Shown: piece after piece, positions 1 through 44,140 of the stretch
How positions within the stretch are numbered: position 1 is the first letter of the stretch
Layout of the letters: each line of letters opens with the position of its first letter
From: Candidatus Poribacteria bacterium
GTDB lineage: Bacteria; Poribacteria; WGA-4E; UBA9662
Assembly: GCA_036339735.1 (NCBI GenBank)
Contig: JAYZAL010000052.1
Location: 1 to 44,140, forward strand
Reading direction: 5' to 3'
DNA: 44,140 nt
Notes under the pieces: model-generated
Seen by the model: only the letters and a program-made list of their open reading frames with translations
Told to the model about the DNA's origin: nothing
Databases searched by the model: none
Program-made: the position numbers and the translations under genes

Positions 1-904
1 AGGTCTCAGTGAATGTCTGTCCACCACGGTCATCAATAAATCCATAACTATCATGTACGCCAGCTGTCTGGTAAATATCATGAAAAGCTGGAAAAGCCAC
101 CGAAATGAACAAGGTTGAATCACTTTTTTGCAGATTATCAATATATTTTCGCCAGACGGGAGGTGGAATAATCTGACCACCTGTTACTGGTGGCCAACCA
201 AATTTCCCGTTCATACCTGACTCTTGCCAAACGTGTGGTAAACCAAACAGTTGAGGATCACTCATCAGCCCAGTAGTTATCTGAGCCCAATGAGATCGAT
301 TAAAATATTGTGGCCCGAAGACGAGAACAACCGGCCGCCCGTCTAACTCTAGATAAGCGGAATCGTTCAACCAATTTTTGTCCATCCATTGCATGACTTG
401 CCGACCGTGTGCTTCGACCTCTGTAAACGGAAGAAATCGATTTTCTACCATGTGTCGCACTGTCTGATCTTCATAGCAAATGGCAAACTCAAGACCTGCT
501 CGTTTAATATATTTAATCAAATGCCTCGTGTTTCGGTGAATGGTAGAATAATCTCTGAACGGTTTGACACCATACCAGTCGATAATCACCCCATTAATAC
601 CCGCTAACTTCATCAATAAAACTTGACAGGCTAATGCGTCCGGGTCATTAGAATCGTATGGGCCAATCAGTGGGTATTGATGGGATGCAATTTCTCTTTG
701 GCCGTTTTTCTTTATGTGTTCTGGGTTAAATTTGTTCATTGTCCAATGCCATCCCCAATCGCCACTAACAGATTTTGACGAGTACCAAGGCATATAATGG
801 ACGAAAACCTTTTTATTCATGCCCTCTGCGTCCAAATTTGAATTTAATATCAGAAAAGATAGAACAGCCAATGGAAGAACGAATTCTTTGAAACGGTTCA
901 ACAT
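1..904 (-). CDS. Glycoside hydrolase family 71/99-like protein (secreted; 3' end runs off the window)
   Basis: Not in the ORF track because no stop falls inside the window. Manual translation from the ATG at 904 gives MLNRFKEFVLPLAVLSFLILNSNLDAEGMNKKVFVHYMPWYSSKSVSGDWGWHWTMNKFNP...IASHQYPLIGPYDSNDPDALACQVLLMKLAGINGVIIDWYG. It has a signal peptide plus the HYMPWY, YPLIGPYDS and GIxGVIIDWYG motifs of GH99/GH71-like enzymes. Confidence 0.85.
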   Translation of the reverse strand, partial: MLNRFKEFVLPLAVLSFLILNSNLDAEGMNKKVFVHYMPWYSSKSVSGDWGWHWTMNKFNPEHIKKNGQREIASHQYPLIGPYDSNDPDALACQVLLMKLAGINGVIIDWYGVKPFRDYSTIHRNTRHLIKYIKRAGLEFAICYEDQTVRHMVENRFLPFTEVEAHGRQVMQWMDKNWLNDSAYLELDGRPVVLVFGPQYFNRSHWAQITTGLMSDPQLFGLPHVWQESGMNGKFGWPPVTGGQIIPPPVWRKYIDNLQKSDSTLFISVAFPAFHDIYQTAGVHDSYGFIDDRGGQTFTET

Positions 905-910
905 GACCAA

Positions 911-1576
911 CTACCGAACCTGATAATGAAGAAAAATTTCGCTATCAACTATTCGGTGACTTATAAGTTCTAGATCGACTAAGTCAGATAATACAAATCC
1001 GTCCCCTTCAACCGCTGTTGGTACATTACGACCACCCGCAACTTTAGGACAAACAGTTAAATAAACTTCATTAACAATGCCAGCTTGAAATACCGAAGCG
1101 TTGATTTCACCACCACCTTCGATCAGTAAGCTTTCGACTTGATAATTATCAGCTAAAATTTGTACAATCTTGTAAAAGTCAACTTTTTCAGTTCCTACCA
1201 CAAAAACATCTGCAATTTTTGATAAAGCTTTATATCGATCACAGGTTATCTGCTGAGTAGTGAATACGATAGCTGGTGAATTGTTATGATGAAACATCTT
1301 CGCAGATGGTAGGATGCTACCTCTTCCGCTGACCACGCACTTGATTGGGTTGGGAGAAAAACCGTTCTTCCGTCTTTGTCTTTGGTAAACAGGACGGGAG
1401 GTGAAGGTTGGATCATCATTAAGAATTGTTTTAGCCCCAGCTAAGATTGCATCTTGTTGGCTTCTCACAGCTAGCAAATGTTCTAAATCCTTCTCACTAG
1501 CAAACTGAGAGCTGGCATCATCCGTAGTAGTAATTTTACCGTCAACAGTGGTAGCAACAATCAAGCTGACACGCAT
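911..1576 (-). CDS. RibD C-terminal domain / dihydrofolate-reductase-fold pyrimidine reductase
   Basis: ATTVDGKI, DAILAGAKTILNDDP, LLIEGGGEIN and EVYLTVCPKVAGG motifs; reductase domain only, no deaminase domain. Confidence 0.88.
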   Translation of the reverse strand: MRVSLIVATTVDGKITTTDDASSQFASEKDLEHLLAVRSQQDAILAGAKTILNDDPTFTSRPVYQRQRRKNGFSPNPIKCVVSGRGSILPSAKMFHHNNSPAIVFTTQQITCDRYKALSKIADVFVVGTEKVDFYKIVQILADNYQVESLLIEGGGEINASVFQAGIVNEVYLTVCPKVAGGRNVPTAVEGDGFVLSDLVDLELISHRIVDSEIFLHYQVR

Positions 1577-1579
1577 CTG

Positions 1580-4500
1580 CTATCCTTTTATACGGACTTG
1601 AGAACTGCCATTATTCATCTTATCGACTCGGATTTGTTGTGGGATACGCCTTGTCAACTCTCGTACATGGCTGATAACTAAGACGTGCTTGCCAGAAAAA
1701 CGGAGATTTTCTAAAGCCGAAATGGCTACGTCGAGTGTCTCAGAATCCAATGTTCCAAAACCTTCATCCAGAAAAAGTGACTCTATTTGTGAGCGCCCCC
1801 GACTCATTTCGGATAACGCTAATGCTAATGATAAACTGGTTAGGAAACTTTCACCACCAGATAAAGTCTCAACTGGTCTTTCTTGGTTAGCATTCCATCG
1901 ATCGACCACCTTCATCTCCTTCATGCTATGTACACGTAGTTCATATCGGTTAGTTAGACTCATTAACTGTTGATTGGCTAATCGAGTCAGCATGTCAAAC
2001 ATTTGTTCTAAAGCAAAATCACGTAGCGTATTGTCTGGTATAACAGATTGTAGCTTTTCCCAACGCCTTTTTTCTTCTTTGATCGATTTTGATTTCTGTA
2101 GTTGTTGGGTTCGCCGAGTAAATTCTATTTCCAATTGATCTAATTTCTGTTTGTTGGCTCCAATCTGTTGTTGAATTAACGATAATTGCGCTATCATCTG
2201 ATTTTCTTTCTCGGAAAGATCTTCTAGTTGATTAGGGTCAAAAGGAGAATCTGTCAATGTTTGTTGGTCGACTATCTGCTGTTTTTGATAATTCACTAGG
2301 CGAGTGTTATAGTCTCGCCATCGTGTAGTCTGTTCGCTAATCCATTTAACATCTCGTATCGATTTTCGGTGAGCGTCAATGTCAGAAAAATCATGTTGTT
2401 TTAATTTAGCCTGATAGAACAATTTTTCTTTATCGTGCTGTTCCTCAATTTCTAGCGTTTTTTGCTGGCAAGACTTCACTCGATCCTCTACGATTTGTCT
2501 TTTCTGCTCGGCCTCTTGTAAGCTAGACTCTGCCTGTTCCCGCTTAAGAAACCAATCATCTAGCTGTTGATTCATTTTTTCTTCGGCTTCATTTGCTGAT
2601 AAACCATCGGTTTTGGATTTTGCAGCCGCAATCAGATCTTTGCCCTCGGCTATCTTTTGCTGACAACTATCTTCAAGTTGCCGGTATTCTATTTCCAAGT
2701 CCTTAACCGGTATTTTTGTAAGTTGGAATTCTAACTGCCCAACTTGATGATTTAATTTCTGAAGTTCTTCTTCTTGTTTACGTGTAAATGTTACTAATTC
2801 CAGTTGTTTAAGATGCCAATTAGATAAATCATCAATTGAATATGTGCTTTTATCAGTTAGACTCATCAAATCCATAATTTGTTTTTTCAGAAATTCAATT
2901 TCGCTTTCGAGACGGTTGATCGTATCCTGTATTGTTTTTTGCTCGGTTTCAGTTTCTTGCAGTTGTTGTTTGATCGTCTGATTCAATTGTAGTATCTGAT
3001 CTTGCTTGAGTACCCACTGCTCGACATCATTACTGGCTTTTTGTTGATCAAGCTCAGCTTGACTGAGCAGATCTAAGTTCTGTTCAGCGTTAGTCCGACG
3101 TACTTCGAGCCAATTTAGGATTTCGTTAGCCATTGGCATTTTTTCTTGAGGGTATAGTTGCGTCCACTGCTGAGCTAAAATGTTCTGATCATTCTCCAAT
3201 TGATTCGTGCCAGTCTGTCCTTGCTCTATCTGCGATTTCAAATTTTGACAATTGAGATCAATCTTTACTCTTTCCTGATGAATGAGCTCAAAATTCAATT
3301 GGCTATCATTCATCAGCTTTTCAAATTTCTTCAGTTGATTAGTTATTTTTTCAATTTCTGTCGGGTCTATCGGTATCTGATCAACTTTTGACTGATCAGA
3401 GTGTTCTGAACTTCCGCAAACTGGGCAAGGCTTGTTAAGTTCTAACTCCTGGCGAAATTGGTTTAGTTGGATTTGTCGATGGTGATCTGTACTTCTAGCT
3501 TCTAGTTTCCGCAATTTCTGCGCAAAATTCTCCCGTTCTTGTCCGATTTTTCGCTGTCTTTGGCTGATACTTTCGAGTTCCAATTGCTGACTATTCAATT
3601 CGTCAACCCAAATCTGATTTTTAGCTATCTGTTGATTGATTTGCGCTTTCAATGTAAGTATTTGATTAGCAATTGTTTGCGCTAACTGCGTTAGTTTTTT
3701 TTCATTCTGCCAATCAGATTCCTGGTTTTTAAGTTCTTTTGTTCTTTGTTGTGCATTTTGCAATTTTTGTCGTATTTCAGATTCGTTCTGCTCATGGTCT
3801 ATCAGCTGTTTCTGTGCTTGTTTTCGATTTTTTCGCTGTAGCTCAATCTGTGTTAACTGCTTGTCGTTATGACGTCTTGTTTCGAGCAAACGGTCTAATT
3901 TTTCTTGTCCTTGGATTAGTAGCTTTTGGACTGTCCGAAGTTCCAGTTCTAGAGATTCTAAACCCTTTGGGTAATTCAACTTTCCGGTTTCTGATTCTAT
4001 TGTATCTTTTTCTTTATTTAAGTGAGCGATCTGCTTTTGTTTTTCTTCAATCTCTGTTTTTTGTTGAAGAATTTTTTCTTTTACTCCATTTGCTCGATCG
4101 GTGTACTCTTTGGCCAAATTGAAAGCGGATTTGGCTAAAGTTTCTTCTTCGCGAGCTAGTTGAAATTGTTTGCGCGATTTTTGGCTATTAGAAAAAAACT
4201 GTCGATAATCCAGGTCTGCTTGGGAAAATTGACTACTAGCTAGCTGCCAATTAGGTAAAACAGATTTCTGATTTTGCTTAGCATCATACTCAGCTAATTT
4301 GGCTTTTTCTAGTTCTTTACCTGATACTTCGAAGTTATTCATTTCCAATTGTATCTGTAAAGCCCGATTAGCGAGTTCTAGCTCATTTTTCAGCTGATCC
4401 ATTTGTTCTTGCTGCTGACCTAGTATTTCGAGTTCCTGAGAAGTTTTGATCAATCTCTTATGTATTTCTTGACGTTGAGTAGCCTCAGCGATCTCAGATT

Positions 4501-5251
4501 GGATTTGATTCCGTTTATTTTGTAGCTCGTTCTGTTGTACTTCTTTATTGTTTAAGTTTTGCTTGGTCTGTTGGATCTCTTCTTCCGTTACTTCAGGAGA
4601 GGCACTTAGCCTAGCCTCCATCTCATTGAATTTCTTTTTGTTTTCGGTAACTATCTTGTTTAATTCATGCTTGAGTTGATCATAAATAGTTGTTCCTGTC
4701 GTAGCTTCCAGAATAGATCTTCTTTGTTCCATTTTGGACTTCAAGAAAGCAGAAAAATCCCCTTGGGCTAGCATGACTGAACGACAAAAAGCAGAAAAGT
4801 CAAGGCCTAAAATCTCGGTTACTACATCTGCTACGGATGGATCAGAATCCTTATCGGAGTGACGTTTTGCCTGCAAGCGTTCGCTCATTATCTTACTGGA
4901 ATCAAGATCAATCAATTTTCCAGAAGGTGTAAAATTACCACTCGCTGAACGCTTTGTTCTCCATTCTGCTAAATAGCGACGCCCATTAGATGAAAAAGTT
5001 AGCTCTGCTATTCCTTCCTTTTTACCTTGAGATAGCATGTTATTAGGGTGTTGGTCCCCATTACCGTCTAAACGAGGTGTTTTTGCATATAAAGCTACAC
5101 ATATAGCATCTAATAGGGTTGTTTTTCCTGCCCCTGTTTGACCCGTTACAACAGTCAAGTTTGAGTTACTTAGTGGTGCTACAGTGAAGTCTAGGATGAC
5201 TTCTTGGCGGAAACTATTCAGATTCTTAAGATAAAGTTTGAGAATTTTCAT
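1580..5251 (-). CDS. sbcC: SbcC/Rad50 SMC-like ATPase (SbcCD nuclease subunit C)
   Basis: N-terminal LKNLNS and Walker A GQTGAGKTT, MLAQGDF Q-loop, long coiled coil with central CPVC zinc hook, signature LSGGESF, Walker B LFLDEGFGTLD, H-loop ISHV. Confidence 0.95.
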   Translation of the reverse strand: MKILKLYLKNLNSFRQEVILDFTVAPLSNSNLTVVTGQTGAGKTTLLDAICVALYAKTPRLDGNGDQHPNNMLSQGKKEGIAELTFSSNGRRYLAEWRTKRSASGNFTPSGKLIDLDSSKIMSERLQAKRHSDKDSDPSVADVVTEILGLDFSAFCRSVMLAQGDFSAFLKSKMEQRRSILEATTGTTIYDQLKHELNKIVTENKKKFNEMEARLSASPEVTEEEIQQTKQNLNNKEVQQNELQNKRNQIQSEIAEATQRQEIHKRLIKTSQELEILGQQQEQMDQLKNELELANRALQIQLEMNNFEVSGKELEKAKLAEYDAKQNQKSVLPNWQLASSQFSQADLDYRQFFSNSQKSRKQFQLAREEETLAKSAFNLAKEYTDRANGVKEKILQQKTEIEEKQKQIAHLNKEKDTIESETGKLNYPKGLESLELELRTVQKLLIQGQEKLDRLLETRRHNDKQLTQIELQRKNRKQAQKQLIDHEQNESEIRQKLQNAQQRTKELKNQESDWQNEKKLTQLAQTIANQILTLKAQINQQIAKNQIWVDELNSQQLELESISQRQRKIGQERENFAQKLRKLEARSTDHHRQIQLNQFRQELELNKPCPVCGSSEHSDQSKVDQIPIDPTEIEKITNQLKKFEKLMNDSQLNFELIHQERVKIDLNCQNLKSQIEQGQTGTNQLENDQNILAQQWTQLYPQEKMPMANEILNWLEVRRTNAEQNLDLLSQAELDQQKASNDVEQWVLKQDQILQLNQTIKQQLQETETEQKTIQDTINRLESEIEFLKKQIMDLMSLTDKSTYSIDDLSNWHLKQLELVTFTRKQEEELQKLNHQVGQLEFQLTKIPVKDLEIEYRQLEDSCQQKIAEGKDLIAAAKSKTDGLSANEAEEKMNQQLDDWFLKREQAESSLQEAEQKRQIVEDRVKSCQQKTLEIEEQHDKEKLFYQAKLKQHDFSDIDAHRKSIRDVKWISEQTTRWRDYNTRLVNYQKQQIVDQQTLTDSPFDPNQLEDLSEKENQMIAQLSLIQQQIGANKQKLDQLEIEFTRRTQQLQKSKSIKEEKRRWEKLQSVIPDNTLRDFALEQMFDMLTRLANQQLMSLTNRYELRVHSMKEMKVVDRWNANQERPVETLSGGESFLTSLSLALALSEMSRGRSQIESLFLDEGFGTLDSETLDVAISALENLRFSGKHVLVISHVRELTRRIPQQIRVDKMNNGSSQVRIKG

Positions 5252-5410
5252 TGGTAATTATACAGGATGTTTCTATGGCACTAAAACACTTGTTAGTTCT
5301 AGTTTAGTCATTTATGAACCGGTAGATTTTATCTTGTTACCTTCGCTTTGTCTAGCTTTGGCGTGTTAAAATGAATTGGTGAGATTACTAAACACAAATT
5401 GGAGCTAATA

Positions 5411-6265
5411 ATGCAAAAACGTCCTTTTGGTCGAACTGAAGATATGATTTCCATCATCGGTTTTGGTGGTATTTTGGTCACCAATACTGAACAATCAGAA
5501 GCCAACAAAATATCTAGATATGCCTTCGATCAGGGCATTAACTATTATGATGTTGCTCCTGCCTACGGAAATGCTGAGGAGCGGCTTGGTCCAGCTATCC
5601 AAGATTTTCGATCAAATATATTTTTGGCCTGCAAAACCGGCAAACGTTCTAAAGTTGAAGCCCTAGCCGAATTACATCAATCCCTAGAAAAATTAAAAAC
5701 TGACTATTTTGATCTATACCAACTACATGCTATGTCGTCCGATTCGGATTTAGAACAGGTCCTATCAGTTGGTGGTGCGATGGAAGCACTCATTGAAGCT
5801 AGAGATAAGGGGATTGTACGCCATCTTGGGTTTTCAGCCCACTCAGTAGAGGTTGCAGTACGTTTGATGGATCAGTTTGATTTTGATTCAGTTTTATTTC
5901 CAGTCAACTGGGTTAATTACTTTGAAGGTGACTTTGGACCACAAGTCGTCGAAAAAGCTCAACAAAAAGGGGTAACGCGATTAGCCTTGAAAGGAATGGC
6001 AAAACGTAAATGGTCGGAAGGCGAAGATAGGTCTGCGTTCTCCAAATGCTGGTATGCACCAGTTAGAAATGAAGATGAAGCCAAATTAGCTCTTAGATTT
6101 ACTCTGTCTCAGCCAATTACGTCAGCTATTCCACCTGGTGAATCAGCATTATTCGATTGGGCATTGGATGTTGGTCGTGAATTTATTCCAGTAACCAAAG
6201 AGGAAATAGAAACCCTGAAAGATCTAGCCATTGGGCAGGATCCAATTTTTCAACATGTAGCCTAA
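5411..6265 (+). CDS. Aldo/keto reductase
   Basis: IGFGG, GINYYDVAPAYG, SLEKLKTDYFDLYQLH and LGFSAH motifs. ATG at 5411 follows a GGAG RBS. Confidence 0.92.
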   Translation: MQKRPFGRTEDMISIIGFGGILVTNTEQSEANKISRYAFDQGINYYDVAPAYGNAEERLGPAIQDFRSNIFLACKTGKRSKVEALAELHQSLEKLKTDYFDLYQLHAMSSDSDLEQVLSVGGAMEALIEARDKGIVRHLGFSAHSVEVAVRLMDQFDFDSVLFPVNWVNYFEGDFGPQVVEKAQQKGVTRLALKGMAKRKWSEGEDRSAFSKCWYAPVRNEDEAKLALRFTLSQPITSAIPPGESALFDWALDVGREFIPVTKEEIETLKDLAIGQDPIFQHVA

Positions 6266-6464
6266 GCATCAAAGAAGGTAAAACCCGAACTAGTTTATCT
6301 CCTTTGATACTTAGGAATCGGGCGCATGTCCATTTGGTAAGATGAGGTCGATATTCGATGAGCTCCATTTTCTCTTTTTAGCTATTATTAGATAAACGTA
6401 TGAATTTTTCAAATACCAATTTTACTGACTTAGTAGTTAGCCTGTGGTCGAAAAAAAAGAGTAA

Positions 6465-7214
6465 GTGCCTATAATCTTAAAAATTCTTTTTTCACTGCTA
6501 TCCTCGTTGTTTCTTTATATCTTTTCCGTAGATGCAAACGAGTTAATAGTAGACGATATTAAGGAGTTAAAGTCAGTCACCTCTACCGAAATCAGGTGGA
6601 AGAAAGATGGATCACTGATGAAATTAGTTCCCAAAGGAGAGAAAACCAAACCCTTTTGGATAGATACCACCGAGGTTACAGTTGGTCAATTCAAAAAATT
6701 CTTACTGGAATCGAATTACCAACTAGATCCTACATTATGGGAAAAAATCCAGAATTTTTCTTTCGGGGGTCAACACCCGATTATTTACGTCAGCTGGGCT
6801 GATGCGGTTGCCTATTGCAAGTGGTCGGGTAAGCGCTTGCCACGTGAAGAGGAATGGGAATGGGCTGCGAGGGGTAAATTAAAGGGAAAGATGTATCCTT
6901 GGGGTAATGATCACAGAAAAGCCAGAGATTATGCTAACTTGAATGGCAAAGTTGGTAAAGATAAATGGGAGTATCTCTCACCTGTGGGTAGTTTTAAGCC
7001 AAATGGTTATGGGTTATATGATATGAGTGGTAATGTATGGGAATGGTGCCAGGATTGGTACGATGATAATCGTACCCGTTACCGATTGTTGCGTGGTGGT
7101 AGTTGGGTTAATGATGTTAAGTCTCTCGAAGTCGAGAATCGTTGTAGCCCAGCACCATATTTAAGACAAAACTATATTGGGTTTCGTTGTGTGGTCTCAA
7201 CTATTGACCAATAA
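6465..7214 (+). CDS. FGE-sulfatase (SUMF1/EgtB/PvdO-like) domain protein, probably exported
   Basis: TEVTVGQF, RLPREEEWEWAARG, PNGYGLYDMSGNVWEWCQDWY, RGGSW and IGFRCV motifs; hydrophobic N-terminus. Confidence 0.9.
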   Translation: MPIILKILFSLLSSLFLYIFSVDANELIVDDIKELKSVTSTEIRWKKDGSLMKLVPKGEKTKPFWIDTTEVTVGQFKKFLLESNYQLDPTLWEKIQNFSFGGQHPIIYVSWADAVAYCKWSGKRLPREEEWEWAARGKLKGKMYPWGNDHRKARDYANLNGKVGKDKWEYLSPVGSFKPNGYGLYDMSGNVWEWCQDWYDDNRTRYRLLRGGSWVNDVKSLEVENRCSPAPYLRQNYIGFRCVVSTIDQ

Positions 7215-7349
7215 GCATCCTCAGACCATGGTTATAATAGGAAGTTATATTGGTAAGTAGTCTCTTTGCTAAGTTCCTGCGTTATAAAAAACGAAAATCA
7301 AATTTTATAGTTCGATTGGATTTAGAAAATACCAAATTAATTAGCCTGA

Positions 7350-8972
7350 ATGCCTGACGTGTCTATACAAGCTTTGTGCTGTTTACTCTTTTTTCTAGTA
7401 TCCCCATTTTTAATAACTATACAAGCGGGGAAACAACCTGATTGGGTAGTCAATTACGGTCAATCTGACAAATATCATGAACAAGTTTATCTAACTGGTT
7501 TTGGTGAAGCGTTAGGCATTAGTCGAGAGAGTAAAGAAATTGCTCAAGAAAATGCTCGTGCTGACCTCTCGCAGAAGGTATTAGTCAAAATCGACAGTAC
7601 AGTCTCAAATTATCAGTTAGAAGATGGAGAAGAAACATTACAACAATTCTCCACTGTTACTCAAAGTTCATCAGAATTACAAGTAATGGGACTAGAAACT
7701 CTAACTTACGTAAGAGATAGCCGAAAAAATTCAATGAGCTTCGCGCTGGTATATATTGAACGGAAGAAATTGGAAAAACTATACCAAGCTGAAAAAAATC
7801 GCCTAACTTCCCAAATCCTACAATTGATAACATTAGCAGAAAAGCCGGATAACCCAAAAGCTACATCAGTCCAATATTATTACCAAACTTGGCCTCTACT
7901 GGATAAACTAGCTGAGGTCCAAACAATTCTATTGTCTGTTTCAGACACACTAACCCTTTCTGACTTAGCGTATCAAGATTTAGAAGATCGGCCTCTAATA
8001 CTTAATAAAAGTCAAATTAATAGAAGAATTCAAAAATTATCGTTATACTCAATCGATAATTTGGATGATGTTGCTGGGGCTATCCAGTTTCAGTTGTACC
8101 AGCAGTTTGATCTTCAACATCAACAGCTATTGGTACAACCTTTTTTTTATCAGGACACTAGATTAAGTAGTGGATTTGCTCGTTATTTTAAGCGACTATT
8201 AGAGGGTAAATTGAAAAATAGTATTCAGCCTCAGAGGGAATTCCAAGCTAAATCGGTGAATTATGAAAAAGATATGGCTGTTTCTGCGGGTGCGGATTAT
8301 ATCATCACCGGTTCTTATTGGGAGAAAGAAGACAATGTCCAAATACTAGCTTTCTGTCGATCGGTGCAAACAGGTGAAATAAGAGCCAGTGCAAATATTG
8401 ACTTCAAAAGAGGAATGCTCAAGTCTAGTCTAAATCTGAAACCAGATAATTTTGAAAAAATAATGAGTCAGCAGCTAGCCTTTGAACAGGAAGTAATCGA
8501 TAGCGGTCAATTGAAATTAGAAGTTTGGACTGACCGAGGGCATAATGCTTTGCTATATAGTCAAGGTGAGTTAATGAAAGTTTATCTGCGTACCAACCGA
8601 CCTTGTTATGTGCGGCTGCTGTATATTTTAGCCAATGGTCAAAAGACCTTATTGGTCGATAATCTACAAATCAATTTGGAAAGTATCAATCGACCATTAC
8701 TCGTTAATGATTTGTTAGAAATTGATTTTGAATGTACTAACCCTTTTGGAGCAGAAATTATAATTGGGGTGGCTCGGAACTATCCATTTGATACAATAGA
8801 AACCACCGAGCGAGATGGTTATATATTTATTGACACAGATAACCCCAAACATTTGGCTAGTATCACACGAGGAACAAAAGGGTTTAAGAGGCGAAAAAGA
8901 AACGATGAATCAATCCAGCAAACAGAAACCAAGTTGATACTGACAACGGTTGCATTTGACCTTTCACATTAA
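7350..8972 (+). CDS. Secreted LPP20-like / DUF4384 domain protein
   Basis: Signal peptide; PDWV...YLTGFG...AQENARADLSQ (LPP20-like); C-terminal LEVWTDRG...YSQGELMKVYLRTNRPCYVRLLY...PFGAE typical of DUF4384. Confidence 0.65.
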   Translation: MPDVSIQALCCLLFFLVSPFLITIQAGKQPDWVVNYGQSDKYHEQVYLTGFGEALGISRESKEIAQENARADLSQKVLVKIDSTVSNYQLEDGEETLQQFSTVTQSSSELQVMGLETLTYVRDSRKNSMSFALVYIERKKLEKLYQAEKNRLTSQILQLITLAEKPDNPKATSVQYYYQTWPLLDKLAEVQTILLSVSDTLTLSDLAYQDLEDRPLILNKSQINRRIQKLSLYSIDNLDDVAGAIQFQLYQQFDLQHQQLLVQPFFYQDTRLSSGFARYFKRLLEGKLKNSIQPQREFQAKSVNYEKDMAVSAGADYIITGSYWEKEDNVQILAFCRSVQTGEIRASANIDFKRGMLKSSLNLKPDNFEKIMSQQLAFEQEVIDSGQLKLEVWTDRGHNALLYSQGELMKVYLRTNRPCYVRLLYILANGQKTLLVDNLQINLESINRPLLVNDLLEIDFECTNPFGAEIIIGVARNYPFDTIETTERDGYIFIDTDNPKHLASITRGTKGFKRRKRNDESIQQTETKLILTTVAFDLSH

Positions 8973-10018
8973 AATCCGAAAAAATCGTCTCTGAAAGAGA
9001 GTATCCTATTGTCGTCTGCGTTTGGGTGTATGCGGTTGGTGAGTAGAATTTGGTAGGTACCCTGATCCAAATTTACACGAAGAGCTGTACCTGTAAAACC
9101 ATTATGGTAAAGAGAACCATCTTTTAATACAATCCAGCCGATGCTTCGATTAACGTTCAGATCTTCGGTTCGTGAGCGAGCTATTTCATTGATTAAATCA
9201 TCAGGAAAGATTCTTTCATCTCGGCCTAAAATAGCCTGACAATATAGGGATAAATCGGTAGCTGTTGAGAAAACCCCTGCGTTACCGGATATTCCACCCA
9301 AGTAGTGGGCATTTTCGTCGTGTACTGAACCAACCAGCGTTTCTTTCCACCAGTCGTTTCGAAGATAATTACTGTTGCTCCGACGACGTTCAGCACTAGC
9401 TCTGGACTCGGTGGCCGCACAACGAAGTTGCCAAGTAAGTGGTGGTTTATAAGCTGTATCAACCATATCTAATGGCTGAAATATCCGATCCATCGCCAAT
9501 TCATCTAATTTTTTCCGAGTTATCCTCTCAATCAATTTCCCCATCAATATATAGCCTATACAACTATAAACTACTTGTTTCCCCGTTTCATAAACTAGTG
9601 GTAGTGCCCCTAAATCGGTTAGTAAGTTTTGCTTAGAATTACTGAGTTGATTAGTGAGTGGGTATATAGCTTGCCAAGCCGGATAACCTGAGGTGTGTGT
9701 TAGTAGATCGACAATCCGAATTTCTTGATGTATGACTTCAGGCATGTACTGATGGATGGGCGAAAATAACTCTAATTCACCTTCTGCAACTAGTTGTAAG
9801 CTTAGTGTTCCAACCACAATTGGTTTAGTTAAGGAAGCCAAATCGAATATTGTATCCAGCAACATGGTTCTTTTTTCTGGAATGACCATTCGCCAACCAA
9901 TAGCTTGGTGAAAATGTGTCTGATTGATACTACCCGTCAGAGCTACAGCCCCCGGAAATATGCCATCATGAACCCCTTGAGCTAGTAGTAAAAGCCGTTC
10001 TTTATCGGTCATAATCAT
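8969..10018 (-). CDS. Serine hydrolase, beta-lactamase/AmpC-fold family
   Basis: FDLASLTK (SxxK), LLTHTSG, YSCIGY, VHDENA, GNAGVFS and HNGFTG motifs. Confidence 0.9.
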   Translation of the reverse strand: MIMTDKERLLLLAQGVHDGIFPGAVALTGSINQTHFHQAIGWRMVIPEKRTMLLDTIFDLASLTKPIVVGTLSLQLVAEGELELFSPIHQYMPEVIHQEIRIVDLLTHTSGYPAWQAIYPLTNQLSNSKQNLLTDLGALPLVYETGKQVVYSCIGYILMGKLIERITRKKLDELAMDRIFQPLDMVDTAYKPPLTWQLRCAATESRASAERRRSNSNYLRNDWWKETLVGSVHDENAHYLGGISGNAGVFSTATDLSLYCQAILGRDERIFPDDLINEIARSRTEDLNVNRSIGWIVLKDGSLYHNGFTGTALRVNLDQGTYQILLTNRIHPNADDNRILSFRDDFFGF

Positions 10019-10048
10019 TTCCTATTCAGGCTATCCTAAGTTTCGCTT

Positions 10049-10077
10049 AGCATAGAGTGTGAATCTCTTACTGTCAA
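10049..10077 (-). promoter_or_regulatory. Sigma70-type promoter for the serine hydrolase
   Basis: Minus strand TTGACA (10077-10072), 17-nt spacer, TATGCT (10054-10049). Confidence 0.65.
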
Positions 10078-10103
10078 GTTGAATAATCGATTGTCGAAAA
10101 ACC

Positions 10104-10132
10104 TTGACCTAGTAGGCTGATTAAGGCAAAAT
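10104..10132 (+). promoter_or_regulatory. Sigma70-type promoter for the phyH-lipoprotein-smr unit (divergent partner)
   Basis: TTGACC (10104-10109), 17-nt spacer, CAAAAT (10127-10132). Confidence 0.5.
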
Positions 10133-10164
10133 GAGACCATCACAATCGATGGACTAAAGTTCTT

Positions 10165-10971
10165 ATGAATCAGCAAGATTTTGACGCACACGTCTTGCGT
10201 ATCAAGCTGGAGGGCTATACGGTTTTATCCGGCCAGTTGACCGATCAGGAGTGCCAAGAGGCTAAGTGGCAACTAGAGCGACTAGCTGATGAAGCTAACG
10301 ATTATTCAATCGGTGGTATTAACAACCTATTCAATAAAGCTCGAGTCTTTGAACGCATTTACCAACTACCCGACCTCCTACGAGTAATACGTTATTTTTT
10401 AGGTGAAGATGCAGTTCTGAGTGGTGCCTACGGCAGTATTCGTCGGCCTGGATCTAGTGGTGGAGGACTTCACTCCGATGGTTCTCAAACTGGCCATAAT
10501 CGAGCGCTGGCGGAAGCTGACAATGACCAGCGTATAACTAGTCATGTCCTGGGTTTGAACGTGATTTTTTGTATTAGTTCCTTCACTAATACTAATGGTG
10601 CTACTCACCTTGTTCCTGGCAGCTTTCAGTACGATAGTTTTAGGCCACCAGCTGCACCAGTTCCAGGGCAAAGAATTGTTGAAGCTGACAGTGGATCAGT
10701 TCTGGTCTTTAATTTTAATACTTGGCATGGCCCTTCCGAAAATCAAAGTCAGGATACACGTTATGCTATTCTCAGCCCTTGGCGAAGGCAGTGGATAAGA
10801 CCAGAAAATGAATTATCTCGGTTGGTTGCTCCAGAAGTGCTAGAGCGAGCTGGTGAGAATGGTAAAAAGGTTTTTGGCATCAGTGCGCTGCCACCTTATC
10901 TCGAAGGGTGGCAATGGGACCGAGCTAGCGGTGGACCTAAATCGGATTGGGAACATCTCAGACGTTTTTAA
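10165..10971 (+). CDS. Phytanoyl-CoA dioxygenase (PhyH) family Fe(II)/2OG oxygenase
   Basis: EGYTVL start, LHSD facial-triad motif, NGATHLVPGS, distal WHG, conserved Arg. Confidence 0.88.
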   Translation: MNQQDFDAHVLRIKLEGYTVLSGQLTDQECQEAKWQLERLADEANDYSIGGINNLFNKARVFERIYQLPDLLRVIRYFLGEDAVLSGAYGSIRRPGSSGGGLHSDGSQTGHNRALAEADNDQRITSHVLGLNVIFCISSFTNTNGATHLVPGSFQYDSFRPPAAPVPGQRIVEADSGSVLVFNFNTWHGPSENQSQDTRYAILSPWRRQWIRPENELSRLVAPEVLERAGENGKKVFGISALPPYLEGWQWDRASGGPKSDWEHLRRF

Positions 10972-10986
10972 CAAGAGGTACTAGAT

Positions 10987-13404
10987 TTGTCTCAGTCCGT
11001 CCGGCTTTTATGTCCCTTGATTATTCTGTTTGTGTTTGCTATTGGGTTAACTTGGATGGGTTGCGGTGAAGAAGACGATTCAATCGACCTACCACCTCAA
11101 CCCATCAATGTCCAAGCCACTGTCGAGCCTAATCATGTTTCTCTAGAATGGGAACTCTCGGAATCTAACAATAACCGACTGAGATTCTACGTTTATCGAC
11201 GGATAGCATCTGAAAACGAATCCAGACAAATTGCCAAGACTGAGCAACCTTCCTACCAAGATTTTTCAGTTATTGCTGATACGAGCTATTTTTATTACAT
11301 ATCGACTACTAGAAGTAGAAAAGACCAAAAGTTTGAAAGCCGACTATCTGAACCAATTCGCATAGATTTTTTTCAGCCTAAATTGATAATCGAACCTGCT
11401 CAGATCGATCTTGTTTCTTCAGAAACTACTGCTAAATTTCGGTTACAGAACCAAGGATTAGCAATTCTGAATTGGTCTATTGAAAAAACTCCTGATTGGC
11501 TATCGATTGATATCAGTGGAGGTTTCATTAATCCGAGTCAATCCGAAACTGTTATAGCAACTATTGTTTCCGATCTAAAACCAGACCTTTATCAGTCTAA
11601 TCTCCAGATAGATGTTACCGGATCGGGTCCAGTGATTCTACCAGTATTTCTCGAAGTTTCTGCTAAACCAAAAATTTGGCTTAGTAGCGAAGAAATCCAA
11701 TTCGGATACAATGACGATAGCAAGAATTTAGTCCTAAAAAACAGCGGAACGGGCATCTTAGATTGGACAATCGTTAGCCCTGAAAATTGGCTGCTTGTTG
11801 AGCCCAGCAGAGGACAGATCAAGGCCGAAACCAAGATAGTAAAGTTAAGCGTTGATCGATCGGCCCTACCAACCGGAATGACAAGCACTCAACTAACACT
11901 TTCAACTGGTAATGGCCAGGTGTTGCCTATTTCGGTCAATATTGGCACATCTCGACCCATTCTAGCTCTTTCCGATAATAAAGTAGACTTCGAATCTGAT
12001 AGCCAAAGAAAAACGATCATTCTCCGTAATGAGGGACTAGTGGATTTATCCTGGAGATTAACCCCACCCAGACCACGTTGGCTTCAAACTATTCCTTCTA
12101 GAGGAGTGTTACCGCCGAAATCATCTACTGAGGTTGGATTGATTTTCGATCGAAGTTGGGTGCCCGCGGGTCAACACAATTTCGAAGTTGAATTTTCCTC
12201 CTCACCATCGACGGATAATTTTCCCAGTCAGTCCTTACTGATTTTTGCTCAGAAAAAGGGGCAGATTTTTGGCTTAGTTAAGGATAGTAGAACTGGTAGA
12301 TCGTTGGCTAATGCTGAAATATATTTACCTCCCTACCGAGAAAAGAGCAAGTCTGACGGTAAATTTGTGTTGCCTTTTGACAATGAAGGACAACATCAAA
12401 TTAATATTACAGCCGATCGGTATATAGGTCGCATAGAAACTATTAAGACCATATTTGGCGAAGCTAAAGTGGTTATCGATCTGAGTCCAGTTCCCAAGAT
12501 CGATCAGCAAATCATGGCTGGCAAACATATATCTCATCCGGTTCGTGTTGCTTTCAGTGCTAATTCGATTTACGTTACCAATCAACGGCATCATTCACAA
12601 TTAACAGTAGTTGAGTCGAATGGAGTCGCGAGTAGCCTTCATCTGAACGAACCAGAAGTCTTACAGAGGGATGAGAATCCTGTTGGTATTGCCATCACTA
12701 AAGATAAAATCTGCTTAGCATTGTCGGATATCGATAAGATTTCAATCGTTTCAGCTGATGATGGTAGAGAAATTCACCGTTTCAAAGTGGGGGATTATCC
12801 AGTCGATTGCGTAGTTTCAGATGATGGGCGTTGGTTATATGTGAGTCTGCAGAGGGAAAACCGGATAGCAGTAGTTGATTTAGAAATACCGGCCCGAATT
12901 CACCGTATCGTAGTTGGTGCTCAACCAAACCGTTTACTGATTAGAGACGGTCTGCTTTATGTGTGTAATTATGGGGATGCGACGGTTTCAGTGATTGACC
13001 TCGGTAGACGTCTAGAAGTTTTGCGAATTCGAGTTGGGCAACTACCAACCAACTTGAGTATAGCTCAAAATAGTCATTACCTTTATGTAGTCAATTCTTT
13101 GTCTGATGATCTGTCAATCATTGATCTCAATACTCACCGGGAGGTTGCACGACCACAAGTTTCAGTTTCACCAGTCGCTGTTTCATCGATCCGCGAACCG
13201 AACGGTAGAGAACTTGTCTACGTTGGAAACCAGGACGGTAGCTTACAGATTTACGAGATTTTTGTCCAACACGACAAATTGGAACTCATTCCACGCCTAC
13301 GTTTAAATACAAAACTTCGGATGCAGGATATGAAGTACAATTCAAATCAGGAGAAGTTGGTTGTCCTTGGTAGGAATCAAATCACTATTTTCGGCTATGA
13401 TTGA
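10987..13404 (+). CDS. Multidomain surface lipoprotein: FN3-like + ~3 BACON/Ig-like repeats + carboxypeptidase-regulatory-like + YVTN beta-propeller
   Basis: Lipobox-like WMGC; repeated N-x-G-xx-(I/D)L-x-W...WL...G (BACON-like) units; GQIFGLVKDSRTG; YVTN and VGxxP repeats at the C-terminus. Confidence 0.75.
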   Translation: MSQSVRLLCPLIILFVFAIGLTWMGCGEEDDSIDLPPQPINVQATVEPNHVSLEWELSESNNNRLRFYVYRRIASENESRQIAKTEQPSYQDFSVIADTSYFYYISTTRSRKDQKFESRLSEPIRIDFFQPKLIIEPAQIDLVSSETTAKFRLQNQGLAILNWSIEKTPDWLSIDISGGFINPSQSETVIATIVSDLKPDLYQSNLQIDVTGSGPVILPVFLEVSAKPKIWLSSEEIQFGYNDDSKNLVLKNSGTGILDWTIVSPENWLLVEPSRGQIKAETKIVKLSVDRSALPTGMTSTQLTLSTGNGQVLPISVNIGTSRPILALSDNKVDFESDSQRKTIILRNEGLVDLSWRLTPPRPRWLQTIPSRGVLPPKSSTEVGLIFDRSWVPAGQHNFEVEFSSSPSTDNFPSQSLLIFAQKKGQIFGLVKDSRTGRSLANAEIYLPPYREKSKSDGKFVLPFDNEGQHQINITADRYIGRIETIKTIFGEAKVVIDLSPVPKIDQQIMAGKHISHPVRVAFSANSIYVTNQRHHSQLTVVESNGVASSLHLNEPEVLQRDENPVGIAITKDKICLALSDIDKISIVSADDGREIHRFKVGDYPVDCVVSDDGRWLYVSLQRENRIAVVDLEIPARIHRIVVGAQPNRLLIRDGLLYVCNYGDATVSVIDLGRRLEVLRIRVGQLPTNLSIAQNSHYLYVVNSLSDDLSIIDLNTHREVARPQVSVSPVAVSSIREPNGRELVYVGNQDGSLQIYEIFVQHDKLELIPRLRLNTKLRMQDMKYNSNQEKLVVLGRNQITIFGYD

Positions 13405-13711
13405 TGATAATTACCCTCAGGATAAAGATCCTGAAGTTCAGACGTTATGGATCAATGGAGAACTGGATTTACATACTTTTCATCCAAGTGAGATTAAGTC
13501 ATTGATTCCTGAATACATGAATGCTTGTCTAGAGCGTGACATTCGACGGATACGAATCGTCCACGGGAAAGGAACCGGAGTACTACGACAAACTGTACAC
13601 GCAATTTTGGATAAGCAGCCTCAGGTTTTGACATTTGGCTTAGCCGATCAATCAGAGGGTGGTTGGGGAGCAACCATTGTCCATTTACATTCGTCCAACA
13701 GTTCTGACTGA
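13397..13711 (+). CDS. Stand-alone Smr/MutS2 C-terminal domain protein
   Basis: LDLH, IRIVHGKGTGVLR and GGWGAT motifs. The ATG at 13397 overlaps the upstream stop (ATGATTGA). Confidence 0.9.
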   Translation: MIDDNYPQDKDPEVQTLWINGELDLHTFHPSEIKSLIPEYMNACLERDIRRIRIVHGKGTGVLRQTVHAILDKQPQVLTFGLADQSEGGWGATIVHLHSSNSSD

Positions 13712-13827
13712 CAAGGGACTAGATATTTACTTATGTTTGTTAGCCACCTATAATCCAATTTGGTTAACTATTGAAAAGCTATCTATGATCTTCTGTCCAA
13801 CAGACGATCATAAAGGATGTTTGCACA

Positions 13828-14835
13828 ATGTATAAAGCAGGTATTATTGGGTGTGGAGGTCGAGGGAGAGCACATGCTCAGGGCTATCAATTATCACCGG
13901 ATGTAGAAATTGTGGCTTGCTCTGATCCAGTTGAAGATAGTCGTAGTGGTTTTGTGAAACAATTTGGAATAGAGCGATCCTATGATGATTACCAACAAAT
14001 GTTGGACGAAGAAGATCTTGATTTTGTTAGTGTGTGTACTTGGATTCGTCTACATACGGATATGATTGTAAATGCGGCCAATAGTGGAATCAAAGCGATT
14101 CACGCCGAAAAACCTATTGCGCCTACTTGGGGAGAAGCCAGAAAATTATATCAAGCTTGCCTAGACAATGATGTTTTAATTACTTTCTGTCATCAGCGTC
14201 GTTTTGGTGCACCTTTTGTTAAGGCAAAGCAATTAGCTCATGATGGAACTATTGGTGAACTAGTTCGAGTAGAGGGCAATTGTCCCAACATGCTGGATTG
14301 GGGAACACATTGGTTTGATATGTTCTTTTTCTATAATAATGACCAACCTGCGGAGTGGGTTATCGGTCAGGTTGATGGTAGTAGTACCAAAGAAGTATTT
14401 GGCGTATCAGTTGCGGCCGGCGGAGTTTCCTGGATTCGATGGAAGAATGGGTTAGAAGGACTTTTGGCTACTGGAAGTACTGGTCTACAAGGGGCCGCCA
14501 ACCGATTAGTTGGTACACACGGAAAAATTGAGGTCCATGCTGATGGAGTCCCAATTCGAGTTATGTCTAGTGAGTCAAATGATTGGCAGTTTCCGAATTT
14601 GAGTGGGGTTGTTCCTACCACAGGAAATGACACGTCTTTGTCAGTATTAAACCTCATAGAGGCTGTCAAAACCGGTCAAGAACCCGAGCTCAGCGGGCGT
14701 AAGGCTATGCAAGCAACAGAATTGATCTTTGCAACTTACCAATCTAGTCGTATTCGCCGTAAAGTTATACTACCACTCAACATCGATGATTCCCCTCTTC
14801 TGTCAATGATTGAAACTGGTGAAATAGCTGTATAA
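13828..14835 (+). CDS. Gfo/Idh/MocA family oxidoreductase
   Basis: GIIGCGG Rossmann motif, EKP, DWGTHWFD. Confidence 0.92.
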   Translation: MYKAGIIGCGGRGRAHAQGYQLSPDVEIVACSDPVEDSRSGFVKQFGIERSYDDYQQMLDEEDLDFVSVCTWIRLHTDMIVNAANSGIKAIHAEKPIAPTWGEARKLYQACLDNDVLITFCHQRRFGAPFVKAKQLAHDGTIGELVRVEGNCPNMLDWGTHWFDMFFFYNNDQPAEWVIGQVDGSSTKEVFGVSVAAGGVSWIRWKNGLEGLLATGSTGLQGAANRLVGTHGKIEVHADGVPIRVMSSESNDWQFPNLSGVVPTTGNDTSLSVLNLIEAVKTGQEPELSGRKAMQATELIFATYQSSRIRRKVILPLNIDDSPLLSMIETGEIAV

Positions 14836-14840
14836 AACAC

Positions 14841-14871
14841 GGGGTTTTAAAACAGATGAATCCCCAAAAAA
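14841..14871. terminator. Possible terminator hairpin between the Gfo gene and the convergent RNA element
   Basis: GGGG...CCCC imperfect inverted repeat 14841-14865 immediately after the stop codon, with an adjacent A/T run. Confidence 0.35.
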
Positions 14872-14902
14872 TCAAACCACGGAGTAGCTAATTCTAATAA
14901 AA

Positions 14903-15222
14903 GGTGGTTAAACATAAACCGAGTCCTGCCGATTGACCACGACATAGAAAGCAACTTTCACTCTTTATTATTGCTCATCAACACTAGTCGTCACCATCCC
15001 CAAACAAACAAAATTCGAATCCGAATAGGGAACGAGTCTACTAGGATACACAAATCAGAAACACTGGCCAGTTTCAAGATCTTACGTTACGATCGAGAAG
15101 CCAGCCAGCTGAAATTCATACGGAGCGCCCAGTTGGAGCCTGGGGCTTTATGTTGCGTACAACCTAATAGGAGGTTAGTACGACGCATGCTCAACCCCAT
15201 AATATAATATCGAGGTAGGCAC
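14903..15222 (-). ncRNA. Putative large structured non-coding RNA (unassigned family)
   Basis: Own sigma70 promoter; 5' GGGGUUGAGCAU pairs with 3' AUGUUUAACCACC; five internal hairpins rich in G-U pairs that form only on the minus strand; no credible ORF. Confidence 0.6.
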
Positions 15223-15228
15223 GCTGCG

Positions 15229-15257
15229 ATTGTACCATCTAAATATATTTACATCAA
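15229..15257 (-). promoter_or_regulatory. Near-consensus sigma70 promoter with extended -10, pointing into the putative ncRNA
   Basis: Minus strand TTGATG (15257-15252), 17-nt spacer ending in TGG, TACAAT (15234-15229). Confidence 0.65.
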
Positions 15258-15356
15258 GATGCAGTTTTTTATCTTCTTGATTTTTAGTTTTTCGAAAAAT
15301 CAGAAGTTCATTTTTTCCATAAATAGAACATCTGGTCAATATGGACTAACAAAAGA

Positions 15357-15671
15357 TTAATTGTTGGAGAAATTTGGGTTATCAAGTTTCCATAATTTTC
15401 GAATTACTAGAGAATCTAATGATATATGATCTATATTTTCATCACTTAAATAATTCGTGGGCGATTGATCATCCTGTCTTGTTCGACTAGTAGCAAACTC
15501 ATCACAAATACGAGACAAATTATTAATAAAACAGTTCCACCGATCTTTTTTGTGCCGCGACTGCCCTTCAGACAAGACCAAGGATAATTCATACAAATTG
15601 GTTTTTGAATACCGTTGATTTTGGGTCAAACAATTATTTTTGGGTTGATTTGTTTCTTGTTCTAGTTCCAT
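15357..15671 (-). CDS. Hypothetical protein
   Basis: 104-aa ATG ORF in an AT-rich gap with no overlap; no recognisable motif. Confidence 0.4.
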   Translation of the reverse strand: MELEQETNQPKNNCLTQNQRYSKTNLYELSLVLSEGQSRHKKDRWNCFINNLSRICDEFATSRTRQDDQSPTNYLSDENIDHISLDSLVIRKLWKLDNPNFSNN

Positions 15672-16470
15672 AAGATTTATTGCTTATAAATTCGTATATA
15701 CCAGTTTAATTTAATTAACGGATACTAAGTGGAAAAATAGGTCAAGGTTAAAATTTAAGAGAATAACAAACATTATAACTGTATTATCATCTTTTCAGTT
15801 TACTTTCTGATCTGAGTGAATCAGTTTTAACTGAATCTTTGGGGATAGTTGTTGCTACTAAATTCTAAGTTGATACTCGCTATTTTCGTTGACAGTTAGG
15901 TTTTCAGTAGGTGGATTGGTTTCTTCCAATCGGTTATTAACGTCCGTTCTATAGGACTGATTAGATCGGTTAATGTTCGGGTTTTTATAAATGATGGCTG
16001 GCAAAAAACATCACTCTATTCTTTAAAGAAAATTATATTTTATTTCAGAGAAACGAGCATCGATTAAAAACAGAAAAGCTGATATGATTCCCAACCCAAG
16101 AAACAAATTAGTACATGTTTTACCGTGTTGACTATCAAAGAAGGCTAAAACCACTGACAGTGTTTATTAACAATTGCCAGACCGCCCCCCTCGACTTTTC
16201 TAAACCGAAAAAGGTTCCTGGTTATAACATCTGGGTGTAAATTCTTTAATACATTGTATTCCAAGAATAAAAAACAAAGAATATGAAATGAGGGGCCATT
16301 TTTACGGTGTTTTGTCTTGCTATACAAATCGACTAATCCGCAAAAATCTTAGTAGAAATGTAAAAAATTCTATGATTCGTAAAACTGGTAGATTATGAAC
16401 AAAATTATCTAATAATCCAGTAGCTCGATGGATGTTTTACATGCTAGTTGACGTACAAATTTAACCTAAC

Positions 16471-17361
16471 CTACATTTCGAATGATCGACCTGTTAAATT
16501 ACCTTTGACATAGGCATCTCTGAATAGGCTCTGCCGCTTTGGTGGCATCGTGGCCAAATAATCGGGATTTGGCTGAGATTTTGTCCAACGCCGATCAATG
16601 GAATTATAAGCGTTAAAGATGGCGATTCGGTCTCGATTTGGGTTGGTCCAGGGCTGGCCGCTGTGTGTTATAGCCTCGGTGAAAATGATCGCTGATCCCG
16701 CTGGGCACGAGTAAGTATCCCACAATGAGGATTTGTTCTGATAAGCTGATTTCGGAGCTGTAAAAGCTGATTTGTGGCTACCGGTTATAAATAAAGTTCC
16801 CCCATCTCCCTCCTCTACAACGTTTAATTCCCATACCACTCTTGTCAATCCAGCAAAGGCTTTCCCTGGAATGCAATGGTACTCGTGACAATCACCTGGC
16901 ATTCGCCACATTCCATTACCATTATGGGGTGAAAATGGGGTTTTTGTTTGACCGTTTGCAGACCGAAAGGCTGCAAAGCTCATTTCCATTCGGAAACCGT
17001 AGCAATCTTGGCTCGACAGATATGGAGAAGCCAGAAACTCATTTGCAAAACCGACAACCACCGGATGGTCCATTAACCTTTGTAAAGGCCCACCATAGGT
17101 CGATCGTTGTTCCGCAGGGATTGATTCGGGGTCTTGCTGTAGGCGTTGACAAAAAAGACGCATTTCCTCTAAATCGCTTGAATTGAGTACACTAGGAATT
17201 ACCAACCAGCCTCTCGCATCAAAAATATACTTCTGTTCTGTTGTCAGAGGTATTATTGGTTGATCATCGGAATTGGTTTCAGGAAAAGTATGTGGCTTTA
17301 TCGTCAACGGTTGTCCAAGGTCTTTACTAAAAAGAACGGGTTCAGTCACTTCGTATTCCAT
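16471..17361 (-). CDS. PhyH-family Fe(II)/2OG oxygenase with atypical H-N-G motif
   Basis: LTTEQKYIFDARGWLVIP, PHNG, DGGTLFITGSHKS, EAITHSG and DR motifs. ATG at 17361 follows a GGAG RBS. Confidence 0.85.
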   Translation of the reverse strand: MEYEVTEPVLFSKDLGQPLTIKPHTFPETNSDDQPIIPLTTEQKYIFDARGWLVIPSVLNSSDLEEMRLFCQRLQQDPESIPAEQRSTYGGPLQRLMDHPVVVGFANEFLASPYLSSQDCYGFRMEMSFAAFRSANGQTKTPFSPHNGNGMWRMPGDCHEYHCIPGKAFAGLTRVVWELNVVEEGDGGTLFITGSHKSAFTAPKSAYQNKSSLWDTYSCPAGSAIIFTEAITHSGQPWTNPNRDRIAIFNAYNSIDRRWTKSQPNPDYLATMPPKRQSLFRDAYVKGNLTGRSFEM

Positions 17362-17560
17362 AATATTTCTCTCCAAAAAAGTGAAACCACGAAAAGATGG
17401 CTAAGTTATACTGAACGGTTAGCCACAAATGAATGTAATAGGGTAAGGAGTTGTCGTATTTTCTTTCAGATGATTGAATCTTTTGGCATCTATCTATTTG
17501 TTTCGTTATGGGTTACATCGTGTATAAAATATGGCTGGAGAATTAAAAGCCTATTTTAAA

Positions 17561-18367
17561 TTATCCTTTGATTATGGGTTGGCAGGCTTGAAGAAAATCA
17601 TAATTGGAAGCACTAAACCCATACTGTTGTTCTACTTCACGAATAGCAATTTCCGTAGTCAAACTATCATCTAACGTATCGGGAAACTCAACACCAGTTG
17701 TGGCTTCTCGAAGCAGGATGGTGTTGTACCCTCTACTTGCCATGGAACGGATCCCATAATCTCGTCCCAGAACACACCAGTTAGTGGCAAATCCAACATA
17801 GATTAAATGAAAAATTCCTTTGTCAGTTAGTAGGTGATGCAGTTGTTGACCTGTAGCAATTACTTCATCTTCCGGTTTTACAATAATCTCTTCTGAAATT
17901 GACAACTGGTCTGCCAATTTTTCCCAATGGACACTAATACCAGGTGGTTGGCTTCGCGGGCCACGGTAAATTTGATATTCGCCTGATCGGTTCCGAAATT
18001 TGGTTGGTGGCCAGCTATCTGATTCACTCTTGGGCCAATTTGACATCTGATCCAAAATAATTGACTGATCAAAATGAGCTGCTACTGGTGGAGATGGCGC
18101 ATGTACAATGGTTATACGCTCACCATTATACTCACATTTCCGAACTGTTTCCAAAATTGGTACAATCGATTCTTTGGTGATTTTTTGTGCTCTTTCAATC
18201 CAACTCTCGATGAAATGTACATTCCAGACATCGACCAGAATCAATGCTGTTTGAGCTAAAGGTAGCGGCATTTTGATTTGACGTCGAACAAAATTTTCTT
18301 CACGGCAAGGTACATTCTTTGGTGTACTGTCTTGAAAATATCGTACCTGTAGTTCGATCACTGACAT
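17561..18367 (-). CDS. Isochorismatase-like cysteine hydrolase
   Basis: TALILVDVW, YVGFATNWCV (cis-peptide/Cys motif) and GYNTILLREAT; GGAG RBS. Confidence 0.85.
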   Translation of the reverse strand: MSVIELQVRYFQDSTPKNVPCREENFVRRQIKMPLPLAQTALILVDVWNVHFIESWIERAQKITKESIVPILETVRKCEYNGERITIVHAPSPPVAAHFDQSIILDQMSNWPKSESDSWPPTKFRNRSGEYQIYRGPRSQPPGISVHWEKLADQLSISEEIIVKPEDEVIATGQQLHHLLTDKGIFHLIYVGFATNWCVLGRDYGIRSMASRGYNTILLREATTGVEFPDTLDDSLTTEIAIREVEQQYGFSASNYDFLQACQPIIKG

Positions 18368-18834
18368 GTAAAACTCCTCCTATCTACTTAATCTAGAAAC
18401 AGTATATGATTGAGTTGGTACGGTATTAGCTTTTTTATGTCAATCTCATCTTTGAGATTAAATTACTTTTTTAATTCTATAGACATAAGTCGTAGATGTA
18501 CAAGACCAGGAATCAAAAGATATCCTTCAATCCTAACGTTTTCATGCTGGTGAGCCTGAAAACACTTTTTTGTGTTCCATTTCTTTTATAAAAAAGTGGA
18601 GCTTAACAAGATATAGCCTTATAACTATGCCTCGTTAAATAATTAAGACTGAACCTTCCCGCTTGCTGCTATTTTTATTCTCAATCACTTATACGATGGG
18701 AATGATCCATTATCTCTTTATTTAGTTATTCACACATACTTTTTTGTTCTATTACAATTATTTTCCTAAGATCTTTGCATGAATTACTTTTTTTTGATAT
18801 GGTTCAGTTCATCTTGAATATGACGGAGTTTAGA

Positions 18835-19416
18835 ATGAAAAAGCCAATTAATCAACTATTAATTCCACTTTTAGCGACGTTTGTGCTTGTCTTTTCGTGT
18901 GGTGAATCAGATAGCCCTACACAAACTGTGAGTTCCTCTTCATCTACGACAAAAGAAGACGAACTCAGTTTAGATGAGCAGGTCGTAGAAATCGATTTGG
19001 TTGCTGAAGAAGCTGCAATTAGGACAGAACACCAAGCGTTAGTTGAGGATATTAATTCTCGGGACCGAGATCCGAATGTAGTCACGGCCCACTGGCTAGA
19101 AAGAGGATCAGTTTTAATGTCCCACAATTTCTTTGGCGAATTAGTGGCTAGTAAAAGCCTTCAAAAAATCAGAGGATCGTGGAAGGTTGTTTTTAAGCGA
19201 CGTGCTCCCTGGCCCATGAAAAGTGAAATTGAAACTCTTTCCATAGACGAAAAAAGAGGGCAGACTGCACGGGTAGAAGGTTTGTTTGAGTACCAATCCC
19301 GAACAAGAAGACCATTTAAAGCTCTATACCAAAAAAATAAAGAGGGAAAATGGAAAATCAAAGCCATGGACTATGGTGATAATGGCTTCATTAAAGGATT
19401 TAAAATTGTCAACTAG
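18835..19416 (+). CDS. Lipoprotein with NTF2/SnoaL-like (DUF4440-like) domain
   Basis: MKK + hydrophobic stretch + VFSC lipobox, Ser/Thr-rich linker, EEAAIR helix and GKWKI terminal strand; GGAG upstream of ATG 18835. Confidence 0.65.
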   Translation: MKKPINQLLIPLLATFVLVFSCGESDSPTQTVSSSSSTTKEDELSLDEQVVEIDLVAEEAAIRTEHQALVEDINSRDRDPNVVTAHWLERGSVLMSHNFFGELVASKSLQKIRGSWKVVFKRRAPWPMKSEIETLSIDEKRGQTARVEGLFEYQSRTRRPFKALYQKNKEGKWKIKAMDYGDNGFIKGFKIVN

Positions 19417-19812
19417 AACTGCTTGACCAAAAATCATATTCTTTATGGTCTTTTTTTGAACTCGAAAAATAGGAGGATAGTAACTAGTTATTGGTACAAC
19501 ATAAGTGAGATGGGTATAGGCAACCTGAAATAGATGGAATAGAAGATGTTGTATCTTCTATCCCTCTTACTTAACCTTCGAGTGACGGTTTAGACTGTTG
19601 TTACCTTAATAACATATATAGCTATACTTCATTGATATGCAGAAAAGGATATTCAGCATATCACCAAACAAAAATTGTGAGGCTTTTACAATCCTTGTTT
19701 GGGAGAATTCATGTCAACAAGAAAAGGACTTCTTGGTTATCTTGATCTTTAGGCAAAAAGACCCAAATAAAAAAGAGAAAAGAAAATTATTTCAATAATT
19801 TTCTTTATTAAC

Positions 19813-20403
19813 TCACTGTAATGCTTTCAAAGCTGACCAAGTCGTCGCTAGTTGTCTTTTCCCATCGACCGACTTAGCTATTTTTTCAGCGTAAAGAGTT
19901 AGTTTCCCAGTACTATTATTCTGGTTCCAAGTCGGAGTATGCAACCCAACTCCGTCAAACGATTCCTTAGCCAAAAAAGATTGGCCTAATGATTTAGTCA
20001 GCTGAAATGGAAACCATGCGTCATTAATCACACCCAGTGGTTTGACTTTTATTAAGTCCACCCATGAATTTTTGATTCGATATCTCAGCCGGAGGTCTGC
20101 TTTTTTTATCGGTTGGTCATCTTTCCATGCTACTCCGTCTGCATACACATCTTGCTTTGACCCCCATGCTCCCCAAGGCAGTTTGTTTTCAGATGTCATC
20201 TCAACATAATAAATTCCGATTGGTTGACTCTTCTTTAATTCTAAATCGCACCATTGATTATCTTTTATTTTCTCGAACTCAATTTCTAGTAAGATTTGCC
20301 CCCGTGGCGGTTCTTCTGCGCCGAAAACTACTATAGGAATTATTAAGCTTAACAAAAGACATAAAATTGGAAAAGAACCAAAACAAACATGATGATATAC
20401 CAT
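19813..20403 (-). CDS. Secreted protein with a C-terminal 'SVDGKRQLATTWSALK' tail
   Basis: N-terminal signal peptide, beta-rich body, and a conserved-looking C-terminal tail. Confidence 0.7.
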   Translation of the reverse strand: MVYHHVCFGSFPILCLLLSLIIPIVVFGAEEPPRGQILLEIEFEKIKDNQWCDLELKKSQPIGIYYVEMTSENKLPWGAWGSKQDVYADGVAWKDDQPIKKADLRLRYRIKNSWVDLIKVKPLGVINDAWFPFQLTKSLGQSFLAKESFDGVGLHTPTWNQNNSTGKLTLYAEKIAKSVDGKRQLATTWSALKALQ

Positions 20404-20560
20404 ATAGAAAATCCTTCTGTAAGTAAAATTAAAAATAGGTTAATACAAACATATTGTTTGCTGATTATGAAAGACAAGATTGAACTATCAGTTTATAAAA
20501 TAGCACAACTCGTACATGAATTCCTATCTGAGAACTTTCTTTCTCACCCAAGGCATGAGA

Positions 20561-21115
20561 TCAAAATCCATATTCTTGAAGAGTTGGGTGATCTAAGAAC
20601 ATGGCGAGTTGAGACCATGCTTGAACACTATTTTTCGACTCTAGGTCAGGACAAAATCCAAATTCTAAGTAGATTTTGATTGCGATCAACCTGCGAGATG
20701 ATGTTGTTAAGAAACAACGGTCATGTGATTTTTTTAGCCGCTTCATCGCGACACTCATCATAGGTTTAGATAACCCTTTTCCTTGATAATCAGGCACTAT
20801 TGCTACCCAATGAATTCGGCCCCAGTTTTGATCGCGCCAACTTTCATCCCACCAAGCTGTTGTTGTTCCAATTTCGTGTCCCTCAGCCGTAGTTAAGAAA
20901 AAACATCGATCTTCCATAGCATCATAATCATTACCAAATTCTCTGTGGAATAATTGATCATCTACCTCAAAAAATGTTTCACTCTTCTGCTGAATACGTG
21001 TCCAAACATGATATTCATTCGAATGATATTTTCGAATATCAAACCCAGCTTTCAGAGTAAATTCTGGGATGTCATCCATATGTGTCCGGATCATAGTGAC
21101 ATTATAATTTTGCAT
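20561..21115 (-). CDS. GNAT family N-acetyltransferase
   Basis: IHWVAIVPDYQGKGLSK acetyl-CoA motif A and AIKIYLEFGF. Confidence 0.92.
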   Translation of the reverse strand: MQNYNVTMIRTHMDDIPEFTLKAGFDIRKYHSNEYHVWTRIQQKSETFFEVDDQLFHREFGNDYDAMEDRCFFLTTAEGHEIGTTTAWWDESWRDQNWGRIHWVAIVPDYQGKGLSKPMMSVAMKRLKKSHDRCFLTTSSRRLIAIKIYLEFGFCPDLESKNSVQAWSQLAMFLDHPTLQEYGF

Positions 21116-21683
21116 ATTAATACACCAGTTTTGAAAGATTTATTTAAGAATCAGTTTATCCAGAAGAATGTCTTGTGCAAAAGGATTGATCCAGACAAAG
21201 AGAAACTGTTGCTTCTCTTACAGCACTCATCTGGTACGTACTGGAATTGATTATGACCTAACAATCGCTTGAGGTCTGTGTATCATGCTATTTTCTGAAC
21301 AATTCTGTTGTACTAGTCAATATAACAAATGAGATGAGCCACAAAACCAGTTTAAGTGGTACTCATAAGCCAACTTGTAAACTAGAAAAATGGCTTAAAT
21401 ATTGATTTCCCAACTTTCTACGACAGAATTGGCTCATAAGCGACCCCGTTATGAATTCGTTGTTAGCTATATTACCTGTTCCACCTGCTCTAAAATTTTT
21501 TGCAGCTAATTTTTTGAATTTTTTATCTGAAAGAAAATACGATCTAACTGAGCTTACTACCGTTGTTTCTCATTCTGATTCTACTTGTTTATATACGAAT
21601 TGTGATGTCCATAATAGTGGGTTTGAATTCTAGGAGAATATTTTACTGATTGGTTTGGAAAAGGAATATAATTTTATTGGTTA

Positions 21684-23024
21684 TTAGCCATCAATTTTTT
21701 GTTCTTTATTTTTCAAAAGATTTAACAAATTCTTTAGACCATCTTTGATTTTTGCCTCCGAACCTCGAGATAGTGGAAGCCTAGGTTGGTAAAGAAGAGA
21801 GGCTCCCATGGGTGATGTTTCATAACCGCCATTATTGCCTAGGTCATAATCTGCTTGGGTGCCAACATAGCATTCAACCCCGTTAGTATAAGCGAAAACC
21901 ATATTATCAGAAAATGGAGATATTTGATTAATAAAGTGATGATATTCGGCAAATATCTCATGTGCTAAACCTAGAATACACAAATCACCAAGGCAAAATC
22001 CGCGTATTGGTAATTTGACCCGCAGGGATTCATTGGATTGGCTAAAAGCGAGTAATTCCAAGAGTAATTTTCGCTTACTTGAGTCTGTTTCTATTTCGAT
22101 CAGTTTCCGGCAATCTTTCTCTGTAGGAGGTGGGTGTAATGGCAGTTCTAATTCTATAGATTTTGTTTGAATACTGTTACATTGAACTTCTTCACTCATT
22201 GACTTGAATGCACGGCAGACCGCTATACCAAGATCGCGACCAGCTCCCTTCGCGGCATTTATCCCGCCTCTTAGCGGAAATCCATTAATATTAGCACTAC
22301 AACCTTGAGCAAACATGTAGAGAGTTTCAGTTCCAATTTCATTTTCTAAAGTTTTGACTGCGAATCCGGGGTAATCAGCTGTAATCAAAGTGCTGGCTCC
22401 ATGTACAATTACAGGATGAGCAGCATGACTAAACAGAATTGCTAAAGGCTTTCCTTGGCTTTTTTCAATCAGTAAAACATCAACCCAAGGCAATGTTGTA
22501 CCACTTGGATTTGGAGCCATACTTATATCGTGTCCGTCAAAATATCGTCGATTGAATCCAATTTGGGTGGATTCGCGGCAGTATCTTAATCTTACTGGTT
22601 CAAGATGAGAAATCGCTTTTTTAGTAATCTCAGCTAATCTTTTGGGTAAAAAATGGTGAAATGACTTGTTTTTTCCCTTTTCCCAAGGTCCCCAAGGGAT
22701 AGTAATAGGTGCGCTGTGTGTGTGACTACAATTAATCATTATATTTGCGGCGGGAATACCGGAAGATTGAGAAATGGTTTCAATCAGAACATCATTATAT
22801 GCAAAATCGAAACCTAAATAGTCAAGTGTCAAGATTGCAATTTGATTTCTTCCGTCAGATAACACCAGAACACGAGCCCATAATTCATCATTTATACCAG
22901 TACTCGGTTGCATAGGACCAATTAGGAAAGTCCCCCTTGAGTCAGGTGTAACTATTGTTTGGGATACCCCTCCCAGCAATTTATATTTACTTGGTTGGCA
23001 AGAGGATTGATTCTTTTTATTCAT
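21684..23024 (-). CDS. Neutral/alkaline ceramidase N-terminal-domain-like hydrolase
   Basis: DELWARVLVL, CSHTHSAP, AAHP, ADYPG, QGCSANINP-like and HEIFAEY motifs. Confidence 0.8.
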   Translation of the reverse strand: MNKKNQSSCQPSKYKLLGGVSQTIVTPDSRGTFLIGPMQPSTGINDELWARVLVLSDGRNQIAILTLDYLGFDFAYNDVLIETISQSSGIPAANIMINCSHTHSAPITIPWGPWEKGKNKSFHHFLPKRLAEITKKAISHLEPVRLRYCRESTQIGFNRRYFDGHDISMAPNPSGTTLPWVDVLLIEKSQGKPLAILFSHAAHPVIVHGASTLITADYPGFAVKTLENEIGTETLYMFAQGCSANINGFPLRGGINAAKGAGRDLGIAVCRAFKSMSEEVQCNSIQTKSIELELPLHPPPTEKDCRKLIEIETDSSKRKLLLELLAFSQSNESLRVKLPIRGFCLGDLCILGLAHEIFAEYHHFINQISPFSDNMVFAYTNGVECYVGTQADYDLGNNGGYETSPMGASLLYQPRLPLSRGSEAKIKDGLKNLLNLLKNKEQKIDG

Positions 23025-23240
23025 ATATTTCAGGTGGCGGCTTTTTGTTTCACCATTATTTATTTGGCCACCATTTTTTAAAATTCAATGACACATTCCT
23101 TGACAGAAAAAGTTCGGTGTAAATAACACAATAAATACTGTCGTTCAGAAACTGTAAAAAATTGTTTTTCCTAATCGTACATTGACATTTTTTAAATTGT
23201 TCTCGGGAAGTTTATCGAAGAAATTTTTACTGGTTCGTTC

Positions 23241-24995
23241 TTAGGCTGATTTTTCCATCCACGAATCGCATATATGGGCAGACAAGCTAATTTCCACATT
23301 CGGCAAGTAATATTGTCCAGCCTCTTTTAGTGCCAGTTCTACTTTTGGTAATAAATCAATAGCATGTTCGCTTGGAACCTCGATTACCACTTCATCATGA
23401 ATGAACGCTACTAATTTTCCTCGTGTACCGTTTAGTACCTGATAAACCTTAGATAATCCTAGTTTCGCGATGTCGGCTGCCGTACCTTGTATCGGAGTGT
23501 TTAATTTTTCAGTATAACTAGCTGATTTCCTATTCCCAAATTTATCGACTGGAAATTCTTTTTTTCTACCCGATAATGTTCGTATCTCGTACTTCCGTCC
23601 TTTCGTAGCTTTCTTGATATAAAGATCAACCCCAATAAATCTTTTTAAAAATCTTTTCTTAAATTTTTCCATTTCTGATGTTTGTACTGTTAACCCTTTT
23701 TGTCGTAAGTGCTTGGTCAAATTTTCTATACCCGCACCATAGACTAAACCAAAATTGAGTGTTTTTGCTATCTCTCTCTCATTTGGTGATATCTCACCAA
23801 TTTCTTTTTGTGTCACAATTGAGGCTGTTAATTTATGTAAATCAACTCCCTGATTGAGAGCTTCGATCATTTTAAAGTCTCTTGATATTTCAGCTAACAC
23901 TCTCAGTTCGATTTGTGCATAGTCCAATACAATCAGCTTGTAGCCAGCTTTTGGTCTAAAGCAACTCCGAAGTTCTCCATTGACAATACTTTGAATGTTT
24001 GGTTCACGACATGACATCCTACCGGTGTTAGTTCCCAACTGAAAATAGTCAGAGTGTAGGCGACCTGTTGTGGGGTGTAGTGATTTGATCAGTTTCGTCC
24101 CATAGGTAGATTTCAATTTATCAATTTTTCGATACTCTATAATGTCGGAAATAATTGATAGCTGTGCATTATGATTCAAAGTTTCCTTAGTTGTATCATC
24201 CAAAATTACCCCGATATTGAACAAAGCTTCCTTCAGTTGTCTCGGAGAATTAATATTTATAGGTCCTAGCTGATTAAGTAATTCATTTTCTAACTTTTGG
24301 TGCCGAATTTCTAACCTACTGAGATATTGATTTAATTTTTGTTTGTCTAATCCAAATCCAGCCAGTTCCATTTGGGCAACGGCATGGACCGTATCAAATT
24401 CTAATTTAGCTACCTTCCTAAGTTTATGTCGTTTCAATTCTAGTCTTAGTTTGTCAAACAATGGAATCAGGTATTCAACGTCATTGTTAGCATAAGCTAA
24501 TTGGCTAGGTCGCAATTCAGATTGATCCCAGTTTGATTGTTGCTCGCCCTTGTCTATTTGAACGGATAAGAACCTTTTTAATAGGTCTGATAGCTTATGT
24601 TTTTGTTGGTGTCCTGCAGCTAATAATTGGCTGGCTAGCATCGTATCAAAAATCACTCCATTTACGTCTATGTTCAATTGCTTAAAGAATTTTAATTCAA
24701 ACTTTGCATTGTGAATGATTTTGATAATGTCTAATTTAAAAATTGGTTCTAATAACCTTACCCAATTACTAACTGTATAAGCATCGATTATTAGGTTTAC
24801 TGAATCCCTAGATGAGACTTGAATCAATCGAATTCTATCTCGGTGAGGATCCAATCCTGTAGTCTCGATATCCAGTCCTATTTCTTTTGCAGACAGAATA
24901 GGTATGAGTTGATCTTCTAGCTCAGTTGGTTTATCAATGTACTTGTATTCAGATACAGGTTGTATAGGTAAATCAAATAATAAATCACTTGTCAT
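23241..24995 (-). CDS. Family A DNA polymerase, Klenow-type (3'-5' exonuclease + polymerase, no 5'-3' nuclease)
   Basis: Exo I DIETTG, Exo II HNAKFE, Exo III YANND; TGRMSCREPNIQ; motif A DYAQIELR; motif B REIAKTLNFGLVYG; NTPIQGTAAD; motif C HDE; only 584 aa. Confidence 0.93.
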   Translation of the reverse strand: MTSDLLFDLPIQPVSEYKYIDKPTELEDQLIPILSAKEIGLDIETTGLDPHRDRIRLIQVSSRDSVNLIIDAYTVSNWVRLLEPIFKLDIIKIIHNAKFELKFFKQLNIDVNGVIFDTMLASQLLAAGHQQKHKLSDLLKRFLSVQIDKGEQQSNWDQSELRPSQLAYANNDVEYLIPLFDKLRLELKRHKLRKVAKLEFDTVHAVAQMELAGFGLDKQKLNQYLSRLEIRHQKLENELLNQLGPININSPRQLKEALFNIGVILDDTTKETLNHNAQLSIISDIIEYRKIDKLKSTYGTKLIKSLHPTTGRLHSDYFQLGTNTGRMSCREPNIQSIVNGELRSCFRPKAGYKLIVLDYAQIELRVLAEISRDFKMIEALNQGVDLHKLTASIVTQKEIGEISPNEREIAKTLNFGLVYGAGIENLTKHLRQKGLTVQTSEMEKFKKRFLKRFIGVDLYIKKATKGRKYEIRTLSGRKKEFPVDKFGNRKSASYTEKLNTPIQGTAADIAKLGLSKVYQVLNGTRGKLVAFIHDEVVIEVPSEHAIDLLPKVELALKEAGQYYLPNVEISLSAHICDSWMEKSA

Positions 24996-25845
24996 TTTTT
25001 CTATTCAATCACTGGGAATACGGTCGTTACCAGCATGTCTTTTTGATTAACTGGCATGTAACTTTACTAATATATCTCTTGCATTGACGTGGTATCAGTT
25101 TAAAGCTGAATTTTCAAATCTTGCCTAATTTTCATCTTCAATTTCTCTGCCCTCTTTTACTGAATTGGTCACGAAAGACTTCTGATAATTCATTAGGGTT
25201 TAGCTAGTACTGGGTTTTCAATTCATTTCAACCAATATTCATTGTACCAATCCAAAGATTAGATTATTAGAGTACTAATTTGATTATGGGTCAGTCAAAA
25301 TAACAAAAATTAGGTGAAGAGATGAGCACTAAAACTGTTGATAGAAGACGTTTTCAAATACTATTTGATAACTCTAAATGGGATAATGATCTTCTGAGTA
25401 TTCTAGCATGATTTTCAATGACTATTGTTAATTTTAAAAAGGTTACTTCTATTACGCCTACGAGTTTATCTATATCACTAATTCCAATTATATTTTGTAA
25501 TCTCTCCTTATCTCGGTTCATATAACTCAAGAGAATTAGCCGAGTTGAAATTTAACATAGAAGCATTGCCCTACTATATGTTTATTTTCTCAAAAGTAAA
25601 TACTTTTGTTCCCCCAAAGAAACCTGTCAATTTATGGATTAAAACTATTGCAAATAAACTTGTTAGTAAAAATCCGGCTAACACTATTATCATTACCTAA
25701 AAACCTTTGAAAATTCTTTCTATGTCTGACTTGATATGGATTTGGTTTACTCAAGGATAATTTCACCATTAGTAATTTATTGGAAACATCCGAAATTATA
25801 TAAACGGTTAAGAATGTTCTATTTGCTATAATTCGAATAAAAAAT

Positions 25846-26328
25846 TTAATCTTCTCTAGCCCAATTTCCCCATACTCTCAGATAAGCAGGTAAAGATAAT
25901 TGGCCTTCACCATTGATATCGAGCTGCCTGAATATTTTCTGAGCCAAATCATGGTTCACGATCTCCGAGTTATCGATGAATTCTTTTTCAGTCACAATGC
26001 CGTCTCCATTTTCATCCATTTTGTTGAATATTTCTTTGGCTTCATCTGTGATAGTCCTGTTTTCTATGTATTCTTCCTCTGTAATTACTCCGTCCTTATT
26101 TCTATCAGTTGCATTAAATATTCCTCGAATCTTGTCAGGGTCGTTAAATATTGACCGCTCCAAATAATCTTGAAGTGTAACTTGACCGTCCCTGTCCGCA
26201 TCCAGTCTTTTGAAGATTTGTTTATAGCGGCCGATTTGGTCAATATTAGCACTATGGCGACCTTTGGCTCCGAGTAATTTCATAAAGTATTGATGATCAT
26301 TAGCATTCTGCATCTGGTTATTTGGCAC
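25846..26328 (-). CDS. Four-EF-hand calcium-binding protein
   Basis: Loops DADRDGQVTLQD, DRNKDGVITEEE, DENGDGIVTEKE and DINGEGQLSLPA, each preceded by F-x-x-x-D. Start could be GTG 26328 or ATG 26313. Confidence 0.88.
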   Translation of the reverse strand: MPNNQMQNANDHQYFMKLLGAKGRHSANIDQIGRYKQIFKRLDADRDGQVTLQDYLERSIFNDPDKIRGIFNATDRNKDGVITEEEYIENRTITDEAKEIFNKMDENGDGIVTEKEFIDNSEIVNHDLAQKIFRQLDINGEGQLSLPAYLRVWGNWARED

Positions 26329-26831
26329 CTAATATTAAATTTTTTTTCAAAAAAGCATGATTCCCGACTCCATTGTCTTTCCCACTTACTTTATCACGAT
26401 ACTACATATTCTAAAGCGGCTGTGGCAATTTCGTAGAGGGTATAACTCAATCAGGTAGGATAACGCAGATGGTGAAGATCTACCGATAATTGAAAATATA
26501 TAATTACGGTGATCGTTAATCATAAGCTAAATTAATCTCATAACATAGATGAATATAATAAGACTAAGGTAGGAAAAATACGAAGACCGTATTGGTATTT
26601 TTCTTGCGGTTAGACCATGGATAAGATCAAAATTTTGGCGCCACCATTCACGCTATTTACCAAGTTTTTTGAAAAGAATAGAGGCCTGAATACCTGGGAG
26701 AGTTGGGCACTCAAAGTTCGTACAGAGATGGGAAATAGTTAACAAGTCAATGCTGCTATGTAAGACTGTTTTAGATCGGATGTTCATAGATATTGTATGT
26801 GTTTTTTTACAGTTACAGATTATTAAACTAT

Positions 26832-27077
26832 TCATTCCACCGAGCTAAGACCAAAGAAATCAAATTCAAGGCTGTCCAATATTCCAGTAGCCACAAAAAA
26901 ACCAATAATTATTAGGATAATACAAGGCACAGCGGCTAGTACCACTAGTATAAAAACTCCCCGCTTCCAAGAACCTTTGACTTCATCCGATTTAAGAGCT
27001 ACAGCATTAAAGATCGAAACACCAGCCCAGCCAATCAAAAGTAGTATTAAGCAGCAGATTGTTGTGAAAATAATCAT
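26832..27077 (-). CDS. Small two-TM membrane protein
   Basis: Two hydrophobic segments; start overlaps the upstream permease stop (TAATG at 27079-27075). Confidence 0.7.
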   Translation of the reverse strand: MIIFTTICCLILLLIGWAGVSIFNAVALKSDEVKGSWKRGVFILVVLAAVPCIILIIIGFFVATGILDSLEFDFFGLSSVE

Positions 27078-28333
27078 TACTTGTTCCGTATGGCATCGAT
27101 TGGTGTCATTCGTGCAGCCTGGTTAGCCGGCAAAAAGCCGAAACTAATTCCAACCATCATACCCATCGTTAAACCGCTAAGGATAGCTTGTATGTTGAAA
27201 GATGATGGCCAAGGTGTATCAAACTGCGAAGCCATCATTTTGCTGAGGATATCACCCAGAAAGGTCGCAGCTGATAATCCTAATAACAATCCAAAAACAC
27301 TACCAATTAAGCTAATGATTACGGCTTCTAACAAAAATTGGATTCGGATTTGGTATGGTTTAGCACCCACAGCCTTGCGCAAGCCTATCTCGGGTACACG
27401 TTCAGCAACTGAAACAAGCATAATGTTTAGAATACCGATTCCACCAATTACCAAAGGAAAAATAGCGATTAGCATACTAACCATTTGGACTGCAAATAGG
27501 ATATTATTGACTAGTTTAAGTATACCTTCCACACTATCGATTTCATAAAATGGCTTGTCGTTATGCCGTCGCTTAATGACTATCTCTACTTCTCTTTGAG
27601 CTTGTTGTAGTAGTTCAGGTGATTTGGGCCTGATGCTAATACTGCGAACCTGATTTTTAAGCCCAACGGACGCATTATTAAAATAAGTTTTTCCGGTGGA
27701 CATTGGTAATAAGACCTGATTGTCTTTACTGTCAAAGCCTGCTCCTTGTCCGGTTTTCTCCATGACTCCAATTACGGTATATCTCTGATCTCCAAATTTC
27801 AGTTCTTTTCCAATAGCATCTTTGCCTCGAAATAGACTTTGCCAAACATCAAACCCGATTACCACAACTCTGGATAATAACTCTAGGTCAGAGCGATTAA
27901 AATGACGACCAAATATTGTCTTCCAGTTTTCAAAGGATGCAAATTCCTCAGTGGTCAAGGAAACGGGACTCGGTTTAGACCTCTCCTTAGCTTGCATATT
28001 TCTCCAGCCCAATTCGTCGGTTGGTATAGCATTGGCTATAGAGGGACAGTTGTCTTTGATGGCCTGAACATCATCCATAGTCATAAATTCCCGATATGGG
28101 TTACGAATATATTTTTCCGTACCCTTGACCTTTACATAATCGTTTCGGCGGATACTAAATCGGCCTGCCTGCTTATTCAATGATGTAGTTAGAACTACCT
28201 TGGCGCTAGACCCAATCGAACCAATAGCAATCACAGCAGAAATACCGACAGTTATTCCCAGAACGGTTAAGAGAGATCTTAATTTATTAGCTGACAAAAT
28301 GCGAAAGGTCATCAAAATACTATCAATGATCAT
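27077..28333 (-). CDS. MacB/FtsX-family ABC transporter permease
   Basis: NKLRSLLTVLGITVGI, periplasmic core, GGIGILNIMLVSVAERVPEIGLRKAVGA and PANQAARMTPIDAIR. Confidence 0.93.
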   Translation of the reverse strand: MIIDSILMTFRILSANKLRSLLTVLGITVGISAVIAIGSIGSSAKVVLTTSLNKQAGRFSIRRNDYVKVKGTEKYIRNPYREFMTMDDVQAIKDNCPSIANAIPTDELGWRNMQAKERSKPSPVSLTTEEFASFENWKTIFGRHFNRSDLELLSRVVVIGFDVWQSLFRGKDAIGKELKFGDQRYTVIGVMEKTGQGAGFDSKDNQVLLPMSTGKTYFNNASVGLKNQVRSISIRPKSPELLQQAQREVEIVIKRRHNDKPFYEIDSVEGILKLVNNILFAVQMVSMLIAIFPLVIGGIGILNIMLVSVAERVPEIGLRKAVGAKPYQIRIQFLLEAVIISLIGSVFGLLLGLSAATFLGDILSKMMASQFDTPWPSSFNIQAILSGLTMGMMVGISFGFLPANQAARMTPIDAIRNK

Positions 28334-28363
28334 GACATGTAACCAAAGTTGAGATTTGACAAA

Positions 28364-29641
28364 TTAGTCAAATCTCAAAGCTTGAACAGGTGTAAGTTTT
28401 GCGGCTTTATTTGATGGATAAAGACCTGCGCTGGTCCCTACCAAGGTTGAAATAATAAAAGCACCTACAGCAGCCCATACTTTGACCTCAGATTCCCAAA
28501 CTGAACCGTGTTTATCTAGAAAAAATACAGTAATTGCCCAACCAGCTCCGGAAGTAATAAAGATTGACAAAAATGTACCAACTAATCCACCAAATAAGCA
28601 GACTACAATTGCTTCAACCAAAAATTGGAAGCGAATATCATTGCTGGTTGCACCGAGAGCTTTCCGTAAGCCAATTTCTTTGGTTCTTTCCGTTACTGAA
28701 ACTAACATAATATTCATTGTTCCTATGCCACCGACTATTAGAGAAATCGCAGCAGCACAACCGGCCACCAATTGAATTGTAAGCACCATTTTGTCAATTT
28801 CTTTAATTGCGTCTTTATTAGCACCAAAACCATGAAATTTGATGGTACCAAATTTTCGGAAAAATAGCATTTTAATCTCGTTTTGGGCCTGTTCAACCAG
28901 AGATAGTTCTTTTGCCCGTGCATTGATCCAAGCGTTCCTCATGTATTTTCCTGTGTAATATTTATCAACTGTAGTAATCGGAGCATACATGTCATTATCA
29001 ATGGAAAATGGCATTAGTTTAGCCATCCCTAATTGCCTTTTTTTAATAGAACCAATTACGGTGAGACGGTTTGTTCCGGCTCTTATTTCTTTACCAACGG
29101 GGTTAATTGAGCCAAAAAGCTCATCTTTGATCTTTGAACCAATCACCACCACTTTTTCGTTCGTGTCAAGATCACTTTTCTGAAGCCATCGACCACTAGA
29201 CAATTCAAAATTCCACAACTCTTTGATATCCGTTGTTACCCCTAGTAATTCGTAAGGCATGGATTTACCCTGATGGGATGTATCAAGTCGACCAAATACG
29301 TTAGCTGCGGCGACCATTGAAATCGAGGGACAATATTTGCGTATTTCACTCACTGTTTCCATGCTTAAATTGGCCGTCTTTGGACTTCTTTCATATTTTC
29401 CTGGGCTTTTTTCATACCATTCTTTTTTCCCAATACTCAGACCTTTAGTATCGCCTAAACGATTCATTTCTGATACCAAAAACGTCTTAATACTTCCGCT
29501 AATTGAAACGGTGGTCACAACGATAAAAATACCCAAGATAATACCAAGCAGAGTTAGTAGAGACCGAAACTTATTTCTTAATAAAGCTTCCCATCCTACC
29601 CAAAAATTAATGCCAATTTTGCCAATTATTCCAGAGAACAT
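28364..29641 (-). CDS. MacB/FtsX-family ABC transporter permease
   Basis: NKFRSLLTLLGIILGI, GGIGTMNIMLVSVTERTKEIGLRKALGA and YPSNKAAKLTPVQALRFD. Confidence 0.93.
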   Translation of the reverse strand: MFSGIIGKIGINFWVGWEALLRNKFRSLLTLLGIILGIFIVVTTVSISGSIKTFLVSEMNRLGDTKGLSIGKKEWYEKSPGKYERSPKTANLSMETVSEIRKYCPSISMVAAANVFGRLDTSHQGKSMPYELLGVTTDIKELWNFELSSGRWLQKSDLDTNEKVVVIGSKIKDELFGSINPVGKEIRAGTNRLTVIGSIKKRQLGMAKLMPFSIDNDMYAPITTVDKYYTGKYMRNAWINARAKELSLVEQAQNEIKMLFFRKFGTIKFHGFGANKDAIKEIDKMVLTIQLVAGCAAAISLIVGGIGTMNIMLVSVTERTKEIGLRKALGATSNDIRFQFLVEAIVVCLFGGLVGTFLSIFITSGAGWAITVFFLDKHGSVWESEVKVWAAVGAFIISTLVGTSAGLYPSNKAAKLTPVQALRFD

Positions 29642-29700
29642 TATTTGATTTTATTCATTTATTGAAATTTCTATTATTATTTGTGCGACCTAGAACAGGT

Positions 29701-30738
29701 TTATGAGGTCGAATCGGCGAGGTTCTGCCAGTCAAATACGGCTGAAAGGTAATTGTCCTTATCTTGTGTCAGGCCAGTAAAAATTTGTTGGCAATCTTCC
29801 GGTGAAGCTTCGTGAGTCAATAATGGTTCAACCGTGATCTTGTCTTCCATGATCCAATTAACAATTTGGCGATAGTTATCAACGATATTGTGACGATGTC
29901 GGGTAACTTGGTGAGATGGCCACCTCCATTCTAGAGAACCGATTAAACGAATTGCTTCCATATGTATTCGAAATAACATCGGAGTAGCATCAAATACGGA
30001 TGGGGCACGAGGCGTGCCAAGCAAAATAGTTTCTCCATAAGACTGTGTAAGCATGACAGCCTCGGCGGCTAACTCACTGAGACCAATGGCTTCTATAGCA
30101 ATCCGAACGCCCCTGCCCTTGGTCCAGTCCATAACATAGTCTGTTAAATCGACTTCATTTGGGTTGATAACTCTTTCAATGCCACAAGCCCGAGATTTTT
30201 CAATTCGGAGTGGGTTAATTTCAGATACAACAACTTCGGCTCCTGCTAACTGAAACAGTTGAGCGGCGAAGTTACCAACCAGCCCTTGACCAATAACTAG
30301 GACTGTATCTCCAGGCTGAACTGTTGAAGAACGAAGCGCGCTGATGCTAACGCCAGCCATTCGGGAGAACACGACCTTTTTGCCACTAATATCTTCGGGA
30401 ACTGGTAATGCAAATCGAACGGCATCTGCCTTAACTAAAGATGCATGATTAGAAAAACTTAGTACCCGATCTCCAACTTTACACATGTTGACATTTTTAC
30501 CAATCTCTAACACACGACCTAAATGCCCATAACCAGTCTTCATAGGATACATTCCATGCTTTGTCATGGAGGGCATTTCCTGAATCAGGCCAGTGAAGCC
30601 TGACCCCTCAGTACCAGCACTAACAATTGAGCATTCTGACTGAATCAAAGCTTCATGATCAGATAGTTGTGTGCTGATTTCTCGTTCTTGCAATTCAACT
30701 CTATAGGGTTGAGTGAAAATTAGTTCTTGGGTTTTCAT
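29701..30738 (-). CDS. Medium-chain (zinc-binding ADH-like) dehydrogenase
   Basis: VSAGTE, GY..LGRV, VGDRV and VIGQGLVG Rossmann motif; GAGGAG RBS upstream of ATG 30738. Confidence 0.9.
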   Translation of the reverse strand: MKTQELIFTQPYRVELQEREISTQLSDHEALIQSECSIVSAGTEGSGFTGLIQEMPSMTKHGMYPMKTGYGHLGRVLEIGKNVNMCKVGDRVLSFSNHASLVKADAVRFALPVPEDISGKKVVFSRMAGVSISALRSSTVQPGDTVLVIGQGLVGNFAAQLFQLAGAEVVVSEINPLRIEKSRACGIERVINPNEVDLTDYVMDWTKGRGVRIAIEAIGLSELAAEAVMLTQSYGETILLGTPRAPSVFDATPMLFRIHMEAIRLIGSLEWRWPSHQVTRHRHNIVDNYRQIVNWIMEDKITVEPLLTHEASPEDCQQIFTGLTQDKDNYLSAVFDWQNLADSTS

Positions 30739-30907
30739 AATCAATTTCTCCTCATTAGTTAACTGTATTTATATGAAAATTGAGGTGGTCGAACCTGATC
30801 TAATTGAGTAGTGAAAAAGACTAGCAAAAGATTCGTTTTCGTTTGCTTTCAACTAGGTCGATTTATCGTAAAGAAATTATGTTAGCGACTAATAAAAGAA
30901 CAATCTA

Positions 30908-31639
30908 TTAATTAAAACGGCTTGGAATAGAATCGAAACCTAGTAGACGCTTAAGGGTTGGGGTGGCCGATCGTAATGTAGACTCGGTTGCTAGATTTAA
31001 TAAATCTTGTTGCGGCTTCATCATTGATCGACAGAAAAAACCAAGTAAACCAATTCTATCCTGATTCGTATAGTTTGCCGCCGACCCATGCCAAACCGCA
31101 CCATTTATAATTAAGACTGATCCTTTTTTTCCTAAAATCTGGACACTATCAAGGTAATCGCTATCAGGATAAGGCTTCTCAATTAGGCGATGGTGACTGG
31201 ACGGAATACAGCGAGTCGCTCCATTAGTAATCGTGAAATCATCTAAGAACCAAATACTATTAGCAACTAAGGGAAAACTTGGGCGAGGCGTTGGCAGAGT
31301 ACTCAGTGGAAAATCGATGTGCAAGCCCCCATCTTTTGACCCAGGAGCGATCCTGTTAACAGTAAAAGAACTAAGTATGCAGTCATCACCCAACAAATAT
31401 TCCATAGATGATAGAATCTGTGGGTGTTGAATTATTTCAGCAAAAATTGGATGTTTATTAACAAGGTTCCAAACTCGTTGTGATTGGCCTAGATAAAATT
31501 GAGCTGTACCGTTGGTAATTTCCAAATTGGCTAATTGGATGGAAATTTGGCGTATCTGTTCAGCTTTTTGACGAGAGATCACGGATTCTAGTAAGACAAA
31601 ACCTTGTCGGGCTAATTGGAGTTTTTGTCTATCTGTCAT
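30908..31639 (-). CDS. PhyH-family Fe(II)/2OG oxygenase
   Basis: QGFVLLE, LHID, WFLDDFTITNGAT, VWHG and conserved Arg. Confidence 0.9.
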   Translation of the reverse strand: MTDRQKLQLARQGFVLLESVISRQKAEQIRQISIQLANLEITNGTAQFYLGQSQRVWNLVNKHPIFAEIIQHPQILSSMEYLLGDDCILSSFTVNRIAPGSKDGGLHIDFPLSTLPTPRPSFPLVANSIWFLDDFTITNGATRCIPSSHHRLIEKPYPDSDYLDSVQILGKKGSVLIINGAVWHGSAANYTNQDRIGLLGFFCRSMMKPQQDLLNLATESTLRSATPTLKRLLGFDSIPSRFN

Positions 31640-31879
31640 TTAATGAATTTCTCTATTCGATGGTTTAGAAAACCAGAGAACTGATTACAATGAATTGGTC
31701 TCGTTAAGTCATTACAGTTGCTTCGTTTAAAGTAGTCATATTTACTCATAGAAGTAATACTGATCCGATCATACTAGATGTTTTATAGTTGCAAACGGTT
31801 TACTAAAAGGGCATTGTCCACAAAAACCGTATTCCTGTCTCACCTTCAGTAATACAATATCAAGCATTAATGACCAATA

Positions 31880-33355
31880 CTAAATTGACATTGTGGATTG
31901 ACTATTTCCAATCAAAACTTTGTAAACATCCATCTCTTCTTGTATTCCCTTTAGCTTAGCTCTTTCTGGAATTATAGTATAATCACTGATTTCATCTTGA
32001 ATTTCCTCTATCTCATAAACACTATCTGTAATATAGATCTCTTCTGCATCAGCTAGACCTTGAACCCTTGCTGCTACATTGACTGTTTGACCGAAATAGT
32101 CTAACCGATCGTTAAGTGTAACTGCGATTGATGAGCCCTTATGTACCCCTATTTTAATTATGATATTTTCGCCCCCATGTTGCCGATTGAACTGGTTTAG
32201 GTCTTCTACTATTTCAGTAGCGGCCTTCACCGAATCCAAAGGGTTAGCAAAGGTTGCCATTACAGCATCGCCAATCGTTTTTACAATTGCTCCGCGATTT
32301 CTAACGATGACTTTGGCAAGAGATTCAAAGTGCTGATTGACTAAATTAAATGCTTTTAGGTCCCCAACCCTGTCGTACAGTTCCGTTGAACCTTTAAGAT
32401 CTGTGAATAAAACAGTTAAATCTTTGACGTTAATCCCTTCATTTCCTTGAATAAGTTCATTCCGAAAGAGATCACGAAATGTTTGGGAAGTCAGAAGCTT
32501 TTTCCCATCTAAATATGGGTCCATTATCACAGTAGCATCTTCATCCATATTTGCTAATATCTCAGAGGGAATCAAAAATAACCCTAGGGCTAACCTACTA
32601 TCACTTTTATTTTCTACAGTAAACTTTACTCTACCAGAGTTTATCTGAGGTCGATTTATTTCAAAATCATTTTTTACGTAGGTTATATCGACATCTTGCC
32701 CGTCTATTGATAGTTCTGGTGAAATCATCAGATTTAGGCCACGGTTATTCAAGAAATCATAAACAATTAGTAGCCCATCTTGTAAATCAAATTCAAAAGT
32801 CTCTTTTTCTAACCTAGCGATAAATGCAGTGTCTTTGGTGACAGTCCCCAGGAGTCTACTCTTTTCTGGTCCACCTTCGTAAGCTTTAGCATCTCTGGTG
32901 AAATGATACTGGAAAATAAATTCATTAATCGACAGATTTTCCGGTTGATGAAATCTTATATGTCTGATTTTTGAATTGATGGTGAAAGTCACTTGAATCC
33001 AGTCATCAAGAGCAGCAATTCGTTCACACTGACAGAGAGAACAGAAAATCTTGTCTTGCATAGTATTCAAATGTCTAAAACTTTGAATGTGATCTCCACA
33101 AGCTGGACAGAGCAATTCCCAGTTCATTTCAAATAGATTCAATTTGCTGGCCCAAAGGAATAAGTCAATTCCATCACTTTCTGATATATCGTTTTCAATA
33201 GAAAACCGAATAGGGTTGACTCGGAATAAGTCGTAGTCATCGGAATTTGATATAAATTCTTCCAATTTGTCGATTAGTCCATCGGACCAACTGCGGGAAT
33301 TTTGAAGGATTTTTAAATTTTCTTTTAATAACCCGGTATTAATGTTAGCTCCCAT
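31880..33355 (-). CDS. Class III adenylate/guanylate cyclase with N-terminal DUF5939-like domain
   Basis: FRVNP and WELLCPACG...CSLC in the N-terminal domain; catalytic LFTDLKGSTELY, VKTIGDAVMA and DYFGQTVNVAARVQ; GGAG RBS. Confidence 0.92.
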   Translation of the reverse strand: MGANINTGLLKENLKILQNSRSWSDGLIDKLEEFISNSDDYDLFRVNPIRFSIENDISESDGIDLFLWASKLNLFEMNWELLCPACGDHIQSFRHLNTMQDKIFCSLCQCERIAALDDWIQVTFTINSKIRHIRFHQPENLSINEFIFQYHFTRDAKAYEGGPEKSRLLGTVTKDTAFIARLEKETFEFDLQDGLLIVYDFLNNRGLNLMISPELSIDGQDVDITYVKNDFEINRPQINSGRVKFTVENKSDSRLALGLFLIPSEILANMDEDATVIMDPYLDGKKLLTSQTFRDLFRNELIQGNEGINVKDLTVLFTDLKGSTELYDRVGDLKAFNLVNQHFESLAKVIVRNRGAIVKTIGDAVMATFANPLDSVKAATEIVEDLNQFNRQHGGENIIIKIGVHKGSSIAVTLNDRLDYFGQTVNVAARVQGLADAEEIYITDSVYEIEEIQDEISDYTIIPERAKLKGIQEEMDVYKVLIGNSQSTMSI

Positions 33356-33948
33356 TTAGATCTCCTATTTCCGATACAAGAATAAAATCAGTAATTTTCG
33401 TCACGTGTTTGGCAAAGGTTTTTACGGAACTAGGGGCGATTGTACGTGAGTTGCAAGTATAAATCAACCTTTCTGAAATTATCAAAGATGAATTAATGGT
33501 AGGCAGACCATTTAATCATCTTTGATCGAGTAATCAACAATCGATCTTTAGTCAATTACAGGATGGTTAATGTATAGAAACTAAGAAGGTAATAATTATG
33601 AAGTTGAGGGTATCAAGACTATTATTTCTTGACCTTGTAGGGCATAGTCCAGAGATTATAGCTGTTCAATCGATCGATCAACATAACCAAACAATCAGAT
33701 TTGAGAATGCCACTCATCTTGACAGAAAAAGCAAACTGTGAGACAGTCTTCGTCTCTTCTGTTAAAGATAAAGAACAATGGACCAGACCTGCCGAGTTTT
33801 CTCGGCTTTTTTTATGCTTGTAAATATAATTTCGATTCGGTTAAAAAACAAATATGGCCGGATTCCATTTTCAAATTTGTATGTTTTAGTTCCAGTTGCT
33901 GATAAGATTGAGTTACCCTTATTGGTCTGATCTGAAGGAGTTTTACAA

Positions 33949-35217
33949 ATGCCTAAATTCATTCTATTTCTGTTATTGCTGATCTCGATTCCTTTTTTAG
34001 CTAACGCTCTAGATTTAGTCGAACCAGAGGTAGCTGGGTTTATCCCCAATCGGCTTGACTGGATTGATTCCATGATTCAAGAATGTATAAACCAAAACGA
34101 GGTGCCTGGGGCAGTGGCTATCTTGATCAAGAATGGTCAAATTGGTTACTTTAAATCATTTGGATTTGCTGATATTGATAGTCAAAAACCAATGGGTAAG
34201 ACTTCCATGTTCCGTATTGCCTCGATGTCGAAACTGATAACAACCGTTGCGGCTCTTCAACTCTATGAACGGGGCCATTATCACATGGAAACGCCATTAG
34301 GATCTATCCTACCTGAGTTTGACCAGCCAGAAGTCTTTATTTCTTGGGACGAAGATAAGCAAACCTTTCAAACAGAACCAGCCAGAAAAAAAATTCGTAT
34401 GAAACACCTGTTTACTCATACTTCTGGAATTATTTATCCGATTTTTACCGATAAGGGTAGATCCGGTTATATGAAGGCTAAAATCACGGACGCATTTCCA
34501 GACGGTAGTATTGACTTAGCTGAGAATATCCGTCGTTTGGCTAGTGTTCCACTGGCCCATCAGCCCGGAGACGGCTATACCTACGGTATGAATATGGACG
34601 TGTTGGGCCGAGTGGTCGAGGTGATTGACGGTCGCCCATTTGCTCGTTACATGCGAGAAGAAATCTTTCAGCCACTAGGAATGATTGATACTGGGTTTTC
34701 TATTCCCGAAGACAAGCAGGATCGGATCGTTTCGGTTTATACAACTCGAAATGGAAAAATGAAACCCTTTGACGAACAAGTGATGGCAGAACAAGCCTCT
34801 AACAACTTTAAGGAATGGTGGAAATTAGACGCCGACAAAATCGCCTTGGGTGGTGCCGGTATTATTTCAACTACATATGACTATGCTCTTTTTTTACAAA
34901 TGTTGGTTAATAAGGGGCAGCTGAACGGAAAAAGAATTTTAGGACGAAAGACTGTTGAATTAATATCCCGCGGAGTTTACAGTCAAGGATCAGAATCAAC
35001 TACTGCTATCGGCCTTAGCGTAAGTGTAGTGGTGAATGAGAAAGGACATTATCAACCGGACTCGGTTGGTACTTTTGTCGGTGGAGGTTACTTTTATACC
35101 TCCTTTTGGGTAGATCCTAAAGAACAAATGATTGGAGTATTAATGAGTCAAATTAATCCGAGTAATAGTCAGGTGGGCGGAAACTTCAAGATTATGGCTT
35201 ATGCTGCATTAGAGTAG
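33949..35217 (+). CDS. Secreted serine hydrolase, beta-lactamase fold
   Basis: Signal peptide; FRIASMSK (SxxK), LFTHTSG, YG and FWVDP motifs; AAGGAG RBS. Confidence 0.9.
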   Translation: MPKFILFLLLLISIPFLANALDLVEPEVAGFIPNRLDWIDSMIQECINQNEVPGAVAILIKNGQIGYFKSFGFADIDSQKPMGKTSMFRIASMSKLITTVAALQLYERGHYHMETPLGSILPEFDQPEVFISWDEDKQTFQTEPARKKIRMKHLFTHTSGIIYPIFTDKGRSGYMKAKITDAFPDGSIDLAENIRRLASVPLAHQPGDGYTYGMNMDVLGRVVEVIDGRPFARYMREEIFQPLGMIDTGFSIPEDKQDRIVSVYTTRNGKMKPFDEQVMAEQASNNFKEWWKLDADKIALGGAGIISTTYDYALFLQMLVNKGQLNGKRILGRKTVELISRGVYSQGSESTTAIGLSVSVVVNEKGHYQPDSVGTFVGGGYFYTSFWVDPKEQMIGVLMSQINPSNSQVGGNFKIMAYAALE

Positions 35218-35397
35218 AGTTAGAACTAATTAGAGTTAACCTGCAGGTTTAGAAGTTGGTTAGATAAGAGGGAGTATCAACTAGCACTCACATTTATTCT
35301 CATTAAGAAATTAGTAGTTTATATCAGATAGTCCTACGATGACAATCTGGATAATCTAAATTTGAATTTTCGATTCGCTAATTTAGCAAGTGTATTA

Positions 35398-35523
35398 TGA
35401 TCAACAAAAAAGATACTTTCAATATCCAAACAAGCAGGAAAAATTACTATTCAGAATGCCTTGACGCGATAGTACGCTTTGACCCCTGATACACCGGCAT
35501 GGGTTAAGCTAATGGTAGTGATG
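35398..35523 (+). pseudogene. Decayed YkvA/DUF1232-family membrane protein fragment
   Basis: The frame from 35401 reads STKKILSISKQAGKITIQNALTR*YALTPDTPAWVKLMVV, matching the YkvA N-terminal pattern K..K.AG...I..AL..YYAL..P.TP.W.K. In-frame stops TGA 35398 and TAG 35470; the P.D.IPD core is missing. Confidence 0.6.
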
Positions 35524-36203
35524 GATTGGATATTCAACGGTGGAAACTCTTCCTTACTTTTATATTGATATTGAAAACTCATCAAAACAGTAATACATCT
35601 ATCATTTTTGATCCGCAAGTTGAAATGAAAAAGCTTTAATATTTTTTATCGATTAAGGAACCACCAATACAAACACGTCATAAATACAGTAGTAAACCAC
35701 AACATAAAATTACTGTTCTTAGGCACATTATTTTTCTCTTTACTCATACTGATAATTCCCTCTTACTTTTCATTTTAAAATTTACAAAATACAATTCTAT
35801 AAAGGCGGCTACCTCACCTTTGATTATCTACTCTACCGTAACTGGCTTACCTAGTCAGTCCAATTAATTCAATTCTAGATTTAACACCAGTTTTGGGCTT
35901 CACGGATGATTTAGGAGTCTTAATCACTGTATTATCGGCGGTAGCTGTTCATGTCAAGGATGAATATCGCCGGCAAGCGAGACAAAGTACAGTGGCTGTT
36001 CTAATATATATTCTAGTGAATAAGCAAATTTTTTAACCCCATATTGGTTGACTTAATGGAAAAACCTCACTTCTGATTAGTTACGGATCAAGACTGGATC
36101 TACCAAGGTTTACGAAGCGAATCAGGATAAAACGACTTAGTTGAAGATATAAAACAAAAAATAGTTTTGGCAATATCTTTCAAGTGATTTTGTTATAACG
36201 AAG

Positions 36204-37445
36204 TCACTCAACCGAAACATCAACATATAAATCTTCTGGAATAACGATACAATCTTCAAACTGCTTCTTATAATTCCTCATCCTTGCCCGTAACGTCTGA
36301 TCAAACCCAAAAGCAGTAATTTCAAATAGACGTAAGTTTTCGGGGGAAATAGAAATCATATACTCTATATCCTGATAATATTTCTTCAATTTAGGAATAA
36401 TAACTACCAGTGTTTTATCATACTCAATGCACAAATCCATTAGATCATATAGTGGTGGAACATTTCCATTTTTCCAGCAAACAAATGATTCTGCATGTTG
36501 ATTATTTTGTATGAATTGGTCTAGCTTGGAGAAGGTTTCTAGCATATCAGCATTACTTCTATCAGCATACATTTGCTCAATCGATCTGACAGAATAACCT
36601 TTAACTACCTTATTTAACTGACTCATTACAAAAGGAGGCCCAGGAGAATGGTATATCAATGGGTAAGAACAATTATAAGTATTGAATACAGATCTATAAG
36701 ATTTGCCCCATTTAAAAGTAACATCAAATAAAGTTGCATAAGGATAATCAGGATAAACCTGTTCTCGCCACTTTTTATTGGGAATCCAACTATCGGGTAA
36801 AACAAAACCGACGTAAATCAATTCAGAACCATAATCTAACTGAATTAAATCGGTCTCCAAGTAGGTTAATTGCAATGCCAATTGGTCGCTTTCTAGTACA
36901 GAATTAACAAATCTTTTAGGATATTTACGATTAGCTTGATCAATATCCTTTTCATTTACTAAATAATTACCAATTAAATGAGCTCCCATATCAAAAGAAT
37001 TATCATAAAACCTTAACGCATAAGTAAAAACATCGACTAAATCATCAGCTCTACCTATACATACACCAGAATTTAGAACCTTAGCTTCGGGCCTATAACC
37101 ACTTCGAGTAGGTCTTTTAAAATGATGTTCCAACGACCAAATAGGGAAACAACCGATTCCAGCACCAAAATAAACCTTCTGTTCCATATCATTAAATAAC
37201 GATAAAATTTCATCTGGTTCAGAAGGAATAATGACATTTCTATTATCACAACAAATTACTATTTCGTCAGCTGGTAACCCTTTCACAAAATCCAAATAAG
37301 CAAATATCTTCTGTTCAGCCCCAATCGAATTTTGACCAATTCCTAGTACAGATAATGGAAAATTATTCGCCTGGCACGTATATTTCAACAAACTATCAAC
37401 ATACTTTTTAGAATCAGTTTCAAAAGTAACTACAATAATACTCAT
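36204..37445 (-). CDS. PLOD/LH3 glycosyltransferase-domain-like protein with C-terminal extension
   Basis: VLGIG...KI..YLDFV..LP.DEIVICCD, VYFGA..GCFP, LNSGVCIG and SDQL motifs, matching the GT-A fold of procollagen glycosyltransferase-like proteins. Confidence 0.6.
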   Translation of the reverse strand: MSIIVVTFETDSKKYVDSLLKYTCQANNFPLSVLGIGQNSIGAEQKIFAYLDFVKGLPADEIVICCDNRNVIIPSEPDEILSLFNDMEQKVYFGAGIGCFPIWSLEHHFKRPTRSGYRPEAKVLNSGVCIGRADDLVDVFTYALRFYDNSFDMGAHLIGNYLVNEKDIDQANRKYPKRFVNSVLESDQLALQLTYLETDLIQLDYGSELIYVGFVLPDSWIPNKKWREQVYPDYPYATLFDVTFKWGKSYRSVFNTYNCSYPLIYHSPGPPFVMSQLNKVVKGYSVRSIEQMYADRSNADMLETFSKLDQFIQNNQHAESFVCWKNGNVPPLYDLMDLCIEYDKTLVVIIPKLKKYYQDIEYMISISPENLRLFEITAFGFDQTLRARMRNYKKQFEDCIVIPEDLYVDVSVE

Positions 37446-37994
37446 ATCTTTTAAGAACCTGGGCCCTAATAACCTACAGAGATTTCATTTTGGGTAATAA
37501 GATCGGCAGATACTAAACGCTGAATTCGGCAAACTCTAGTTCATGATTATACCAACCACTCATGTACTGATGACAGAGACAAATGAGTTCATATAGAATC
37601 AGTAGGAAATTTTAATTCTAATGGGTATGATTGATATGATATAGCGAATAATAACTACAAATAATGTCAAGATTAGTATAGTAGTAAACGAAAATTTCGA
37701 GTGTTCTGGGGTGAGTTTCGGCTAAGATCACCATCAGCCTACGACTAGCTGTCCGTTGTGGTCCCTACTACGAGATCCAAGACTTTCGGAGCTCGATATG
37801 TGTCAGGATTGCCTTAAATTACCTTTGGTCCATCAGTCGTACTTGCTTTTACGCATTACCATTGGATCCTAGATATGCCTTCGATTTTCTCCCTGATTCT
37901 GAATTTTACCTTTATCTTTCTATGGAGGTAGATCTTAATCCTAATTATCAGTGCGTGTAAGGATACTTTTCGTTCTCCTATTATTATAGTTTTA

Positions 37995-38819
37995 TTATAG
38001 GAACTGTCCCGAAGTTTTGTGAACACGATCCCCGTGGTCACAGATTCGTTTCATTTCTTGACTGGTTAAAGAACGATAGTCATTGAGTAAATTGAGATTT
38101 TCGTCTAATTCGACCCGGTCATTAGGAGAAGTAAGTCCAACTGAGACTGCATTGTTAGAAAGCACAAACCGATAACAATCCTGAGCTGTTGGAGGTACCG
38201 TATTTGGGGGATCTTCTGCTGTACTTTTCAGCAGCGCCCCCCAGCGGAGTCCGGTGAAGGCGACAACTGGTATGCTCAGCGGAACTGTCACTGGAAATAC
38301 CTCTCGCTCGGCTCCTCGATGGGCAGCATTGTAACGGATCATCAATAACGATACATCTTTCCGTTCTGCCCGCTGAGCGGCCAATTTTCTTTGGTGTGTC
38401 GTTAAGCCGACAAATCTGATAACTCCTTCATCCATAGCTTGCAGAACTACGCCTAACGCTCCTTCCTTTCCGCTGATAATTTCCCATTCGTCTTCCGTTT
38501 CCACATAATAAAATGTCAATACGTCAATCCAACTGGTATCTAGATTCTTCAGCAGTTGATCCAGTTCTCTTCTAGCTCGATCTTGGCAACGAGCAAAGAA
38601 TTGAGTAGCGATAACAATTTGGTCTCTCTGGTAATTCGAAAGTTGTCGAATTGCTTGGCTCATTCCATCTGGGTGACCACACCAGTTGAGATAGTTAATA
38701 CCTCGATCAATTGCGTGGTCAACATCCTGAGATGTTAGGTGTGTGTCGCCACGAGTGGCAAGTCCGAGTCGGCACACAGGGTCGCCACTTCGTGTTGTGA
38801 TATCAGATGAAAAAATCAT
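37995..38819 (-). CDS. Aldo/keto reductase-like protein
   Basis: RLGL, RGINY, LDTSWID, IRFVGLTTH and RYNAAHRGAE; AAGGGAAG upstream. Confidence 0.85.
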   Translation of the reverse strand: MIFSSDITTRSGDPVCRLGLATRGDTHLTSQDVDHAIDRGINYLNWCGHPDGMSQAIRQLSNYQRDQIVIATQFFARCQDRARRELDQLLKNLDTSWIDVLTFYYVETEDEWEIISGKEGALGVVLQAMDEGVIRFVGLTTHQRKLAAQRAERKDVSLLMIRYNAAHRGAEREVFPVTVPLSIPVVAFTGLRWGALLKSTAEDPPNTVPPTAQDCYRFVLSNNAVSVGLTSPNDRVELDENLNLLNDYRSLTSQEMKRICDHGDRVHKTSGQFL

Positions 38820-39174
38820 TTGCTTCCCTTTCCTAAATTAAATCGGAATCCATAGTAACACAAGGAGACAAACTGAGAAAATAGAATGATCAAATATACA
38901 AATAGGCTGAAATATACTCGGCCCGTCCATCGACAAACAATACTAATAAGAGGCAATAGTACAGCCGAATTCAAATTACAGGACAAGTAATTGTGGCTGT
39001 CTAGGAAACCAACTTAAGCATAAATTCGATGGCTGATAGCAAATAGTAAAAGCTAAATGTAGGAAAAAAGATTGGTTAGCCTAGATGGTAGAAAGTTAAA
39101 TTTAGATCATAGACTTGATGGAATTTAGACAATTTTGTTCTGATCATTGATTCAATAATTGGAACAACAAAGTC

Positions 39175-39203
39175 TTGACGTAGGCCATCGATTTTGCTAC
39201 GGT
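39175..39203 (+). promoter_or_regulatory. Possible sigma70 promoter for the dehydratase gene
   Basis: TTGACG, 17-nt spacer ending in TGC, TACGGT. Confidence 0.4.
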
Positions 39204-39350
39204 ATTCCAACCATAAGTTACTTAATTATAATTGAAACGTGAAGGCCGGGTTAGCGGAAAAAGTGAAAACTCACATCAGGTTTCACTCGCTGTAGGTAGC
39301 CTTTGAGCTTTATTTTTCACGAATCGCATATAATTGCAAAGGAATTCGTC

Positions 39351-40475
39351 ATGTCCAATAGTGAAGGGCCCATCGGCCCCAACGAAGAGATCAAAGTCAC
39401 CAAAATTGAGACCTTCGTGTTGAAAAACTCTTGGGTCTTCGTCAAAATATCAACCGATGCTGGTATTACTGGCTGGGGTGAAATGCTCAAAGACGACGCA
39501 AAAGCCTGTGCTGCCGGTGCCCTCGAAGTAGCCGACTATCTGGTGGGTAAAGATCCCCGACCGGTCGTTCATCACTGGCAGGCCATACACCGTGGTGCTT
39601 TCTATCGTGGTGGGCCGATCAAAACCGCTATCTCTTCCGGTATTGATATGGCCTTATGGGATATCACTGGTAAATGCTACGGCGTACCGATCTATAAACT
39701 TCTTGGTGGCCCCACCCGCGATAGAGTCCGAGTCTACGGTGAAGTCAGCGAGAAAACTGGTGTCAATGCTATGAAGGTAGGGCCGCAAAGCTCACGCACA
39801 GCCTTCAAATATATTGAAACCCCTATGTTCGTAGATGAAGTCGTTGAGCGATTTAGGGCGCTTCGCGATCAACATGGTCCTGGGGTCGACATTGGCATCG
39901 ATTTTCATGGCGCTGTACAACCGCCCACAGCTCTTTTGTTGATGAAAGCTTTGGAACCATACCAACCTTGGTTCTATGAGGAGGTCGTACAAGCTCTCAA
40001 TATCGATGTTATGGCCGAGCTGGCACAAAAGACCCATATCCCCCTAGCCACTGGCGAGCGCATTTTCACCAAGTGGGGCTTTAAAGAAATCCTCGAAAAA
40101 CGCGCTGCGACTATCCTCCAGCCTGATGTTTGTTATGCAGGTGGTATTACCGAGTTAAAGATCATCGCCGGTATGGCCGAGTCGTATTATACACCGATGG
40201 CACCACACAATCCACAGGGCCCCTGTTCCTTAGCTGCTAGCTTGCAGATAGCTGGTGCTATCCCTAACTTCCTGGCCCAAGAGCGTGGGGATAACGAATA
40301 TATGGAGTTGCTCGCCACGCCTATTCCGCCGGTGACCAATGGCCATCGACCACTGCCTACCGAGCCGGGATTGGGCATTACCATCGACGAAGACAAACTC
40401 ATGGATCTGGTTGGCGACCCTCGTCCTTATGGCCCTCAATTTGATCCTGATGATGGCTCTGTAGTGGATTGGTAA
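39351..40475 (+). CDS. dgoD: Galactonate dehydratase-like enzyme (mandelate racemase/enolase superfamily)
   Basis: TDAGITGWGE, FYRGGP, SGIDMALWDI, IDFHG, EE, ATGER, QPD, APHNP and DDGSVVDW C-terminus, as in DgoD. AAGGA before ATG 39351; substrate not certain. Confidence 0.8.
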   Translation: MSNSEGPIGPNEEIKVTKIETFVLKNSWVFVKISTDAGITGWGEMLKDDAKACAAGALEVADYLVGKDPRPVVHHWQAIHRGAFYRGGPIKTAISSGIDMALWDITGKCYGVPIYKLLGGPTRDRVRVYGEVSEKTGVNAMKVGPQSSRTAFKYIETPMFVDEVVERFRALRDQHGPGVDIGIDFHGAVQPPTALLLMKALEPYQPWFYEEVVQALNIDVMAELAQKTHIPLATGERIFTKWGFKEILEKRAATILQPDVCYAGGITELKIIAGMAESYYTPMAPHNPQGPCSLAASLQIAGAIPNFLAQERGDNEYMELLATPIPPVTNGHRPLPTEPGLGITIDEDKLMDLVGDPRPYGPQFDPDDGSVVDW

Positions 40476-40750
40476 GACAAGATCGATAGGCGTTGATAAG
40501 GTTTGGGACTGAGAAGTAGCTAATACTCTCAATTTAAACTAGATCAGATGAACTGATTTGGGCTTAAAACGGGCCGGTAATTGTCAGGCTACAAATCAAT
40601 CCGTTTATTTGGACGGTCGGATCGGTAATGGTAAACGAGTTTCCAGTAAGATTCATTCTGATTGAATTGAAGCTGGAAATTCATATTCGAAGTGGATTTT
40701 AAACAACCCACTGAATTAGATATTAAACAAAAATTTCTGACGGAAATAAA

Positions 40751-41584
40751 GTGGCTAATCAATCAACCTTTGCATCAACTGTACTTACACCAGCCAAACA
40801 AACTGAACTTAGGAAAGAGTTCGAGGCTAATGGGTTCGTGAAAATAGATCAAGCTTTCATTGGTGAACATTTGTCTCAAATTCAGCAAGAAGTTGATCAA
40901 ATGATCGATCGTTCTATTAAATCTGGGAGACAGATGGAGGCACATTGGCGGGGAGAATGGCGTGAAAATGTGGATGTTGAGGGCGATAAACAAGCCAGAA
41001 GTGTGTTATCAATTCATAATATCCAATATCACTCAGCTTGTTTAGCTCAATTGATGTTCCACCCAAATTTGGTTGATCCAGCCGCTGCCGCAATCGGAAC
41101 AACGGATCTACAATTAAGCAACACTTTGATGCATGCCAAACCCCCGAAGATTGGAGCGGCTTTTCCGATGCATCAAGATTACGATTATGCCCCTCATAAC
41201 TTGGATACCTTGATCGCTGTAACGCTTTATTTGGATGATTCTGAAATAGAAAATGGCTGTTTGTGTATTTATCCGGGTAGCCACAAACAAGGCTATATTG
41301 AGAAACATGTCCATCAAGGTTCACATTACCTTCCAATGAATGAATATCCTATTGATCAGGCTACTCCCGTCCCGATGAAAGCTGGTGATTTGCTAATATT
41401 TAGTTATTTGACCGTTCATGGTTCGACACCTAATACATCCGATCGGTGGAGGCGTATGTTACTGTTCTCATTACGATCACCGCTTGATAATAGAAAAAGT
41501 GAACCTAAAGGTAGTGTAGGACAAGGCCTAATTGTGCGAGGTGTCCATCCCAATCCGGTCCCCAAGCCGGAGGAAAGCTACTAG
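40751..41584 (+). CDS. PhyH-family Fe(II)/2OG oxygenase
   Basis: FEANGFV, KPP, MHQD, ENGCLCIYPGSHK, VHGS and RR motifs. Confidence 0.92.
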   Translation: MANQSTFASTVLTPAKQTELRKEFEANGFVKIDQAFIGEHLSQIQQEVDQMIDRSIKSGRQMEAHWRGEWRENVDVEGDKQARSVLSIHNIQYHSACLAQLMFHPNLVDPAAAAIGTTDLQLSNTLMHAKPPKIGAAFPMHQDYDYAPHNLDTLIAVTLYLDDSEIENGCLCIYPGSHKQGYIEKHVHQGSHYLPMNEYPIDQATPVPMKAGDLLIFSYLTVHGSTPNTSDRWRRMLLFSLRSPLDNRKSEPKGSVGQGLIVRGVHPNPVPKPEESY

Positions 41585-42335
41585 ATAGATGGTTCACTTC
41601 CGTAGACAATAGAAATACCAAAAATTTCTGCTCAGGCCAGCAATCATCAAGACTAGCGTAGAATCAAAAATAATCTTTTTCAGACTCAGTCCTAGCAGAT
41701 ATCTGATAGCGAACGATAAATGAAGCTTCTTGGACGATTAGTGGATGGACAAATATAGCAACAAGAGCTAGTACGATCGTGTCTATTTCTGAGGCTACGA
41801 ATTTATTCAGCATTTTTTATTTGTGTTTAAGTAATATGTAGAGGAAGTAGAAACTTAGTCCGGTTATAAGAGGAATAATCATTTGCATTCCATCTTCATC
41901 CACGAAAGACTCATCCGAATAAAGAACTTCAATAGGATTATGGAACAACTTATATCGTTTGCGAAAGGTTGATTAACGAAAATCAAGGAAACAGACAATA
42001 AATCCAAAATTTTTTATTGAGTTTCTGGAAGATACAGAACGAATAATTTTGGTGGTGATTTGGAAAATTAATTATCTGATCTCAAGACATAAGGTTAATA
42101 TAACCAGCAACAAATCGTTTAGCTACAGCGCCACCTTTGATAAACTATCTCTTTACACCCATCAAACTACAACCAAGAATGGAACTAAACTAGAACTTGG
42201 TTGCCTCAATTTGCAACATCAACATCATTTGAGCATTGGATCGTAGTTTATAACAGGTTAGTTGAATTTCACCTGTCAGTTCAAATAATAAAAATTAACT
42301 CTCAAGTAGAAATTTGAAGATGACTATATTAAATC

Positions 42336-43310
42336 CTATCCTGGATACCATATTTTTCTAGAATCATCAGGAGATCTTTGATAATTCCAAGCTTCATCGA
42401 TCAATCGAGCTAGATCATAGCTTGGTCGCCAATCTAGCAGGAATTTAGCCTTCGTATTATCCAACCAAGTGCTATGATACTCGGTTTTTATACCCACATT
42501 CGGTAGGCCACGGGTCTGCTTCAGGTATTCAGCTACTTGACCATAGTCAACTGGCTGATCCATACAAATGTTGAACAACTGCTGAAAGGCTTTTGGATGA
42601 TCTAAAGCCTTCAATATAGATGAGACAAGATCTTGTACATGCACAAAATTTCGTTTAATAGGTTGTCCTTCCGTATCTTGCAGAATAGGTATTGTTTGTG
42701 ATTTCACATATTGACTGGCTTTTTTAGAGCCAACTAAGTCTATCCAACGGGGGCCACCAAAAACATCTTCTCCAAAGGAAAGGGAAAACCTAAAATCGTC
42801 CTTCTCCATAATCCAAGGCGCACGTAAACAACAACCATTCAGATCATATTGGACATAGTACTGTTCCAGCATGACCTCCTCTAGAACCTTAGATAAGGCA
42901 TAACACCCCTGATATGGCATATGCTTCTGTTGTTCTGTGACAGGAACAGGATGAGGATACACAAAGTGTCCCATTGCCGCGTCCCCACCGACCATTAGAA
43001 ATTGTCGAAAGCTGGAATTTTGGCGACAATTTTCTAGTAACCAAAAGAGACCTTTCACTGTAACATCGATGATATCGTCCGGTGTTTCTTTACAGGTGGC
43101 TAGATGCAAAACGTGGGTTATCCCGTCCATTGCGTCATCCACGTCTGATTTACGAGCTAAACTTCCCCTAACTACTTCTAATCTATCTTTTGATTTCAGC
43201 ATTCGGTTATGACAAAATGCTCGTATGCTACCGCTATCCCGTTCGGTAAGAAAACGATGAATAAAAGTTTGTCCAACTTTGCCAGTTGCCCCGGTGACCA
43301 ATACTCTCAT
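42336..43310 (-). CDS. NAD-dependent epimerase/dehydratase family protein
   Basis: VTGATGKVG, YALSK (YxxxK) and RNFVHVQDL. Confidence 0.92.
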   Translation of the reverse strand: MRVLVTGATGKVGQTFIHRFLTERDSGSIRAFCHNRMLKSKDRLEVVRGSLARKSDVDDAMDGITHVLHLATCKETPDDIIDVTVKGLFWLLENCRQNSSFRQFLMVGGDAAMGHFVYPHPVPVTEQQKHMPYQGCYALSKVLEEVMLEQYYVQYDLNGCCLRAPWIMEKDDFRFSLSFGEDVFGGPRWIDLVGSKKASQYVKSQTIPILQDTEGQPIKRNFVHVQDLVSSILKALDHPKAFQQLFNICMDQPVDYGQVAEYLKQTRGLPNVGIKTEYHSTWLDNTKAKFLLDWRPSYDLARLIDEAWNYQRSPDDSRKIWYPG

Positions 43311-43339
43311 GCTTTAATTCTCTTATGTTTTGAATTGAC

Positions 43340-44140
43340 TTATTCTGTTAAGTGTACTGCTAGACTTCCCTGATTTCGGGTATTAAATTTTTCTATGTAG
43401 TCATGTGGATCAAAAAAGCAACTGTTATCGTATAAAAACGTGTATTTTCCGTTTCGATCCCAACCCAGATCTATTGCCATTTGGTTAAGATGACAAAGTC
43501 GTCGACCTGCAGGCCATAAAATCCCATGCTGACAATATGAGGTGTCAATAAAATAACGTCGAAAAGTTTTTCCTCCAGGCTTAGGACGTCGAGCGTGTTG
43601 CAAAGCTGAGTGAACAATGATAAATGATCCAGGAGATAAGTTATCAATTGTGACTGACCCAGGCAGATCATCATACATAAACTGACGAAAAGCATCACGA
43701 GCCATAATCCGTTGATGCGACCCCGGTAAAACGAGTAGATCTCCGATTTCACCATTCAATCCATCTAAATATATAAATACGTGTACCATCAAATGAGAAC
43801 GGTTTGTTTGCGGCATCTGCTCATAGTCATGATGCCAAGAGACCCCCGATTCGCCTTCTCCTTGCCAGCGAGCATGAATATGATGATGAGTAAAGGTCGT
43901 TCCCATCAAATCAGCAACACGGTCAACGACTGTCGGCTCAGAAGTTAGTGGCCCTAACGCAGGAAAAACTATAATGTTCGTTTCCCCATTTGTGGAGCGA
44001 TTGATCATCAACTGATCAACGTCCTCTTTCAAAAGTTGGGTCAAATTATCGTCAAAAAAACCATTGAAGATTAGATAGCCTTCAGAATTAAACCTATCTA
44101 CCTCGGCTTGAGATAAAACATAACTGTTCTCAAACTCATT
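43340..44140 (-). CDS. PhyH-family Fe(II)/2OG oxygenase (5' end beyond the window)
   Basis: The frame stays open to the window edge (NEFENSYVLSQAEVDRFNSEGYLIF...); WHHD, GDLLVLPGSH, LQH and RY motifs. Confidence 0.88.
   Translation of the reverse strand, partial: NEFENSYVLSQAEVDRFNSEGYLIFNGFFDDNLTQLLKEDVDQLMINRSTNGETNIIVFPALGPLTSEPTVVDRVADLMGTTFTHHHIHARWQGEGESGVSWHHDYEQMPQTNRSHLMVHVFIYLDGLNGEIGDLLVLPGSHQRIMARDAFRQFMYDDLPGSVTIDNLSPGSFIIVHSALQHARRPKPGGKTFRRYFIDTSYCQHGILWPAGRRLCHLNQMAIDLGWDRNGKYTFLYDNSCFFDPHDYIEKFNTRNQGSLAVHLTE

Follow-up and report, generated by a model that had tools for sequence, protein, structure and literature searches.

A structured non-coding RNA gene with a conserved 5′ domain in one genus of marine Candidatus Poribacteria

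This work reports that a contig of 44,140 nt from a Candidatus Poribacteria bacterium (the window hereafter, meaning the whole stretch of DNA that was analysed) carries on its minus strand a real, strongly transcribed and non-coding RNA gene, whose abundant product of about 356 nt runs from G15222 to about position 14867. The RNA is a new family of an ordinary kind, namely a stand-alone bacterial structured RNA, and it is not RNase P RNA, 6S RNA or tmRNA. It is restricted, so far as it has been found, to one genus of marine Candidatus Poribacteria. Judged from sequence comparison, selection is almost solely on the 5′ ~100–140 nt, and the 3′ half changes about as fast as neutral sequence does.

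The Poribacteria are uncultured, and the literature searched contained no paper on non-coding RNAs or 6S RNA of Poribacteria; the gene reported here is a first lineage-specific RNA gene with a mapped start for the marine Poribacteria lineage. The RNA is sufficiently abundant to be tracked in ocean metatranscriptomes already available, which could make it a marker of activity in these bacteria. It also offers a clean case of an ultra-conserved 5′ module joined to a freely drifting 3′ half, and this division makes it a tractable in vitro target for a new RNA–protein or RNA–mRNA interaction. The reach of these points is limited because they concern one genus and six sequences and because any function would be inferred only.

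The transcript was delimited by one 413-nt contig assembled from a metatranscriptome (run X2), letters 48–393 of which match positions 14867–15222 of the window. The match ends exactly at 15222, beyond which the contig has 20 further letters that are absent from the window and adaptor-like; reverse-complemented, these resemble what we take to be the end of a SMART-type template-switch adaptor followed by GGG. Adaptors of this type are joined to the RNA 5′ end. The +1 is accordingly placed at G15222 on the minus strand, 6 nt past the −10 box TACAAT. On the 3′ side the contig matches as far as 14867, within the U-run 3′ of a terminator-like hairpin, and then continues with 47 A-rich letters absent from the window, perhaps a non-templated tail, perhaps a chimera of the assembly. 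Both transcript ends are read from this single assembled contig of one run (contigs, not raw reads). The first-pass annotation of the sequence had predicted a minus-strand promoter with a start near 15222 and had suggested looking for a discrete minus-strand transcript in marine metatranscriptomes; the promoter boxes are present, and the contig match ends at exactly the predicted position. The 3′ limit proposed there was too short, as the transcript extends about 36 nt further, through the terminator-like hairpin at 14895–14868.

Of the RNA runs listed, 24 contain words of the region 14850–15300, each of them less than half of these words; the runs belong to 15 studies and are almost all marine metatranscriptomes. 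Seven RNA contigs without strand information, from 4 runs of 4 studies that were picked for containing the stretch, were compared over 14300–15900, and none of the seven covers 15223–15806; uncovered parts of the compared region, such as the neighbouring small ORF, were not taken as silence. One of the RNA contigs, X3 (14724–15150), joins the end of the convergent oxidoreductase gene to the RNA region.

The promoter lies at 15229–15257 on the minus strand and consists of a −35 box TTGATG (15257–15252), a 17-nt spacer, a TG element (15237–15236) and the −10 box TACAAT (15234–15229), with 9 of 12 consensus matches and an A/T-rich tract upstream. A scan of the sequence returned 8 promoter-like sites against 7.8 expected from shuffles, and therefore the motif on its own proves nothing. 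Its boxes are nevertheless conserved in the homologues that have upstream sequence (5 of 6; contig L012 is without the −35), the most distant congener (G001; this genome is G000) having TTGCTA-17-TATAAT. The gene thus combines its own promoter with a mapped 5′ end (one contig, one run), as expected of a stand-alone RNA gene. A putative 3′ end lies at a hairpin and U-run at 14895–14865 (AGAAUUAGCUAC-UCC-GUGG-U-UUGAUUUU followed by the U-run, minus strand), where the contig match ends at 14867 but the contig itself goes on with the 47 A-rich letters. The hairpin is part of the minimum free energy (MFE) structures of G000 and L010, has 86% of cells paired over the 6 sequences, and is absent from the list returned by a consensus terminator scan.

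The gene order around the RNA is a PhyH-like gene, a small ORF, the RNA, a convergent GFO/IDH/MocA oxidoreductase gene and an Smr gene, and it is identical in 5 of 5 loci with enough flank, the sixth contig being too short. The next gene past the RNA 3′ end is therefore convergent, and none lies downstream on the same strand. The upstream neighbour, on the minus strand at 15357–15671, is a 104-aa ORF of unassigned family that adjoins the RNA in all 5 of those loci and gave no lead in Pfam, NCBIfam or the Atlas. Across 151 genomes of the order, the ORF is present in 144 and the RNA was found in 3, so that the two are not co-distributed. Downstream of the ORF, a minus-strand hairpin read from the sequence at 15293–15334 (CAGAUGUUC...GAACUUCUG followed by AUUUUU) is a candidate terminator that would separate the small ORF from the RNA promoter. 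This hairpin is also the source of a spurious match to mir-7386 in the Rfam search at E<=10.

Homologues were found only within the same genus, namely in 2 genomes and 3 metagenome contigs, with the same gene neighbourhood wherever the flank suffices. BLAST located the RNA in each of the two further species that the genus comprises, an exact-pattern scan of genome contigs returned only these 2 congeners, and an exact 21-base pattern gave 3 more copies on metagenome contigs, all from close relatives; two exact patterns gave nothing on viral contigs. A covariance model of the RNA 5′ 143 nt (R1) had no match elsewhere in the order (148 further genomes), among 4 genomes of the same family searched at E<=1, or in a sample of 150 other genomes of the phylum. 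Searched beside 17 orthologues of the small ORF, the model gave nothing significant (best E 0.019, with an unconvincing alignment), and a 420-nt gap after the small ORF in genome G004 has no likeness to the RNA. Compared with its own genome for similarity or complementarity, the RNA showed nothing beyond 15-nt chance words, and compared with the 16S locus of a congener it showed nothing except a 7-nt anti-Shine-Dalgarno identity. The earlier suggestion of a stand-alone, lineage-specific large non-coding RNA with its own promoter is thus upheld by the transcript end at 15222, the lack of an Rfam match and the conservation in congeners. Including this genome, the comparison set comprises 6 sequences of 3 lineages.

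Conservation along the RNA is strongly lopsided. In the adjacent oxidoreductase gene, G000 and G001 agree at 56.8% of third-codon positions, a neutral difference of about 43%. Over the same pair, 91 of 100 columns are identical in the 5′ core of the RNA (alignment columns 30–131), as compared with 13 of 28 in the leader and 78 of 188 (41%) in the 3′ ~190 nt. Given a core identity of 91%, a third-codon identity of 57% and only 41% identity in the 3′ part, the functional unit is therefore the 5′ part. The constrained unit consists of a hub, GGGGUUGAGCAUGCG, hairpins H1 and H2, a joining segment and the base of H3, and the 5′ hairpin belongs to it as well.

This conservation beyond the neutral rate is that of a non-coding RNA gene. 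The core contains 1- and 2-nt indels and a 2-nt insertion, as read from the alignments, and the sole sizeable ORF, of 37 codons from an ATG at 15200, is shifted in frame or cut short elsewhere among the lineages; because the indels break this ORF, the conservation is not coding. A 22-codon ORF in the 3′ part is preceded by AGGA, has no start codon in G001, and has its stop past the 3′ end seen in the contig. The 6 homologues have no ORF in common, which agrees with the earlier statement that no credible ORF is present.

The minus strand folds at −97.7 kcal/mol (z −2.66), which 1 of 100 shuffles equals or betters, and the plus strand at −77.7 kcal/mol (z −1.89, 3 of 100); the most distant homologue reaches z −4.05 (0 of 100). 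Folding better than chance and 20 kcal/mol below the plus strand, the minus strand is the one favoured, as the first-pass annotation had expected. All 75 pairs of the helices listed there are complementary in this genome, 13 of them G-U. The picture of five hairpins within a closed 296-nt domain nonetheless holds only in part, since constraint is confined to the 5′ portion (5′ hairpin, H1, H2 and H3): H1, H2 and the core of H3 are kept among the homologues, but the base of H3 and the interior of H4 are not.

Five homologues were folded, G002, which contains N, being left out and its clade mates L010 and L011 used. In all five, the MFE structure contains a 5′-terminal hairpin, P0 (15187–15222), in which the leader 15222–15199 pairs with the conserved GGGGUUGAGCAU at 15198–15187; over the 6 sequences 97–100% of cells are paired, and the duplex energies range from −13.3 to −22.0 kcal/mol. 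The leader strand is poorly conserved and its partner is conserved. P0 competes with the long-range helix P1, which the first-pass annotation had taken to close the domain and in which the same partner pairs with the 3′ strand AUGUUUAACCACC at 14903–14915. P1 does form 12 pairs in this genome (10 plus 2, followed by UUUU), with 90.3% of cells paired and 1 double change among the homologues, but it loses to P0 in all five folds, the P1-forced structures being 4.7–25 kcal/mol worse than the P0 structures.

Inside the unit, H1 (15156–15182; CGUAC/GUACG and AACCU/AGGUU) keeps 10 of 10 pairs invariant in the 6 sequences, and its loop carries ACCUCCU, identical to the anti-Shine-Dalgarno tail of a congener's 16S rRNA. 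H2 (15124–15147; AGC-CCCAG/CUGGG-C-GCU) keeps 8 of 8 pairs invariant, and its 7-nt loop GCUCCAA varies only at the last base. Because they never vary, the pairs of H1 and H2 are uninformative for covariation. The conserved joining segment J2/3, CCGUAUGAAUUUCA (15110–15123), has three alternative pairing partners and carries at its 5′ edge the third of the CUCC motifs considered below. The sole helix with clear covariation is H3 (15063–15109; GCUGGCUGG/CUGGCCAGU plus an apical GAUC/GAUC), the core of which has 9 pairs with 100% of cells paired, 1 of these pairs having changed on both sides and 3 on a single side; its base has 80% of cells paired and is not kept across the 6 homologues. Downstream, the variable 3′ region with H4 and H5 (14916–15062) diverges at a near-neutral rate, with 69.6% of cells paired in H4b, 66.7% in H4c and 93.9% in H5. 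The covariation expected in relatives was accordingly found in the H3 core but not in H4, which is not kept, or in the invariant H1 and H2. In shuffle controls the observed covariation values were reached in 7–9 of 500 shuffles for the structure of the first-pass annotation and in 31–33 of 500 for the alternative; these counts are controls and not probabilities, and only 6 sequences of 3 lineages enter them.

Three CUCC motifs are invariant in the 5′ core, namely in ACCUCCU of the H1 loop, in GCUCCAA of the H2 loop and in GCUCCG at the edge between H2 and J2/3, and they stay constant where the loop bases adjoining them vary. Three occurrences in the ~100-nt core compare with about 0.23 expected from the genome CTCC frequency of 0.00225 per position, a rough and post hoc estimate. 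On the side of possible partners, the genome makes use of Shine-Dalgarno sequences, GGAG and AGGA peaking at −15 to −9 upstream of 2645 crude gene starts, and the 16S rRNA 3′ end of a congener reads CACCUCCUUU. The RNA thus has in its loops a repeated C-rich motif that complements the Shine-Dalgarno sequence, although the model leaves only the H2 copy fully unpaired.

By analogy with known regulators, we tentatively propose, with less than even confidence, that the RNA may act in trans through its 5′ domain, with the CUCC loops pairing with ribosome-binding sites. The three motifs displayed by the invariant 5′ domain would pair with the GGAG-type Shine-Dalgarno regions of mRNAs and would block translation initiation, as the C-rich loops of the Firmicutes RNAs RsaE and RNAIII do by pairing with Shine-Dalgarno regions. 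The 5′ hairpin and the terminator would stabilise the RNA and so permit its abundance, and the variable 3′ half would serve as a spacer under little constraint. RsaE/RoxS and RNAIII, with which no homology is seen, resemble the RNA in being stand-alone genes with their own promoter and a terminator (in the RNA a terminator-like hairpin), and in having several conserved hairpins, a repeated C-rich anti-Shine-Dalgarno loop motif and a highly conserved functional part; in contrast, the RNA shares no sequence or model similarity with them, carries CUCC instead of UCCC, belongs to a different phylum, and is three times as long as RsaE, with its drifting 190-nt 3′ half.

Several observations weigh against CUCC pairing. 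In a duplex search of the three CUCC segments against 3599 start regions, neither the best nor the mean energy surpassed that of 5 shuffled versions of each segment, in a crude comparison that ignores accessibility and conservation. A drifting 3′ half of 190 nt is unusual for a base-pairing small RNA. In addition, the H1 and H2 stems (36 nt) are unchanged where neutral sites differ by about 43%, which exceeds the needs of loop pairing and therefore points to protein or tertiary contacts.

It is accordingly possible, if somewhat doubtful, that the RNA binds a protein or has a tertiary structure of its own, as a component of a ribonucleoprotein, a protein decoy, or a catalytic or ligand-binding core, and that its invariant 5′ domain is recognised by shape, the CUCC motifs being protein or tertiary contacts and not pairing seeds. 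All 18 of the H1 and H2 pairs never vary and the linkers are nearly invariant, against the 57% third-codon identity; the target search gave no excess of predicted mRNAs; the RNA is abundant; and its ~356 nt fall within the size range of the protein-sponge RNAs CsrB and CrcZ. Against these points, the sole conserved neighbour, the 104-aa ORF, is not co-distributed with the RNA; the repeated motifs number just 3, whereas known sponges have far more; and by eye the RNA has no conserved pseudoknot or known tertiary motif. A more specific proposal, which we consider improbable, is that the nearly invariant ~140-nt 5′ domain is a new tertiary-folded module (an RNP core, a ligand sensor or a ribozyme) that arose recently in pelagic Poribacteria and is expressed strongly enough for the RNA of a rare organism to assemble in many ocean metatranscriptomes, poly(A)-selected ones included.

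The alternative pairings of the hub, GAGCAUGCG, invite a further reading, in which the RNA would be an orphan riboswitch-like sensor and a signal would pick among the hub pairings (P0, J2/3 and P1), altering stability or activity. J2/3 is a third possible partner of the hub beside the leader (P0) and the 3′ tail (P1); these partners are mutually exclusive, and each is kept in all lineages. The pairing of the hub with J2/3 would enclose H1 and H2 in a three-way junction. Junctions with invariant nucleotides are typical of aptamers. Such a sensor is decidedly unlikely, however, given that no gene lies downstream on the same strand, the next gene being convergent, that no riboswitch model matches, and that P0 is the clear winner in 5 of 5 folds; moreover, the hub is near-palindromic (GCAUGC), and therefore alternative partners arise easily by chance.

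The competition between a 5′ hairpin and a 5′–3′ helix also recalls the hok mRNA, in which a metastable 5′ hairpin and a fold-back are combined, and the RNA could on that ground be an mRNA for a small peptide, such as a hok-type type I toxin, whose translation the 5′ hairpin and fold-back would control. Hok-type mRNAs share with the RNA a 5′-terminal hairpin that competes with a long-range 5′–3′ helix and the form of a stable RNA of 350–400 nt; the RNA is likewise highly structured, apparently stable and narrowly distributed, and it has the short ORFs of 37 and 22 codons. We nevertheless regard a peptide mRNA as very unlikely: neither ORF is conserved, neither peptide is hydrophobic or membrane-like as those of the hok type are, and a third-position pattern of changes is not visible.

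A match to a known family was sought throughout the window. Rfam 15, marine families included, gave no match at gathering score over the whole window, and searches at E<=10 with 801 nt, with 366 nt and with the G001 homologue gave only chance-level matches to miRNA, snoRNA, CRISPR-DR and Brucella and Listeria sRNA models (E 1.8–7.7). The Rfam comparison suggested in the first-pass annotation for RNase P RNA types A and B, 6S RNA and tmRNA has thus left its third option, an undescribed motif, standing. As for tmRNA, ARAGORN detected no tRNA, tRNA-like domain or tag frame in the window, and the genome has its tmRNA on another contig (C29, 172.8 bits); the SRP RNA lies on C11 (72.6 bits). The assembly is 92% complete.

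The possibility that the RNA is a divergent housekeeping RNA, either a 6S/Ms1-like regulator of RNA polymerase or a second RNase P-like RNA, is remote in our estimation, and this type of reading is largely refuted. Like bacterial RNase P RNA (RF00010), the RNA is of similar size and has two short stretches that echo CR-I and CR-V in the right order, which had led to the earlier suggestion of a divergent rnpB. The likeness is, however, at chance level: the RNA lacks the CR-I sequence GAGGAAAGUC and a full P4 and matches no RNase P model at E<=10, and local alignment of the whole RNA with the genome's own rnpB scored 17, a value reached or exceeded by 383 of 500 shuffles, as was the score of the 3′ RNase P-like motif by 183 of 500. 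The genome moreover has a canonical full-length rnpB elsewhere (G000:C66:81611-81970; E 5.8e-97, 294.1 bits, model positions 1–367).

With 6S RNA (RF00013) and Ms1 the RNA shares abundance, a strong promoter, a stand-alone gene, a length of a few hundred nucleotides and pairable 5′ and 3′ ends. The earlier proposal to look for both rnpB and ssrS elsewhere in the genome was answered for rnpB only, as RF00013 was detected neither in the window and this genome nor in 40 other Poribacteria genomes searched; therefore the 6S RNA of the phylum, if any, goes unrecognised by the model. The model is insensitive, detecting 6S RNA in only 5 of 14 control genomes, so that its silence says little. In contrast to a 6S RNA, the RNA matches no 6S model even at E<=10, and in the 5 homologues folded the MFE structure is multi-branched and contains H1–H3 as local hairpins, instead of forming a rod with a central bubble. 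A rod needs halves that co-evolve, and it is incompatible with an RNA whose 5′ half is 91% and 3′ half 41% identical; the earlier mention of a 6S-like RNA is thus not supported. Found in one genus only, the RNA cannot be the 6S RNA of the phylum.

That the region is non-functional, being a transcribed intergenic remnant or a read-through product or 3′-UTR of the convergent oxidoreductase gene with a chance structure, is scarcely credible, since the X3 contig that bridges that gene and the RNA, the lack of strand in the contigs and the shuffle-level number of promoter sites are outweighed by the core identity of 91% against a neutral 57%, the conserved promoter boxes, a transcript that ends precisely on the predicted +1, where the adaptor-like letters give the strand, and the 20 kcal/mol by which the minus strand folds better than the plus strand.

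The RNA finally invites comparison with orphan RNAs that are reportedly known mainly from marine metatranscriptomes and metagenomes, such as the IMES RNAs of Weinberg et al. 2009. Like these, it came to light in the sequences of uncultured marine bacteria, is plentiful in metatranscriptomes of the ocean and is an orphan in function; unlike them, it matches no marine family of Rfam 15, and its host lineage, promoter and 5′ end are known.

Directly upstream of the RNA, a non-coding transcript of about 356 nt that runs on the minus strand from window position 15222 to about 14867 and is found in one genus, lies an ORF of 104 aa on the same strand (15357-15671), which matches no family in Pfam or NCBIfam. 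Relatives of this ORF, of about 70-130 aa, occur in 144 of the 151 genomes of the order, mostly as one match per genome and with additional paralogues in the genus of the window's organism, and they share the conserved core NLYELSL..SEGQSR...DRWNCFINNLSRICD. Further upstream, the roughly 800 nt at 15672-16470 hold no ORF of at least 61 aa on either strand; one RNA contig, from run X3, starts within this region, at 15807. Elsewhere in the window, an 805-aa protein with BACON_2, several Ig-like domains and a beta-propeller-like C-terminal part is encoded on the plus strand (10987-13404), followed by an Smr-domain ORF (13361-13711) that overlaps the end of its gene.

At the 3′-end of the RNA, a contig from a second RNA run, X2, carries 47 A-rich letters beyond 14867 that are not present in the window, and poly(A)- or oligo-dT-primed libraries make up six of the 24 RNA runs containing the stretch. 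Possible explanations are that this bacterial RNA bears a non-templated, A-rich tail, that priming took place internally, or that the contig is a chimera.

The 6S RNA model RF00013, which is positive in only 5 of 14 control genomes, matched none of the 41 Poribacteria genomes searched, several of them complete; a Poribacteria 6S RNA, if existing, therefore escapes the current model. One contig end in the genome of the window (G000:C64:1-512) carries a second, partial SRP RNA match (42.9 bits), interrupted by the contig start, as well as weak matches to the tmRNA model, which are probably tRNAs.
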